The notes beneath the pieces are model-generated. The model saw nothing but the letters and a program-made list of their open reading frames with translations, searched no databases and had not been told where the DNA came from. A stretch of DNA of 64,000 nt. Source: Candidatus Poribacteria bacterium. Lineage in GTDB: Bacteria > Poribacteria > WGA-4E > WGA-3G. The DNA lies in contig OZ244048.1 in NCBI GenBank assembly GCA_965215265.1, positions 736,001 through 800,000 on the forward strand. Direction: 5' to 3'. Position 1 is the stretch's first letter. The number at the start of each line of letters is the position of its first letter. The position numbers were made by a program, and so were the translations under genes. Shown in pieces: positions 1 through 64,000 of the stretch.

Positions 1-1
1 G

Positions 2-193
2 TTGTTCTTTTTGGTGTAGGAGGAGGATACGCCGTTGTGCCTGAAGTGCTGCGTGTGTGGCTCGGACGCACATTTCGCGTGCGGCGATTAGCAGCGATTT
101 GTTTCTGGGAAAAATCGCCTCAAAATCTGGCGGTAGATAGACAACGGGTAAACGTAAGACTTCTTGCTCTTTGGAGGTTGTAGGGTTCATCAT
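2..193 (-). CDS. lon: Lon protease N-terminal domain (partial, runs off window start)
   Basis: Not in the ORF track; hand translation MMNPTTSKEQEVLRLPVVYLPPDFEAIFPRNKSLLIAAREMCVRATHAALQAQRRILLLHQKEQ resembles the LON_N start; fits the tig-clpP-clpX-lon order. Confidence 0.6.
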   Translation of the reverse strand, partial: MMNPTTSKEQEVLRLPVVYLPPDFEAIFPRNKSLLIAAREMCVRATHAALQAQRRILLLHQKEQ

Positions 194-263
194 TCTATCC
201 TTGTTTTGTGGTTTCTATCTGACTCATACGAAATTCACCAGTGGATGGGTTAAGTATAGTCGA

Positions 264-1742
264 TTAAGCAGTTTTCCGTGGTTCGGATTGACTATAAACG
301 ATTTCAGGTTGTTGACTGTTGTTAACACACTCCTCCGTGATTCTGCAAGTTTGGACGGCATTGAGTGATGGGATTCGGTAAAGGGTATCGAGCATAATGT
401 TTTCAAAGACAGCTCGGAGTCCGCGTGCCCCTGTTTCCCGTTCAATGACCTGGTGTGCAATAGCTGCCAAAGCGGCATCAGTTACTTCAAATTGCACACC
501 TTCGTATGCTAAAAGTTGCGCATATTGTTTGACGAGTGCATTTTTGGGTTCGGTTAAGATTTGGATTAAGGCTGTCTCGTCCAATTCATGAAGGGTTGTG
601 AAAATAGGCATGCGTCCGATGAGTTCTGGAATTAACCCATATTTAACAAGATCTTTGGGTATTGCTTGCCTGAGTACTTGGTGGATGCGTGTTTTCTGCT
701 TATTTTGAATTTGGGAGCCGAATCCGATGCTCTGCTTTCCGAGTCTGTCTTGAATGATGCGTTCTAAGCCGATAAAAGTGCCGCCGCAAATAAACAAGAT
801 GTTTTTGGTGTTCACCTCAAGTACTTCTTGTTGTGGGTGTTTGCGGCCGCCGCGGGGTGGTACGTTTGCGGTTGTGCCTTCTAGTATTTTGAGGAGTGCC
901 TGCTGTACGCCTTCGCCGGAGACATCGCGCGTGATAGATGGGTTCTCGGATTTGCGTGTGATTTTATCAATTTCATCAATATAAATAATACCGGTTTCTG
1001 CGCGTGGTATACTTCCGTCGGCGGCTTGTACGAGTTTTAAGAGTATATTCTCTACATCTTCTCCGACGTAGCCGGCTTCAGTTAAGGTTGTAGCGTCAGT
1101 GATAGCAAAGGGTACGTTCAAGACGCGCGCGAGGGTTTGGGCGAGAAGCGTTTTGCCTGTGCCGGTTGGCCCGATCATTAAGATGTTGCTTTTGTCCAGT
1201 TCAACCTCAGTGTTCTGATCGTGTTGTAACCGTTTATAGTGTGCATAAACGGCGACGGATAGGGCCTTTTTCGCTTCGTCTTGGCCAATGACATATTCAT
1301 CAAGTTTTGCTTTAATCTCAGCCGGTGCGGGTGGTTTTTGCGGTGTTAGATTTGTCTGTATTTCGGTGTTTGCGTCTGGTTGATTGGGTGTGCGTCTGCG
1401 CGTTCGTCTATTTCGCTGCGGTCTGCTGCTGTTGCTGCCGTTTGGTTCTTCAGCTGGCGGTTCATTAGATTCACGAGAGAGAATATCTTCGCAGAGTGCC
1501 ATACATTCGCTGAGGCATGCTTCACAAATATTAGCTTCTAGTCCGTTAAGGAGGCGATAAGTGCGTTCGGTATTATCGCGTTTACAGAAAGCACACAATG
1601 CGTTTTGATGCGTTGTTTCTGTGAGTCGTACGATACATTGGCTGCAAATATTTGCCTCTTCGCCTTTAAGGAGGCGTTCAACTTTCGTACTGTCTTGTTT
1701 ACAGAAAGAACAGGATATATCTCTGTACATGGATTCTGCCAT
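264..1742 (-). CDS. clpX: ATP-dependent Clp protease ATP-binding subunit ClpX with two N-terminal C4 zinc-binding domains
   Basis: GPTGTGKT Walker A, IYIDEIDK Walker B, GYVGED pore loop, RKH and IGF loops; downstream of clpP. Confidence 0.97.
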
Positions 1743-1816
1743 AGATTTTCCCCTTCGTGCTCGCGGCTGGAGCGTTAACGACGTTCGGTTTGGAAATCAA
1801 GTTTGTGATTTAGATA

Positions 1817-2422
1817 TTATTGATTTAGTGTTTCATCGCGTCGTGCGACAATTTTGTCAATAATTCCGTATTGAAGTGCCTGTTCTGCATTCATGTAAAA
1901 ATCTCTATCAGCATCATCTGCGATTTTTTCGATATTTTGGTTTGTATGTTGTGCCAAGATTTTGTAAAGTCTGTCGCGTTCGTGTAGTATTTCGGTTGCA
2001 TGGATGCTAATATCAGCTGCCTGCCCGCCAATTCCGTTTGCGATAGGCTGGTGGATGAGTGTTTTGGCGTGTGGCAGCGCGAAGCGTTTTCCGGGTGTGC
2101 CGGCGGCGAGTAGAATCGCTCCCATGCTGTATGCGCGTCCGAGGCACCATGTTTGCACATCAGCTTTGATGTATTGCATGGTATCATAGATAGCGAGTCC
2201 TGCGGAAACGGACCCGCCGGGCGTATTGATATAGAGAGTAATGTCTGCATCCGGATCTTTTCCTTCAAGGAAGAGCATCTGTGCGGTTACAATGTTAGCC
2301 ATTGAATCATCATCAATCTGTGAGCCGATCATGATAATTCGGTCTTCAAGTAGCCGTGAGTAGATGTCATAGGATCGTTCGCCGCGGCTAGTCTGTTCAA
2401 CAACAACAGGTACAAGATGCAT
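1817..2422 (-). CDS. clpP: ATP-dependent Clp protease proteolytic subunit
   Basis: [36 protein letters not shown] (catalytic Ser), IHQP, DRD. Confidence 0.98.
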
Positions 2423-2573
2423 AGTTTTGATATTCTCAAAGGTTTTTAATTTGGCGTTAATCGCTGTGCCGAATCAATTTTTGTACGGTTTCGTAATCGA
2501 ATGAATTTTATATGAATTCACTTCAACAGCGTGGGTGGTTGTGCGAATTCGTCTGTGGTCTGAGCATCTGTTT

Positions 2574-3875
2574 TTAAGTAATGATAAGTGCCTGTTTAGC
2601 AGATGCGCGCTGAATGAGAAATTGATAGATTTTTTCGTTTTGCAGCTGGTTTCGGAAATCCTCCAATCGGTTGCTTGATTTAAGCAAGTCTGCGTATTTT
2701 TGGGTGTCCCGATTTTGCTGTTCTGCGGCGCGTCGAATTTCTCGTTCTAGTTCGGCATCTGTGACTGCAATTCCCTCGTCCTGTGCAATGGTATCAAAAA
2801 TCCAAGACTGTTTAATCTGTTTAATGACATTGGTTTGCAATTCAGCGGTGTCAGTGTGGTTAGGTGACTGGCTGCTGGTATTTTGTGTACTGTTGGTGCG
2901 TTCGTGTGCGATTTGTTGTTGGAGGTCCTGAACCGTTTTCTGTACTAGTGTTTCAGGCACGGTAATATCAGTCCGGTCAATGAGTTGGTTTAAGATATCG
3001 ACACGTTGGCGTTCGGTTTGGTGGCTGCGTTCTTCCTCAACGAGGTTGTTCCAGATAACGCCGTAAAGCTGCCCGTAATTTTCATATCCCAAGTCCTTTG
3101 CAAATTCGTCATCAAGGGTGGGGAGCTGTTTTACGGTAATAGCGTGCAATGTGAGTCGATATATTGCGGTTTTTCCGGCGAGTTTGGATATTCGGTGCGT
3201 AGTTTCAAATTCGATTGGAATTTCTTTTGTATCGCCGACGTTCATTCCAATGATGCCGTTCTCGAGTGCTTCAAGAAATGTTCTGCGTCCGAGTTCAAGA
3301 TCTACATCCTGTTTAGATTCGTCTTGAAGGAGTTCGTTGTCGACAAAACACTCCCAATCGATTCGTACACAGTCATTTTCTTGTACGGGTCGTTCGTCCT
3401 CGATAGGTTCGTAAGTTGCGGCTTGGGATTGCAAGCGTTCGACGTAAGCCTCGACTTCTTGTCGTGGTACATTTACGGGTGATTTATCGGTTTCCAATTC
3501 CTCATAGGGTGGGAGCGTGATTGCCGGTCGGATGTCAACGGTTGCGGAGAAGTTCAAAGGTTGATTTTCTTGTACACTAAGCTGCGCGAGTGGTGGTGCG
3601 AATGTAGGCTGTGCGAGGGGTGTCAAGCGTTGCTGGTAGATAGCCTCTTCATAGCCTGTGACGACGAGCTGCCGTACGACTTCGCTATTGATGTAATCCG
3701 GATATCGTGATTTGAGAATGTTTACCGGTACGCGTCCTTTACGGAAACCGGGTACGGCTACCTGGTCGCGCAAAGCCTGGTATGTCTCCTCAAGTGTCTG
3801 GTTAACATCCTCAACCTGTACTTCAATGTCCAGCCGGACCTGGGTGCTGCCGAGCCTTTCAACATCAACTTTCAA
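2574..3875 (-). CDS. tig: Trigger factor
   Basis: VPGFRKGRVP ribosome-binding signature, FKBP-like middle domain. Start moved to TTG at 3875 (GGAGG upstream) because the track start lies inside tRNA-Leu. Confidence 0.92.
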   Translation of the reverse strand: MKVDVERLGSTQVRLDIEVQVEDVNQTLEETYQALRDQVAVPGFRKGRVPVNILKSRYPDYINSEVVRQLVVTGYEEAIYQQRLTPLAQPTFAPPLAQLSVQENQPLNFSATVDIRPAITLPPYEELETDKSPVNVPRQEVEAYVERLQSQAATYEPIEDERPVQENDCVRIDWECFVDNELLQDESKQDVDLELGRRTFLEALENGIIGMNVGDTKEIPIEFETTHRISKLAGKTAIYRLTLHAITVKQLPTLDDEFAKDLGYENYGQLYGVIWNNLVEEERSHQTERQRVDILNQLIDRTDITVPETLVQKTVQDLQQQIAHERTNSTQNTSSQSPNHTDTAELQTNVIKQIKQSWIFDTIAQDEGIAVTDAELEREIRRAAEQQNRDTQKYADLLKSSNRLEDFRNQLQNEKIYQFLIQRASAKQALIIT

Positions 3876-3965
3876 GTGGCCAATGAACCTCCGTGTTTTG
3901 GCAATATGTGCCGTGTTTCGGTTGCGCGTTCTAGTTTTGGTTATAGAAGAGCGTATCCGTGTAGA

Positions 3966-4051
3966 TGGGCGAGGAGGGACTTGAACCCTCACGAGGCGTA
4001 ACCCCAATAGATCCTAAGTCTATCCTGTCTACCAAATTCCAGCACCCGCCC
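3966..4051 (-). tRNA. tRNA-Leu (TAG)
   Basis: GGGCGGG/CTCGCCC-A acceptor stem, anticodon loop CTTAGGA, long variable arm, GGTTCAAGTCC T-arm. Confidence 0.95.
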
Positions 4052-4058
4052 AAAACGA

Positions 4059-4131
4059 TGCGCCGTGAAGGAATCGAACCTTCAACCGCCTGATTAAGAG
4101 TCAGATGCTCTGCCGATTGAGCTAACGGCGC
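4059..4131 (-). tRNA. tRNA-Lys (CTT)
   Basis: GCGCCGT acceptor, TAGCTCAATCGGCAGAGC D-arm, CTCTTAA anticodon loop, GGTTCGATTCC. Confidence 0.95.
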
Positions 4132-4281
4132 GACTTTTGTATCACTATTCGCCGGGGGATATGGCAGCGGCATTGTACTCATATAATTTTCTGTGTTATT
4201 CTGGGAACAAGTGTCGCCTCCTCCACTTATCAAAAGGGTTTTTCCTCTCAGTGCGTTACGGATTTCTTAAGAATAAAAGAA

Positions 4282-4354
4282 GGTGGATGATGGGATTTGA
4301 ACCCACGCCCACTTGATCCACAGTCAAGTGCTCTACCCCTGAGCTACATCCACC
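4282..4354 (-). tRNA. tRNA-His (GTG)
   Basis: G-1 plus GTGGATG acceptor, CTGTGGA anticodon loop, GGTTCAAATCC, C73. Confidence 0.95.
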
Positions 4355-4379
4355 GCACGATATTTTATCCCCCCTCAAA

Positions 4380-4453
4380 CACGCCTAGCAGGACTCGAAC
4401 CTGCAACCTACAGATTAGAAGTCTGTTGCTCTATCCAATTGAGCTATAGGCGC
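4380..4453 (-). tRNA. tRNA-Arg (TCT)
   Basis: GCGCCTA acceptor, CTTCTAA anticodon loop, GGTTCGAGTCC. Confidence 0.95.
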
Positions 4454-4473
4454 CTATCTATAACGCTGCAGAG

Positions 4474-4548
4474 TCGGGGCGAGAGGATTCGAACCTCCGA
4501 CCTTCTGCTCCCAAAGCAGACGCGCTAGCCGGGCTGCGCTACGCCCCG
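4474..4548 (-). tRNA. tRNA-Pro (TGG)
   Basis: CGGGGCG acceptor, TTTGGGA anticodon loop, GGTTCGAATCC. Confidence 0.95.
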
Positions 4549-4580
4549 AAATTAGACCAGTTTTTTTCTGATTATTGTTA

Positions 4581-4609
4581 ATTATACCACAATCGTGTTA
4601 CAATTGCAA
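4581..4609 (-). promoter_or_regulatory. sigma-70-type promoter for the tRNA-tig-clp cluster
   Basis: TTGCAA-17 nt-TATAAT on the minus strand, just upstream of tRNA-Pro. Confidence 0.6.
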
Positions 4610-4706
4610 ATTAAATATTGAAAAGTGTTGTATTTTTTTCAGAGGCATATTAGAATGAAGTGAGAGATTCTAGAAAGAGAGCTGAGCTATCTTGAGGTAA
4701 TGAGAG

Positions 4707-5588
4707 ATGCTGACACCACAATTTCTGAAGCAACTTCATGCTTTCTCTATTCGCACGGGCCGTCCGTTTCGTGGGAAATTTAGGGGTGAACGTCGGAGCC
4801 TTAACCGGGGCCTCGGTGTAGAGTTTGCTGATTATCGCGTGTATGAGTTGGGTGATGATCTGCGGCATGTAGACTGGAATGTCTACGCGCGCTTAGGTAA
4901 ACTGTTCATCAAACTATTTCAGGCTGATGAAGAGCTACCTATTTCATTCCTGATTGATACGAGTTTATCTATGGGCTTTGGAAAGGGGGCAACGAAGTTG
5001 ATGTGTGCGAAACAGATTGTAGCGGCATTAGGTTATATTGCTTTGTTGCATTCTGACAGTGTAGCGGTTTACACGTTTGCGGACCGGCTTGTTGCAAAGG
5101 TGCCTCGGACTTATGGTGCGTCGCAATTCTCGAGGCTGACAAAGGGCCTCGGTCCAATTGAAGCTGCGGGTCAGACTCGCATAACAGGGTGCCTCCGGCA
5201 GTTCAGCATGTATCAGCGTCGCCCGGGGCAGGTCGTGCTCCTATCAGATTTTTTAGATATAGGAGGGTATGCCCGGGGTCTCAAATTGCTTGCGGGACGG
5301 GGGTTCTCACTCTCAGCAATTCATATCATGAGTCCGGATGGAACCGGTCTGCCGCCGCGGGGAGACTGGCAGCTTGAAGATACAGAAACAGGTGAAACTA
5401 AAGCAATTACGGTTAATGAGGAAACGCTGATGCAATATCGGCAGCAACGGGAAACCTTTTGTGACAGTTTACGAGATTTGTGTACCACTCTCGGTATTAA
5501 CTACGCAATGCTGTACAGTGATACGCCGGTGGAAGCGTTTATTTTAGAGGGATTACACAAGGCGGGTTTTATCAGCCGGAGGCGATGA
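4707..5588 (+). CDS. DUF58 family protein (vWA-like, MoxR-associated)
   Basis: GERRSLNRGLGVEFADYRVYELGDDLRHVDWNVYAR signature, DTSLSM MIDAS-like motif. Confidence 0.92.
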   Translation: MLTPQFLKQLHAFSIRTGRPFRGKFRGERRSLNRGLGVEFADYRVYELGDDLRHVDWNVYARLGKLFIKLFQADEELPISFLIDTSLSMGFGKGATKLMCAKQIVAALGYIALLHSDSVAVYTFADRLVAKVPRTYGASQFSRLTKGLGPIEAAGQTRITGCLRQFSMYQRRPGQVVLLSDFLDIGGYARGLKLLAGRGFSLSAIHIMSPDGTGLPPRGDWQLEDTETGETKAITVNEETLMQYRQQRETFCDSLRDLCTTLGINYAMLYSDTPVEAFILEGLHKAGFISRRR

Positions 5589-5669
5589 ATATACTGTGAT
5601 AATGACAGGAGAAAACCGAAGGAGAAAACGGCAGATATTTAAAATATCTGGCTGGCAGGAAGTATATCT

Positions 5670-6230
5670 ATGCAGCAACAAATTATGGGAACCTGCTTGG
5701 CACTCCGCCAAGGGGATATAACGAAGGCAGAGGTTGACGTTATCGTGAATGCGGCTAACGAAGCGCTTATAGGTGGTGGCGGCGTGGATGGTGCGATTCG
5801 TCGTGCTGGTGGCGATGCCATAGAGGAGGCGTGTGCTGAAATTCGGGCACGCCAGGGCGGTTGCCCGACAGGCGAGGCGGTTATTACTACCGGTGGTAAT
5901 TTAGCGGCAAGGTATGTGATTCATACAGTTGGGCCTGTCTGGAAAGATGGAAATTCGGGTGAGCCTGCGCTGCTAGCGAGTTGTTATCGCGAGAGTCTGA
6001 GACTTACATGTAGTTTGAAAGACAAGGATATTCGCACTGTGGCGTTTCCTTCAATTGGCACCGGAATCTATGGGTACCCGCTGGAGAGAGCGGCAGCAGT
6101 TGCGCTTAAGACAGTGAAGGAATTCGTAGGAAATAACGTTGGTGCGGCTTCTGTATTAACGTGCATTCAGTTTGTGCTATTTGACGAGGTTAGTTACAAC
6201 TGTTATGCCGATGTGTTTTTAAAAGTTTAA
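5670..6230 (+). CDS. Macro domain O-acetyl-ADP-ribose deacetylase (YmdB-like)
   Basis: [43 protein letters not shown]. Confidence 0.93.
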
Positions 6231-6285
6231 CATCCGTAGAGAGGAGTCCTCTCCAATTCAAGAGAAAAGATTTAGCCGCGTTTCG

Positions 6286-7434
6286 TTGATTTTACCAATT
6301 TATATTCCGGCGTTTCTGCTAGCGAGCGGTGTTGGTATGATTTCGCCGACGCTTTCGATTTATGTAAAATCGTTTGAGCTCTCCTATACGTTGACGACGG
6401 TTGTTCTTGCAGTGGGTGTAGTAGGGAATATTCCGGCGGGCATTTTAGTCGAACGATTTGGGCGTAAGCTGTCAATGTTAATTGGGTTGATGTTGATAGG
6501 TTTTTCAACGGTTGGGATGGGCGTGTCAGTTAATTTTCTGCAGCTCATCGGTGCCCAGTTAGTTGGCGGGGTAGGCAATGCGTTGTGGATGCTTTCTAGA
6601 CACGCCTATATGACAGATGTCATCCCGCTTGCCAATCGAGGGCGGGCGATTGCGTTGTTTGGCGGTGTGAATCGGATGGGAACTTTCGTGGGGCAGTTTG
6701 GTTCGATTTTCCTTGGTGCAAATTTACGGGTTCCCTTTTTCGTGTATGCCGGGATAGTGCTGCTAAATCTTGTGCTGTGTTTTTTCTTTATCCCGGGGAC
6801 GCGTCCGGCGGTGTCATGTCTATCCGGAAAGCGGATTCCTTATTTAAAACAGTTTCTGCATGTCTCTAGTCAACACTCCCGGCTATTGGGGACTGCGGGT
6901 TTTGGACAAGTATGCGTTCAAACCCTTCGTCGTGGTTGCCACATCATCATCCCGCTTTACGGTGCGGAAGTGGTAGGATTAACAACGGAAAATGTGCGCT
7001 GGGTAGTGATGATTTCGTCTGCGGTGGATATGTCGATGTTTCCGCTCGCGGGGTTTATGATGGACCGGTTCGGGCGAAGATATGCGACGGTGCCGGGTAT
7101 TAGCATTTTTGCGACGGGCATGGTGCTGATGCCGTTTACGGGTACGTTTATGTGGTTATTATTGGCAGCGGTTTTAATGCGTATAGGCAACGGTGTGGCT
7201 TCAGGGACGATGATGACACTGGGTGCTGATTTAGCACCACGTGAAGGTACTGGAGAATTTTTGGGTTTATGGCGGCTGACTGGAGATTTTGGTGGTTCAG
7301 CAGGTCCTGTTGTTGTAGGCAACATTGCCGATGTATTCGGGCTTAGCTACTCGGGCTTCGCGCTCGGGGGGATTGGCTATCTCGCTGTTTGCATTTTCTT
7401 ATGGCTGGTGCCGGAGACGCTGCAGCGGAAATAA
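6286..7434 (+). CDS. MFS transporter
   Basis: About 12 hydrophobic segments, motif A copies GILVERFGRK and GFMMDRFGRR. Confidence 0.9.
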   Translation: MILPIYIPAFLLASGVGMISPTLSIYVKSFELSYTLTTVVLAVGVVGNIPAGILVERFGRKLSMLIGLMLIGFSTVGMGVSVNFLQLIGAQLVGGVGNALWMLSRHAYMTDVIPLANRGRAIALFGGVNRMGTFVGQFGSIFLGANLRVPFFVYAGIVLLNLVLCFFFIPGTRPAVSCLSGKRIPYLKQFLHVSSQHSRLLGTAGFGQVCVQTLRRGCHIIIPLYGAEVVGLTTENVRWVVMISSAVDMSMFPLAGFMMDRFGRRYATVPGISIFATGMVLMPFTGTFMWLLLAAVLMRIGNGVASGTMMTLGADLAPREGTGEFLGLWRLTGDFGGSAGPVVVGNIADVFGLSYSGFALGGIGYLAVCIFLWLVPETLQRK

Positions 7435-7452
7435 GTCTTTTATAAGATTGCA

Positions 7453-7547
7453 GTTTCCTCAAACAGAGGAATAGATTAACTAGGTTTATACGGGGGTTAA
7501 CATCGCAGAAGCCTTCAGGTTTTCTCAAACAGAGGAATAGATTAACT
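7453..7547. repeat. Two 29-bp direct repeats (1 mismatch) separated by 37 bp, just 3' of tRNA-Leu
   Basis: GTTTCCTCAAACAGAGGAATAGATTAACT at 7453-7481 and GTTTTCTCAAACAGAGGAATAGATTAACT at 7519-7547. Confidence 0.85.
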
Positions 7548-7569
7548 GAATTGGGTTTTAGAGAAAAAA

Positions 7570-7655
7570 TGCCGGGAAAGGGACTCGAACCCTTACGCGC
7601 AAAAAGCACACTAGAACCTGAATCTAGCCTGTCTACCAAATTCCAGCATCCCGGC
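7570..7655 (-). tRNA. tRNA-Leu (CAG)
   Basis: GCCGGGA/TCCCGGC-A acceptor, TTCAGGT anticodon loop, long variable arm, GGTTCGAGTCC. Confidence 0.95.
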
Positions 7656-7672
7656 GAGCATTGATGTACTAT

Positions 7673-7701
7673 AGTATACTCTCTTCTGTGAGGTTTGTCA
7701 A
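7673..7701 (-). promoter_or_regulatory. sigma-70 promoter of tRNA-Leu(CAG)
   Basis: TTGACA-17 nt-TATACT on the minus strand. Confidence 0.7.
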
Positions 7702-7826
7702 ATTAAATTTGATTTTTCATTTCATCTGCGTTCTTGGAGGTGTCGTGCATAAAAATTCAGATTAAACTTGTGATTCAGTTGTATGTCTAAAGTATTTATA
7801 ATTATGTCAAAAAGGAGCAGAAATCC

Positions 7827-8576
7827 ATGAGAGTCAGGATAATATTCTGCATGATGCTCGTGCTCGGTATAGGTACTGGTTACAGCCATTCTGAAATCGA
7901 TTCAGATAAGATTGTTGGGATATGGCTGTTGGATGAAGGGAAGGGTGATGTGGCTGAAGACGCGTCCGAAAATCGGTATGAAGGGACAATTACCCAAGGG
8001 GTGTGGGCTAAAGGTAAGTTCGGCGGTGCGGCCGAGATTAAAAAAGGCGGGACTGTTACTATCCCGATGGGTAAAGGGACAATTTCGGATAAGGTCAGTT
8101 TTACCTTGTGGCTTCAATTTACTGACATCGGTGGACAGCAAAACTACTTTTCGATCTGGGATCAGAGTAACAATCGCTATGTGCCTTACAAAAACGGTGG
8201 GAATGTGCTTCGCAGTTGGACTAATACGTGGGATATTAGTAGTGGTGTGACAGTTAAGGCGGGTACGTGGTATCACGTTGCCAATACTTACGATGGTAAA
8301 ACGGCGAGTATCTACATCAATGGTGAAGAGAGAGTTTCACAAGATGTGCCGAAGTTTGAGCTTCAGGACCAAGATCAGACGGCCTGGCTGGCTACAGACA
8401 AAGGGACCGGTTTCCTTTCTGCTTGTATTATGGACGAAGTCGGGTTATTCAACGATGCCCTGACAGCAGAAGAGATTCTGGGAATTATGAACGACGGCAT
8501 CTGGCACACGGCATTTGCAGTAGAACCGTCAGATAAACTTTCGGTGCTTTGGGGGAAACTGAAGAGATTGGATTAA
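7827..8576 (+). CDS. Secreted LamG-like (ConA-like jellyroll) protein
   Basis: Signal peptide, WLLDEGKG..A.D.S, WYHVA.TYDG, IYING, DEV.LFN.AL; C-terminal AVEPSDKLSVLWGKLK tail. Confidence 0.88.
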   Translation: MRVRIIFCMMLVLGIGTGYSHSEIDSDKIVGIWLLDEGKGDVAEDASENRYEGTITQGVWAKGKFGGAAEIKKGGTVTIPMGKGTISDKVSFTLWLQFTDIGGQQNYFSIWDQSNNRYVPYKNGGNVLRSWTNTWDISSGVTVKAGTWYHVANTYDGKTASIYINGEERVSQDVPKFELQDQDQTAWLATDKGTGFLSACIMDEVGLFNDALTAEEILGIMNDGIWHTAFAVEPSDKLSVLWGKLKRLD

Positions 8577-8985
8577 TCGGTTTAACAGTCTGACGGTTCT
8601 ATTATTTTTGCCCAAACCATGAGACTTATTCATAGTGATTCGCTTCTGTCTGCTTCTCCGTCTCTCTTTTGTCTAAAGCATTTCAGACAATAAACGGCTA
8701 CCTGTCTGTCAGTCTCCGTTTCCATGCATCCATCAAGCATTTATCTCATCGATTGTCGTTGCCCCTTGTTATACAGCCTGGGCACACTGTAATCATCACG
8801 CTCGCGTTTTACACGCGAGCCGCCAGAGGCTGAAAGTAACACAGATGTTTTTAGCAAAAAAGTGAAAAATGTGCCATAAATCGTGCTTTTCTTGCGAAAA
8901 TTCATCGTTTTTGTCCAATTTTAATTGGACAAACGCGTATTTATAATTATCAGGTAAACTGTTCTTTGAAACAAAAGTATGTGCT

Positions 8986-10701
8986 CTACAGTACTCGTTT
9001 TACATAGACATAATAAGCGCCGATAGCCAGTTCGCCTGTTTCATCGGAGAAGAGAGTATGGAGGCGTGTTTGCCCGGCTGTGAGGTGGAACGTAAACGTC
9101 ACGCCGGTAGCCTCTGGTTCGATTGTTTGTGTCTTTGTGTGTTCTCCGATGCGGATTTGTGCGTTTTTGAGGTTGAGTGCGTGTCCGCCGTGATAGAGGC
9201 CGATGCTGTCTCCGGGGATGCCTTCAGTGATTGCTCTGCGTTCTTCGTGTGGCCAGCGGCAGAGCTCAAAACTATACTGTCCATCTTCCGGGATATCAAC
9301 GGCCCAATAGCCGTTGCATTGCATGCCGCGGCGAATCATACCTTGGTTCCATGCGTGTGCCTCGCCGTGCCAATCGTGTGTAGTCAGGCGTGCGACTTGT
9401 TCGTGCTGTGTGCCGACAATGATCGGACAGTCTTCATGAAAGCGTTGAGAGACTAGCGTCCACCAATCTTCATAATGCTCTCGTAGTTCTGCGACAACAT
9501 CTGGGTGCTTGTGGGCAATATCGTGGCGTTGTCCTAGGTCAGTCTGGATATCGTAAAGTTCGGTGCCGTTGATGAGCCGCCAGCGTTGTGACATGGTTGC
9601 GCTGTCCTTCCACTTGATTGGGTTTTCAACGCGCTGTGAATCTGTGACGATGACGCGTTCTTCCCAATCTGCGTTCTCATCTTTGAGTAAGGGGGCGATG
9701 CTGGTGCCGTGGAATTCAGTTGTTTTCACTTCCAATTGGCAGAGTTCAATCAAGGTAGGCAGTATATCTATGTTGGCAGTGAGTTGGTGTAGTTCTTTTC
9801 CTTCTGTGAAGCCTCCTTTGGGCCAATGTAGGAAGAGTGGTACGCGATGCCCTCCTTCGTAAGGTGACCCTTTTTTTCCACGCATGCCGGCGTTGTAGCC
9901 GGCTGTCACAAACTGCTGTGCATCGAGGTCGCATCCGGCGGCAGATCCGTTATCGGTCATGAAGATGAGAATAGTGTTTTGCTCGAGTCCTAAGGTTCGA
10001 AGGTGGTGTCTCAGTCGTGCGATGTTGTCGTCTATATTGGATATCATTCCGTAGAAATTGGCCCGTTCTGTCGGTATGCCTTTCCTTCGGTAGGTTTCAC
10101 TGTAAGCGTGAGGTACCCGGAAGGGTCCGTGTGGTGCGTTTGTCGGGAGGTAACAGAAAAAAGGTCGGTTTTGGTTTCTCTCAATAAATGCCATGGCTTG
10201 TTGAAACCAGACATCGGTGCAGTACCCTTCAAAAGGTTGTTCGGAGCCGTTGTAGAAATAGGTATCGTCAAAATAGTCGTTTCCCCAATAATCTGGGGTT
10301 TGGCTGATACCGCCGCCGCCGTGGTAGAGCGCTTCGTCGAACCCGCGGTCATGGGGTCGGAAGGGGTAATTATCGCCGAGGTGCCATTTGCCAAACATGC
10401 CTGTTTTATATCCGTTGTGCTGGAAGATATCCGCCATAGTGATTTCATCGCTGCGGAGGAGCGAGCGTCCGCCGATGGTATGCCAGACTCCGGTTGAGTT
10501 GCAGTAGTGCCCGGTCATAATCCCGGCGCGCGTAGGTGAGCAGGTGGGTCCGACGTGCAAATTTGTCAATCGAGTGCTTTCATCCGCGAGTGCGTCAAGA
10601 TTTGGTGTACGAATGACAGGGTTGCCAGTGGAGCCCAAATCGCCATAGCCTTGGTCATCGGTGATGACAAACACGAGGTTTGGTTGCGTCTGTTTTGCCA
10701 T
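8986..10701 (-). CDS. Arylsulfatase (formylglycine-dependent, S1 family)
   Basis: TDDQGYGD, CSPTR (CxPxR), GKWHLG, TDNG. Confidence 0.95.
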   Translation of the reverse strand: MAKQTQPNLVFVITDDQGYGDLGSTGNPVIRTPNLDALADESTRLTNLHVGPTCSPTRAGIMTGHYCNSTGVWHTIGGRSLLRSDEITMADIFQHNGYKTGMFGKWHLGDNYPFRPHDRGFDEALYHGGGGISQTPDYWGNDYFDDTYFYNGSEQPFEGYCTDVWFQQAMAFIERNQNRPFFCYLPTNAPHGPFRVPHAYSETYRRKGIPTERANFYGMISNIDDNIARLRHHLRTLGLEQNTILIFMTDNGSAAGCDLDAQQFVTAGYNAGMRGKKGSPYEGGHRVPLFLHWPKGGFTEGKELHQLTANIDILPTLIELCQLEVKTTEFHGTSIAPLLKDENADWEERVIVTDSQRVENPIKWKDSATMSQRWRLINGTELYDIQTDLGQRHDIAHKHPDVVAELREHYEDWWTLVSQRFHEDCPIIVGTQHEQVARLTTHDWHGEAHAWNQGMIRRGMQCNGYWAVDIPEDGQYSFELCRWPHEERRAITEGIPGDSIGLYHGGHALNLKNAQIRIGEHTKTQTIEPEATGVTFTFHLTAGQTRLHTLFSDETGELAIGAYYVYVKRVL

Positions 10702-10755
10702 GATAATTTCTCCTAGCGTGCAGCCTTGTGTATCCCAGGCTTATGGGAGGTTCTG

Positions 10756-11943
10756 TTATTGCAAGGCTTTTTTGATCCTATCCAAGCCTCGGTTAATTTC
10801 AGTCAAGGATGTAGCGAAGGAGAGCCGTAAATGATTATCTGCGCCGAAGCCGCTGCCTGGTACAACGCCGACACCGGCGGCATTTAAAAGATAATCGGTT
10901 ATGTCCATAGAACCTTTGAGGGTTTTCCCAGCGAGGGTGCGTCCATAGTGTTGCGAGAAATCGGGGAAGATGTAAAATGTGCCCTGCGGTTTAACGTAGT
11001 GGACACCATCGATTTCGTCAAAACGTTGACAGATGACGTTGCGGCGTTCCTCAAAAGCGGTTCGCATTTCTTCAACGGCATCTTGTGGAGCAGTTAACGC
11101 GGCGAGCGCGGCTTTCTGTGCGATAGAGGTGGGATTAGAGGTGCTATGCGATTGTATGCCTGACATCGCCTGAATTGCGTCTTCAGGTCCGGCGGTGTAT
11201 CCGATGCGCCATCCTGTCATTGAGTATGCTTTTGACACGCCGTTGACCACAAAGGTTATGGCTTTTGTCTCTTCGTTGAAGGTAGCTGGGCTCTGGTGTG
11301 CTGCGCCGTCGTAGAGCAACGCCTCGTAAATTTCATCGGAGATGAGATAGACTTGATGTTTAACGGCGAGCTCTCCAATTTGTTTAAGAGTGTCAACATC
11401 ATATGTTGTTCCGGTCGGGTTACTGGGGCTGTTCACCAGAATAGCCTTTGTCTGTGGAGTTATGGCTGCTTCCACTTGTGCAGGTGTCATGCAAAAGTTT
11501 TTTTCGGGTGTGGTGTGAATGACGTTCGGTATGGCACCTGCCAATTTAATCTGTTCTGGATAACTGACCCAATAGGGTGCGGCGAAGATGACTTCGTCTC
11601 CTGGATCGCAGATAGCTTGGAATATGTTATAGATGGTGTGCTTCGCGCCGCAGGAGACAATGACTTGCGAGGGGCTGTAGCTAAGTCCGTTATCCTGCTG
11701 GAATTTTTGGGCGATGGCCTCTCGGAGTTCGGGTATCCCGGGGACGGGGGTATATTTGGTAAAGCCGGCATCCAAAGCATCAACGGCGGCGGCTTTGATA
11801 TAGTCTGGCGTGTCAAAATCGGGTTCACCGGCACCAAATTTGACGACATCTACGCCATCGGCGATCATGGCGTTAATTTTTGCTGTAATTGCCAAGGTTG
11901 AGGACGGTGTTACGTTTTGACTACGTTGTGATAATGAAATCAT
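10756..11943 (-). CDS. Class I PLP-dependent aminotransferase (aspartate aminotransferase type)
   Basis: GEPDFDTP, NSPSNPTG, SDEIY, SKAYSMTGWRIG. Confidence 0.93.
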   Translation of the reverse strand: MISLSQRSQNVTPSSTLAITAKINAMIADGVDVVKFGAGEPDFDTPDYIKAAAVDALDAGFTKYTPVPGIPELREAIAQKFQQDNGLSYSPSQVIVSCGAKHTIYNIFQAICDPGDEVIFAAPYWVSYPEQIKLAGAIPNVIHTTPEKNFCMTPAQVEAAITPQTKAILVNSPSNPTGTTYDVDTLKQIGELAVKHQVYLISDEIYEALLYDGAAHQSPATFNEETKAITFVVNGVSKAYSMTGWRIGYTAGPEDAIQAMSGIQSHSTSNPTSIAQKAALAALTAPQDAVEEMRTAFEERRNVICQRFDEIDGVHYVKPQGTFYIFPDFSQHYGRTLAGKTLKGSMDITDYLLNAAGVGVVPGSGFGADNHLRLSFATSLTEINRGLDRIKKALQ

Positions 11944-12050
11944 GAACTCTCCTTTTTTTGTTATCGTTAGTGAATTAGAAAAGAATAGGGATCTTTATGT
12001 TGAAAGATGTCTCAAAAAGCGTGCCTCTCGGTGCTGTTCAGCATTGGTAG

Positions 12051-12923
12051 TTACCGGGATTTTAATGTTTTCTCAAAGTCCTGTAACAGGTTGCGTTGTT
12101 TACGAGAGAGGGATTTCGGAATTTCAACCTTTAATCGGACGAGAAAATCGCCTTTATTGCCGGATTCATCGGTGATTCCTTGGCGGCGCAATCGCAATTG
12201 CTGCCCGTGCTGGGTGCCGGCCGGAACTTTGAGTTCTACTTCACCTGTTAAGTTTTGGATGCGAACGGTGCCGCCGAGTGCAGCGGTTGTCATTGAAACG
12301 GTTGCGTCGGTTAATAAATTGAGCCCGTCGCGCGTGAACGTAGGATGCGGTTGGACGTTGATTTGAACGAGCAGGTCGCCTGGGTGTCCCCCGCCTATGG
12401 GTTGAGCGTGTCCACGAATGCGTAAGGTTTGCGAATCCTTAATGCCTGCAGGAATTTTTAAGGTTATGCTCTTTCCGTGCAGGTTCACCTGTTTTTGGGT
12501 GCCGAGTGCAGCTTCTATAAATGAGACGGTGAGATTCATGCGCTGATCTCGTGCCTGGGTGGATTGAGGTTCTTGTCGTGGGTTGCCAAAGATATCACTG
12601 AAAGCCTGGTCAAATCCTCCGAGTCCGCTGCGTCCGAAAATCTCATTTAGATTAAGGTTAGCGAAAATGTCGTCCATATTGGCGTAGCCTTCAAATCCCA
12701 TTCGATGGACACCAGCATGGCCGCGTGTATCATAGACCTTGCGTTTTTCCGGATCGGATAAGACAGAGTAGGCGTTTGATGCCTCTTTGAATTTTTCTTC
12801 AGCAACTTTATCGCCTGGGTTTTTATCTGGATGGTACTTGACGGCGAGTTTGCGATACGCCTTTTTGATTTTTTCAGGTGTAGCGTTTCGGGTCACGCCG
12901 AGTATTTCATAATAATCTTTCAT
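12051..12923 (-). CDS. DnaJ class II / CbpA-like co-chaperone (no zinc finger)
   Basis: J domain with HPD motif, G/F-rich region, DnaJ C-terminal domain, no CxxCxGxG repeats. Confidence 0.92.
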
Positions 12924-12939
12924 AGTTTTTCTATAGGAG

Positions 12940-14136
12940 TTACAAAGTGGAGCTGTGCAAAGCGTGCGATCTGGAAATCATGGAATTCTCCAGTTTGGCG
13001 TGTAACTCGGTTAGTGTTTGAATATTCCGATGCTGTTTGACAAGGGTAGTTCCGAAGTTAAGGGCGAAGGTTTCGACTAGCAGTTTGCGTTTGGCATCGA
13101 CAATGGCTTCAATGTCTTTGACATGTGCTGCGCCGATGATGCGCCGCAATATCTCCATACCGGCGAATCCAACAGTATCTTGGAAGATTTGCAGCAATGT
13201 AGGGGCTTTTCGGATTTTAAATTCAGTAGCGTATCCGTTCCATGTGTGCTCAATGGCCATTTTGAGTTGGGCTTGGATAATCGGCTTATCAGTGTGTGAA
13301 AAGTAGGATAAGTAGTAGTTTGCCCAATATAACCCGAGGTCAAAGGCAACGGGCCCGTAACATGCGAATTCTGCGTCAATAAATTTTGGCGAATCGCCCT
13401 GTACCATAACACTTCCGGTATGAAGATCGCCATGTATTACCGCTTGCTGTGCATTGCAAAAGAGATTTTTGAGGTGGTGTGCGTGTTTTAAGAAATCCTC
13501 GTCCGTTTTCAATTGTGCGACGAAGGGTTCTAACCCTTTGGAATAGAAATTGGTTTCGTGTTCGATAAATGGGAAAGTGAAGACATAATCTGCGGTTAAT
13601 GCACGCATCTCTGCGTTTTCAAAACAGTTTTGATAGCGGTTTTTCGAGTTGGTATTCCGTTTATAGGCTTCGGTTTTTAATTCTATATCAGGGTAAGTTT
13701 TTCTATGGATGCGCCCGAGGAACCTACCTACTTGTTCAGCCAGTGTCTGATTAACCCGTCCTGCGATGAGTTCATCCCTTAAGAGAGCGTGGTCGCGGAG
13801 ATCTTCTATAAGCAGTACGGCGTTTTCTTGGTCAAAAAATAGTGGTGTAGGTACCGACCTGGTTGCAAGTCGGTGGTAGAGGTCTAGCATTCGGAATTCA
13901 TAGGTAAGGCGTTGTGCGGTTAAGGGGTATGCGGGCCCTAGTATTTTAACGTAGGGCGGTGCGTGCTTGAGTATAAGAGAGTGGCTCGGCTGTGCTGCAT
14001 CAAACACGCGAAAGATAAAATTCAGGTTTCCGTCGCCGATTTGCTGAGCGACGAGTTGTGCATCTGGCGCGAAGTGCGCTATATCTGCTTGCCTGTGCTT
14101 TAGGTAAAGGGGTATAGTGTTTTCGTTGATATCCAT
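12940..14136 (-). CDS. mtnK: S-methyl-5-thioribose kinase
   Basis: [39 protein letters not shown]. Confidence 0.92.
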
Positions 14137-14190
14137 GATCAGATATAGAAATAAAAGGCGCGTTTTGCTTGGACAGCGGTCCGATGGTTG

Positions 14191-15192
14191 TTAAAGGAGC
14201 AGATTCTCTGCGATTTGAATCGCGTTTAATGCTGCTCCTTTGCGTAGATTGTCTGCGACTACCCAAAGATTTAATCCATTTTCAATGGAACGATCTTCTC
14301 GGATGCGTCCGACATATACGTCATCTTCTCCGGCGGCATCGATAGGGAGTGGATATTTCGAATTGCCGGGGTCGTCAATAAGTTGGATGCCGGGTGCTTC
14401 AGCGAGAGTTTTGCGTGCTTGGTCGGGCGTGAGTTTTTCATGAGTCTCGACATTAATGGATTCGGAATGCGCGTAAAAAACTGGGACGCGTGCCGTAGTT
14501 GCTGAAATCTGTATGGTTTGGTCTTCAAGGATTTTGCGTGTTTCGTTAACCATTTTTAGTTCTTCTTCGTTATCGCCGGTGTCGGTAAATGGCCAATCGA
14601 AGGCGACATTAAATGCTATCTGATGTGGGAATCGTTCGCATGTAATCGGTTTGCCTTGCAATGCATCGGTAGTTTGTTGAACGAGTTCGAGCACTGCACG
14701 TCCGCTTTTGCCGGAGACGCTCTGGTATGTAGAAACGACAATGCGTTTGATACCGGCGGTGTCGTAAATAGGTTTGAGTGCTACCATCATCTGGATAGTT
14801 GAGCAGTTAGGGTTAGCAATGATTCCGTTATGTTTTCGTGCTGCATGCATGTTGACTTCTGGTACAACGAGAGGTGTATCATCATCCATGCGGAATGCGC
14901 TTGTATTGTCAATCACCAATGCCCCGTTTTGCACAGCTGTGGGTATGAACTCTCGACTGACGGTGGCTCCTGCGGATGAAAAGACGAGGTCGACATCGTG
15001 AAAAGAATCATGGTTCAATTCTTCAATGACGATGTGCTGATCTTTAAAGGAGAGAATTTCGCCTGCCGATCTGTGTGATGCGAGCAGTTTGAGCGAATCG
15101 ATTGGAAACGCACGTTTTTCTAAAATTTGCAATAGCGTATTGCCGACTGCACCAGTTGCACCGACAATTGCGACACAATAACTTTGACTCAT
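14191..15192 (-). CDS. asd: Aspartate-semialdehyde dehydrogenase
   Basis: GATGAVG, NPNCST, STYQSVSG, DNLRKGAALNA. Confidence 0.97.
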   Translation of the reverse strand: MSQSYCVAIVGATGAVGNTLLQILEKRAFPIDSLKLLASHRSAGEILSFKDQHIVIEELNHDSFHDVDLVFSSAGATVSREFIPTAVQNGALVIDNTSAFRMDDDTPLVVPEVNMHAARKHNGIIANPNCSTIQMMVALKPIYDTAGIKRIVVSTYQSVSGKSGRAVLELVQQTTDALQGKPITCERFPHQIAFNVAFDWPFTDTGDNEEELKMVNETRKILEDQTIQISATTARVPVFYAHSESINVETHEKLTPDQARKTLAEAPGIQLIDDPGNSKYPLPIDAAGEDDVYVGRIREDRSIENGLNLWVVADNLRKGAALNAIQIAENLLL

Positions 15193-15538
15193 TTCTAATA
15201 TATTCCTCTATTGTTAGCCTAACGGTATCAGGTTCTGGTGTATCTCCTATTATTAGACCTGTTGCGAATTGGCCGTTTTGGCCTAGCCAAGGCGGTAGTG
15301 CTTGACTTAATTAAATTTTGTTGTATAATAGCAGTTGCGGCCGTCCGAGTTCTTAAGTGACAGTTGCTTTCACGTAAAATTTGGGTTCTTGTTCGATTGC
15401 CAAGAGCGAACTTATATTTCATTATACCACAAGTGAGCTCGTTAAGCAAAATATTTTACGCGAAAAGAAAAAAATGTAGACAAATATTGAAAAATATGGT
15501 ATTAATTTATAATATGCTTAGATGAAAGCAAATTTAAC

Positions 15539-15568
15539 TTGACACAATCTATATTTGTATAGTATAAT
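15539..15568 (+). promoter_or_regulatory. sigma-70 promoter upstream of HU
   Basis: TTGACA-18 nt-TATAAT; a second TTGACT-16 nt-TATAAT at 15302-15329. Confidence 0.55.
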
Positions 15569-15715
15569 AAGGTTACTGTTAGTTCAATATAATTTTTTAT
15601 TTTTCCAATGTGCGAATCTGTTGTTAGTTCTGATTAATAGGATGCCAAGAGAGATATAATTTTTCAGGAAATTCAGGTTTTTGAATTGGAAATAAAAATG
15701 AGAGGAACATTTAAC

Positions 15716-16000
15716 ATGGCTAAATTAATGAAAGATAGCATTATTAGCAGCGTTGTAGAGCAAACAGGTCTTAGTAAAAAAGATGCGAATGCTGCTGTTG
15801 ATGCAATTGTAGCAACGATTCGAGACGCTTTGGGCAATGGTGATTCTATTGGTCTGATTGGTTTCGGGACGTTTGAAGTCAGAACAAGAGCTGCTCGGAC
15901 GGGTCGTAATCCGCAAACGGGCGATGAGCTTAAGATCCCAGAGAAAAAGGTTCCGGCGTTTAAACCGGGCAAACAGTTACGGGATGCGGTTTCCGAATAG
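15716..16000 (+). CDS. hup: DNA-binding protein HU
   Basis: LIGFGTFEV..RAARTGRNPQTG, VPAFKPGKQL; start at ATG 15716 behind GAGGA. Confidence 0.96.
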   Translation: MAKLMKDSIISSVVEQTGLSKKDANAAVDAIVATIRDALGNGDSIGLIGFGTFEVRTRAARTGRNPQTGDELKIPEKKVPAFKPGKQLRDAVSE

Positions 16001-16066
16001 GAACGTCTGTGCTATCGTAGTTCGTGCGATCGTTCTGCGTATCGATTTGCGCGTGCTGCTGTTTAC

Positions 16067-16116
16067 AACAACGCAGGGCTGCTCTTCGTTTTTGCGAAGA
16101 GCAGCCCTGCGTTGTT
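16067..16116 (+). terminator. 22-bp perfect inverted repeat after HU
   Basis: AACAACGCAGGGCTGCTCTTCG-6 nt loop-CGAAGAGCAGCCCTGCGTTGTT. Confidence 0.7.
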
Positions 16117-16347
16117 TGAAAATGAAGGCAACGGTTTGAATTTTTCTTAATTTGATTATATCTTGGAAAAACGCAATGCGTCTACGCCCGCAAAATCTGT
16201 TGTCAAATATTTTGGCAGCATGTTATTATAGAAATTGTAGGGTGCCTGAGTTGCGTTTTGCTTTAGCTAGTTTAGTGAGATGTGTTGTATTGCAGAATCA
16301 TGCCTATCATTTGGTGCCCGACTATATTGTTTGTGAGGAGAATGGTG

Positions 16348-17406
16348 ATGTTAATCCGAAGCAGAGCACCGGTCCGCATTGATTTTGCGGGTGGTTGGAG
16401 CGACGTAGCACTTTTTACCGAGGTGTCTAAGGGTTTTGTTGTGAACGGTGCGATTAACCGATACGCTTACGCGACGCTTGTCTGTGAGAGCCAAGAGGAG
16501 CATCCGGATTCTGTTGAGCTGCAGCGTATTCTGGATAAAAGCATTCGTATTTATTCTGCAGATTTTGATACGTACATTGAAGCGGCGGCTGTCCATCAAC
16601 TTGAATATGACGGTAACATAGATCTGATTAAGGCAGCGGTTCGCCAGATGTCCATTCAAATAGGTGGTTTTGACTTGATTACGCAGTCTACAGCCCCGCC
16701 GGGTAGTGGTTTAGGTACATCAGCAGCGATGGGTGTTGCGCTGATCGGTGTGCTGGGTGCTCTGAAGGATGTGACGTACCTGCCGTATCAATATGCAGAG
16801 TTAGCAAGCAGTATAGAACGTTATGAGCTTGGGATTCTTGGTGGGAAGCAAGACCATTATGCAAGCGCTATCGGTGGTATTAACTTTATGGAGTTCCAAG
16901 CCGAGGAGGTGAAAACGTCTCCGTTAAAACTACCGCGGCATATCTGCTATGAATTAGAAAAGAACTTAGTTCTTTGTTACACGGGGCAATCTCGGCTATC
17001 CGGTAATATACATCAAAACGTAAAGACTGCGTATAAAAGTGGGGATGCGAGTATTAAAGATGCCTTAGAAAATCTAAAGTCAATTGCGGAAGCTACCAAA
17101 ACAGCGCTGATTCGTGGGCGTTTAACAGATTTTGGTGAGCTTCTGACAGAAAATTGGCAAAATCAGAAGAGACTGCATTCGTCCGTAACAAATGAGCAAA
17201 TTGAGGCACTCTTTAAGCTTGCCAATGCGCATGGTGCAATTGGAGGGAAGGCATGTGGTGCCGGTGGTGGCGGTTGCTTGCTCTTTTATTGTCAACCGGC
17301 GCGGGAGCATAGCGTTCGGCAGAAGCTTGAAGAGGCAGGAACTCACGTTATTGACTTTAACTTTGACATCGACGGTCTGCAGATATGGAAAACCGAGTCG
17401 GAGTAG
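16348..17406 (+). CDS. GHMP kinase, D-glycero-D-manno-heptose-7-phosphate kinase (HddA)-like
   Basis: RAPVRIDFAGGWSD, PPGSGLGTS, GGKQDHY, GAGGGG; start placed behind GAGGAG. Confidence 0.88.
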   Translation: MLIRSRAPVRIDFAGGWSDVALFTEVSKGFVVNGAINRYAYATLVCESQEEHPDSVELQRILDKSIRIYSADFDTYIEAAAVHQLEYDGNIDLIKAAVRQMSIQIGGFDLITQSTAPPGSGLGTSAAMGVALIGVLGALKDVTYLPYQYAELASSIERYELGILGGKQDHYASAIGGINFMEFQAEEVKTSPLKLPRHICYELEKNLVLCYTGQSRLSGNIHQNVKTAYKSGDASIKDALENLKSIAEATKTALIRGRLTDFGELLTENWQNQKRLHSSVTNEQIEALFKLANAHGAIGGKACGAGGGGCLLFYCQPAREHSVRQKLEEAGTHVIDFNFDIDGLQIWKTESE

Positions 17407-17487
17407 ATATAGTTAACGTTCTACAAGCCTATTGAGCGGTATTGCTTGACATCCGCAGTCTAAACGAACAAACAAAAGGAGCTGTAT

Positions 17488-18510
17488 TTGAAAAACGACA
17501 TGTCAGAAACACAAACACAGACACCTATTGAAGCTGCCGAGTTCCTAACAACGGCAAGAGAAAAAATCTTAACAGAACTGAAAAAGCGAATCATCGGTCA
17601 AGAAGAAGTGATAGACCAGCTGCTAATTGCCTTATTTTCGCAAGGGCACTGCCTGCTTGTGGGTGTTCCGGGCTTAGCAAAGACACTGCTCATCAGTAGT
17701 TTTGCCGAGATTCTCGCTCTTCCGTTCAATAGAATTCAATTCACGCCGGACCTGATGCCTTCGGACATTATAGGAACGGATATTATTGAGGAAGAGATAG
17801 AAACAGGTAAACGTGCCTTCCGTTTCATTCGCGGTCCGGTTTTCGCTAACATAGTTCTTGCGGATGAGATTAACCGGACTCCTCCGAAAACACAAGCTGC
17901 ACTGCTGCAAGCGATGCAAGAATATAAGGTTACAGCGGGGGGAAATACGTATAGTTTGGAGCTTCCGTTTTTTGTGTTAGCGACGCAAAATCCGATTGAG
18001 CAGGAAGGGACGTATCCTCTGCCGGAAGCGCAGCTTGACCGGTTCATGTTTAACATCTATATCGATTATCCGAGCAAAGCAGAGGAGAAAGAGATTGTTA
18101 TGACAACGACTTCTGCTTACGACTCGAAGTTGGCCCCGGTTATTAGCGGTGAGGACGTATTAAGGTTACAACAGATTGTCCGGAAGGTCCCTATTGCGGA
18201 AGCGATGGTAGATTACGCGGTTGAATTGAGTCTTAATACGCGGCCTGCGCATCCGGGTGCACCGGATTTTATTAAGGATTGGGTTAACTGGGGTGCGGGG
18301 CCGAGGGCTTCACAGTATCTTGTTCTGGGTGCTAAGGCACGTGCGATTATGCTGGGGCGTTATCACGTGGCATATGAGGATATAAAAGCCGTGGCAAAAT
18401 CTGTTCTTCGTCACCGGATTTTGACCAACTTTAACGCTGAAGCGGATGGTATTACGAGCTTGGATATTATAGATAGGTTACTGGCAGAAGTTGTACCGTC
18501 TGCCGCCTGA
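17488..18510 (+). CDS. moxR: MoxR family AAA+ ATPase
   Basis: [55 protein letters not shown]. Confidence 0.95.
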
Positions 18511-18741
18511 CATTACGTAGTATTTTACGTTGTGCATTGTCCATTGGGTGTGAGCCTTAGAAATTTTGGTTTGACTTTTTTTGTTTCTATGTTAAAATAA
18601 TATTGAATGTGAGAAGATAGGCAGCAGTGCCTATTTTATTAACAATACTTTACGTAACGCGTAACAGTGCGGTAGAATGGACGGAAATAGGTTTTCAGTC
18701 CTGTGCTGCTCTAACGAAAAAACTACATAAGGAGAAATAAT

Positions 18742-19179
18742 ATGGCAGGAATGATTCCGACAATCAGTTCTGGTGTCGCAGGTCCATTGGGTGTGCTACA
18801 CCTCCCTCGCTTCTGGTCGAAGGTGTTAATGGATGCGAAAGGTGTTCTTCATGAGGATTACCCTGCGTGCGGCGCGGGTTACGATCAGATGGTGTTAGAC
18901 GCTCTGGGGCTTGACCGGGCTGCGACGTTGGCCTATATCCGGGACAATTCGCCTACCTATCCGCAGTTTGAGGCGTGGGTTTTGGAACAGTGTGGTGGAA
19001 GTCTTGATGAGGCGGCTGTTGCGGCCCACAATGCGGCAATTGAGGGTTATAACCACGACGATGACACTCGTCAAAGTATCCTTAGCGCGAGTGGGCTTGA
19101 GGACGACGGTTCGATCTTAGACGCTGTTAATCTTAACAACCTTGATGATTGGTATGAATTTCATGCCAGTTTAGGCTAG
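18742..19179 (+). CDS. DUF5069-like small acidic protein
   Basis: GPLGVLHLPRFWSK ... DQMVLDALG pattern; strong RBS (AAGGAG), upstream promoter and downstream terminator. Confidence 0.7.
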   Translation: MAGMIPTISSGVAGPLGVLHLPRFWSKVLMDAKGVLHEDYPACGAGYDQMVLDALGLDRAATLAYIRDNSPTYPQFEAWVLEQCGGSLDEAAVAAHNAAIEGYNHDDDTRQSILSASGLEDDGSILDAVNLNNLDDWYEFHASLG

Positions 19180-19194
19180 GTTATGGTATGATGT

Positions 19195-19221
19195 GGCGCG
19201 GTTTTGGGGCCGCGCCTTTTT
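19195..19221 (+). terminator. Intrinsic terminator
   Basis: GGCGCGG-loop-CCGCGCC followed by T-tract. Confidence 0.7.
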
Positions 19222-19272
19222 CACTTAATTTATGTGCATTCTCAATAAGGCTGCCTGCCGTGAAGGTAAAAG

Positions 19273-19680
19273 ATGAAAAAGAAACTTTATTTTGCGTACG
19301 GTATGAATCTCAATCATGCACATATGCGTGGTGCTTGTCCGACAGCGATACCCATTGGGCCGCGTAAGATTCAGGGTTACCGCCTTGTGTTTCGATTTTA
19401 CGCAGATATTGTCGCGGCTGCGGAATCCTGCGTTTGGGGTGGCTGCTGGGAGATTGACGAGAGTGCAGAGGCGCAGCTGGACAGAATTGAAGGTTACCCT
19501 CACCTGTATAAAAGACTTGAGGTAGATGGCATGATGGTTTATCAGATGACTAATGCGCAGGAATTGGAAAAACCGGCCCCCTGGTATCTGGAGATAATTA
19601 AGGAGGGTTTGGCCGATTTCGGCTACCCGCCTGAAGAGACGCTCCGGAAAAATTTAGGGGGCGGTGTAGACATCAAATAA
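19273..19680 (+). CDS. Gamma-glutamylcyclotransferase (AIG2-like) protein
   Basis: LYFAYGMNL, LDRIEGYP.LY. Confidence 0.88.
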   Translation: MKKKLYFAYGMNLNHAHMRGACPTAIPIGPRKIQGYRLVFRFYADIVAAAESCVWGGCWEIDESAEAQLDRIEGYPHLYKRLEVDGMMVYQMTNAQELEKPAPWYLEIIKEGLADFGYPPEETLRKNLGGGVDIK

Positions 19681-19693
19681 CCCACACGCTTGA

Positions 19694-20761
19694 CTACTGT
19701 GCAGGTGGTTCTGCCTGCGTCTTGAGTTCAACGGCTCTGCCGGTTTGCGAAGATTCAATACCGGCGAGGAGTATTTCGGTGACGTGTCGCGCTGTGTAAG
19801 CATTAGAGAGCGGTGGTTGCTTGGCTTGGCGGATACATTCAGCGAAGTGTGCATGCATTCCACTCGGTGCTACATCGGTACAGTCGATAGTCTTGACATC
19901 AACTGGTGCGTGTTCGCGTGTGTAAGAGGTTGGTGTCCATTGGCTGAGTGGTGCGCCATCTTTACCGGGTATCGTAAATTTGCCTGCGGTGCCGTGGATG
20001 CTTGCTTCGCCTGTGCGTGCGGGGTCACACCAGCTGGTTTCAGCGGTGACAATCCCGCCGGATTGCATTTCAAGGACAAGGGTTGCGACATCTTCAAGTT
20101 GTGTAGGCTTATCAAAGGTAGAGACAAATCCGGTAACGCGCTTGAAAGTGCCGAGCATTGCGACAAGTCCGGAAACGGCGTAAACGCCCATATCAAAGAG
20201 TGCACCGACACTTGCTTGTTTTGCGTCAAAGAACCACAAATCATCTCCGGTTTCGCCGAAGATGTCTCGGATTTCAGCGTAGTAAATTTCGGGTCCGCCG
20301 TGGCTGCTGCGCATTCTGGCACCGGAAACGCGTCCGATTGCGTTCTGAGCGATTAATTGTCGGATTTTGTAGATGGCGGCATTGAAATGTGGCAGACACA
20401 TGACGATTTTTCCGCTGGCTTCGGCAGCTGCGACAAACTGATTTGCTTCGTGGATATCGCCACAGAGGGGTTTTTGCATCAAGACATGCTTGCCGGCTCC
20501 TAAAGCTTTAACGCCCCAGGAGACATGCAAGGGATGGGGTGTTCCGACGAGGATGGCATCCAAAGATTCATCAGAGACAATCCGGTCGTAGTCGTGCGTC
20601 CAGTGCGGAATGTCAAATTGCTGACACTGCTGCTTGAGGCGATGTTCGCGTCGTCCGCCAATCACTGTTACTTCAAAATCTGTGCCTTGCTTAATATCAG
20701 GTAGGTGCATTCTGCAAACGATTCCGCCTGCTCCGATAATGCCAAGTTTTAGTTTTTTCAT
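19694..20761 (-). CDS. Gfo/Idh/MocA family oxidoreductase
   Basis: GIIGAGGI Rossmann motif, TPHPLH, KHVLMQKP, GALFDMGVY. Confidence 0.92.
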   Translation of the reverse strand: MKKLKLGIIGAGGIVCRMHLPDIKQGTDFEVTVIGGRREHRLKQQCQQFDIPHWTHDYDRIVSDESLDAILVGTPHPLHVSWGVKALGAGKHVLMQKPLCGDIHEANQFVAAAEASGKIVMCLPHFNAAIYKIRQLIAQNAIGRVSGARMRSSHGGPEIYYAEIRDIFGETGDDLWFFDAKQASVGALFDMGVYAVSGLVAMLGTFKRVTGFVSTFDKPTQLEDVATLVLEMQSGGIVTAETSWCDPARTGEASIHGTAGKFTIPGKDGAPLSQWTPTSYTREHAPVDVKTIDCTDVAPSGMHAHFAECIRQAKQPPLSNAYTARHVTEILLAGIESSQTGRAVELKTQAEPPAQ

Positions 20762-20797
20762 ACGGATTCCCTTTTTTATAGGTTGTTAGCAAATTAA

Positions 20798-21310
20798 ATG
20801 AGACAGTTACGGGATAAACAACTCAAAAAGTTTCTGCGGCAGTCAGCGTATCCGTCGATAGAACTGGTTTTTATCCTTCAAGATGTCGAAGACCCGGTTA
20901 ACGTTGGCGCGACTTTCCGGATAGCGGATGCGTGCGGTGTTGGCGAAATAGTATTAGCGGGGATTAGTGCGTTGCCGCCCCATCCAACTATTTCCGGTGT
21001 TGGCCGCGGTGCACATCGAACGGTAAAGTGGTCTACGACTGCCACCGCCACAGATGCGATTAAAACTTACAAGCAGCAAGGGTACGTTGGATATGCCCTG
21101 GAGGTGACCTCGGGTGCGGTGCCGTACCATACAGTGGAGTATAGCGAAAAACTTTTCTTAGTTGTGGGCAATGAATACCGCGGGGTTTCCCGGCGTACGC
21201 TTGAGGCGTGTGATAAAGCCATCTATCTGCCGATGTATGGTAAGGTGCGCTCCTTGAACGTGCATGTTGCGCTTGCTGTGGCGACGTATCACATTTTGCA
21301 TAAAAACTAG
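20798..21310 (+). CDS. TrmH/SpoU family RNA methyltransferase
   Basis: EDPVNVGATFR, VGNEYRG, SLNVHVA SPOUT motifs. Confidence 0.9.
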   Translation: MRQLRDKQLKKFLRQSAYPSIELVFILQDVEDPVNVGATFRIADACGVGEIVLAGISALPPHPTISGVGRGAHRTVKWSTTATATDAIKTYKQQGYVGYALEVTSGAVPYHTVEYSEKLFLVVGNEYRGVSRRTLEACDKAIYLPMYGKVRSLNVHVALAVATYHILHKN

Positions 21311-21341
21311 GCGCACTGATGCCAGATTTCCGGTTTTGCGT

Positions 21342-21995
21342 TTACTGTATGAGTATGACGTTGCGATAGGCTACCGGTCCGTGGTCTCCTTGTAACATCA
21401 GGGGGCCAGTGGGTGCTTCCTCCTGGAACATTGCCCCGCGTGTGCAGCCAACTACCTCAACATTTTCATGAATTGTTTGTCCATTCCAGAGGACTTTGAC
21501 AAAAGTAGCATTTGCAGTTTTGTTGCGTTGTGCATCAAATCGCGGGGCGCGGAAGATGATTTCGTAGTTTTGCCACTGTCCGGGCGGTTGGCTTGCGTTA
21601 ACGCGTGGCGGTACGCCATCTACAGGCTTCTCATCGATCCAGCGGCAGTAAACGCCGCCGCAGGTGCCGTATCGGAGTTCAGTCTCGCCCCAGCTGTCTA
21701 ATATCTGGATTTCATATCTTCCCATGAGGTAGACACCGGAATTAGAGTTCTGGGGTACCATGAATTCTAGGTGCAGTTCACAATCTCCGTATTCAGCAGC
21801 TGTATAGATGTCAGCGGTGCGTCCGGTAGGTCCATTGTAAAAGAGCCCTTCCCCGGTGGTAGGCATTAACAATTTTACATCGTTGGGGTTGAGGGCAATA
21901 TTGGATGCGGCTGCCCATTCATGGTTCGTGGCTCTGCCTCTTGGGAGCCATCCATCCATGTTTTTCCCGTTAAAAAGCTTGGTAGTTTGAGACAT
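21342..21995 (-). CDS. DUF1080 / 3-keto-disaccharide hydrolase family protein
   Basis: LFNGKNMDGW, NSGVYLMGRYEIQILDS, LQGDHGPVAYRN. Confidence 0.9.
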   Translation of the reverse strand: MSQTTKLFNGKNMDGWLPRGRATNHEWAAASNIALNPNDVKLLMPTTGEGLFYNGPTGRTADIYTAAEYGDCELHLEFMVPQNSNSGVYLMGRYEIQILDSWGETELRYGTCGGVYCRWIDEKPVDGVPPRVNASQPPGQWQNYEIIFRAPRFDAQRNKTANATFVKVLWNGQTIHENVEVVGCTRGAMFQEEAPTGPLMLQGDHGPVAYRNVILIQ

Positions 21996-22117
21996 TCTTC
22001 ATTCCTCCGGAATTTGATTGACAGATTTTGCGAAATAGGATATCCTATTAAGGTAACATACATAATTGATAGGCTGTTTCGCCGCTATGGGCGAGCTGCC
22101 TTTTCTAAGAGGAGATA

Positions 22118-23014
22118 ATGAACCATAAGAAACAAGGGCTCTTATATTCCTGTCTATCTCTGCTGATGTGCCTAACTGTGATTTGGACGTTGGCATTCCT
22201 GCAGCTAGACGAAGGGGTTGTCGCATCGGATGATGCCCGCACGCCTTTTGCGGAAGGGTGCGTCAAGTGCCATGGCAATGAACCGGCATATCAGGAATGG
22301 AAAAACGCGGGACATGCGAAAGCACTTGTCAATCTACATGCTGGACCTTACCCGGTTGTGCGTTCCTGCCTGAGCTGCCATTCGTCCGGGTACGAGCTTT
22401 TCATTGACAGGGTTTACCCTGGGCATCAGTATAATCTAGAGACGGCGGTGAACGCTGTGGGTTGTTCATCATGTCACTCTCATAGTAGTAAAACGGAACA
22501 CCTTTTGGTGAAGCCTGCGAAAAAATTGTGTGTAAGCTGCCATAAAATGGACTGCGGTTGTGCCGGTGCTGGTACTGTGCATCAATCCCAATCCGAGATG
22601 TTTCTGGGGCGTGATGGTGCCGGTGTCAAACGGATGCCGTCGCCGCATGTGCGTGCCATGAAAAAACGGTGCGTGCACTGCCACATGGCAAAAACGGAGC
22701 CGGAGACGGTTGCCCAACACGGTGGCCATACGTTCGTCGCTGAGCTGTCGTTTTGCAGCAGTGCGGGTTGTCACGATAGCCCGGATAACGACATGGCGGT
22801 GAAACTTCCAAAGTACCGTGCCGAAATTGAGGCGAAGATGCTTGCAGTTAAAACGATGTTAGACAATGCGGTAGACAAAAATTCGCAAGCGTATAAGGAT
22901 GCGAAGTTGAACTACGACATGGTAAAAGGCGATAGCGGTTATGGTCTTCACAATATGCCGTATGCGAACGCGCTGCTGGATTATAGTCTGTCGCTCAAAT
23001 CCGCATTGGAGTAG
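22118..23014 (+). CDS. Exported multiheme c-type cytochrome (5 CxxCH + 1 CxxxxCH)
   Basis: N-terminal TM/signal; CVKCH, CLSCH, CSSCH, CVSCH, CVHCH, CSSAGCH; c552-like C-terminal D.GYGLHN..YA..LL. Confidence 0.88.
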   Translation: MNHKKQGLLYSCLSLLMCLTVIWTLAFLQLDEGVVASDDARTPFAEGCVKCHGNEPAYQEWKNAGHAKALVNLHAGPYPVVRSCLSCHSSGYELFIDRVYPGHQYNLETAVNAVGCSSCHSHSSKTEHLLVKPAKKLCVSCHKMDCGCAGAGTVHQSQSEMFLGRDGAGVKRMPSPHVRAMKKRCVHCHMAKTEPETVAQHGGHTFVAELSFCSSAGCHDSPDNDMAVKLPKYRAEIEAKMLAVKTMLDNAVDKNSQAYKDAKLNYDMVKGDSGYGLHNMPYANALLDYSLSLKSALE

Positions 23015-23052
23015 CGAGCGTATCTATCTGCTCTGCTGGGGCATTTGCCTGG

Positions 23053-23877
23053 TTACTGTGTGCCGTTGAGTGCTGCTTTTAGCGGTACATCCTTATCTTG
23101 CGGTAGATAGTAGCTGAGCGGTTCGGTGACAACGCCGATGAGCTGCTTCTGAATTGGATTGCATTTTGCGATGAGTGAGTCAGGCATGGTGATGTAATCC
23201 ATGGGTTTGACCCATCGGTATGCGTATCCCATAAAGATGGTTTTGCGTGGCATGCCGGACCAGTTGTGCCCGATTCCGTGCCAGGTCCGCTGTTCGAAGA
23301 GGAAAGCGTCGCCTGGTTTGATGTTCATAGAAATAGCGCCGCGTGCCCATCCGGTATCCGGATCAGTTGCAGGTCGGCCGGAGAGTCGGTTACTGCCGGG
23401 TACAAGAACGGTTGCCCCGGAAGCCGGGTCTGACTGGTCGCTGATAGCATAAGCAATTTTGAGCATGATGCGCGGGTGCGGTTCCTGCATTTCCCTATAA
23501 GATGTGCCGCCATCTCGATGTAGCCCGATTCGGTTTTTAACCTCGGTGGGCGGCTCCTCTTTAGACGGAAGTACAATAAGATGTGAGGTTATCATCTGCA
23601 CATTCCAATTGAGTACGCCGTATGCTAGTGGGACTGTTTTATCCCAATCAAGCAGCTGGAGGAACGCTTCATGATGGGTGATGCAATTACGGAGATTGAG
23701 TTTACCGCCAGTTTCGAGGCATCCGGCAGCTGCTTGTGCAGCATAGACTTCATCAACAGCGGCATCAATTTCCGCGACGACATCTGGGGGTAAAGCGTTT
23801 TTAATTAAAAGATAGCCGTTGTTTTCAACGAACTGTTTTTGCTCGGGCGTAAGTATTACTTCCTGAGTCGTATCCAT
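23053..23877 (-). CDS. Phytanoyl-CoA dioxygenase (PhyH) family protein
   Basis: LT.EQ..F...NGYL, HRD, LVPGS, WHG facial triad. Confidence 0.9.
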   Translation of the reverse strand: MDTTQEVILTPEQKQFVENNGYLLIKNALPPDVVAEIDAAVDEVYAAQAAAGCLETGGKLNLRNCITHHEAFLQLLDWDKTVPLAYGVLNWNVQMITSHLIVLPSKEEPPTEVKNRIGLHRDGGTSYREMQEPHPRIMLKIAYAISDQSDPASGATVLVPGSNRLSGRPATDPDTGWARGAISMNIKPGDAFLFEQRTWHGIGHNWSGMPRKTIFMGYAYRWVKPMDYITMPDSLIAKCNPIQKQLIGVVTEPLSYYLPQDKDVPLKAALNGTQ

Positions 23878-24050
23878 TTTTTATCCTCTCTTTAGCATCG
23901 CCTTTAAATCGATGGTGGCTCTGATTCACCTTGCCGATTTAGGCGTGTCAAAATGATTACGTTGACACTGTTATGAATGTGTCTGCATGAAAGTATATAG
24001 TGATTTAAGAAAAATATCAAGTAAAAAAATAGTTTCACGAGAAACCCAAA

Positions 24051-26021
24051 TTGCAAACAACTTCTTCCGAGCGAAATTCTAGAGAGCGCGTGTCTGAATC
24101 TGTTTTGCGGTGTGCGTCGAGAATCGGTGCGACAGGGCGTGCGATTTTCCTCGGTACTACCCTTATTATTCCTAACGTTTACTGGATCCTGGATTCTGCG
24201 GGGCAAGGCTATCCGACCACTATCTCCCTCTATTTTAACGTCATTTTCTGCGTTTTTATTTTGACGTGTTTTAATTTTATATTATCTCGGTTCAGGAACA
24301 GTTTTCTCCAAAAACTGGCGCTTGGGCGTGGGGAATTGCTGACGGTTTACGTCATGTTGACGATAGCCTCCTCATTAGCTGGGCACGATGTACTTCGGGT
24401 TTTAATTCCGATGATTCCGTATGCTTTCTGGTATGCGACAGCGGAAAACGATTGGGCAGATCTATTTCATCGGTACATCCCGGATTGGCTGGCGGTTAAG
24501 GATCGTGCTTTTTTGACAGAGTATTATAGAGGAGAATCGACTTTTTACCGTTCAGAGTTTATAGAAGGATGGCTTCCGACAACGTTGGCTTGGGGTGGTT
24601 TCTTATGCGCGATGGTTTTCTTGATGGTTTGTATCAATAGCCTGGTGCGTAAACAGTGGACAGAACATGAGAAGTTGAGTTACCCAATCATTCAATTGCC
24701 GCTGGAGTTGAGCGGCAGTGGGCGTTCGGGTCTGCTGACAAATAAGATGATGTGGGTCGGTTTCGGGATAGCTGGTGCGATTGACATCCTTAACGGTCTT
24801 CACTATCTGTATCCAACGGTTCCGAGTTTGGGTGGCCGTTTGTATGATCTGCGTCCCCTATTTACGCAAAAACCGTGGAGTGCAATAGGCTGGACACCGA
24901 TCGCTGTGTTTCCGTTTGCCGTAGGGATAGCGTTCTTTATTCCGCTTGATTTATCGTTTTCCTGCTGGTTTTTCTATCTATTTTGGAAGGTGGAACGGAT
25001 CTTTGGGGATGCGTTAGGTGTGCGTGGGATGCCGAATTTTCCGTTCACAGATGAACAATCGTTTGGGGCATATCTAGGTCTGTTTGTGCTTGCGATATTG
25101 GCGACGCGAAAACACCTCGGCCGGGTGTGGCGGCGGCTCTTTCAGTCGACTTCGAAGAGTAAGAGTCTGATCAACGATTCGGCTGAGCCGATGTCGTATC
25201 GTGCGACCGTCTTAGGGTTGTTAGTAAGTCTAATCTTCATCGTAGGTTTCTGTAAAGTGGCTGGGATGTCGATGTGGGTAATTTTGGTATTTTTCGGTAT
25301 CTACTATGCAATTTCGACAGCAGTGACGCGTATGCGTGCTGAATTGGGTTCGCCTGTGCACGATTTGCACTTCATCGGTCCTGATGAGATGATGCCTCGG
25401 ATATTTGGTACGCGTCTGCTCGGTCCGCAAAATTTGACGATGTTCGCGTATCTCTTCTTTTTTAATCGTGCGTACCGTGGGCATCCGATGCCTCATATTT
25501 TAGAAGGATTTAAGTTGGCAGAGCGGACTGGGATTTCAAATAGACGTTTGCTGGTTGCGATGTGTATCGCTATTGTTATTGGGACGTTCGCCTCGTTTTG
25601 GGCGTTCTACCATATTTCATATATTGAAGGCGCGCGCGATTGGTTTGCCGGGCATCCGTTTAACCGTCTCCAGAGCTGGCTGTCTTCTCCGAAGGCCCCG
25701 GATGTTCCCGCAATTTTTGCGATGTGTATCGGTTTTTTAATTACGTGCGTGTTGATGGTTTTACGGATGCAGCTATTTTGGTGGCCGTTCCATCCCGCCG
25801 GGTTTGCTATCTCTAGCAGCTGGTCAATGAATGTGTTCTGGTTTTCAATTCTGGTGAGTTTTGTTCTGAAGTGGCTTATTCTGCGTCATGGGGGTGTTAG
25901 CACGCATCGCAAATTGATTCCGTTATTCCTGGGTCTTATTTTAGGCGAGTTCATTGTGGGTAGTGTGTGGAGTTTGATTGGTATTACGTCGGATCGGCCG
26001 ATGTATCGGTTTCTGTTTTAG
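24051..26021 (+). CDS. Large polytopic membrane protein (DUF6785/DUF6784-like, possible transporter)
   Basis: Many TM helices; RKQW.EHEKL.YP, RAELG, WWPFHPAG, FLGLILGEF; start uncertain. Confidence 0.7.
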   Translation: MQTTSSERNSRERVSESVLRCASRIGATGRAIFLGTTLIIPNVYWILDSAGQGYPTTISLYFNVIFCVFILTCFNFILSRFRNSFLQKLALGRGELLTVYVMLTIASSLAGHDVLRVLIPMIPYAFWYATAENDWADLFHRYIPDWLAVKDRAFLTEYYRGESTFYRSEFIEGWLPTTLAWGGFLCAMVFLMVCINSLVRKQWTEHEKLSYPIIQLPLELSGSGRSGLLTNKMMWVGFGIAGAIDILNGLHYLYPTVPSLGGRLYDLRPLFTQKPWSAIGWTPIAVFPFAVGIAFFIPLDLSFSCWFFYLFWKVERIFGDALGVRGMPNFPFTDEQSFGAYLGLFVLAILATRKHLGRVWRRLFQSTSKSKSLINDSAEPMSYRATVLGLLVSLIFIVGFCKVAGMSMWVILVFFGIYYAISTAVTRMRAELGSPVHDLHFIGPDEMMPRIFGTRLLGPQNLTMFAYLFFFNRAYRGHPMPHILEGFKLAERTGISNRRLLVAMCIAIVIGTFASFWAFYHISYIEGARDWFAGHPFNRLQSWLSSPKAPDVPAIFAMCIGFLITCVLMVLRMQLFWWPFHPAGFAISSSWSMNVFWFSILVSFVLKWLILRHGGVSTHRKLIPLFLGLILGEFIVGSVWSLIGITSDRPMYRFLF

Positions 26022-26245
26022 GCGGACGTTCTTGCTGGGCTGTATGGCTGTATCAGGAGGTAGGGGCCTTCCACAAGTAATGAGTTGGAAAAGGAATCGG
26101 CGTGGACGTTGAGCATGCTGGAGGCACCGACTGTCTCGATTTCGGACAGTGGCGGCTCATTCTAATAAGAGAAAGAGGTGTGATGGCATTCAGCACTGTG
26201 CCGACTCACCATCAACCTCTGGTTTTATCTTTGGCTGTTCATAAG

Positions 26246-26265
26246 CCGAGCTGCGTGCAGCTCGG
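26246..26265. promoter_or_regulatory. GC-rich perfect hairpin 21 nt 3' of the FGE-sulfatase stop codon; candidate DGR target-recognition stem-loop
   Basis: CCGAGCTG-CGTG-CAGCTCGG with no U-tract on either strand. Confidence 0.55.
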
Positions 26266-26286
26266 AAGAGGTAAAGGGGTAAAGAT

Positions 26287-27417
26287 TTAAGGCGTGACAG
26301 CCCTCGCGCACCGGAACCCGCCGAGGCCGAGCGCGGTCCAAGGTAAATACTCGCCGCGATTAGCGGCACGCAGGAAACGAGTACTATTGATCCAGCCACC
26401 GCCGCGCAACACGCGAGCAGAATAAATATTTGTGTAGTCATCTACAATCTCATCCAGATTCGATATGGTGTTCACGTCGCTCAGCGGATTTCGAGACGGC
26501 GAATTAAAATAGAAATCCGAATCATACGCATCCAGACACCACTCGCGAACGTTCCCGGCCATGTCGAACAGCCCATACCCGTTCGCAGCATAACTCCCCA
26601 CAGCCGTTGTATCGTTTACATTAAGACCGTAGTTCGCATCGTTCGGCGCTATCGTGTCTCCCCACGGGTATTTCTTACCAACTAACCCACCCCGTGCCGC
26701 TTTCTCCCACTCCGCCTCAGTGGGCAGGCGTTTACCGGCCCAAGCAGCATACGCCATCGCACCATACCACGGAACATACGTCACGGGATGGTTCGCCTTA
26801 CCCGAAGGATAGTTATTACCGTCCCAATGGCTTAGGTAATCACCATCATGGCGGACAGCCGGAACCCGCCCCTTCTGCCACTGCGGGTTCGCCAGCACAA
26901 AACGTTTGTACTCCAGATTCGTCACCTCGTGCGTGTCCATGTAGAACGCGTCCACATGCACCGTGTGCACAGGCTGTTCATCACTACCGGCATCGGCATC
27001 GTTGCTGCCCATCTGGAATGCACCACCGGGGATGAGCACCATGCCTGCCGGCGGCGGCTTGGCTTTTGCTTTGACCTGGTAAGTCAAAGTCAGGCTGCCT
27101 GCACCATTTGACCAGTTGAGCCGCAAGTTCAGCGCACCGCGGCTAAAAGGACCTGAGATGGTCCGAGTCCTACCCACACCGGATACAGAACCCTCACTGG
27201 TGCTGACATCGCCCGGATCGGTGTCAAAGTTTAATATGATGCTCCCATCTTCCGCAAGCTCACCACCGGACGGTGTCACGCTTTCGATCGCGGCGGGAGC
27301 CTCCTCTTCTTCAGCATCATCTTCAATAAATCCGCAGCTGAGCAGGCAAACCGCCAGCGAAGTGGCCATCAATAAAACTAAGATTCTAAACATTACTGCT
27401 ACGCTTTTATTAGTCAT
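26287..27417 (-). CDS. Lipoprotein with Ig-like N-domain and C-terminal SUMF1/FGE-sulfatase (CLec-fold) domain; candidate DGR target
   Basis: Lipobox LLSC; F.MG, EVTN, RLPTEAEWEKAARGG, NGYGLFDMAGNVREW, RVLRGG, GFRCAR; lacks FGE catalytic Cys pair; start placed behind GGAGG. Confidence 0.9.
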   Translation of the reverse strand: MTNKSVAVMFRILVLLMATSLAVCLLSCGFIEDDAEEEEAPAAIESVTPSGGELAEDGSIILNFDTDPGDVSTSEGSVSGVGRTRTISGPFSRGALNLRLNWSNGAGSLTLTYQVKAKAKPPPAGMVLIPGGAFQMGSNDADAGSDEQPVHTVHVDAFYMDTHEVTNLEYKRFVLANPQWQKGRVPAVRHDGDYLSHWDGNNYPSGKANHPVTYVPWYGAMAYAAWAGKRLPTEAEWEKAARGGLVGKKYPWGDTIAPNDANYGLNVNDTTAVGSYAANGYGLFDMAGNVREWCLDAYDSDFYFNSPSRNPLSDVNTISNLDEIVDDYTNIYSARVLRGGGWINSTRFLRAANRGEYLPWTALGLGGFRCARAVTP

Positions 27418-27638
27418 TACAGCCCTCCAAACCGTTGAAACTTTTTTATTACACACAAATGCCGCGAAACGCCCGCGGCTAACGGATGCCGGAATCTCTT
27501 CAAGAGCATCCGCGGTATTGTCTATATTCTTGAAAATAGATAAGATTTTCCCGGGTATACCGGCACTTGTCCCGACAATCTCTCACGCTTTTGGCAACAA
27601 GGCACACATAACACATCTCAACTCACTAAAATTTTACC

Positions 27639-27986
27639 CTATTTATAACTGGTTTTTTTGACTAAAGGATAGTTATTACCGTTCCAATATTTTAGGTAAT
27701 CACCATCGTGGAGTGCACGGGGGATACGCGTCTTTTGCCATTGGGGGTTCGCCAGCACAAACCGCTTGTATTCCAGATTCGTCACCTCGTGCGTGTCCAT
27801 GTAGAACGCGTCCACATGCACCGTGTGCACAGGCTGCTCGTCATTACCGGCATCGGCAGCCTCGCTGCCCATCCAGAATTTGCCCCGAGGGATCCGCACC
27901 ATACCATCAAAAGGCGTGGGCGTGTCACCGCAACTCAAAACGGTCACTGCACACGCCAGCACCATTGAAATTCTCTTATCAGACAT
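27639..27986 (-). pseudogene. 3'-truncated paralog of the FGE-sulfatase lipoprotein
   Basis: Lipobox VLSC; 27665-27879 aligns without gaps to 26805-27019 (offset 860; 65-bp exact stretch); homology ends at NNYP, followed by a stop. Confidence 0.85.
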
Positions 27987-28068
27987 CAAAACGCTCCAAA
28001 TTATTGAAACATTTTTATAAAAACGGAACACTCCGCTCACTCTGCCAGGGCGTTCGGTGCGTGCGTTT

Positions 28069-29040
28069 CTATAGTTCTAACGCCTGTAGGAATGCTTGAA
28101 AACTATCGGCTTTGACGGCTGTCAGCAGCAGTTGCTCGAGGTGTTCTAGGTTAGAAAGCGTTTCGAGTTGCTGCGTGGCAGTGTGTATGTCACAATGAGG
28201 GAATCGCGCATTGAGGACGGCGGTTATATTTTTGATAGCCGTCTGGCACGCCCCTTTTTCTATGCCTCGTTCCATCCCTTGTGCTATGCCTCGTTCCATC
28301 CCTTGTGCTATGCCTCGTTCGAAGAGGAATTCGGCCATTGTCTCTGCCATAGGTGCTACCTCCATGTCACGCGTATGCCGGGCTACCAGCTCTATCAACT
28401 CTTCCTGTTCTTCCTTTGAACGCCGATGCACAATCAGCGATACCAGATACATTATCGCTTCCCGCCGCTGCCCTGAATCCACCGCATCAAGTGTCGCCAA
28501 CTGCGTCAAAGTCTCCACTAAGGCACGGCTTATAGACGCTTTGTCCGAATCTCCTTGTTGCAGCACTCTCATCAGCCACCCGAACGGATGCGCCGCCTCT
28601 GTCAGCGTCGCCTTGTCTGTGCGGTTCAGATTCAGAAACAGGATGTCAAATCTCGGAACGAATCGAGAGAGCGCCGCAGGCAGATTCATCATCGCCTCAA
28701 GTGTCAGAGGCTTTTCCCACCGCCGCTCCCCCGTGTAAAACACCACGGGCAGAATCGGCGGCAATACACGCTCTCTTCTCGGCACCTTCTCGGCCGCCCA
28801 CCGCCGCCGCTCTGCGTCCCAAATCAGCATCATGTAGAAAAGCACACGAAATCCCATCGTCGCATCTACCGTCGATTGATGTTCAATCAGCAGATAGAGG
28901 AGCAGCTCCTCCGCACCCTCATCACCATCACTTTTGAAGGGCACCCGATACACAATGTCTGCCTCTTGTTCTCGGAGCGTGGCGGGCAGCAGGCTCCTAT
29001 TGATTAGAACCAGCTGCTCAAATTGGCTGTGCATTCCCAC
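28069..29040 (-). CDS. Rpn / YhgA-like PD-(D/E)XK nuclease ('putative transposase'), apparently 5'-truncated
   Basis: LREQEADIVYRV, LLIEHQS, MGFRVLFYM, PILPVVFYTG..W, EG-type C-terminal repeats. Confidence 0.88.
   Translation of the reverse strand: MGMHSQFEQLVLINRSLLPATLREQEADIVYRVPFKSDGDEGAEELLLYLLIEHQSTVDATMGFRVLFYMMLIWDAERRRWAAEKVPRRERVLPPILPVVFYTGERRWEKPLTLEAMMNLPAALSRFVPRFDILFLNLNRTDKATLTEAAHPFGWLMRVLQQGDSDKASISRALVETLTQLATLDAVDSGQRREAIMYLVSLIVHRRSKEEQEELIELVARHTRDMEVAPMAETMAEFLFERGIAQGMERGIAQGMERGIEKGACQTAIKNITAVLNARFPHCDIHTATQQLETLSNLEHLEQLLLTAVKADSFQAFLQALEL
28260..28320. repeat. 24-bp tandem repeat (2.5 copies) encoding ERGIAQGM
   Basis: CTATGCCTCGTTCCATCCCTTGTG x2 plus a partial copy. 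Confidence 0.9.
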
Positions 29041-29064
29041 CTTTTATGCACAGCCTTTTTTTTA

Positions 29065-29652
29065 TTATTCTACAAACAACGTCGGTTCGCCCAACCCGAC
29101 GTGGTCACAAAAGGTACCTTCTAACTCGTCTACTAAGATTGTGAGTTTATCTGTTCCTTTAGGTATATTGAATTCAATATACGTTCCATTATGTTCAGGG
29201 CGTAATTCTTCCGATTGGTATATTAATTTCTGATCGGAATATGCTAAAAGTCTCACTTTACCGGCACAGGTTGGGTGGGTGATGGCGAAATATGTGCCGA
29301 AGCGAGCCGGTTCTATTTCTGAAATATCATACTTAATAACACTGGGCGCATGCACATATATCCAGTGTTCCCAGACAAACATTTCTGGGAAGTTTTGGAA
29401 AGCTCCAGGTTTTTCTGTTCGTGTGCCATCTGGATATTGCTCCCACACATATTCTCTCCAGCCCCCCCATTCGTCTATCCCATTGACAGGGATTAAAGAA
29501 TTTGCAGAGTTGTGTGTAAGAGTAAGAAGTATATCGGCAGGTGGCGACACTACAGGCATCACCGCTTTTTTTCCCCGATCGCAGCTCGTGATGGAAACAC
29601 ACACCACTGCGATTAGCAACAAGTTCAGAATGATTACACTTTTTCTATTCAT
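29065..29652 (-). CDS. Lipoprotein with NPCBM/NEW2-like carbohydrate-binding domain
   Basis: Lipobox ITSC; IYVHAPS.IKYDI...DHV..GEPTL; start behind GGAG. Confidence 0.7.
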   Translation of the reverse strand: MNRKSVIILNLLLIAVVCVSITSCDRGKKAVMPVVSPPADILLTLTHNSANSLIPVNGIDEWGGWREYVWEQYPDGTRTEKPGAFQNFPEMFVWEHWIYVHAPSVIKYDISEIEPARFGTYFAITHPTCAGKVRLLAYSDQKLIYQSEELRPEHNGTYIEFNIPKGTDKLTILVDELEGTFCDHVGLGEPTLFVE

Positions 29653-29662
29653 TAAAAACTCC

Positions 29663-30319
29663 TTATTTTGTAGTTGTTGAAGTTCCTGCAAACAATGTCG
29701 GTTCGCCAAAGACGAAGTGGTCACACAAGCTTCTTTCTAACTCGTTTACTTCTATTATGAGTATCTTTGTCCCTAAAGGTATATCAAATTCAATATACGT
29801 TCCTGAATCCTGAAGACGCAATTCTTTGGATTGGTATATATATTTCCGATCTGAAAATGCTAAAATCTGCATCGATGCAGCACCGTTGTTCTCAGGATTG
29901 ACGAGGGCGAAATATGCACCAAACCGAGTCGGTTCTATTCCTGAAATATCATATTTCAGCACGCTGGTTGCATGTGAATATATCCAGTGCTCCCAGAAAT
30001 GCCTTTCTGGAAAGTTTTTGTAAGAAGGTGGTTTTGGTGTTTGTGTGCCATCTGGTCTTTGCTCCCACACCCCCGCAACCCAGCCACTCCATTCAGGGAA
30101 ATGATTGATGGGGATTAAAGAATTTGCAGAGTTGTGTGTAAGCGTAAGGAGAATATCATCGGCAGGTGGTTCCTCGGCAGGTGGTTCTGGTGGCACGACT
30201 ACATACCTCACCTCTTTATTTCCGCCACATGAAGTGAGCGACACACACAACACTGCGATAAGCAACAAGTTAATTATCGTTACCACGATGCCTTTTTTCG
30301 GGTTCATCCAATCTTTCAT
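29663..30319 (-). CDS. Lipoprotein with NPCBM/NEW2-like domain (tandem paralog)
   Basis: Lipobox LTSC; shares DILLTLTHNSANSLIP, WEHWIY.HA and CDH..GEPTLF with its neighbour. Confidence 0.7.
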   Translation of the reverse strand: MKDWMNPKKGIVVTIINLLLIAVLCVSLTSCGGNKEVRYVVVPPEPPAEEPPADDILLTLTHNSANSLIPINHFPEWSGWVAGVWEQRPDGTQTPKPPSYKNFPERHFWEHWIYSHATSVLKYDISGIEPTRFGAYFALVNPENNGAASMQILAFSDRKYIYQSKELRLQDSGTYIEFDIPLGTKILIIEVNELERSLCDHFVFGEPTLFAGTSTTTK

Positions 30320-31156
30320 TTCAAAATATCCTTTCGGACGATGTGTCCGTTGTCGATGCGGTTATCGCATCGGTTAGGTTTATAAGTCATTATCGGTTTG
30401 ATTGCGGGCGGGCAGGCGTGCAGGGGCCCGGGGCCTCCGCAAGTGAACACCGCACGCACAAGAAAAAAAGCCCGCAACGGCACCCACCGTCCGAGACGGG
30501 AGGCGTGCAGGCATAAGAAAGCAGCGACGAAGGTAGATGTAGATGCTGCCTGAGTTAATAAAAGGGTTAATTTACGTGAAGTAAGGGGGGGGGGGTCAAT
30601 CGTCTTAACAGGGACTTAAAACACACGACAGCACTGCGTACGCACGCGTTCGCACCAAAACTACAACCCCGCACCACGGGGCAGCTCGTTCTACTTATGG
30701 GGTACACGGACTCTCGGTATTTCATCTGTTCGATTTTTCCCTGTCTGATTCAAGTGAATGCATTTTATTAGAAAACAACGTTTTTTGTCTGACTCAAAGG
30801 TTAGTTTGCATTATCGCATAACGAACGTTTGTTTGTCAACTCTTTTTTTCCGAAATAAAAAATCAACGAAAACATTCTATCAGAAAACAACGCTTTTTGT
30901 CAAACTTTTTTTTGCCTGACTTAGATGTATTGAATCATAACAACGTAAATCTCTGGCGAGATTTGTGCTAAGGCGTTCATTAAAGCAGGCGGTGTTGCGC
31001 TGAAATATACAAATATCTGCCATGGGTGGCGAGCATGGAGAGATAACCCCAAAAAGAAAAGCCGCCGATTACGAAACAGGAAATAGGCGGTTTTTCTATT
31101 AGGAGCTCACAGATGCCTGAGACTCATGTTCTCTGCGTTTCCACTTTTCTCAAATT

Positions 31157-32605
31157 CTATTCATCGGATTCATCCGGATAGTCAATAGACCAGTTGCCAC
31201 GTCCATCACCTGAAGGTACATCGCGCCAGAGTGCCAAGAAATGCTCGGGAGCGTTGTGCTCCACGAGATGTGCGATAAATAACTGGTGCAATTCCGTAAC
31301 GAGAGCCCCATTGTCTTCAGCGATGTTGTTCTCTGCTAATAGATCAACGGACAGATCAAAGAGTTCGGGTGTGCCGTTCTCCCCGATAGGTGCGTAACCC
31401 CAACGTTCGGTGGCGAGGAAAGGCGTTGTTGCACGGCGTGGTACAGTGCCATCCCGTGCGGCGATGTGGCAGCCTGTTACCGCGTAATCACGATGCTGCG
31501 AATCACCGCTCAGGAGTGCAGTTGCGAAGGAACGTCCTTCAAACGGTTTGGGCGGTTCAACACGGACACCTGCCAATTCGCAAAGTGTTGGCATAATATC
31601 CATAGGTTGTGCAATAAGTTCTAGGCGTTGTCCACAAGGTACATCTGCGCCTGCAATTAGGAACATCTCGTGGTTAATCTCTGGATAAGTGGGCCAGTAG
31701 CGCGGGTCTTCCGGGTCTATGTTAGATTTGCCAGTCCGTCCGTGTTCACCAATTGACATTCCGTGGTCAGACATAACAACGAGGAGGGTATCGTTCCATA
31801 ACTCCAGATCCGCCACCTTCTCAAGGATCCGCCCAATATGCCGGTCTACGAGTTCGGATTCCGCAGCATAATGCGCCCATAAGTTGTGCAGCTCTGCATC
31901 AGTATAGAGTGAGGACATCCCGTAGTTCGGATGGAGCATCGGTGCGCCTGTGTAATCCTGATCGTAACGTTTGACGATATATTCAGGCGGATCCCAGGGT
32001 TCATGCGGGTCGAAGAAATCCACCCAGAGGAAGAAGGGACCCGAGCGGTAATTTTCCTCTAACCATCGAATTGTGGTTTCCGACGTTCTGCCGGAGAACG
32101 TTTCAGCCTCATACTGATAATAGCGGTTTGTCCACCGGTGTGTATTAGGCAAGGTATTGCCCCTGAATGAAGGGTGGGGTCGCGTTTTCTCATCTGGCAT
32201 GACAGTTTGAATCGGGTCATTGAGATGCAGTAACGGTTTATCGCCTTCTTGCCCACGGTGTTGGAACGCGGCATCAAATCCGTGTTGGAACCGTGTGTTG
32301 AAAAGATGCGGACAATCACAGATGAGCTGCGTAGCATAACCCTGCGCGCTTAGCAATTGTGCGATATGGTTCGGGCCACTCTGATCGATCGGTTGCCATG
32401 GGTAGTGTGGCCATCCGACCGTTCCGGTGGCAACATCTGTGCGATGCGGAACCGTCGGAAAGCTGCTCATATAGAATTTGTCAATAGCAGTTGCGCGCTC
32501 TGCCTCAAATCTATCCAGCTGCGGGGTCCGAATCGGCCGCTCCGCCCGTTCTCCTAAATTGTCATAGCGGAATGTATCTGTAATCAACAAAATGATGTTT
32601 TTCAT
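31157..32605 (-). CDS. Sulfatase-like / alkaline phosphatase superfamily hydrolase with atypical TVPHR active-site motif
   Basis: NIILLITDTFRYD, DFFDPHEPWDPP, SDHG. Confidence 0.85.
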   Translation of the reverse strand: MKNIILLITDTFRYDNLGERAERPIRTPQLDRFEAERATAIDKFYMSSFPTVPHRTDVATGTVGWPHYPWQPIDQSGPNHIAQLLSAQGYATQLICDCPHLFNTRFQHGFDAAFQHRGQEGDKPLLHLNDPIQTVMPDEKTRPHPSFRGNTLPNTHRWTNRYYQYEAETFSGRTSETTIRWLEENYRSGPFFLWVDFFDPHEPWDPPEYIVKRYDQDYTGAPMLHPNYGMSSLYTDAELHNLWAHYAAESELVDRHIGRILEKVADLELWNDTLLVVMSDHGMSIGEHGRTGKSNIDPEDPRYWPTYPEINHEMFLIAGADVPCGQRLELIAQPMDIMPTLCELAGVRVEPPKPFEGRSFATALLSGDSQHRDYAVTGCHIAARDGTVPRRATTPFLATERWGYAPIGENGTPELFDLSVDLLAENNIAEDNGALVTELHQLFIAHLVEHNAPEHFLALWRDVPSGDGRGNWSIDYPDESDE

Positions 32606-32707
32606 AATTTTCGTGTTTTTGCCTCCTTATTTTGTATAGTGGCGTACCCTGCGGGTTTTTGTCATGTTAAAGTCCCTATAGATTTCGTCACCGGCGGATA
32701 AACTGAT

Positions 32708-33634
32708 TCAGACCTCCTGTTGTGTTGTTTGTAACAGAAATGTTGTTACCACAAGTAGTGTCACAATTACTGCGGCGGCCACGGTAATAGAGAGCTGCGT
32801 AGCGATGAAGCATGGAAAAAAGAGAATTGAACCAATCATTGAACCCTTTAACGCGAAATAGCCATTTTTTTCATTGGGCTGGAGATAGAGCGGGATGCGG
32901 GTTGCAATCGTAGCAACAATGCCCAAAACCACCCAAATGGCATAAGAACTGTGAGCAAGCGGTTGTTCTACCCAGTATGGTAGCAACGCGACAGCGAATG
33001 CTACTACTGTTGCTGTCGCAGATAGGATTAACGCCGCTCGGATGCCGAGTTGAAGCGGTGTTGTGGTGATGCCGAGTTGCTTATCGCGCGAAAGATCTTT
33101 GAAAGTCGTTGTAATGTGCGTGCCGAAGTCGTAAAGTGTCGTTGCACCGAATGCGTACCATACCAAGCGCGGGACCTCGCCGCTCACAACCAGTGCCCCG
33201 AAGATATTTAACAGTCCAATCCCTAAAGGCAGGGTAAGACTCCCTAAGATACCGCGCGCTTTGAAAATGGCATTATAGAGATGCGAAATTGCGACCAGGC
33301 CCATCACTAAAAGTCCGGCTTTGAAGTTCAGCCAAAAGCCGATTAAGACACAGACACCGTAGATAATGCTCGCAGGTATCATTACCTGCCGCGGGGTTAA
33401 CCGCTGAGACGGGAGCGGACGCTCTGGGTTCGTCAAACTATCTGTTTCACGGTGGAAGTAATCATTTTTCATCATTCCGGCGAAGTAACCGCATAGTGCG
33501 ATCAGCAACGCTACTGCTACACGCCACGTGAAACTTCCTTCGCTTGCAATGAGTGCACCTGGCAGTGTAGCCACTATCGGAATCGCAAAGAGCGGATAGC
33601 GGATGAGTTCTAGATAGGCTTTGAATCGATGCAT
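32708..33634 (-). CDS. UbiA family prenyltransferase
   Basis: AYLELIR, NDYFHRETD...PERPLPS, FKDLSRD...G..T.P, multiple TM helices. Confidence 0.85.
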   Translation of the reverse strand: MHRFKAYLELIRYPLFAIPIVATLPGALIASEGSFTWRVAVALLIALCGYFAGMMKNDYFHRETDSLTNPERPLPSQRLTPRQVMIPASIIYGVCVLIGFWLNFKAGLLVMGLVAISHLYNAIFKARGILGSLTLPLGIGLLNIFGALVVSGEVPRLVWYAFGATTLYDFGTHITTTFKDLSRDKQLGITTTPLQLGIRAALILSATATVVAFAVALLPYWVEQPLAHSSYAIWVVLGIVATIATRIPLYLQPNEKNGYFALKGSMIGSILFFPCFIATQLSITVAAAVIVTLLVVTTFLLQTTQQEV

Positions 33635-33702
33635 TTTTTTTACAAGATACAGATATAAATGACGCTGAAAAATCCTATAGGGAAGTAGGTGGTTCCGTTT
33701 AT

Positions 33703-34719
33703 CTAGAAGTTCTCTTGTTGGATCCCTGCTTCTGAGACGCGCGTGGTTCTCGGGTCTAAAGTCTCATCAACACTATAAAATTGATTGCTTTGGGTACCTA
33801 TAGCAAGTTCCGTGACATTGGGGCCAACCTGCTTGTTCCCACTGATAAAATTGTCCCGGAGCCTTCCACCATCATAGACTGCCCATCCGACGTTCATTGT
33901 GATATTGTTAGAAGTAATCTCCGGTGAAGCAGTGGAATAACAGACGATGGCGTGTTGGTAATTTGCACGGATCTCGTTGTAAAAGATACGCGGGCGGGAA
34001 TCATCCTCGCAAATGATGCCGTACTCGTTAGCTGCGAAAGCGTTGTGTTCGATTTGTGGTGCGGACGAACCGCGAAATTGCATCCCTGTTCCGTTCCTAT
34101 TGAACTCGTTATTGGTAATAGTCGGATTACTATTTTCACACAGTATGCCTATATTATTGATGCTGAAGAGACACCTCTCAATCTGAACTGTATCCGCGCC
34201 GATCGTAATACCGGCAGTAGCATGTTGGATTCGACAATACGTTAGACGGCTGTTCGGGCTCTGCGGGTCGATCTGAATGCCGGCCCAATCACCTGCCTTT
34301 GGGGGTACCGCGGTTGTCGTTAAAGTTGCTTCTGCCATTGCTGCGGGGACGGTTGCTGATTCTGTTTCAGTTTCCGGAAGAGGCTCCTGTTTTCCTAAGG
34401 AACCGAAGACTATCATCAAGTCCGGAGATCCTTCTGCGTAGAGTTCACCTTGCACAAGAAGTTGACTCGGGGCCTCCAACGGCTCAAAACCGACGATAGT
34501 TCCGGAACGGATAGTCAACGTTATACCTTGTGGCACAATTACGGTGCCGGTAATGTACACTCGACCGTCCCATACTTCATTTTCTGTCAATTCCCCAGAT
34601 TTCTCCACGATAGCTGAACTTCCAGCCATAGAATCAAAATTGAACGCGCTGCCTTGACATCCGAAATGGAAACAGGTTAGGGCAAAGGTCAAGATGATTT
34701 TTACTGTTGCTCTTTTCAT
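33703..34719 (-). CDS. Lipoprotein with right-handed parallel beta-helix repeats (NosD/pectate lyase-like)
   Basis: Signal ending FGC; LTIRSGT.V.F, GDWAGI, repeated P.I..N.F..N..GI. Confidence 0.8.
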   Translation of the reverse strand: MKRATVKIILTFALTCFHFGCQGSAFNFDSMAGSSAIVEKSGELTENEVWDGRVYITGTVIVPQGITLTIRSGTIVGFEPLEAPSQLLVQGELYAEGSPDLMIVFGSLGKQEPLPETETESATVPAAMAEATLTTTAVPPKAGDWAGIQIDPQSPNSRLTYCRIQHATAGITIGADTVQIERCLFSINNIGILCENSNPTITNNEFNRNGTGMQFRGSSAPQIEHNAFAANEYGIICEDDSRPRIFYNEIRANYQHAIVCYSTASPEITSNNITMNVGWAVYDGGRLRDNFISGNKQVGPNVTELAIGTQSNQFYSVDETLDPRTTRVSEAGIQQENF

Positions 34720-34864
34720 AGTAGTTTAATGATGCTTATAAAATATTTTTGAGACGTTTATAAGCCCTTTCTAAAGTTGCTCTTTTCATAATAACTTCAT
34801 GATACCGCAAAAGATAGTTTTGTTCAAGAGTTTTGACAGAAGTTTTTGTTAACTGCGAAAAAAT

Positions 34865-34893
34865 TTGACATTCTAGATAAAATTTGCTATAAT
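34865..34893 (+). promoter_or_regulatory. Consensus sigma-70 promoter of the ffh operon
   Basis: TTGACA-17 nt-TATAAT exact. Confidence 0.8.
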
Positions 34894-34959
34894 ATTATAA
34901 TTAGAAATAACTGTGCAGTTTTATAACGCAAGTGCCAACATACAAAGGATACCCTTCCG

Positions 34960-36348
34960 ATGTTTGAGAGTTTAAGCAATAGATTGCAAAACACTTTAAA
35001 AAAACTAAAAGGACAAGGGCGTTTAACAGAGAGTAATATCTCGGATGCCCTGCGTGATGTCCGGCGCGCACTTCTGGAAGCAGATGTTAACTATAAAGTC
35101 ACACGTGAGTTTATAGAGCAGGTCAAAGCACGTTCTCTTGGCCAAGAGGTGTTGGGCAGTCTCACTCCTGAGCTCCAAATTGCCCGCGTAATTGGGGAAG
35201 AGTTAACCCAATTGATGGGTGCTGAAGCAGAAAAGATCTGTGTTGCACCCAGCGGTCCAACCGTTGTGATGCTCGTTGGACTGCAAGGTGCAGGCAAAAC
35301 CACAGTTGCTGCGAAATTGGCACTCAAATTTCGCAAAGAGGGACGCAACCCATTACTAGCTGCCGCCGATGTTTACCGTCCGGCTGCTATTAAGCAGCTG
35401 CAGGTACTTGGTGAACAGACTGGAACCCCCGTTTTTTCAATGGGTACGGATGTCTCTCCAGTTAATATTGCAAAGGCATCGGTCAAAGAGGCATTGGTGC
35501 GCGGGCAGAACTGTGTAATTGTAGACACAGCGGGCCGCTTACACATTAATGAAGAATTAATGGGCGAACTGTGCGGTATCAAGGAAGCAGTGAAGCCCTC
35601 AGAAATCTTACTCGTGGTTGATGCAATGACCGGGCAAGATGCCGTAAATGTTGCAGAGCACTTCAACACCGAATTGGATATTGATGGGGTTATCCTCACA
35701 AAAATGGATGGCGATGCCCGCGGTGGCGCGGCTCTCTCTATTCGTCACATTACGCAGAAGCCGATTAAGTTTATCGGGGTCGGTGAGAAAATTGAGGCAG
35801 CGGCATTAGAAGAGTTTCATCCAGAACGGATGGCATCACGTATTCTAGGTCAGGGCGATTTTCAGACGCTGCTCGAAAGAGCAGAAGAGGTTTTCACTGA
35901 AGACCAGGCAAAAGCACTCGAGCGAAAACTCACAGAGAATAAAGGCCTAGATTTTAATGATTTTCTCACGCAGCTTGACCAAATTAGAAATATGGGACCC
36001 TTGGAACAGTTGATGGATATGATTCCGTTTAAAAATCAATTGCCTGTCAAGGATCTCAAGTCTGATGAGAGTCAACTCAAGTACGCAAAAGCGATTATCC
36101 AATCAATGACCCCCGAGGAACGTCAGAGCCCGTCTCTGTTAAATAGGAGCCGGAAAATCCGAATTTCCAAGGGCAGTGGCACAACGGTCAATCAGGTAAA
36201 TAATTTAATAACTCAACTTCGGATGATGAACCGTATGTTAAACCAGCAGACAGCGATGGCGATGCCGCAAATGCGGGCAAAAGTTGGAGCACTACCTCGC
36301 TCGAATCGTAAAGGGAGAAAGCCCCGGCGACGCAAACGCCGCAGATAA
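34960..36348 (+). CDS. ffh: Signal recognition particle protein
   Basis: GLQGAGKTT, DTAGR, TKMDGDARGG, M domain SMTPEER...RISKGSG. Confidence 0.98.
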   Translation: MFESLSNRLQNTLKKLKGQGRLTESNISDALRDVRRALLEADVNYKVTREFIEQVKARSLGQEVLGSLTPELQIARVIGEELTQLMGAEAEKICVAPSGPTVVMLVGLQGAGKTTVAAKLALKFRKEGRNPLLAAADVYRPAAIKQLQVLGEQTGTPVFSMGTDVSPVNIAKASVKEALVRGQNCVIVDTAGRLHINEELMGELCGIKEAVKPSEILLVVDAMTGQDAVNVAEHFNTELDIDGVILTKMDGDARGGAALSIRHITQKPIKFIGVGEKIEAAALEEFHPERMASRILGQGDFQTLLERAEEVFTEDQAKALERKLTENKGLDFNDFLTQLDQIRNMGPLEQLMDMIPFKNQLPVKDLKSDESQLKYAKAIIQSMTPEERQSPSLLNRSRKIRISKGSGTTVNQVNNLITQLRMMNRMLNQQTAMAMPQMRAKVGALPRSNRKGRKPRRRKRRR

Positions 36349-36405
36349 CGAAACCCCTTGCAGCAGCTCGCTTTGTTCGCACACACGGATACTAGGAGGT
36401 ATTTT

Positions 36406-36786
36406 TTGGCAGTTAGAATTAGATTACAACGGCACGGCAGAAAGAAACGGCCTTTTTATAAACTGGTCGCCGCTGATGCACGTGCACAAAGAGATGGTGC
36501 TTTTTTAGAGCATCTCGGGCATTACAATCCCATAACCGAGCCGGCCGACGTTTTCATTGATGAAGAGAAAGCCTTAAAATGGCTCAGAAATGGGGCACAA
36601 CCTTCCGACACTGCAAAACGGTTGCTTTCTAAGCAGGGAATCTGGAAGAAATTTACCTATGAGAAACTTGGGAAACCTTTGCCTGAAACTGAAGATGCAG
36701 AAGAACCGAATGAAGACGTTCAAACCGGAGATACCGAAACGGATGTCTTGCTCACAGAAGCAGCCCCGGAACCAGAAACAGAGTAA
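36406..36786 (+). CDS. rpsP: 30S ribosomal protein S16 (acidic C-terminal extension)
   Basis: [27 protein letters not shown]; TTG start behind AGGAGG. Confidence 0.97.
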
Positions 36787-36996
36787 AAACTTTCGCACGT
36801 CTCATCAACTTCAATGACTTTTTTCGTAAGAGAGCTGAGCTCAATTTAAGCAACAAATTATAAGGGCGCTTGCCCGCACCTGCCCGTTCGGGGTAAGCAT
36901 TCCAAAGTTATTATCGAAATGGCAAAAAGACCTTCACATGATGCACTGAGGATGTTAAACGCCAAACTCGCCTGATCGATAACTTATAGAAAAAAT

Positions 36997-37278
36997 ATGT
37001 TCAAAAATTTGATTGAATACATCGTAAAAGCGCTCGTTGATTATCCAGATCAGGTAGTGGTTCAAGAAATAACTGGCGAAACCGTAGTTATTATTGAATT
37101 GACGGTGAGTGACGAAGATTTAGGGAAAGTCATCGGTAGATATGGACGAACACTTAAAGCAATAAGAAGCGTACTCTATACTGCGGGATTGCGTGCCAAT
37201 AAAAAAGTCATTCTTGAATTGATTGAATCCGCTGAGCCGGAAGAAGCACTCGCTGATGGCGCGCAACATGAAGATTGA
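36997..37278 (+). CDS. khpA: KH domain RNA-binding protein KhpA
   Basis: LIEYIVKALVD.P, DLGKVIGRYGRT; follows rpsP. Confidence 0.93.
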   Translation: MFKNLIEYIVKALVDYPDQVVVQEITGETVVIIELTVSDEDLGKVIGRYGRTLKAIRSVLYTAGLRANKKVILELIESAEPEEALADGAQHED

Positions 37279-37987
37279 TATCCTCGCTCTATTCCCAGAG
37301 ATAATCGCCCCAGCATTGCAAACAGGTATCCTGAGGCGTGCTGAAGCGGCAAATAAACTCACCGTCAACCTCTATAATCTTCGAAGTTGGGCGACGGATA
37401 AACATCAATCCGTTGATGATTATCCTTACGGCGGCGGGGCAGGCATGATTCTCAAACCGGAACCTATCTGGGCGGCAGTTAAGGAATTAAATCCGCAGGC
37501 GACTGCACATATTATATACATGACCCCCCAAGGCAAACCGTTGACGCAGGCCCTTGTGGAGTTATTGTCCTTGGAAACGCACCTCATACTTTTATGTGGA
37601 CGTTACAAAGGGATTGATGAACGTGTCCGCCATAAACTGATAAAAACCGAAATTTCAATCGGTGATTATGTCTTAAGCGGCGGTGAAATTGCTGCGCTTG
37701 TCTTAATTGATGCCATGGCACGTGTGCTCCCAGGCGTACTCGGCGATTACGAATCGGCACAAGTGGATTCGTTTAGCCATGAGCTGCTTGATCATCCGCA
37801 TTACACGCGCCCAGCTGTCTTTGATGGAATGAGCGTACCAGAGGTGCTTTTAAGTGGGAATCACGAAAACATTCAAAAGTGGCGCTATGCCGAGGCACTG
37901 AGGCGGACAGCAAAACGCCGTCCCGAGCTCGTTCACAAACTTGAGCTCACCGAAGACGATATCGCCATTCTTGAACAGCTGGATTGA
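37268..37987 (+). CDS. trmD: tRNA (guanine-N1)-methyltransferase
   Basis: VDDYPYGGGAGM, CGRYKGIDER, SIGDYVLSGGE, PHYTRP. Confidence 0.97.
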   Translation: MKIDILALFPEIIAPALQTGILRRAEAANKLTVNLYNLRSWATDKHQSVDDYPYGGGAGMILKPEPIWAAVKELNPQATAHIIYMTPQGKPLTQALVELLSLETHLILLCGRYKGIDERVRHKLIKTEISIGDYVLSGGEIAALVLIDAMARVLPGVLGDYESAQVDSFSHELLDHPHYTRPAVFDGMSVPEVLLSGNHENIQKWRYAEALRRTAKRRPELVHKLELTEDDIAILEQLD

Positions 37988-38105
37988 TACACTAAAACAT
38001 CAATTTCTTATGAACTTCTGCCCTCTCCTTACGCATCCGTTAACGAACGATTGGGAACGCAGCCGGGCAGCCACTAACGCAACTGAGAATAAGGAGTAAT
38101 AAAAA

Positions 38106-38450
38106 ATGAACTTGATTGAGTCTGTTGAAAGTCAATATATAAAAAGTGACATTCCGGAGTTCGGAGCCGGAGATGTCATCCGGGTTAATACCCGCATCCG
38201 TGAAGGACAGAAAGAACGAATTCAGGCGTATGAAGGTACTGTGATTCGTCGTGCACACGGTGGGGCACGGGAGACGTTTACAGTCCGACGCATTGCCTTT
38301 GGCACCGGAAGCGAGCGAACATTTCCGCTTCACTCCCCCAATATTGAAAGCATTCAGGTGGTTCGATACGGGGCTGTCCGACGTGCAAAGCTGTACTACC
38401 TGCGCGAACGGACCGGTAGAGGGGCTCGTGTTAAAGAACGGAGAAGATAG
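38106..38450 (+). CDS. rplS: 50S ribosomal protein L19
   Basis: EGQKERIQAYEG, ERTFPLHSP, VRRAKLYYLR. Confidence 0.98.
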   Translation: MNLIESVESQYIKSDIPEFGAGDVIRVNTRIREGQKERIQAYEGTVIRRAHGGARETFTVRRIAFGTGSERTFPLHSPNIESIQVVRYGAVRRAKLYYLRERTGRGARVKERRR

Positions 38451-38633
38451 CAGGTCCCAAGGCACATAAGGCATTTAGTTTTACAAATTGGCTTTATCTG
38501 TGTGAATATTTTTTCTGACATTGCAGAAAACGCATATGATATCTCATAAAGACCTTATTTTGTAATCCCGAAAATTAGAAGCGAGAAAACTAAATCGCGC
38601 TGCAAGACACAAGGGTAGCAGGTTAAATTATCT

Positions 38634-39308
38634 TTGGCGAAAATCGGCAAGATGACGAAATTAACATATTTGTCACGTAGGCATATAAATCCAATTTTCA
38701 AATACAATGCTTTTGAGCAGGCTTGCCGGCAAGACGGTTATAAGCAAATTGCCGGTATTGATGAGGCAGGTCGTGGTGCCTTGGCAGGACCGGTCATCGC
38801 CGCTGCAGTGATTCTGCCACCTCTGCGGCAGATTAACGGTTTGCGGGATTCAAAGCAGCTCACAGTGATGCAACGTGAACGATTAGTCGATGAAATCCAA
38901 CAGACGGCTATCTCAGTCGGGATCGGTTCAGCTGACAGCGAAGCCATCGATCAGTCGAACATCTTAGAGGCAACGCTTTTAGCAATGCAGGAAGCAATTA
39001 CAAAACTCACCCCTCAGCCTGATTACCTCCTGGTCGATGGCTTGGATTTGCCGGAAACAGATATTGCAGGGCAGCCAATCGGCAAAGCAATCCCGAGAGG
39101 AGATCGTTTGAGCCCTTCCATCGCCGCAGCTTCCGTTATTGCCAAGGTCACGCGCGACCGGTTGATGGAGGAAAAATTCCATAGTACCTATCCCAACTAC
39201 GGGTTCCGGCAACACAAAGGGTATCCGACTGTGCAACATCGGCAGGCAATAGAAAAGTTTGGACCTTCACAGATCCACCGGCGCACCTTTAAACTGATTG
39301 CAGAGTGA
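38634..39308 (+). CDS. rnhB: Ribonuclease HII
   Basis: GIDEAGRGALAGPV, DSK, IAAASVIAKVTRD, HKGYPT..H; start uncertain. Confidence 0.96.
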   Translation: MAKIGKMTKLTYLSRRHINPIFKYNAFEQACRQDGYKQIAGIDEAGRGALAGPVIAAAVILPPLRQINGLRDSKQLTVMQRERLVDEIQQTAISVGIGSADSEAIDQSNILEATLLAMQEAITKLTPQPDYLLVDGLDLPETDIAGQPIGKAIPRGDRLSPSIAAASVIAKVTRDRLMEEKFHSTYPNYGFRQHKGYPTVQHRQAIEKFGPSQIHRRTFKLIAE

Positions 39309-39550
39309 AAAAGAAAAATCACGCCATAAATTAATTGTAAGTGCGAATTTTAAGCATTTCCGCTATGTATCTAACAGTCTTTTGTCGATTAAAGCGATAG
39401 AGATTGCTTGATGTGAATGTTCACGCGCTTATCCGGTTAGAAACACTCGAGGCGGTAACCTCCAGCAAAATAGTTTCGAGATACTTCCTGCCAACGAGCC
39501 CTGAAGGCTTTAATCGATCCGGGCAAAGTTGCTCTTAACTGTCCAAAATG

Positions 39551-40378
39551 CTATGCATCCCAGTGTTCCAGCCCAAGGAGTCTCTTTCCTAGGGGTGTCA
39601 ATTCTGCGGTCTTGCCGTGGTAATGTTCTTTCTCTTTCTGCTCTTTTCCAAGTCCGGTTAGCCGTTCCTTCCAGCCCTCAATGCGGTGATTTCGCGCTTG
39701 CTCATTCGCATTTTGCGGTGCAGGTGACATTGTGATATATTGCGCCATACGCGGACGCTCAGCCGAGTTTGGGCTACTTCCGTGCGGTAACGCACTGTGC
39801 CAGATAACCAAATCACCTGCTTTTCCCTCAACAGGCACTGCCTCATGCTGGTAATCGCGAATAACTCTCCGCGGTTCTGCATCAGACGGCAGGTTCTTTA
39901 ACCAGTCTTCCAATTTTTTATGAAAACCCGGTATACACGTAAACGCTCCCTGATTGCCAGGCGTATCAGCAAGGTATAGAACACCTTGGACTTTTAAGCG
40001 AACTGGCATATTGTCCAGTGACATGTCCCAGTGCAGATAGGGCCCGGTGAACTTGCAGTCTGGACGCTCAGGCGGATTCATGCTCGCGCGGTCAAAGCTA
40101 ACCCAAAGTTTATCTGTCCCCCAAATCTCTGAGAACGCTTGATGCACGCGTGGATATTGGCGATTGTCCCATAAAGCCTGATGTTGATAGATTTCCACCA
40201 TGATGCTCTTTCTTGGCGGAGTCGGGTACCAACTCTCCGGATTGTCACGCTCCATCTCCAGGAAATCCCACACAGCTTGTTCGGCGGCACGGCAATTCTC
40301 AAACGGAACTGCTTCTCGGACAACAACGTACCCGTTTTCTTCCCAAAATTCGAGATCTTCTGTGTCAAAAACTGGCAT
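39551..40378 (-). CDS. PhyH family dioxygenase
   Basis: FWEENGYVV, LHWD, VQGVL, WHS.LPHG. Confidence 0.88.
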   Translation of the reverse strand: MPVFDTEDLEFWEENGYVVVREAVPFENCRAAEQAVWDFLEMERDNPESWYPTPPRKSIMVEIYQHQALWDNRQYPRVHQAFSEIWGTDKLWVSFDRASMNPPERPDCKFTGPYLHWDMSLDNMPVRLKVQGVLYLADTPGNQGAFTCIPGFHKKLEDWLKNLPSDAEPRRVIRDYQHEAVPVEGKAGDLVIWHSALPHGSSPNSAERPRMAQYITMSPAPQNANEQARNHRIEGWKERLTGLGKEQKEKEHYHGKTAELTPLGKRLLGLEHWDA

Positions 40379-40628
40379 GAGTTTCTCCTTCTAAAATTAC
40401 GAAAAAGTGAGGTAGCAAAGTACTGAAGCTCAGATCTGCATGTCCCATCCTTGCTCTGTTTCATAGCCACCAAGTTACTGAAATTCTGCTACTTTATCTA
40501 GCCACAGATTATACGCCAAAAACGTGAAAAAGTCAAATTTTTAGGAAACGAAAGGAACCGTCCGCCATAAATGCCGTGCACCTCTATCCACGAAGAATTC
40601 TTGGGAACGATTTTTACGCTTGGTCTCC

Positions 40629-41012
40629 TTATTCCGGCGGTTGAAATTCGAACGCATTTTCAATCTGCTCAAGGTGTACTAATTGGCACTGCGGAGACAA
40701 TTGAATAGCAATGACATCAAAGCGGCATGGAGAATCTAATAGATTTTGCGTCTGTAGATATGCTAAGGCAATTTTAGAGAGCTGTCGTTGTTTATGAATT
40801 GTTACAGCGTCCTGAGGCAGACCAAATCTAAGACTGCGGCGCGTTTTTACTTCCACAAAAACGATCTGTTTGCCATCCATAGCCACCAGGTCAATTTCGC
40901 CACGTCCCCAACGGTAATTCTGCTCAATAATTTGGTACCCTCGAGCCTTAAGATGCGAGGCAGCTAATGATTCACCTATTTTTGAAATGTTTCGACGTGT
41001 CTGTTGTACCAT
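40629..41012 (-). CDS. yraN: YraN family (UPF0102) endonuclease-like protein
   Basis: GE..A..L...GY.I...NYR...GEIDLV, FVEVKTR, RFDVI; start reassigned to ATG 41012. Confidence 0.92.
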   Translation of the reverse strand: MVQQTRRNISKIGESLAASHLKARGYQIIEQNYRWGRGEIDLVAMDGKQIVFVEVKTRRSLRFGLPQDAVTIHKQRQLSKIALAYLQTQNLLDSPCRFDVIAIQLSPQCQLVHLEQIENAFEFQPPE

Positions 41013-41212
41013 ATAAGACAGCCTAACATATTTCCAATTTTCAGGCAAATTTTGACAGGGGCCCGTACACTCCTTCAAGTCGTAGAGAATACAGTCCTGA
41101 ATACTTGCAAATTATCTCTGCAATGTGTTATTATTGTGTCAACGGTAAAGAAAAGCATATCAGGATAGGAAGCCTATATTTATTCGCCATCATGGAAAGA
41201 GAAATTTCGTAA

Positions 41213-43018
41213 ATGAGTATCCGTGCGCAATTGACGCTCAGTTATATTGGCATTGTCCTTCTGGTGCTGTTCGTGATGTACCTCTATCTCGGTGCGACAC
41301 TCAAGGCATCTCTCAGCAGTCGAATCACAAGCGAATTAGAAGTTCAGGCGGCATTAACCCGAGAATTTTTGTTAGAAAAGTTACCGGAAACAGACAACTT
41401 CACTTACGAACTAGATGCACTTGTTGATAGACTTGGAAAGACAACAGAAATAGCCCAGGGTGGGGGAATGCGTGTAACGTTTATTGATGTTGATGGACGC
41501 GTCTGGGGCGATACTGAACGTGATGGCGCTGCGCTTCGCGCGATGGATAATCACCTTAACCGCCCGGAGATTGAAGATGCACTACGGGGAGGGCGGGGTA
41601 TTCGTGACCGTTATAGTAACACAACCCAGACAGAATTCCGTTATTTTGCAACCCCGATTGAGCGTGATGGAATCTTGCTTGGAATTTGTCGTGTTGCACT
41701 CCCGATGAAAACTGTCAACACTGCCATCGGAAATCTTTGGCGCATGCTCCTATTTGCAAGTGGGGCGGGGTTAATTCTCGTGGGCCTCTTCAGTATCTTT
41801 ACTACCGGCGCTATCGTCAAACCGATCCAAAAATTGACACAAACAACACAAGCACTTGCCGCAGGGAATATAACGTCACGCGTGCCTGTCAATTCTGTAA
41901 ACGAATTAGGGCAACTCTCCCGAAATTTCAATCTAATGGCGGATAGAGTGCAAGCGCACATTCACCGCATTTCTCAAGAACATGGACGCTTGGACACAAT
42001 TTTGACCAATATGGGGGAGGGGGTGTTACTTGTCAACGGTGCCTCTGAGATTACCTACGCCAATCCGGCGGCCATTACGATGTTAGCACTGCCCGATAAA
42101 TATATTGGTAGAGCTCTGATTGAAATCAACCGTAAACCTGAATTACAAGCACTCCTTAAAGAAGCAGCACAAACCGAATCCGTTGCTTTTGCAGAAATTC
42201 CACTTGGGATTCTCAGGGAGCCTGAGGCAGAGGTTACCGTGGTGCCGGTATCTGCGGGACGAGAATATCTTATTGTTATTCACGATGTCAGTCAAGTCCG
42301 ACAACTAGAGCGAATTCGCGCCGATTTTGTCGCCAACGTCTCACATGAACTTCGGACCCCACTAACCGCAATTCAAGGATACGCTGAAACCCTTCTGAAT
42401 TCCGATACCCCAGAAAATAAAAAGCACGAGCAATTCATCATCAAAATCCTCAATCACACCGTACGCCTCTCACGATTAGTTTCTGATTTGCTGGACCTGT
42501 CGTGTCTTGAATCTGGGGATGTTGAATTGAAACGGACACCTTGCCACCTCAATGACTTTCATCAACCGATTTTAGAGATTTTTGAACCGGTCCTCGAGGA
42601 ATCCGGTTTAGTATTGGAATGGAATACGCCCGGAACGCTCCCCCAGGTTAACGTTGACAAACAACTCTTCATGGAAATTTTTGTAAACCTCATCGACAAT
42701 GCAATTAAATATACCCCCGATGGCGGCACCATAACTGTCTCAGCAGATGTTTCAATAGCCGAGGATTCACCTACCGAGAACGAAATCGTCATTCATGTCA
42801 AGGATACCGGAATCGGCATCCCGTTGGAATCCCAATCTCGGGTGTTTGAGCGGTTTTATCGCGTGGATAAAGGGCGCGCACGCGCGATGGGGGGCACCGG
42901 GTTAGGCTTGGCGATTACCAAACACATTGTATTGTGCCATAACGGCAGAGTCTGGTTGGAAAGTACATTAGGACAGGGTACCGTGTTTCACGTTGCTTTA
43001 AAGGCACTGTCCAATTAA
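41213..43018 (+). CDS. phoR: PhoR-like sensor histidine kinase (TM-HAMP-PAS-HisKA-HATPase)
   Basis: MDNHLNRPEI, DFVANVSHELRTPL, NLIDNAIKY, FERFYRVDK.R....GGTGLGLAI. Confidence 0.85.
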   Translation: MSIRAQLTLSYIGIVLLVLFVMYLYLGATLKASLSSRITSELEVQAALTREFLLEKLPETDNFTYELDALVDRLGKTTEIAQGGGMRVTFIDVDGRVWGDTERDGAALRAMDNHLNRPEIEDALRGGRGIRDRYSNTTQTEFRYFATPIERDGILLGICRVALPMKTVNTAIGNLWRMLLFASGAGLILVGLFSIFTTGAIVKPIQKLTQTTQALAAGNITSRVPVNSVNELGQLSRNFNLMADRVQAHIHRISQEHGRLDTILTNMGEGVLLVNGASEITYANPAAITMLALPDKYIGRALIEINRKPELQALLKEAAQTESVAFAEIPLGILREPEAEVTVVPVSAGREYLIVIHDVSQVRQLERIRADFVANVSHELRTPLTAIQGYAETLLNSDTPENKKHEQFIIKILNHTVRLSRLVSDLLDLSCLESGDVELKRTPCHLNDFHQPILEIFEPVLEESGLVLEWNTPGTLPQVNVDKQLFMEIFVNLIDNAIKYTPDGGTITVSADVSIAEDSPTENEIVIHVKDTGIGIPLESQSRVFERFYRVDKGRARAMGGTGLGLAITKHIVLCHNGRVWLESTLGQGTVFHVALKALSN

Positions 43019-43136
43019 CCTAATTCGTGTTATTTTTCCATAGGGCTAGCTAGCTCTACCCAGCTGCGATATCCAGCAGTGGATTGCTATCATAGAAATT
43101 TGCAAAATCCGTCCTGACCATAATAAGGAGGTAAAA

Positions 43137-44039
43137 ATGTTTGAAAAACTCGGAATTGTGACGAATATCTGGGCCGTCGCAATGGAAAACGGTAGCAGTT
43201 TTGAGGACTGTCTGGTTACATTCGGCAAAGCTCAGCTTACCGATATGGAGGTGCGTGAAGGCCCTTATCTCCGCAATTCTGCGTTTGGTTCTCTGCTCAA
43301 ACAATTAGAATCTGCTATGCCTACTTACACGGATGCTGACTGGAAAGCGTTCTGCGAAGCTATATGGAATGAAGAACCTTTGCAAACCGAACATCCGGAA
43401 CTTTTTGATAAGGTAGCGGTTTTTGTTCAAAAAGCATCAGAATATAAATTAACGTTGAGTTATGCGATGTCGCATCCGTGGCTCAGGTCCCCAGCGGATA
43501 TTGATGCAGATACACAACAGATTATTAGAGGAAAAAAATTGGCATATCTGCTGTGCCCTGCACAAGCACGCCTTCGTGTCGTAGATCTGGACACTGAAGA
43601 ACTTCGTGAGCTGCAAGCGGTTAGCAATCTCAAACGTTATAATGCACTCGTGCCAGACTATCCGATAACTTTCGCCGTTGAAAACGCCCGGCAGTCCGCG
43701 CTGTTGACCTTAGAATTGGCGATTGCAGGAGGCGCGAAACTCACTTATGACGAAGCCAACACCTATCGTGCTGATGGAACAACTTTGAATTCACCGGATG
43801 AATTCTGGAGTGCTGTCAAGATGGAAAATCTCACGTCGGTCCACTTTAAGCAGAAAACAGGTGCCGGCGTGTTAAACAGTATCGAGGATGGGTTTGTAGA
43901 TTTCCAAACAATCGCCAACCACTTGCGAACGCGCGGTTATACCGGAGATCTGCTGCTTGAGAACAGTTCCACATCATCGGCACTGATGGATGCCTTGGCA
44001 AGTCGTGAATATCTAAGTAGAAAAGGCGAAAAACAGTGA
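43137..44039 (+). CDS. Xylose isomerase-like / AP endonuclease family 2 TIM-barrel protein
   Basis: FAVEN, LTYDEAN, VHFK, G.VDF, GYTG.LLLE metal-ligand pattern; strong RBS. Confidence 0.65.
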   Translation: MFEKLGIVTNIWAVAMENGSSFEDCLVTFGKAQLTDMEVREGPYLRNSAFGSLLKQLESAMPTYTDADWKAFCEAIWNEEPLQTEHPELFDKVAVFVQKASEYKLTLSYAMSHPWLRSPADIDADTQQIIRGKKLAYLLCPAQARLRVVDLDTEELRELQAVSNLKRYNALVPDYPITFAVENARQSALLTLELAIAGGAKLTYDEANTYRADGTTLNSPDEFWSAVKMENLTSVHFKQKTGAGVLNSIEDGFVDFQTIANHLRTRGYTGDLLLENSSTSSALMDALASREYLSRKGEKQ

Positions 44040-44074
44040 TGTCTTCCGCCCTAGATTTGTTGTTTAAAAAGTAG

Positions 44075-44935
44075 TTAAAAAGGTGTTTCTTGAGATTGCG
44101 CTGTTTCTGTGTCAGATTTACTCGCTGTTGCCGCGCCATCCGACTCTGGTTCCTCAATCGTTGGCACTTCGCTTTCTTGGTTCGCCGTAGTTAACTGTTT
44201 AATCCGGATGCACAACTCATCCAACAGTTTTGGTGCGGTTTCCGCCGCTTTGAGCTCTGCCGAGAGCTGCGTCCACTGCATCTCCGACATATCGTTTCGG
44301 GATGCTACCGCGTACTTGCGTTTTATATAGTTCCACAAATCGACCTTAGAGATGCCCCTCTTTTCAAGCACATCCGCTAATTGGCTTGCTATGGCAAAGG
44401 CGGCTTTTTGAGCATTCGTAATATTTCCGCCGCCTTGACGCGATGGCGTTTGTTGCGAGTTTGCTTTGCCTTCACCGGCCTTCCGATGCAGGTAGTAGTT
44501 GAGTACCTCACGAATCACCGGCACCGGTATGAGCTGTTTAATCGCATTTCGTTGTGCTTTGTGAATCGCTTTGGTAAATGCAAACGGATCCGGCCGGCTA
44601 CCCATCATCTTGGGCTGTTCATACGCACCATAGCGCGATGAACCCGTGATGGTATCAGTCGCTTTTGCGATGACAATCCAGGAATGATCGCGTTCTTCGT
44701 ACTTGACTTCTTCGACTTGGATACCCCCTCGACGATTCGCGGCTTCGTTAATACCTGCTAATGTTAAACCTTCAACAGTACGGCCACTCTGTTTGAACGA
44801 ATAAACATAATCTTGAATCGTCTGGCCCGTCATTAACTCAATAATTGCCTGGTCGTCTACTTGATCTACGACTTCATATTCAGCCGTAACCGGCACAACC
44901 TCATTCTTTTTTTCTTCTGCCATGATACTCTCCAA
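44075..44935 (-). CDS. Hypothetical protein, possible Rad52/Sak-like single-strand annealing protein
   Basis: Beta-beta-helix core ending AFTKAIHKAQRNAIKQLI, low-complexity linker, small helical C-domain, acidic tail ending PF. Confidence 0.45.
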   Translation of the reverse strand: MESIMAEEKKNEVVPVTAEYEVVDQVDDQAIIELMTGQTIQDYVYSFKQSGRTVEGLTLAGINEAANRRGGIQVEEVKYEERDHSWIVIAKATDTITGSSRYGAYEQPKMMGSRPDPFAFTKAIHKAQRNAIKQLIPVPVIREVLNYYLHRKAGEGKANSQQTPSRQGGGNITNAQKAAFAIASQLADVLEKRGISKVDLWNYIKRKYAVASRNDMSEMQWTQLSAELKAAETAPKLLDELCIRIKQLTTANQESEVPTIEEPESDGAATASKSDTETAQSQETPF

Positions 44936-45253
44936 AATTTATATTTAACATGAGTATACCCTATTTTCCCACTGATGTCAAGTAAAATTTTCGACTCGGA
45001 AGTAGTGATAAGGTATCTTTAGCGTGAGCACTCCGGTACCCATCTCGCCAGAGATCCCCTGGCCGAAGGTTTATCACCCGTAAACCTCACTTTCCACACA
45101 CTTCAGAATCTTCGCAAAGAATTTGAATTGCAAATCTTATTCTGCTATAATATGAATGGAGATCATTCCGTTATGCGTTGGCAAAGGAACCCAGACATCT
45201 AAGCGACACATCCAGTTTTTTATGATACATTTCTACGAGAGGATCGGCAATCG

Positions 45254-46843
45254 ATGACAATCCCGCTTCTCCAGATGCAGTCCATTACAAAAGATTTTCC
45301 CGGGGTGCGTGCCCTTGACAACGTATCGTTCTTTGTAAATTGTGCAATAGCGGGACGGGGTGAGATACACGCGCTTTGTGGAGAAAATGGTGCCGGCAAA
45401 TCAACGTTGATTAAAATTCTGGGAGGCGTGCATCCGTATGGACATTACGAAGGACACCTTCGGATTGATGGAGCGGAACAACGATTCCAAACGGTGCGCG
45501 ATGCGGAGCGCGCAGGCATCGCCATCATCCATCAGGAACTAGCACTCATTCCAGAAATGCCGGTCGCGGAAAATATCTATTTAGGCATTGAACCCCGGCG
45601 AGCCGGCATTATCAACAGACCCCGTCTGTACCGCGATGCAGCGCAACTGCTCTCACAGTTCGGTTTGAATATTCCACTACACACGCGTGTACACGAACTC
45701 GGCATCGGACAGCAGCAATTGGTAGAAATTGCCAAGGCACTCTCCCGGAATTCACGATTGCTCGTGCTTGACGAACCGACTGCAGCGCTCACTGAAAGCG
45801 AAGTCGGGCTGCTCCATCAGATTCTGGCAAAACTTCAAGAAAGGGGTGTCGCTTGTATCTATATCACCCACAAACTTAACGAAATCTTCCAAATTGCTGA
45901 CAGAGTCACGGTGTTACGCGATGGCAAAACAGTGGCGACACAAACAATTCAAAACTGCACTGAGGCACAGTTGATTTCTCAAATGGTTGGGCGGAAGTTA
46001 ACGACGCTATTTCCACATTGTAACCTACGCAACTGTGTTCTATCACAAGCTGAAACTCGAGCTTCCGAAATAGAACAGGAACAAGTAGCATTACGGGTTG
46101 AAAACCTAAGCACTTATCCTGCGGAACCGCCACGTCTGAATTCTATCAGTTTTGAAGTGCGGTGTGGGGAAATCCTGGGACTCGCCGGCCTGATGGGAGC
46201 AGGTAGAACAGAACTGATTAATGTGATTTTTGGGGCATCCTCCGTAAAAAGTCATGGGCAGGTGTTACTAAACGGGCACATTGTTGAGTTTGACTCTCCG
46301 CGAGATGCAATCGCGCATGGCATAGGGTTGGTTAGTGAGGATAGGAGACGCTACGGACTAATTTTGGATGCAGGTATTGACTGGAATATGACACTCCCGA
46401 GTTTAGGTGTATCCGCGGAAATGGTGCAATACGGTGTTATTAATCGTAATGCAGCGGTTCAAAAAAGCAAGCAGTATGTAGATGCCCTCCGTATCAAAGC
46501 TTCATCGCCAGAAATACCGGTGAACCATCTCAGCGGCGGAAATCAACAGAAAGTCGTCTTAGGCAAATGGTTAATGACACGTCCAAGCGTGTTACTCCTT
46601 GATGAACCGACTCGTGGCATTGATGTCGGAGCAAAGGTCGAAATTCACAGCCTCATTGCGCAGCTTGCAGCGGAAGGTGTCGCAATTGTACTCGTTTCGT
46701 CCGAACTTCCTGAAATATTAGGAATGAGCGACAGGATTTTAGTGTTACATGAGGGCGAAATCACCGGCGAATTTACCAACGAAAATGTAACGCAAGAGGA
46801 TATCTTGCGGTGTGCTGCAGGAATGTATGAAGAAGATATTTAA
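45254..46843 (+). CDS. xylG: Sugar ABC transporter ATP-binding protein (XylG-like, tandem ABC domains)
   Basis: GENGAGKSTL.K.L.GV.PYG.YEG, LDEPT, LSGGNQQK, DEPTRGIDVGAK. Confidence 0.85.
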   Translation: MTIPLLQMQSITKDFPGVRALDNVSFFVNCAIAGRGEIHALCGENGAGKSTLIKILGGVHPYGHYEGHLRIDGAEQRFQTVRDAERAGIAIIHQELALIPEMPVAENIYLGIEPRRAGIINRPRLYRDAAQLLSQFGLNIPLHTRVHELGIGQQQLVEIAKALSRNSRLLVLDEPTAALTESEVGLLHQILAKLQERGVACIYITHKLNEIFQIADRVTVLRDGKTVATQTIQNCTEAQLISQMVGRKLTTLFPHCNLRNCVLSQAETRASEIEQEQVALRVENLSTYPAEPPRLNSISFEVRCGEILGLAGLMGAGRTELINVIFGASSVKSHGQVLLNGHIVEFDSPRDAIAHGIGLVSEDRRRYGLILDAGIDWNMTLPSLGVSAEMVQYGVINRNAAVQKSKQYVDALRIKASSPEIPVNHLSGGNQQKVVLGKWLMTRPSVLLLDEPTRGIDVGAKVEIHSLIAQLAAEGVAIVLVSSELPEILGMSDRILVLHEGEITGEFTNENVTQEDILRCAAGMYEEDI

Positions 46844-47258
46844 AACAGAAAGTCCTGAGGAAACACAAATCCTCGGTGAACAACTCGGAAAAACGCTAAA
46901 ACCGGGCGATGTCATTGCACTGACTGGCGACCTCGGAACCGGAAAAACCTGCTTGACACAAGGCATCGCATGTGGTGTAGGTATCGCACCAGACGAAATT
47001 GTCTGCAGCCCGTCCTATATTCTGATTAATGAATATAACGGTACAGTTCCTATCTATCATATCGACCTGTATCGGTTGGAAAACCATATGGAAATTGCAG
47101 ACCTTGGGCTCATTGAGTATGTAGAAAGTGACGGCATCTGCATTATTGAATGGGCAGAGCGGATGGAAAACGCGTTACCAAAGGATTGTGTCAAGATTAA
47201 CATAACGTGGGAAGATGAAAACATCCGACAAATCACGATACAACGTCCTCTACCTTGA
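46827..47258 (+). CDS. tsaE: t6A biosynthesis ATPase TsaE
   Basis: GDLGTGKT, SPSY, HIDLYRL, IIEWAE. Confidence 0.95.
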   Translation: MKKIFKTESPEETQILGEQLGKTLKPGDVIALTGDLGTGKTCLTQGIACGVGIAPDEIVCSPSYILINEYNGTVPIYHIDLYRLENHMEIADLGLIEYVESDGICIIEWAERMENALPKDCVKINITWEDENIRQITIQRPLP

Positions 47259-48447
47259 TAGCGGTTCCGGAATCGGCGGTGGACAACGGAGCCTGCTCTT
47301 ACTGCTAAAGTCGTTAAACCAGAACCGGTTCCGTCCGTTTGTCGGGTGCTTGGACAACAGCCTCTTCAAAACAGCCTGCCAGCGTGGGACAGATGCCCAT
47401 ATTGTCCCCTTAGCACTTCCTGTAGCACACAACAAAACCGATAAAAACCGGCGCTTCACACTTCGCGATATTTTCAAGGATCTTCGGCAAATCAAGGTGA
47501 TTCATCAAATCCATCGTGCTGTCAAGGAGCACGCGATTGAGCTCATCCATGCCAATTCACTGTCGGTGGCTCTACTTGGAGGCATCGTGGCGAGATGGAA
47601 CCGCATCCCCATTATAATGCATAAACGGTACGCCACGTCCTACGGTATCCTTGATAGGATCTGTGAAAAACTCCTGCACCGTGTGATTCTAGTTTCAGAG
47701 GCAACACGTTGGAACTTCGCCCCAGAGGAAAAGCAGAACCTAATCTATAACGGGGTAGACCTAGATGCTTTTCAGGCATCTGATGCTGAAGTCGAAACTC
47801 TCCGCGCACAGTTCTTTCCACCAGAACCTCATAACGGTAAAACTCAAGAGAAGCAGTCTACTATAACGGTGGCAGCACCCACTTCCAGCCCAACTCCAAT
47901 TGTCACAGGAATTGTCACGCGGATAACACCAGAAAAGGGCATCCATTTTTTGGTCAGCGCGATGGCTGAATTGAAAGGGAAAACTGATGTCAAACTCCTC
48001 GTCGTCGGAGGTCCCTACTTTGAAAAAGATTACGATTATATGGAATCGCTAAAGCAGACGGTCGTGAAACACGGTCTTGAAGACACCGTTATGTTCACCG
48101 GGTTTTTAGCGGATACACGTGTTGTAACGTCCTTGCTTGATATCGTGCTGGTGCCATCTATTATCCCAGAAGCATGCCCGCGTACCATCATTGAGGCAAT
48201 GGCAGTCGGTACACCTGTTATCACCACGCCGTTAGGCGGAAGCAAAGAATTGGTCACACCGGAAACCGGAATGTTAGTGCCGCCTGAGAATGCAAAAGCA
48301 ATCGCTGATGCTATTGCCACACTCGCTTCCGATCCGGAACAACTAACTGCCATGGGAAAAGCCGCACGCCGCCGTGCAGAGGAGTTGTTTAGCAGTGAAA
48401 AGAATACCGCGTTGACCCAAGCAGTCTACGTGGAGTTATTAACGTGA
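47215..48447 (+). CDS. GT4 family glycosyltransferase
   Basis: GGGQRS, IYNGVD, RITPEKG, PEACPRTIIEAMA. Confidence 0.9.
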   Translation: MKTSDKSRYNVLYLDSGSGIGGGQRSLLLLLKSLNQNRFRPFVGCLDNSLFKTACQRGTDAHIVPLALPVAHNKTDKNRRFTLRDIFKDLRQIKVIHQIHRAVKEHAIELIHANSLSVALLGGIVARWNRIPIIMHKRYATSYGILDRICEKLLHRVILVSEATRWNFAPEEKQNLIYNGVDLDAFQASDAEVETLRAQFFPPEPHNGKTQEKQSTITVAAPTSSPTPIVTGIVTRITPEKGIHFLVSAMAELKGKTDVKLLVVGGPYFEKDYDYMESLKQTVVKHGLEDTVMFTGFLADTRVVTSLLDIVLVPSIIPEACPRTIIEAMAVGTPVITTPLGGSKELVTPETGMLVPPENAKAIADAIATLASDPEQLTAMGKAARRRAEELFSSEKNTALTQAVYVELLT

Positions 48448-48553
48448 GGTTGGCAATCTGTTGACAAATTGGGACAACCTTGCTACAATTAGTTGACTGA
48501 ATACGGAAACGCATAGTGAAAATTAAAGAATACAATCAAATTTAGGTGATACC

Positions 48554-49588
48554 GTGGATGAAAATAGAGGAAAACTGGTTAGCCCACCACAAGGCGCTCA
48601 AGTTAGCCAAGGCAAATTGGACCAAGCATCTCAACTCATAGGAGAGGAAATTAGCGACACTTCCAAGTGGGTAGAAATCTACCGCACTCGTGACGACTGG
48701 GAAGTCAAATTAATTCAAGCGACCTTAGGTGCACAACAGATTCGGTGCCGCCCGGTTCAGATAAAATCGGAACGCCAAACGCTACTTTTCGTTGAACCCG
48801 AGCATCAAGTTACAGCGATGGAGTTAGTGAGTCGTGTCGGCGTTGCAATTACGGATAATCAGATGACAACCCCTCAAGCAGAGACACTTAAACAACGTGA
48901 TATGGCAGCTGTCCAAGAACCGGAACAACAAGCAGCGCCATCGGATTCCGCTGAGGTAATCCTTGCAGAGCGCGAAAGCATCGGGAGTGTTGTCTACGTG
49001 CACGGACACGGATATGAACTCCGCATCGGAGCAGAACCCTACATGACTATACCAGAAGACGAATGGGAAGAATTCACGGATTTTAGCGCACAACGTCAAG
49101 AGTTTTTCATCCTTCTCCGTCATGAATATCCAGAACTTTTTCAGTGGTTACAACAAGAAAAGTTGTTAGCAGAATTCATTCGCCTCATTGAGATGACTTA
49201 TCAAGACGGTGCACCAATTCTCACTCCAACTACAGACAGCGAAATGTCTCCTTTTGGCAACTCGGTTTCAAACACTTCACAATTTGACTCCCCTTACAAT
49301 GGTCTCGCTACCCTCAGTCTCTCTATAGCCGTAATTTCACTCCTGACCTTGCTTATTCAGGCACCGTGGTACGCCACGCTTGGCCTCTCGCTTGTTAGCA
49401 TCGCTACTGCCGTAATTGCCAAGTCCCAGATTGATACCAGCGACTCTGATGTGAAAGGCACTCCTATGGCTTTCAGTGCTATTGTACTCTCATGTTTAAC
49501 GATAGTATTCGCCTGGTGGCTAAGTCAACAACCCCCTCCAGCAGAACCGGGGAGGCCACCGGTTAAGGAAATTATCGAAGATCGGTGA
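48554..49588 (+). CDS. Hypothetical membrane protein (C-terminal TM helices)
   Basis: Long ORF with upstream promoter-like TTGACA..TACAAT; soluble N-terminal part and three C-terminal hydrophobic segments. Confidence 0.7.
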   Translation: MDENRGKLVSPPQGAQVSQGKLDQASQLIGEEISDTSKWVEIYRTRDDWEVKLIQATLGAQQIRCRPVQIKSERQTLLFVEPEHQVTAMELVSRVGVAITDNQMTTPQAETLKQRDMAAVQEPEQQAAPSDSAEVILAERESIGSVVYVHGHGYELRIGAEPYMTIPEDEWEEFTDFSAQRQEFFILLRHEYPELFQWLQQEKLLAEFIRLIEMTYQDGAPILTPTTDSEMSPFGNSVSNTSQFDSPYNGLATLSLSIAVISLLTLLIQAPWYATLGLSLVSIATAVIAKSQIDTSDSDVKGTPMAFSAIVLSCLTIVFAWWLSQQPPPAEPGRPPVKEIIEDR

Positions 49589-49922
49589 AATAGTGGGCAC
49601 AGACAGCAGTACATCCTTTGCCCTACAAGTTCTGAAGGGTGATTAGACGACGGCTGTGGGAGTAATCTCCAGAGCTCGATTCTGTTTCCGCACCCGGCGA
49701 ATGCCATGTGCGCATGCGTCGTTGATTCGAGGCGGTATGTTTATAGCATGCCTCACATGCAACAGTTTTTCTCTGCGAATCCTTTCAGTCTATAAATCCA
49801 AGATTCAGACAAGGAGCCGGTGAACAGAATGACGCTACATACAAACCTGCAGACGTTGCAAACAGTGCACGATATATGATAAAATAGTCAATGAATTCTA
49901 TCAGAAAAAAAAAGGAATATTA

Positions 49923-50711
49923 ATGGCTCACTTACGCTACCTACAAATTGCTCAGGATATCCTCAAACAGATTGAGGCGACGCAAACCGATGCAATCGAT
50001 AGAGTCGCTGCGATGTGCTCTGCATCAATCGGTGAAGGCGGACTCGTCTATCTGTTCGGCTCTGGGCACTCCCGTATGGCAGTTGAAGAAATTTTCCCAC
50101 GCTACGGCAGTTACGCAGGTTTTTATCCAATTGTCGAACTTGCTGTGACTTACCATAACCAAGTTGTCGGTTGTAATGGCCAACGGCAGGCCCTCTTTTT
50201 AGAAAATGTCTCCGGATACGCAGAGGTAATCTTGCGAAACTTTACGTTCCGTTCTACAGATTGCATGATTGTCTTTTCCAACTCCGGCACGAATATCTTA
50301 CCCGTTGAAATGGCAATAGAGGCGAAAGAGAAAAACCTTCCTGTCATCGCCGTGACTTCTGTGGCACACAGTCAGGCATCCCGAGCAAAACATACCTCAG
50401 GTAAACGGCTATTTGAAGTTGCTGATGTGACGATTAACAACTGCAATCCGCCCGGCGATGCGGTGGTAGAAATCCCGCATCTCGCGCATCCGGTCGGACC
50501 TACCTCAAGTATCGGCACCCTGGCAATTGCGAACGCGATTAAATGCAGAACAGCACAACTGCTAACAGAAGGCGGAAAACCACCTGTGGTGCTCACCGGT
50601 TCCTATTTCCTTGGGCCCGAAGAATCAGCAAAGCAAATTGAAAGAGCTTATGACGATTACAGCCAACGCGTATCAAGTGCGAAAATGGGTTCGCACCTTA
50701 AGGACTCTTGA
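49923..50711 (+). CDS. SIS domain sugar isomerase-like protein
   Basis: FGSGHS, FSNSG.N, VIAVTS, KRLFEVADV. Confidence 0.88.
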   Translation: MAHLRYLQIAQDILKQIEATQTDAIDRVAAMCSASIGEGGLVYLFGSGHSRMAVEEIFPRYGSYAGFYPIVELAVTYHNQVVGCNGQRQALFLENVSGYAEVILRNFTFRSTDCMIVFSNSGTNILPVEMAIEAKEKNLPVIAVTSVAHSQASRAKHTSGKRLFEVADVTINNCNPPGDAVVEIPHLAHPVGPTSSIGTLAIANAIKCRTAQLLTEGGKPPVVLTGSYFLGPEESAKQIERAYDDYSQRVSSAKMGSHLKDS

Positions 50712-50714
50712 AGA

Positions 50715-51788
50715 TCATTGCGTTAACCGTTGAAATTCAGCCAAATAAGCATCTGCTAACTCGCGATTCTCTTTGATAATCAGAAGATTTTCGCTGTTGC
50801 GCGTTTCAGCGTTACGTGAGAAGTTATACGAACCGGTAATCACCGTCTTTTCATCAATAACGATGACCTTGTGGTGCATAGTCGCCCTGTTTTTATCCTG
50901 AATTACGGGCATTCCCTCAGCCTTCATCGGGGCGTATTCGGAATGCTGATCGATTTGTCGCTTTTCAAACACGCCTTGCACCGCGACACCCGATTTAAAA
51001 CGGTCACGCATCGCTTTACCCAGTGCATTGTGCGTAAATGAAAACGCCATGAAATGGATGGACTGTTTAGAAGATCGAATTTCACTTAATAGCGGCGATA
51101 TCGTGTCGTTCCCTGGGGCGAAATAGGTAGAAATTTGTGTGCCATCGCTTAAGGTTAGCCGCGGATATGGAACAGCGGAATCTGACTGCTTGCCGAATCG
51201 GCGAATGAGAAACATCTCCCGAAATTTTTGCGTGAAGTTATAGGCAAGGGATGGTGAGTCAATCCATAAGACGTTATTATTGTTCTTGTAAGCCCCGTTA
51301 TAAGTCGGGTTATAAGAACCTGTCCAGACGTACCGTTCGTCAATTACCACAAATTTGTGATGCATCAATCCTTCGTGTCCGGCATCGTCAGCCACAGCAA
51401 TACCTACCTCTTGTAAACGTCTAATCTGTGATCCCTCTACATAATCGGTTTCGGTGACAATTCGTACCAGCGTCCCGCGTTCATGCGCTTCAATGAGAGC
51501 ATCCGCTACCGGTGCGGAATTTAGCATATAGAGGGCCGCATCAATCCGCTCATCCGCTGTAGCAAGTTTGGCTACGAGCCGGCTTTCAAGCGAGCCGGGT
51601 GCAGTTTTCTTCAGCGGCCCGGCATAGACATCGCTGAAGTAAACCTCCCATGGTTCACCGGCTACGCTTCGCGGTTGTCCATTGTAATAATTGAAAAGGA
51701 TACCGAGTGCAATCGCACCAAATAAAATGAAAAGGAACGATATAAATTTGCCGTTTCCACTTTTCACTTGCGCGCTATTTCCATTCAC
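50715..51788 (-). CDS. Phospholipase D family protein with two HKD motifs
   Basis: MHHKFVVID...TGSYN and MHHKVIVID...TGSYN; N-terminal TM helix. Confidence 0.92.
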   Translation of the reverse strand: MNGNSAQVKSGNGKFISFLFILFGAIALGILFNYYNGQPRSVAGEPWEVYFSDVYAGPLKKTAPGSLESRLVAKLATADERIDAALYMLNSAPVADALIEAHERGTLVRIVTETDYVEGSQIRRLQEVGIAVADDAGHEGLMHHKFVVIDERYVWTGSYNPTYNGAYKNNNNVLWIDSPSLAYNFTQKFREMFLIRRFGKQSDSAVPYPRLTLSDGTQISTYFAPGNDTISPLLSEIRSSKQSIHFMAFSFTHNALGKAMRDRFKSGVAVQGVFEKRQIDQHSEYAPMKAEGMPVIQDKNRATMHHKVIVIDEKTVITGSYNFSRNAETRNSENLLIIKENRELADAYLAEFQRLTQ

Positions 51789-51829
51789 TATATTTCCCCT
51801 TCATAGATAGCCCAAATTCATTAAAAAAT

Positions 51830-52720
51830 CTAAACACCCCACCTTTTTCGAGAAACCGCCAAAGGCTCAATTTGGGCATCGTGCTGCTTCCATGCGTAAT
51901 GCCCTTTCGGATTTTCACCTACCCAACGTTCATCCGCAGGTTCTTCAGCAAGTTGGTAACGCGTATCGGCAGTAATGCGAATTTTGTTTGAAGTATTACG
52001 CAGTGAGGCGTGCATGAGGAACATACTAAAGATAACGACATCCCCCATCTCAAATGTGGTAGTTGCCCAATTGCCCCCAAATTTTTCAACGATTTCAATC
52101 GGATTATCGCTGAAATGCCCCTCTATTAACTCTGTGTCAACATCTGCCGTGCCATACGTCTCTCTAACCTTCTCAAATCTATTAGATTCCAAGCAGAAGA
52201 CGATCGGTCCCATATCCGGCGATACATCACCAAACGGAGTCCAGCAGGAGTAAAGGTTTTGCGTGCCTCTCCCCATAAAGACGATATCGTAATGAATCGG
52301 AGAACCGCATCCAGGGCCCGCAGTGCGGAGCCACTTAAAATCAAATGTGAGCGCATCGCCCCCGAGGAATTGCTTAAAAAAGTTCATTATCGACGTGCCC
52401 TCAACTACTGCTTTGAAAGCCGGTAACTGAGTCAATTCTTGGTTTCCCATCGCCCCCGTTGAGGTCGGTTCCGCGTAATCAGGGTTAAAGATACCATCCA
52501 TCAAAGGTGTATTCGGCGCGCGCATCCCTTTCGCCTCTAATTTCTCCAGAATCTGTCGCCGAGCGGTAAGAACTGCCTGACGTTCATGGAGCCCGCGGAT
52601 CAGCAGATATCCGTCTTCGCTTATCCGCTCCTGAAGAGCCTGCGGGTTATTGAGGATGTCGTTGCTTTCACGTAAGTCGGTAGAAACTTCGGTTTCGTAA
52701 TGTAAAAAGGGGAGCCTCAT
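51830..52720 (-). CDS. PhyH family dioxygenase
   Basis: EDGYLLIRG, HYDIVFMGRG, MHAS, DTRYQ. Confidence 0.88.
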   Translation of the reverse strand: MRLPFLHYETEVSTDLRESNDILNNPQALQERISEDGYLLIRGLHERQAVLTARRQILEKLEAKGMRAPNTPLMDGIFNPDYAEPTSTGAMGNQELTQLPAFKAVVEGTSIMNFFKQFLGGDALTFDFKWLRTAGPGCGSPIHYDIVFMGRGTQNLYSCWTPFGDVSPDMGPIVFCLESNRFEKVRETYGTADVDTELIEGHFSDNPIEIVEKFGGNWATTTFEMGDVVIFSMFLMHASLRNTSNKIRITADTRYQLAEEPADERWVGENPKGHYAWKQHDAQIEPLAVSRKRWGV

Positions 52721-52923
52721 ATTTTTGTCGTCCTCTATAGGAAGCGTTCAGGATTATCTTGTAAGCACACGTATATTCGCAGTTTCGCTTGCCTCGATGG
52801 GTGAACTGCCATCTCTATAAACATATTTTTGCCGTTTCCTACCGGGTGTGGGCAGGCATTCTAGGTAAACAGAGTTGTTATGTCAATGCTACTCAGCTCG
52901 ACGGGCGAGTAACGTTCCTTTTT

Positions 52924-54948
52924 TTAGTCTGAATTCAAACTCGGTGGCAACGTCTTCAGCCATGCGAGGTTAAACCGATAGTGTTGTCGGCTACTAATCA
53001 GATGAATTATACCGTTTTTACCTTGGCAGCCTGCGAGATAGCCCCCGGGCTCAGCACTGCTAATATCCATCGTAAAAGGTCGCCCATCCATCGTTTCGAT
53101 TTCGTGCCCAGCACTATCATCACTTATCAGGCGAACGTGTGTCCAAGTGTCCCCATCATCGTAGGAGAGTGCCCCAAATAGGCCCGTGACCGGACGTTCC
53201 TGACCAGAGGCATCCATAATCGGCATCGCTGCCGGATCTTGCCGTTCCCCAGTAAAAGATGCAAGAAATATCGGTCCCTCCTTGAGTCTGAGTAGCACGC
53301 AACGTTGACCACCCGAAAGGGGTGGAAACGACCCGGCACTATAAGACCAAGTTCTGCCTCCATCTGTAGAAATGCTTTTAGGCATCTGCCCGTTAATTGT
53401 ATCGCCACGCCCATAAGCCATGAGTCTACCATCTGTGAGCTCAACGACAGCGGCGTGAATCCCGGCGATCCATCCACCGGATTTTCCATCCGCGAACTCA
53501 GGGATAGGTTGAGCTGCTCCAGGGTCGTGCCAAGTTTCTCCGTCGTCCTCACTGAGCCAGATTGCGGTTCCACCGTTGCCTCCACTCACTGCATCGCAGG
53601 CAAGGAGTATAGAGCCGTCTTGCCGGCGGAAAACAGACGTAATGGGCATCTGTCGGAGTTGATGCTCCGGCGAGATAAACTGGGGACGCGTCCACGTCGC
53701 ACCATTATCATCGGAATAACGCATGACTAATGCCAAGGGGCCCCATGTCGCAGCGGCGGAGAGCCCGTTGAAGTGATAAATTCGCCCGTTCTCATTGCAC
53801 CAGAGGGCAGTGGCGTGATTATTTCTATCCGGTGCTCCCCAGAAAGGTTTCGCCGCTTCCCATTCGTTTTGTCCGTAACGCAATCGACTCGCCGCCACGG
53901 TTAATTCTCGACCGCGTTCAGTCACGCACGAGTACCATGCAGCGAAAAGGTCTCCGTTTAGGCACTCAACAATTGACGGAACATGGTTATGTGCTGAAAA
54001 CAGCGGCCCGTTTGAACCTTCCTGAATCTTTACATAAGGGATTGGATGTGCAAAATAAGGAGTATCAATAGCAGGCGATGTCGTAGCTGCTTGTTTTACT
54101 GTGCGCCCCCATAACGCCACTTTCGGGACTGGCAGCGGCCGAGTATCAGGCAGGGCAGCGCAAACGACACGGAACCCGATGTACCAGTGTTTATCTTCAG
54201 GCACAGCACCCATCCGATTGGCAGAGCGCAAATAACAGAGCAAAGTTGAATGACTGCCCCCACGTGTCACACGGTAGAGCCCATCTGCTCTGCCAACCGG
54301 GTCTTCCTGCAGATACGGTTCGTACGGGCCATACCAATCGTGGCACCACTCTTCTACATTGCCGTGCATATCGTATAACCCCCAGGCATTCGGTGGAGTT
54401 TGCCCAACATGTAGGGGCACCACCTCTTTTACGCCACGGCTCCGTCCTGCATCAGGGTACCAACTCTCTCCTACATTCTTATGAAAGATATCAGGGAGTG
54501 TGTCTCCGGTATGAAAATGCGTCGTTGTGCCTGCGCGACATGCGTATTCCCATTCAGCTTCGGTTGGCAGCCGATACGGGATGCCTTCGCGTTCGGAGAG
54601 CCATTCACAGAAGCGAGCAGCATCGTGCCAACTCACGAAAACAACTGCCTCACTGTCTGCCACTGAAAAATTAAGCTTCCCGCGCAGGCAGCGATGGTCT
54701 GACTCGAATTCTTCATACTGTGCATTCGTTACCTGAAAAGCTCCCATGTAGAACGGCGTGCTGAGCGTTACCTCATGCACCGGACGTTCGTCCCAGTCGC
54801 CTTCACGCAAGTACGCCTTACCCGCTGTCAATTCATCCGATAGTTGGACATCATCCGAACCCATTAGAAAGTTACCGGGTTCAATTCTAACCAACTGCAT
54901 CCCGAGTGAATTGGTATGGTGAGCACCTTTGATTGGAAGTTTTTGCAT
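52924..54948 (-). CDS. SUMF1/FGE-sulfatase domain fused to a BNR/sialidase-like beta-propeller
   Basis: RLPTEAEWEYACRAG, GLYDMHGNV.EW, GFRV; four Asp-boxes (SDDNGATW, SEDDGETW, STDGGRTW, SYDDGDTW). Confidence 0.88.
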   Translation of the reverse strand: MQKLPIKGAHHTNSLGMQLVRIEPGNFLMGSDDVQLSDELTAGKAYLREGDWDERPVHEVTLSTPFYMGAFQVTNAQYEEFESDHRCLRGKLNFSVADSEAVVFVSWHDAARFCEWLSEREGIPYRLPTEAEWEYACRAGTTTHFHTGDTLPDIFHKNVGESWYPDAGRSRGVKEVVPLHVGQTPPNAWGLYDMHGNVEEWCHDWYGPYEPYLQEDPVGRADGLYRVTRGGSHSTLLCYLRSANRMGAVPEDKHWYIGFRVVCAALPDTRPLPVPKVALWGRTVKQAATTSPAIDTPYFAHPIPYVKIQEGSNGPLFSAHNHVPSIVECLNGDLFAAWYSCVTERGRELTVAASRLRYGQNEWEAAKPFWGAPDRNNHATALWCNENGRIYHFNGLSAAATWGPLALVMRYSDDNGATWTRPQFISPEHQLRQMPITSVFRRQDGSILLACDAVSGGNGGTAIWLSEDDGETWHDPGAAQPIPEFADGKSGGWIAGIHAAVVELTDGRLMAYGRGDTINGQMPKSISTDGGRTWSYSAGSFPPLSGGQRCVLLRLKEGPIFLASFTGERQDPAAMPIMDASGQERPVTGLFGALSYDDGDTWTHVRLISDDSAGHEIETMDGRPFTMDISSAEPGGYLAGCQGKNGIIHLISSRQHYRFNLAWLKTLPPSLNSD

Positions 54949-55239
54949 AGCCTAACCTATTTTTTGTCTATTGGAGTACCATAAAGGCGGCTGCTTTGAT
55001 AACACCTATACAAATCTCGCCAGAGCCGCTTTAGGCAGTGTTAATCACTTTTTCAGAATTGATGCTATTATACCAATTAACGCTGCATTTGTCAAAAAAT
55101 TGTCGGTTACTAGCAATTTGGGATGCTACTAGGGAAATTGTGCTGCTATAACTAGGGAAAATTTGCCTCTTGTGAACGAATTTACCACATCGATAATTGA
55201 ATTGACTGAAACTTTTTTTCACAGTGGCATTTGCCAAAT

Positions 55240-55254
55240 TGGCACAGAAATTGC
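55240..55254 (+). promoter_or_regulatory. sigma-54 -24/-12 promoter (distal)
   Basis: TGGCAC-AGAAA-TTGC, exact consensus spacing. Confidence 0.75.
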
Positions 55255-55400
55255 CAAGATAGTTGAAGAAACCAATTGCTATCAATGATAACAAGAGCAG
55301 GCACTTAACGCTACCCAGTAAAAAATTCCCTTCTGCCCCTGAAATTAGGGAAAAGGGTGCTAATGAACGAGGTGAGGGAAGGGTTCTCCTTTTTCTAAAT

Positions 55401-55416
55401 TGGCATAGAAATTGCT
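55401..55416 (+). promoter_or_regulatory. sigma-54 -24/-12 promoter (proximal)
   Basis: TGGCAT-AGAAA-TTGCT, about 80 nt before the ftsZ-like ATG. Confidence 0.8.
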
Positions 55417-55494
55417 ACTGTTACTGAGCGGACTAAACAATAGGAGGATAAAGTTGCATCACGTTTGTAAACGAAAACTAAAAGGAGTGAAAAC

Positions 55495-56421
55495 ATGCGA
55501 ACCAGAATGAAGGCCATCGGTGTAGGAAGCACGGGTGGAAACGCAGTCAAATACATGGCTCAAGCCGGATTAACAGGCGTTGATTTTTACGCGGTTGACA
55601 CACATGCACAATCCTTAGAGGCTTGCCTCAGTGTCACACGAATCCAGATTGGAATTAACACTACTAATGGGTTTAGTGCCGGTAATAATCCTGCGGTAGG
55701 CCGACAAGCGGCTGAAGAAAGTCGGGAACGGCTTGAAACCGTTGTCTCGGACGCAGATTTGATTTTCGTTATCGCCTATATAGGCGGAGGTACTGGGACT
55801 GGCGCAGCACCTGTGATTGCAACCTTGGCTCAAGCACGTGGGGCAGCCTTTACGATTGGTGTGGTAACGCTTCCTTTCAAATTTGAAGGAGAACAGCAAA
55901 TTGAACAAGCCGAAAAAGGATTGCAAAACCTCCTCGAGGTAGCCGATTCAGTCATCGTTGTACCGAACCAACAATTGATTATGGAGGGTAACCTATCAAG
56001 GCGAGAGGCATTCGGACGCAGCAACGAGATATTACGTCGGGGTGTTCAGTGTATCGCTGATATAATTGTAGACTCAGGAGAAATTAATGTCAATTTTGCC
56101 GATGTCAAATATATCATGCAGGTCCCTGGAAGCGCAATCATAGGGGTAGCCAGTGCAACCGGCAAAAACCGCGCGAAAATCGCAGCAGAATCTGCCGTTT
56201 CTTCACTATCCCTCGACGGGACGAATCTTGCAAGTGCATCTGGGCTGATAGTACGCATTGAGGCTCCGCCGGATTTCATAATGTCCGAGTTGGATCAGAC
56301 AATGCAGATTATTCAAAAAACATCAGCAGATGCTCAGATTATCTTTGGACTGTGCTACAGAGATGAATTGGAAATTGGGGATGAGGTTCACATGACTATT
56401 ATTGCAACCGGTTTGATGTAA
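55495..56421 (+). CDS. ftsZ: Divergent FtsZ paralog (GTPase core only)
   Basis: GGGTGTG tubulin signature, PFKFEG, INVNFADV, IIFG, ends IIATGLM; no linker or C-terminal peptide; not in a dcw cluster. Confidence 0.85.
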   Translation: MRTRMKAIGVGSTGGNAVKYMAQAGLTGVDFYAVDTHAQSLEACLSVTRIQIGINTTNGFSAGNNPAVGRQAAEESRERLETVVSDADLIFVIAYIGGGTGTGAAPVIATLAQARGAAFTIGVVTLPFKFEGEQQIEQAEKGLQNLLEVADSVIVVPNQQLIMEGNLSRREAFGRSNEILRRGVQCIADIIVDSGEINVNFADVKYIMQVPGSAIIGVASATGKNRAKIAAESAVSSLSLDGTNLASASGLIVRIEAPPDFIMSELDQTMQIIQKTSADAQIIFGLCYRDELEIGDEVHMTIIATGLM

Positions 56422-56733
56422 CAACCGTAGACTTGCGACAGTGCAATTTAGTTTTAGCTCTTTTCGTGGATTTGCCGAGGAGGTCCCTCTTACAGCAGAG
56501 TCTTGCGATTTAGCGTGCTTTCTTAGGGGTTAACTAAATGGCCTTGGATTCGCGACGCTTGACATATTAAAAAAAACTGTTATCCTATACACCTGAAGGT
56601 GAACGTTACCAAGCGTTAGGGAAACCTCTACCTGTAACGCCAGAATAACGTTGCCCAGACATAGATGCCACCCGTGTTCACTCAGAAGCAGGAGAAATTA
56701 TCAAGCACCGTATAAACCAAAAAGAACCTGAGG

Positions 56734-57867
56734 ATGTTCATGCTAAACCGACCGGACTCAATCAGCAATCAGAAAAGTAGTACTACAAAGAATCCGAGAG
56801 ACTTGTTGCGTGGGAATTACGATGCCATCATTGGTAGTAGTCCGCGGCTCCTTGAGGTTCTCACACAAATTGAACGGTTTACAAAGACACCTTTAGAGGT
56901 AATCATTTCCGGGGAGACAGGAACTGGCAAGGAATTAGCAGCCCGTGCTTTGCACGCAAACAGTATGCGTTCAAAGGAAGCGATGATTGTAGTCAACTGT
57001 GCGGCGATTCCGGATGAACTGTTAGAAAGTCACCTATTCGGCCATGAAGCCGGAGCATTTACCGACGCGAAGCAGCAGCGCATCGGCAAGTTTGAACAAG
57101 CAGACAACGGAACGTTGTTTCTGGACGAAATCGCGGAACTACCGTTGTCACTTCAACCAAAGCTGCTACGGGCTCTTGAAACCGGAGAAATTGAGCGAGT
57201 GGGCGGTACAGCTTCCATTTCGGTAAATGTCCGGATTGTGGCAGCCACCAATCGCGTACTCGACTTAGCTATCAAAGAAGGAGGCTTTCGCAGAGACCTC
57301 TATCATCGATTAGATGGGTGCTCTATCCATCTACCACCTCTGCGCGAACGACTGGAAGACATCCCTGAGTTGGTGGAACACTTTGTGAAAAAGGCTCAAT
57401 TAGAAACGTTTTTTATTCAGCTGCCGCCTCTGCGTGAACGACTCTCAGCCGGAGATACTGGGCAAAAACCTCATTCAAACTCCACAAAACAGGAAGGCAA
57501 GATTGCTTGGCAGACGTTAGAACTCCTTAAAGGTTACGCATGGCCAGGGAATGTCCGAGAACTAAAAAAGGTAATGCTGTATGCGCTCATTCTTGCTGAG
57601 GGGAAAGTCATCTTACCAGCACATTTACCCAAAAAACTTCATTCAGCAGACGGGCAGCTCAGCAACAGTGGAAAAGCCATTGAACCTGTGCAAAAACAAC
57701 AAGCGGTATCTTTTCCGATTGGACTAACGTTGAAAGAGATTGAACAGAGATATATTCAGGAGACTTTAGCACAGATGGATGGAAATCGGACGCGCACAGC
57801 GAAGACTTTGGGCATTAGTCCAAAGACTTTGCGCAGCAAATTAAAAACGTACTCCGGGTCAAGGTAA
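56734..57867 (+). CDS. Sigma-54-dependent enhancer-binding protein without N-terminal sensory domain
   Basis: GETGTGKE, LFGHE.GAFTDA, LFLDEI, WPGNVREL, Fis-type HTH. Confidence 0.93.
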   Translation: MFMLNRPDSISNQKSSTTKNPRDLLRGNYDAIIGSSPRLLEVLTQIERFTKTPLEVIISGETGTGKELAARALHANSMRSKEAMIVVNCAAIPDELLESHLFGHEAGAFTDAKQQRIGKFEQADNGTLFLDEIAELPLSLQPKLLRALETGEIERVGGTASISVNVRIVAATNRVLDLAIKEGGFRRDLYHRLDGCSIHLPPLRERLEDIPELVEHFVKKAQLETFFIQLPPLRERLSAGDTGQKPHSNSTKQEGKIAWQTLELLKGYAWPGNVRELKKVMLYALILAEGKVILPAHLPKKLHSADGQLSNSGKAIEPVQKQQAVSFPIGLTLKEIEQRYIQETLAQMDGNRTRTAKTLGISPKTLRSKLKTYSGSR

Positions 57868-58219
57868 TCACTCACCGCGTTAGAGTAAACCTAAAAATAT
57901 CCGGGCCTTTTCTTTAATTTATGTTAGAATCGTTATCTCATGAGATAAAAAAACAGAACGCAATAGAAATGTTGGTGTTTTCAAAGCATAGATTGTGTAT
58001 GGGTTCCTTGTAGAAAAGCAAAGCCGTCTTGTGTAAAAAGACATTGAGACAGTTTTGCTGCATACGAACCTGGAGCGCTACACGGTACGGGTTCTAGTAA
58101 TATGAGTTCTTGTAGTAGTAGCTGCCACCGGAATTTACGGTGCAAGTATGTGCCATGGAAGTTCCCGCGGGGAGCGTCTTACTGTATCTGCAAGAGCAAC
58201 TAAAAGCGGTGTCGGGGGG

Positions 58220-58657
58220 CTAATTTCCACAAGCGCTGCAACCGCGCCCATCACAATTATTGCAATCATCGTCGTCTGGCGGATCACACGTGTCGCAACC
58301 GGATCCATCACAATCGTAGCAGTTATCCTCTGGACCATCAAGAACATCCCAGAGAGCAACACCTGCACCCACGATACCTGCGCCCGCTGCAATGCCGCCT
58401 GCTAGAGGTACCCATGCAGGTGCTGTGGCGGTAGCGGCTGCAGCACCACCGGCCCAGGCGATACCACCGGCCACAGCTGCTAAGATTCCGGCCCCCGCTG
58501 CAATTTCCTCTCGAGGATCTCCGTCGTCTCCATGGCGATCGCTGCAGATCTCGGGAGTGACGGACACCAAGATACAGAAAGTTACCGTTACCGTCGCGAT
58601 GAAGTTGAGCAACGATACCTTTTTCTTCCACGTTGGATGTATGGATTTGTTAGACAT
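58220..58657 (-). CDS. Secreted small protein: signal peptide, Gly/Ala zipper helices, acidic Cys-rich tail
   Basis: GAGG RBS; ordered architecture; two CxxCDGxGCxxC repeats. Confidence 0.7.
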   Translation of the reverse strand: MSNKSIHPTWKKKVSLLNFIATVTVTFCILVSVTPEICSDRHGDDGDPREEIAAGAGILAAVAGGIAWAGGAAAATATAPAWVPLAGGIAAGAGIVGAGVALWDVLDGPEDNCYDCDGSGCDTCDPPDDDDCNNCDGRGCSACGN

Positions 58658-59015
58658 TTATAGCCTCTTTACTATATTTGTCAATGCGACTTGAGGCTTT
58701 CTCCACAATCGCTTTCCAATGCTGTGACTCAGAATCTACGCACTCTCGCAATGGTTACACTCAGGTTCGGTGATTGCATCTATTATCTTGCCACCAAGAC
58801 TAACGGCCTGCTTGATAAGCTCTATAATAGGTTGTACCAGATTACAACTGTCCCAAGGCATCTGTCGCTATAAACAATGGCATAGTGCTTGACTCGCCCG
58901 TTGAACAGCGAACCAAGGAGTCATTGTTTGCTGTAAAAACATGAAATTCTCCTATCTCATTTCGCAGGAGACGTGCCTCATATTACCACATCTCCTACTT
59001 TAACTTCAATAAATC

Positions 59016-59084
59016 AACGAAAGTGAATATACATTCCCTCTTTTGAATCCAAAACAAGGACAAACCTGAAGCAGCCTGAATCGC
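59016..59084. repeat. Conserved non-coding element, copy A (3' of ECF sigma remnant)
   Basis: 63/69 identical to 63106-63174 without gaps. Confidence 0.9.
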
Positions 59085-59113
59085 GTTTTCGTATAGCTCC
59101 GTACCATCAACGT

Positions 59114-59224
59114 CTAGGTAATGATAGCTCGTGTGTAAATCTCGTCTGAGCCTCTTGATGTTTTGTCTCTAAAATGTTCCTGAACACGTTCACGAATCTT
59201 CCAACAGCGCGACTTCGCCGTGTT
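59114..59224 (-). pseudogene. C-terminal remnant of an ECF sigma factor
   Basis: Hand translation NTAKSRCWKIRERVQEHF vs NTAKSRWRKIRQIVFKHF in 63178-63762; both flanks also homologous. Confidence 0.8.
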
Positions 59225-59685
59225 CACTAAGAGTGATTAAGTTTGTGGCGGGGAATTCCCGTTTTTTTACATGTCGTGCGTTTTTCTCGACATCTATAAA
59301 AAGCACTCAGCAAATGGGGCCTGGGAACCTTGTGTTTTTAGGGTTTAGCAGGTATGGTGCTCTTCTATTTATAAGAAAGGCGATCAGGACGATGTGGCGT
59401 GCGCACCGTGTAAACTTGGCGGCGCATCAGTTTTGTGCATCCGTTTTATCACGGCATGGAGGTCAAGGAATTTCAACCGAGTGCGACATCATCCCGCGAG
59501 ATGACGGCACTCTATCAGTAGCTTAGCAAGGAATCGGAGATCGGCAGGGAAAAGGTAATCGTAGTAGGTGACGAACTATAGATGGCATCCCACCCACCCA
59601 ATTCCTCTGTCCTTCAGGACAGAGAAAGAATACCTTATCCTGCTACAAAGCGTGTGCTTCAGGACACGCCTTTTTATACCGAGTC

Positions 59686-60579
59686 TTACTGCTTAAGTCG
59701 TGCCCAAATAGTGGCGAGCTTTCCTTCTGCTTCGACTGCAAGCGCAATGCCGGTCTTTGCGCCATTTTTACCCGTCAGATGATGCACATTCCCCGAGGCA
59801 TCTAAGAAGGTCGCCGTGCCAGCAGGCTCATCAAAATGCCACAATGCCACCGTTTTTGCGTCATTCTTGAACTGGCCGTCTGGCATAAAACCCTTTTTCT
59901 CAACATCATAACGTGCAACCCTCGAGATGCGGACCTCATCAATATATCCCGTGAAGGAACCCCACAATACTTTGGATGGCGGACGACCAGGCACCTCAAT
60001 TATCTTTCCAAACCCTCCAAGCATGAAGTCCTTTGGAAGCAAAGCACGAGGATCAAGATCATGTCCGAGGGGGTGATCTTGTTGTATTGTCTTTACGAAA
60101 TCATTGACAATCATTGTTGTCTGAGGTCCATTCGACTGATAAGCGATGTGGTGCCATTGGTTCGGCTCCAGCGGGATCGGGAAAGATATTCTCCGACCGA
60201 ACATTCCCTCAATATAGGCACTCATTAGCAAGATAAAGTCTCCCTTCGGAGGCTCTATATTATGCCCATTAGCCAGATTATTTAGCAGCGGTTGATATTC
60301 ATCGTTCACGAGAGTCAGACGCACCTGTTGATGGAGTATCGTCAATAACGTGTCCTTGTTGTCGGGCGGTGTGGTGGGATATATCCAGGCTTCAACGGTG
60401 AACTTCTTCGTGCCGTTCGGTAAAATCCTACCGAAGGTTTCAAAATCTAAGACGGCGTGATCGTCAACGCCGTCAAGGACTAAATAGTTTCCACCAGCCG
60501 GTGAAGAGGGCGGGAGTGCTTTGGCACTCAGCGGAAGGAATATAAGTAAGAGCCATGCGAGGCGTTGCCGGTATCTCAT
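59686..60579 (-). CDS. Secreted LamG-like protein
   Basis: Signal peptide, LDGVDD, FTVEAWIYP, WHHIA, GYIDEVRIS, ALWHFDE; tail AVEAEGKLATIWARLK. Confidence 0.88.
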   Translation of the reverse strand: MRYRQRLAWLLLIFLPLSAKALPPSSPAGGNYLVLDGVDDHAVLDFETFGRILPNGTKKFTVEAWIYPTTPPDNKDTLLTILHQQVRLTLVNDEYQPLLNNLANGHNIEPPKGDFILLMSAYIEGMFGRRISFPIPLEPNQWHHIAYQSNGPQTTMIVNDFVKTIQQDHPLGHDLDPRALLPKDFMLGGFGKIIEVPGRPPSKVLWGSFTGYIDEVRISRVARYDVEKKGFMPDGQFKNDAKTVALWHFDEPAGTATFLDASGNVHHLTGKNGAKTGIALAVEAEGKLATIWARLKQ

Positions 60580-60733
60580 TTTTTTCTCTCCTTTTCGTAT
60601 ATAAGCTTGTGAGTTTCGTTGTAAATCTCAGTTTTCAGTGCCGGAGCGGCCACCGTTTCTATTCTCTCTTAAAGCCACTTTTTTGTCAAAAAACAGGCAG
60701 AATCTGAAAAAAGTTGAAAAAAATAGCCCACGC

Positions 60734-61039
60734 TTAAACGTCTAAAATTGTGCAATGCCAGAGAGATTCAATCGTGGCATAATCTGTCACGTCTCGCTGA
60801 AGATGCACATGGGTCTCACGCCACAACTTCGCCGTGCTTTTCAAGAGTTGTTTCAACTGATGTAGGTAGTCTGCCAAAGATGTCGCCTGAATCTGAGCCG
60901 CGAGGTGTTTTATCTCTCTAATATGTTGTAACCGTTTCGCCTCGTTCCACCGTTGATAAGCAAACGGACCAATAACAACAACCGTCAGAATCAGCGTCAG
61001 CAATATGTACTTTTTCACAAAAAACTTCAGTCTCCACAA
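60734..61039 (-). CDS. Hypothetical protein with N-terminal TM helix (possibly a gene fragment)
   Basis: KKYILLTLILTVVVIGPFAY membrane anchor; same strand as neighbours; no recognisable family. Confidence 0.35.
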   Translation of the reverse strand: MWRLKFFVKKYILLTLILTVVVIGPFAYQRWNEAKRLQHIREIKHLAAQIQATSLADYLHQLKQLLKSTAKLWRETHVHLQRDVTDYATIESLWHCTILDV

Positions 61040-61302
61040 TTTTAGGCAATTGTCAGCCTTTTTTTTAGGCGAGTTTCGGGTTTTGAATTTTCCCTAGTGG
61101 GTAAACAGTTGCTTGTTCAACCTGCCTCAACAGCACAAAATGGGGTTCAATGCGACAGATTTTTCGTTCGTCAGATTCGACTTCAACTTTCAGAGCCACG
61201 CCAGATGTTTTTGGATATCAGTGAGCATTTTCATATTACGGCTTCAGTTGTCCCCACGGGGTTGTGAGTTTTCCTCTGATTCGACTGCCAGTAGGTTGAA
61301 TG

Positions 61303-61335
61303 AAGCGAGGACTTAGTAATGATAAGTCCTCGCTT
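61303..61335 (-). terminator. 13-bp perfect stem-loop downstream of the Cys-rich peptide gene
   Basis: AAGCGAGGACTTA-7 nt-TAAGTCCTCGCTT. Confidence 0.6.
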
Positions 61336-61378
61336 ATCTTATGTGAAAAGCCGTCTTACTTATAAACGGCTGCCCACT

Positions 61379-61636
61379 TTAATAACAACAGTCCTGCCAC
61401 GCATGATTGTCATCACTGAACCAACAACACCCGGGAGGGTCCGTACACCAAGTGTTATCACACTCTACTTGCCGCACACATGCTTCGGCTTCGGGTGCGA
61501 GCATCAGTGAGCTAAGGATTGCGCCTGTTACGACAGCCCCAGCGACTAAGGCGTTCTTATGCGCAACATGCCCATCTTCTTTGACGAAGAAATCGCTGAG
61601 ACGCTGTTTCGTCAGTTGGGCTATGTGAGTTTGCAT
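61379..61636 (-). CDS. Small Cys/Trp-rich secreted peptide / RiPP-like precursor
   Basis: AAGGAG RBS; leader with FFVKEDG, hydrophobic helix and AEA cleavage-like site; 33-aa core with 7 Cys and 3 Trp. Confidence 0.75.
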   Translation of the reverse strand: MQTHIAQLTKQRLSDFFVKEDGHVAHKNALVAGAVVTGAILSSLMLAPEAEACVRQVECDNTWCTDPPGCCWFSDDNHAWQDCCY

Positions 61637-62046
61637 GAGATTTTGTCTCCTTCACTTTGTAGTAGAACCGGTAATGTTTTAACCAGAGATGCACAAAACA
61701 TCTCAAATGTAGCAAACAACACCGCTTCTTAAAATTAAAAGTAGAGGGTTTTCGGTAAAATAATGATGAGATAGAGTGCCCTCATAACACTCTTTTCCCA
61801 GACTCGTCCGACATTACCCCGACAGTCCCACAGGCTGGTAAACCGTTGGTGCCGTGGGTAGCTTTCGACGAGGCGACAATTCTGTTTGTGTTGCTGTGAG
61901 GTGTGCGTCATCAATAACTTGTCCGCTTTCAGCAACTGTATCGTTTCGATACGAGATTTGAACCGACGCTTGAAATCGTTAACGTGCCTGACGTATGGTT
62001 CTTGATGTCGTATAGAAGCCATCTAAGAGAACACTTCTTAGAGGTA

Positions 62047-62889
62047 TCATTGTGTTTTGACTGTGAGCGGGATGCCGATCTTTGCGCCATTTTTACCCGC
62101 CAGATGGTGAGCATTCCCCGATGCATCCGAGAATATCCGCGTTCCGCCCGGCTCATCAAAATGCCACAACGCCACTGTCTTTGCGTCATTCTTGAACTTG
62201 CTGTGCGGCGTGAAACCAGTTTTATCGACATCGTAACGAGGAATCGTTGAGATGCGAACCTCATCAATATATCCCGCAAAAGCACCCCAGAAGTGGTTGT
62301 GATGCTTGGAACCAATTTTCTCTCCAAAGCCCCCAAGCACAAAATCCTTTGGACGCTCTAGACTTGACAGATCGTGTGCAATCGTTGTAGTTCGGCGTGA
62401 ACTGGCTGTCCAATTGTTAACGATTGTTGTTATTTGATGCCCATTCGCTTGGATAGCGATGTGATACCATTGTTTCAGCGGAAATGCTCTCGGGTGGTAG
62501 CCTGTCTCAGAGACCTCTCCACTGTGCGTAACATGCGCTTGAATTCTTAGGAATAAATCTCCTTTCTGCCACTCGATATCCTTTCTTATGCCCTCCCATC
62601 CAACGTGAACGTCGTTGACAACATCCATCCGCACCTGTTGGCTGAGTATCATTGCATGTATCTCATCGGCAGGCGGTGTGGTGGGATATATCCACGCTTC
62701 AACAGTAAATTCGTCCGTGCCTTCGGGTAAAAGTGTCCCGAAGGTTTCAAAATCTAGAACGGCGTAGTCATCAACTCCGTCAAGGGCTAAATAGTTTCCA
62801 CCAGCCGGTGAAGGGGGTGGGAGTGCTTTAGTACTCAGCGGCATGAAAACAAGCAAAAAGAGATAGGTAAGGATGTGTCGGTGTCTCAT
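62047..62889 (-). CDS. Secreted LamG-like protein (paralog of 59686-60579, lacks the KLxxxW tail)
   Basis: Near-identical N- and C-terminal blocks to the paralog; ends IPLTVKTQ. Confidence 0.88.
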   Translation of the reverse strand: MRHRHILTYLFLLVFMPLSTKALPPPSPAGGNYLALDGVDDYAVLDFETFGTLLPEGTDEFTVEAWIYPTTPPADEIHAMILSQQVRMDVVNDVHVGWEGIRKDIEWQKGDLFLRIQAHVTHSGEVSETGYHPRAFPLKQWYHIAIQANGHQITTIVNNWTASSRRTTTIAHDLSSLERPKDFVLGGFGEKIGSKHHNHFWGAFAGYIDEVRISTIPRYDVDKTGFTPHSKFKNDAKTVALWHFDEPGGTRIFSDASGNAHHLAGKNGAKIGIPLTVKTQ

Positions 62890-63105
62890 TGAAAAGTCCT
62901 TTCTGATAGGGGATTGACATGAGAACGCAAAGAGAGTGTGTTTTGCATCTGTGGCAATCCTCTGTATTGTATTAAGGTGCTAACCGAAACATCCCACAAA
63001 ACAACTCCATTCTATGATATACTTTCGGTTAGTGCCGTCATTTCACTCTCAACTCGCAGTAGACATGGCTCATATCATCACGATCACGTCTGCTGCATCA
63101 TAGTA

Positions 63106-63174
63106 AACGAAAGTTAACATACATTCCCTCTTTTGAGTCCAAAAAAGGGATAAACCTGAAGCAGCCTGAATCGC
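63106..63174. repeat. Conserved non-coding element, copy B (3' of ECF sigma gene)
   Basis: 63/69 identical to 59016-59084. Confidence 0.9.
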
Positions 63175-63177
63175 ACG

Positions 63178-63762
63178 TTAGGACTTCTCGTTTTTCGGCG
63201 GAAACGGCACACCGAAATGCTTGAAGACGATCTGCCTAATCTTCCGCCACCTAGACTTCGCCGTGTTCTCAGGGATATTCAAACGAACCCCTATCTCAGG
63301 AAAAGTCAAACCCTGTTCACGTAATCTCGCTACTTCTACATACTTGGAACCCAGCTTCCTGATAACCGTCATCGCCTTTTCTTCATCAGACACGTCTCGA
63401 GGCAGATGCCGGCGTGACTCTCGCTCCTCTGCGTCCCACCGGATATCTATGGCGATAGCAAACGCATCCTGTTCTTTAGCAAGCTGCCGCCCGAAATCGA
63501 GACATTTGCTCCGCGTCACCTGCTTCACCCACTTGTCCACGGCGCGGATGCCGTGAGGATTCCTGCGAAACCTGACCACTATTGCCGCACGCGCATCTAA
63601 ATACACATCCTCTACCGCGTAAGCCGGCACCTCCCGGCGGACGATACTCATCATCAGCGGTTTATACTTGTCAAGGAGTGCCACGAGGGCGGCATCGTCC
63701 CCTTTTTGGATGCGTTCAAGTAAGTGAGTGTCTGAATTCGTTGTCAAAGTTTCAGGTTCCAT
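63178..63762 (-). CDS. ECF-type sigma-70 factor (divergent)
   Basis: SD..LL.RI..GD..A...L..KY region 2 start; GLTFPEIG.RLNIPENTAKSR region 4.2. Confidence 0.85.
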   Translation of the reverse strand: MEPETLTTNSDTHLLERIQKGDDAALVALLDKYKPLMMSIVRREVPAYAVEDVYLDARAAIVVRFRRNPHGIRAVDKWVKQVTRSKCLDFGRQLAKEQDAFAIAIDIRWDAEERESRRHLPRDVSDEEKAMTVIRKLGSKYVEVARLREQGLTFPEIGVRLNIPENTAKSRWRKIRQIVFKHFGVPFPPKNEKS

Positions 63763-63936
63763 GTGCTATTCTTAAGGTGTCGGAAAAAGTGAAATATGTC
63801 CCGCCACCTTACAAGTGATTAAATTTGTCGCGGGAAGTCACCGTTTTTTTTATATTTCGTTCATTTTTTTCCGCCATCTATAAGAACAAGACGTAAAAAA
63901 AAAGCAAAACGGTCACACGATGTAAAAATTCATAAA

Positions 63937-63969
63937 TTTGTAACAAATTTGTAACAAGTTTGTCACAAT
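63937..63969. repeat. Three 11-bp tandem repeats, OmpR/PhoB-box-like
   Basis: TTTGTAACAAA TTTGTAACAAG TTTGTCACAAT. Confidence 0.75.
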
Positions 63970-64000
63970 TTCAGGTAAAAAATGCGAATTAGGGGCGTGC

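What the first reader, a model, noticed from the sequence alone, without database searches (positions are those of the whole stretch)
55240..57867. Sigma-54-driven degenerate FtsZ paralog paired with a sensor-less enhancer-binding protein
Seen: two near-identical consensus -24/-12 promoters (AAATTGGCAYAGAAATTGC) precede a 308-aa FtsZ outside any dcw cluster. It keeps GGGTGTG but has GVGSTGGN (for GVGGGGGN), DTH (for NTD), GFSAG (for GLGAG), no Arg after FEG, T7 loop NVNFAD (for NxDFAD), and no linker or FtsA/SepF-binding tail. The next gene is a bEBP lacking an input domain. Known: the T7 Asp residues are needed for GTP hydrolysis, and sensor-less bEBPs (PspF, HrpR/S) are regulated by partner proteins in trans. 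Inference: an inducible module where a GTPase-impaired FtsZ acts as a division inhibitor or filament cap, a non-division cytoskeleton, or the bEBP's regulator. I know of no described system like this.
Basis: partly seen in the sequence, partly recalled or inferred. Interest (0 to 1): 0.85.

Follow-up and report, generated by a model that had tools for sequence, protein, structure and literature searches.

The report
Sigma-54-controlled tail-less FtsZ paralog in Poribacteria
A sponge-associated-type bacterium (Candidatus Poribacteria) carries, besides its normal cell-division gene ftsZ, a shortened and catalytically remodelled second copy that sits behind two sigma-54 promoters next to its probable activator, and its relatives in sister genomes are fused to DNA-replication proteins, which hints at an undescribed link between an FtsZ-derived protein, DNA replication and cell division.

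Summary
Window 55495-56421 encodes a 308-aa FtsZ core with no linker or tail. Five of nine catalytic or interface residues that are invariant in 28 canonical Poribacteria FtsZ are changed. Two TGGCAY-N5-TTGC sites lie upstream, and a 377-aa enhancer-binding protein with no sensor domain lies downstream. The genome also holds a canonical tailed ftsZ, ftsA and rpoN.

The new result is the gene's ancestry. FtsZ2 belongs to a fast-evolving FtsZ paralog clade confined to one Poribacteria family. Other members are fused to an ECF-sigma-like domain, to a truncated DnaE, or, in the sister genus, to a full DnaN.

The sister-genus DnaN-FtsZ genes share the neighbouring genes and the downstream bEBP ortholog. 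A sigma-54 promoter was found upstream in the two loci whose upstream DNA is held. Their dN/dS is about 0.23, against about 0.04 for canonical ftsZ.

The module is absent from the only same-genus genome. One related strain carries a frameshifted bEBP.

Best reading: an inducible, tail-less, hydrolysis- and assembly-impaired FtsZ that modulates the Z-ring. Rivals are decay and a replisome-linked role. Function is untested.

The parts
55128..55166 (+). Two direct copies of ACTAGGGAAA(A)TT, 23 nt apart, about 90-110 nt upstream of promoter P1. Candidate enhancer (UAS) for the bEBP.
   Evidence: repeat D3. TAGGGAAAW occurs 5 times in the window and 3 of them are here; 0 of 100 shuffles reached 5. 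The motif was chosen after looking at this region. A CTAGGGACAAAAA element sits at a similar distance in G002. Function is inferred.
55240..55254 (+). Sigma-54-type -24/-12 element P1 (TGGCAC-N5-TTGC), 255 nt before the FtsZ2 start.
   Evidence: Orthologous promoters in G002 and G007.
55341..55354 (+). Third TAGGGAAAA element, about 55 nt upstream of P2.
   Evidence: (repeat D2).
55401..55415 (+). Sigma-54-type -24/-12 element P2 (TGGCAT-N5-TTGC), 94 nt before the FtsZ2 start.
55495..56421 (+). ftsZ2: 308-aa FtsZ core (GTPase domain plus FtsZ_C) with no linker or tail. In S. aureus numbering it carries N44D, D46H, G70S, R143Q and D210N. D213, GGGTGTG and N166 are kept.
56559..56586 (+). Sigma-70-like promoter (TTGACA-16-TATCCT, 10 of 12) ahead of the bEBP gene. 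No terminator-like site was found between ftsZ2 and the bEBP.
   Evidence: consensus scan only.
56734..57867 (+). Sensor-less bEBP: AAA+ sigma-54 interaction domain with GAFTDA, a lid domain carrying a roughly 30-aa insertion that repeats LPPLRERL, and HTH_8.
55067..55095 (-). Perfect sigma-70 promoter (TTGACA-17-TATAAT with TG) for the divergent FGE-sulfatase/BNR gene (52924-54948). It bounds the regulatory region.

Best explanation
ftsZ2 is a vertically inherited member of an FtsZ paralog clade (here called FtsZ-p) that arose within one family of Candidatus Poribacteria. In this genome it is a bare GTPase-plus-C-domain core.

Shown:
- It lies behind two sigma-54-type promoters with upstream repeat elements.
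- It is followed by a sensor-less bEBP that has a sigma-70-like promoter match of its own.
- The bEBP linkage and gene neighbourhood recur in all three sister-genus loci. The sigma-54 promoter recurs in the two of them whose upstream DNA is held. There the paralog is under moderate purifying selection.
- FtsZ2 keeps the nucleotide-binding signature and the second T7 aspartate.
- It has lost the membrane-tether tail. It carries H, Q and N at three positions where substitutions abolish assembly of S. aureus FtsZ.

Inferred:
- The bEBP, controlled in trans by an unknown signal, switches on ftsZ2 through sigma-54.
- The product cannot build or turn over filaments by itself. Being 59% identical to FtsZ1, it binds FtsZ1 subunits or filament ends.
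- It then acts as a tail-less, non-hydrolysing poison or tuner of the Z-ring, that is, a conditional division brake made from FtsZ itself.
For: Identity and placement:
- Pfam and NCBIfam matches.
- FtsZ2 is 59% identical to FtsZ1.
- No protein closer than 61% was found among 5.8 billion; all top hits are Poribacteria FtsZ.
- In the ML tree of 47 FtsZ domains, 18 paralogs form one clade (support 96/97). FtsZ2 is sister to the three DnaN-FtsZ genes (95/83).

Conserved module:
- The best bEBP hits (60-61% identity, full length) occur only in G002, G007 and G010, of 40 relatives searched. Each lies directly downstream of the FtsZ paralog.
- The same divergent FGE-sulfatase/BNR gene is present where the locus reaches it (G002, G007), and PhyH is seen in G007.
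- TGGCAC-N5-TTGC lies 111 and 140 nt upstream in G002 and G007.

Selection:
- dN/dS is 0.23-0.25 for the FtsZ and DnaN halves of the fusions, against 0.03-0.05 for canonical ftsZ of the same genomes.
- FtsZ2 keeps 90 of 118 canonical-invariant columns but only 92 of 187 variable ones.

bEBP integrity:
- GAFTDA and the lid insertion are shared by all 4 orthologs.
- 3 of the genome's 8 bEBPs have (F/Y)TDA.

Residues:
- Canonical FtsZ are invariant at all nine positions in 28 of 28 sequences.
- Among paralogs, D213 is kept in 18 of 18, D46 in 16 of 18, R143 as R or K in 16 of 18, and D210 in 10 of 18.
- FtsZ2 has H, Q and N at D46, R143 and D210.
- SaFtsZ D46A, R143Q and D210N suppress assembly (PMC8936486, passages).

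Precedent: the tail-less A. tumefaciens FtsZ1 blocks division when expressed continuously, and it needs canonical FtsZ to reach mid-cell (PMC13732431, abstract and sections 3 and 14).
Against: No expression, binding or activity data exist. No RNA run held the locus.

The same-genus genome G001 (95% complete) has one FtsZ and no bEBP ortholog. Synteny breaks right after the FGE gene, so the module lies in a roughly 10-kb variable segment.

In the strain of run X9 a 1-nt insertion in an A6 run frameshifts the bEBP before its HTH. FtsZ2 there shows 4 non-synonymous changes (including G183C in helix H7) against 2 synonymous ones. The pN/pS is about 0.6, from tiny counts.

FtsZ2 alone in the clade has both D46H and R143Q. 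It has 6 private changes at otherwise conserved sites.

If both longitudinal faces are damaged, FtsZ2 may not bind FtsZ1 at all.

The fusion partners of its relatives (DnaN, DnaE) point to DNA replication rather than to division.

GAFTDA departs from the canonical GAFTGA.
Confidence: 0.45

Rival explanations
1. Relic in decay. The module was functional in the common ancestor of genera g1 and g2. In this lineage it is being lost, and ftsZ2 and the bEBP are still open by chance or under only weak selection.
For: - The module is absent from same-genus G001, and its segment is replaced by unrelated DNA.
- The bEBP is frameshifted in the X9 strain, and FtsZ2 there has 4 non-synonymous changes against 2 synonymous.
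- FtsZ2 uniquely combines D46H and R143Q, and has 6 private changes at conserved sites.
- A remnant of the ECF-sigma-like partner gene with an internal stop lies elsewhere in the genome.
Against: - Both ORFs are intact, and FtsZ2 has a good RBS.
- Two promoter copies match the -24/-12 core pattern TGGCAY-N5-TTGC exactly.
- The X5 strain keeps everything open, with 7 differences in 2.9 kb.
- Conservation in FtsZ2 tracks canonical conservation: 0.76 at invariant columns against 0.49 at variable ones.
- Its branch (0.53) is no longer than that of its selected sister group (0.59 plus about 0.1).
Confidence: 0.25
2. Replisome- or nucleoid-linked role rather than a division role. FtsZ-p proteins work with DNA polymerase III components. 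FtsZ2 does in trans what its relatives do as fusions, for example as a GTP-dependent scaffold or switch acting on DnaN or DnaE.
For: - The FtsZ-p domain is fused to a truncated DnaE in genera g3, g5 and g6 (in g4 only the first residues of the PHP domain remain), and to a full DnaN in g2.
- The DnaN half of the g2 fusion groups with g2's own dnaN (SH-aLRT 100). That fusion is therefore a separate, later event.
- ECF-sigma-like-DnaN fusions also exist.
- At least 37 clusters of sigma-FtsZ(-DnaE) proteins were listed.
- The genome has two tandem dnaN copies.
Against: This rests on guilt by fusion only. FtsZ2 itself is unfused, and no replication gene is nearby. The sigma-FtsZ-DnaE loci have no sigma-54 promoter or bEBP, so the regulation is not shared.
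Confidence: 0.2
3. Feedback regulator of the bEBP. FtsZ2, the product of the sigma-54 operon, binds the sensor-less bEBP and holds it inactive, as PspA does with PspF.
For: The gene arrangement, a sensor-less bEBP beside the sigma-54-driven gene, is conserved across two genera. The bEBP orthologs share a roughly 30-aa lid insertion absent from the nearby paralog. This could be a partner-binding site.
Against: No FtsZ-family protein is known to me to regulate an AAA+ activator (recalled; no search was aimed at this). In g2 the same domain is welded to a sliding clamp.
Confidence: 0.07

Closest known systems
Truncated FtsZ paralogs of Hyphomicrobiales (Agrobacterium tumefaciens FtsZ1); PMC13732431 and, as cited there, Howell et al. 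2019
   Same: A second FtsZ consisting of the GTPase core without the C-terminal linker and tail. It is encoded away from the canonical gene, is kept beside an essential full-length FtsZ, and is proposed to tune or inhibit division by joining FtsZ polymers.
   Different: The duplication is independent: FtsZ2 nests inside one Poribacteria family. [quoted passage not shown] Neither 'sigma' nor 'fusion'/'fused' occurs in that paper's main text.
PspF/PspA and HrpRS/HrpV-type sensor-less bEBP modules (recalled)
   Same: A bEBP made only of the AAA+ domain and an HTH, next to the sigma-54-driven gene or genes it presumably activates. Control must come in trans.
   Different: The target gene is an FtsZ paralog. 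The sigma-54 contact motif reads GAFTDA. The lid domain carries a conserved insertion. The best NCBIfam matches are generic; PspF scores 268.6 bits against a cut-off of 443.55. No partner is known.
Protein inhibitors of FtsZ assembly such as SulA and MciZ, and T7-loop mutants of FtsZ (recalled; SaFtsZ D210N structure 7OJA was the top PDB hit)
   Same: The proposed action is to occupy an FtsZ longitudinal face without supporting GTP hydrolysis or elongation. FtsZ2 naturally carries the D210N state of the engineered S. aureus mutant.
   Different: FtsZ2 is a whole FtsZ paralog, not a small inhibitor. It is expressed from sigma-54 promoters rather than from an SOS or sporulation promoter. The action is inferred, not shown.
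FtsZ-like families FtsZl-1/FtsZl-2 (Makarova and Koonin 2010, PMC2875224; seen in a search listing only) and the magnetosome FtsZm (recalled)
   Same: Non-canonical FtsZ-family proteins with presumed non-division or accessory roles.
   Different: FtsZ2 is far closer to true FtsZ (288 bits on the ftsZ equivalog model) and is of recent, lineage-specific origin.

Membership tests
Canonical cell-division FtsZ (NCBIfam TIGR00065 equivalog) | Tubulin/FtsZ GTPase domain plus FtsZ C-terminal domain, with the GGGTGTG signature | tested here: met
   PF00091 1.3e-37 and PF12327 3.7e-17. GGGTGTG is present.
Canonical cell-division FtsZ (NCBIfam TIGR00065 equivalog) | Score at or above the curated equivalog cut-off (295.2 bits) | tested here: not met
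   288.4 bits and 293.8 bits in the genome scan. The canonical copy scores 397 bits.
Canonical cell-division FtsZ (NCBIfam TIGR00065 equivalog) | Invariant catalytic and longitudinal-interface residues (S. aureus N44, D46, Q48, G70, G72, R143, N208, D210, D213) | tested here: not met
   All nine are invariant in 28 of 28 canonical Poribacteria FtsZ. FtsZ2 has D, H, Q, S, G, Q, N, N, D, so 5 of 9 are changed.
Canonical cell-division FtsZ (NCBIfam TIGR00065 equivalog) | C-terminal linker and conserved C-terminal peptide that binds FtsA, ZipA or SepF | tested here: not met
   FtsZ2 ends at the position aligned with FtsZ1 residue 319 of 427. FtsZ1 has the tail.
Canonical cell-division FtsZ (NCBIfam TIGR00065 equivalog) | GTP-dependent polymerisation and GTPase activity | not testable with these tools
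   Needs purified protein.
Truncated FtsZ paralogs (Hyphomicrobiales FtsZ1 type) | GTPase core only, beside a full-length ftsZ elsewhere in the genome | tested here: met
Truncated FtsZ paralogs (Hyphomicrobiales FtsZ1 type) | Descent from the alphaproteobacterial duplications | tested here: not met
   FtsZ2 branches inside Poribacteria family f1. All nearest database hits are Poribacteria FtsZ.
Truncated FtsZ paralogs (Hyphomicrobiales FtsZ1 type) | Strict conservation of the GTP pocket and GTPase residues | tested here: not met
   set against section 14 of PMC13732431.
Poribacteria FtsZ-p clade (defined here) | Placement in the paralog clade, separate from the canonical FtsZ of the same genomes | tested here: met
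   The 18-row clade has support 96/97. FtsZ2 plus the g2 fusions group at 95/83.
Poribacteria FtsZ-p clade (defined here) | Fusion to an ECF-sigma-like domain, DnaE or DnaN | tested here: not met
   The open frame is only 316 aa. No DnaN or sigma remnant lies upstream; all tblastn E-values exceed 0.2.
Sigma-54 / bEBP regulatory module | -24 GG / -12 GC promoter with correct spacing upstream of the target gene, and rpoN in the genome | tested here: met
   This is sequence evidence only.
Sigma-54 / bEBP regulatory module | bEBP with Walker A and B motifs, a GAFTGA loop and a DNA-binding HTH | tested here: inconclusive
   PF00158 7.2e-67 and HTH_8 1.1e-13. GETGTGKE and LFLDEI are present. The loop reads GAFTDA, which is conserved in the 4 orthologs and found in 3 of the genome's 8 bEBPs. 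Whether that variant contacts sigma-54 is unknown.
Sigma-54 / bEBP regulatory module | Transcription depends on sigma-54 and on this bEBP | not testable with these tools
   No RNA run held the locus.

The most novel reading that the evidence does not exclude
FtsZ-p is a new class of FtsZ-derived device that couples the chromosome or replisome to division. It would be a catalytically remodelled FtsZ subunit that antagonises or templates FtsZ1. In most genomes it is tethered to DNA-bound machinery: a sliding clamp, Pol III alpha, or a sigma-like domain that binds RNA polymerase or DNA. The window's copy would be the free form, released on demand by a sigma-54/bEBP switch. That would make it a SulA-like brake built from FtsZ itself.
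Probability: 0.2. Interest if true: 0.85.

Novelty: new variant of a known kind. Interest (0 to 1): 0.62.

Why it matters
Accessory FtsZ copies are only beginning to be understood as tuners of division. This one adds three features I did not find in print:
- dedicated sigma-54/bEBP control;
- natural substitutions at positions that experiments show are essential for assembly;
- membership in a clade whose other members are fused to the beta clamp, to Pol III alpha and to an ECF-sigma-like domain.

Fusions to two different replisome parts in separate lineages are a strong hint of a physical link between an FtsZ-derived protein and DNA replication. How bacteria couple replication to division is a long-standing question. 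These natural fusions give directly testable constructs.

The window's own copy is the simplest member and may be on its way out. Its value is mainly as the entry point to the family.

Tried and rejected
- Co-fold of the bEBP (alignment A1) with FtsZ2 (alignment A2): no verdict. The median score was 0.25, under the mark of 0.32, and controls were not run. This is no evidence either way.
- Expression: no RNA holder was listed for window 54900-57900. All four runs laid were contigs.
- Runs X10 and X11 covered parts of the bEBP and the repeat element but gave no cover over 55102-56616. No contig bridged that stretch, so nothing follows.
- Remnant of a lost DnaN or sigma domain upstream of ftsZ2: none. 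All tblastn E-values exceeded 0.2. The DnaN tree then showed that the g2 fusion is a later gain.
- Looser sigma-54 pattern (up to 2 mismatches): 36 matches against 34.8 expected, so it is uninformative. The near-match at 33802-33817 lies inside a coding region.
- A GG-N9-GC element after the TAGGGAAAA at 61088 has the wrong spacing for sigma-54.
- Rfam scan of 54900-58300: no match at E up to 1.
- PADLOC: nothing for FtsZ2, the DnaN-FtsZ or the sigma-FtsZ-DnaE. The bEBP gave only generic RtcR/PspF-type AAA+ matches.
- Search of 1.84 billion representatives with the DnaN-FtsZ protein: one other DnaN+FtsZ cluster (P0241). The four other two-stretch hits scanned (P0242, P0250, P0251, P0262) are tandem FtsZ-FtsZ proteins, not clamp fusions.
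- Context of the sigma-FtsZ(N-domain) locus: four DUF5694 genes and an ankyrin gene, which is uninformative.
- Min system as a possible gap that FtsZ2 might fill: minD is present and a minC-like gene scores just under its cut-off, so there is no gap.
- Literature: searches found no paper on Poribacteria FtsZ paralogs, on sigma-54 control of an ftsZ paralog, or on FtsZ fused to DnaN, DnaE or sigma. One search failed on term syntax and was re-sent.
- Supplements are closed. Supplementary Fig. 2 of PMC13732431 (HMM logos) and S3 Table of PMC8936486 (GTPase rates) may bear on the residue comparison and were not seen.
Full report
WHAT IS THERE

Window 54949-55494 is a 546-bp spacer between two divergent genes.
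- On the minus strand lies an FGE-sulfatase/BNR gene (52924-54948) with a perfect sigma-70 promoter at 55095-55067.
- On the plus strand lies a 308-aa ORF (55495-56421) with an AAGGAG-type ribosome-binding site.

The spacer holds two matches to TGGCAY-N5-TTGC, at 55240 and 55401. Both point at the ORF and sit inside a 25-nt direct repeat that is 88% identical. They are the only two matches in the window. The count alone is unremarkable (10 of 100 shuffles reach 2). However, the whole 4.83-Mb genome has only 63 matches on both strands. About 0.004 per strand would therefore be expected in this spacer (my arithmetic).

Many of the 63 genome-wide matches share the extended form ATTGGCAY-N5-TTGCW, which the two sites also fit.

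Three copies of (AC)TAGGGAAA(A) lie 55-110 nt upstream of the two sites. I propose them as the enhancer. The motif was picked after looking at the region, so its statistics are biased.

THE TWO PROTEINS

The ORF matches Pfam Tubulin and FtsZ_C. It scores 288.4 bits on the ftsZ equivalog model, just under the 295.2 cut-off.

The protein stops at the end of the FtsZ C-domain. The canonical copy runs on for 108 more residues and ends in a DWDMPAFLRVQKK-type peptide.

The next gene (56734-57867) is a 377-aa enhancer-binding protein. It consists of the sigma-54 interaction domain (from aa 32), a lid domain and HTH_8, with no sensor domain. A sigma-70-like promoter precedes it, and no terminator-like site separates it from ftsZ2.

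Its sigma-54 contact loop reads GAFTDA, and its lid carries an insertion that repeats LPPLRERL. Both looked like lesions at first. Both are shared by all four orthologs, and 3 of the genome's 8 bEBPs have (F/Y)TDA. They are therefore lineage traits, not damage.

GENOME BACKGROUND

The genome is a single 4.83-Mb contig, 95% complete. It has:
- a canonical ftsZ (397 bits, 427 aa), not next to ftsA;
- rpoN;
- minD and a minC-like gene;
- one dnaE and two tandem dnaN copies.

Named database hits place the organism in Candidatus Poribacteria.

WHERE FtsZ2 COMES FROM

No protein closer than 61% identity was found among 5.8 billion. All top hits are canonical Poribacteria FtsZ.

In 40 related genomes:
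- 23 of the 24 other members of the same family have two or more FtsZ matches. The exception is the only same-genus genome, G001.
- 15 of 16 genomes from the other three families have one match.

The extra copies are mostly parts of long ORFs (Pfam; representatives of each class scanned):
- ECF-sigma (regions 2 and 4)-FtsZ, about 550-600 aa;
- ECF-sigma-FtsZ-DnaE (PHP, polymerase and finger domains, without the C-terminal part), 1340-1490 aa;
- ECF-sigma-FtsZ N-domain only;
- in genus g2, a complete DnaN joined by about six residues to FtsZ, 693-706 aa where the ORF is complete.

An ML tree of 47 FtsZ domains gives these results:
- All 18 paralogs fall in one clade (support 96/97) inside the family.
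- FtsZ2 is sister to the three DnaN-FtsZ genes (95/83).
- The paralog subtree repeats the genus pairings of the canonical subtree.
- Paralog branches are several times longer than canonical ones.

This pattern fits a single old duplication followed by vertical descent.

THE LINKAGE IS CONSERVED

The only full-length, 60-61% identical matches to the bEBP among the 40 relatives are in G002, G007 and G010. Each lies immediately downstream of the DnaN-FtsZ gene on the same strand. The divergent FGE-sulfatase/BNR gene is present in G002 and G007, and the PhyH gene is seen in G007, as in the window.

G002 and G007 carry TGGCAC-N5-TTGC 111 and 140 nt before the start codon. The G010 contig ends inside the ORF, so its upstream region cannot be assessed. 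A second sigma-54 site follows the bEBP in all three.

The sigma-FtsZ(-DnaE) genes sit in a different conserved neighbourhood, without a sigma-54 site.

FUSION HISTORY

No trace of DnaN or sigma lies upstream of ftsZ2. In a quick tree, the DnaN half of the g2 fusion groups with g2's own dnaN (SH-aLRT 100). The clamp was therefore added in g2 after the split, unless gene conversion misleads the tree. FtsZ2 may show the older, unfused state of this locus.

Elsewhere in the genome there is a sigma-region-2 remnant with an internal stop. G002 has a free-standing ortholog of that sigma.

ECF-sigma-DnaN fusions also exist. Among 1.84 billion representatives, only one other DnaN+FtsZ cluster was found.

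SELECTION

dN/dS results:
- 0.03-0.05 for canonical ftsZ within g1 and g2;
- 0.23-0.25 for the FtsZ half of the g2 fusions;
- 0.235 for the DnaN half;
- FtsZ2 against its g2 ortholog has dN 0.375 with saturated dS.

FtsZ2 keeps 90 of 118 columns that are invariant in canonical FtsZ, but only 92 of 187 variable columns. It has six private changes at sites that nearly all other paralogs keep, a number similar to the most divergent paralogs.

Over most of its history, then, the gene was under purifying selection, about five-fold relaxed compared with canonical ftsZ.

THE ACTIVE SITE

Using the alignment to S. aureus FtsZ, I scored nine residues that Ruiz et al. 2022 describe as key for association or hydrolysis (PMC8936486, passages read).

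| Residue (S. aureus) | Canonical (28) | Paralogs (18) keeping it |
|---|---|---|
| D213 | 28 | 18 |
| D46 | 28 | 16 |
| R143 (R or K) | 28 | 16 |
| D210 | 28 | 10 |
| G72 | 28 | 5 |
| N44 | 28 | 5 |
| Q48 | 28 | 1 |

The T4 signature is also kept in 18 of 18 paralogs. All nine residues are invariant in the 28 canonical sequences.

FtsZ2 reads N44D, D46H, G70S, R143Q and D210N. It is the only paralog with both D46H and R143Q. In S. aureus FtsZ, D46A, R143Q and D210N each suppress assembly. The engineered D210N protein (7OJA) was the top PDB hit.

The invariant D213 and nucleotide signature suggest that head-to-tail contact and GTP binding still matter in the clade. The rest of the hydrolysis 'crosstalk' region has been remodelled.

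SIGNS OF LOSS

- G001 lacks both genes. Its synteny with the window runs through the FGE gene, stops, and resumes about 10 kb further on, with 5 kb of unrelated DNA in between.
- A contig from run X5 covers 54994-57900 with 7 differences and keeps both frames open.
- A contig from run X9 covers 55557-57900 with 18 differences plus one extra A in an A6 run at 57630. That insertion ends the bEBP at residue 316, before its HTH.
- In X9, FtsZ2 has 4 non-synonymous changes (G165D, R181H, G183C, T243M) and 2 synonymous ones. The pN/pS is about 0.6 by my arithmetic. The counts are too small to test.

HOW IT MOST LIKELY WORKS

Shown:
- the anatomy of the locus;
- the conserved linkage;
- the ancestry;
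- the relaxed but real constraint in orthologs;
- the residue states.

Inferred:
- The bEBP, made from its own promoter and controlled in trans, activates sigma-54 transcription of ftsZ2.
- The product binds GTP but cannot assemble or hydrolyse on its own.
- Lacking a tether, it joins or caps FtsZ1 and damps Z-ring assembly.

The nearest experimental precedent is A. tumefaciens FtsZ1. It is a tail-less paralog that needs the canonical FtsZ to localise and blocks division when expressed continuously (PMC13732431, abstract and sections 3 and 14). Those paralogs keep the GTP pocket strictly, and this one does not.

I put this reading at 0.45, decay at 0.25, a replisome-linked role at 0.20 and a PspA-like feedback role at 0.07.

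NOVELTY

For the window itself, this is a new variant of a known kind: an accessory, truncated FtsZ. Its unusual features are the sigma-54/bEBP control and the remodelled catalytic residues.

The surrounding family deserves its own follow-up. It comprises FtsZ-p fused to DnaN, DnaE and an ECF-sigma-like domain, plus sigma-DnaN. I found nothing on it in four literature searches.

Noticed in passing
L043:3058-7167(-), L044:4832-9289(+), L058, L059, L060, L061 (genomes G012, G006, G014, G022, G003, G008): Single ORFs of 1340-1490 aa combine an ECF-sigma-like domain (regions 2 and 4), a full FtsZ core and a DnaE lacking its C-terminal part. They lie in a conserved neighbourhood: an unnamed 361-aa ORF, an SDR-like ORF, a TatD-like ORF and a 370-aa membrane protein (named by eye, not scanned). 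These genomes also keep a normal 1180-aa dnaE. Shorter sigma-FtsZ genes (for example L040, L041) end in the first residues of a PHP domain, as if the DnaE part had been cut off.
   Followed up: partly
P0246 (576 aa), P0332 (469 aa); G012:C1:1435026-1436114 (L076): An ECF-sigma-like domain is also fused N-terminally to a full DnaN. In G012 this gene lies next to a sigma-FtsZ(N-domain only) gene. The same sigma-like module is thus attached to FtsZ-p, to FtsZ-p plus DnaE, and to DnaN.
   Followed up: partly
L037:13066-15186(-), L038:10926-13007(-), L039:1738-3615(-): DnaN-FtsZ fusion genes of genus g2. All three beta-clamp domains run directly, through about 6 residues, into the FtsZ core. dN/dS is about 0.23 for both halves. 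Only one further cluster of this architecture was found among 1.84 billion representatives.
   Followed up: yes
window 54960-55047: A roughly 88-bp repeat with about 25 copies across the genome, REP- or MITE-like. It lies between the FGE-sulfatase/BNR start codon and its sigma-70 promoter. Many metagenome contigs break or branch here.
   Followed up: partly
window 57630 (bEBP codon about 299), run X9: A related strain has A7 instead of A6. This frameshifts the bEBP before its HTH. It was seen in one contig at depth 26 and has not been confirmed in raw reads.
   Followed up: partly
window 59686-60579(-), 62047-62889(-), 61088-61096(-): Two paralogous ORFs with signal-peptide-like N-termini lie downstream of the bEBP. 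The first was scanned and matches Laminin_G_3; the second was not scanned. A fourth ACTAGGGAAAAT element lies about 50 nt upstream of the small ORF 60734-61039, which precedes the first of them. In g2 the gene after the bEBP has its own sigma-54 promoter. The bEBP may therefore control more than ftsZ2.
   Followed up: partly
G000:C1:2762696-2764970 (outside the window); G001:C1:2707224-2709474: Two full-length dnaN genes lie in tandem in both genomes of this genus. In G000 the two copies group together in the DnaN tree; in G001 their pairing is unresolved.
   Followed up: partly
G000:C1:4330790-4331071 (outside the window): A remnant of the ECF-sigma-like partner gene. It is 52% identical to residues 10-101 of the sigma part of G004's sigma-FtsZ and has an internal TAG. 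G002 keeps a free-standing 194-aa ortholog.
   Followed up: partly
window 56734-57867, residues about 218-252: The bEBP lid domain carries a roughly 30-aa insertion that repeats the preceding LPPLRERL motif. The insertion is conserved in the four orthologs and absent from the neighbouring bEBP paralog of g2.
   Followed up: partly
window 58220-58657(-): A 145-aa ORF with one hydrophobic segment, a Gly/Ala-rich stretch and a Cys/Asp-rich C-terminus. It has no Pfam or PADLOC match.
   Followed up: no
P0242, P0250, P0251, P0262: Proteins of 731-840 aa from other lineages that contain two complete FtsZ cores in tandem.
   Followed up: no
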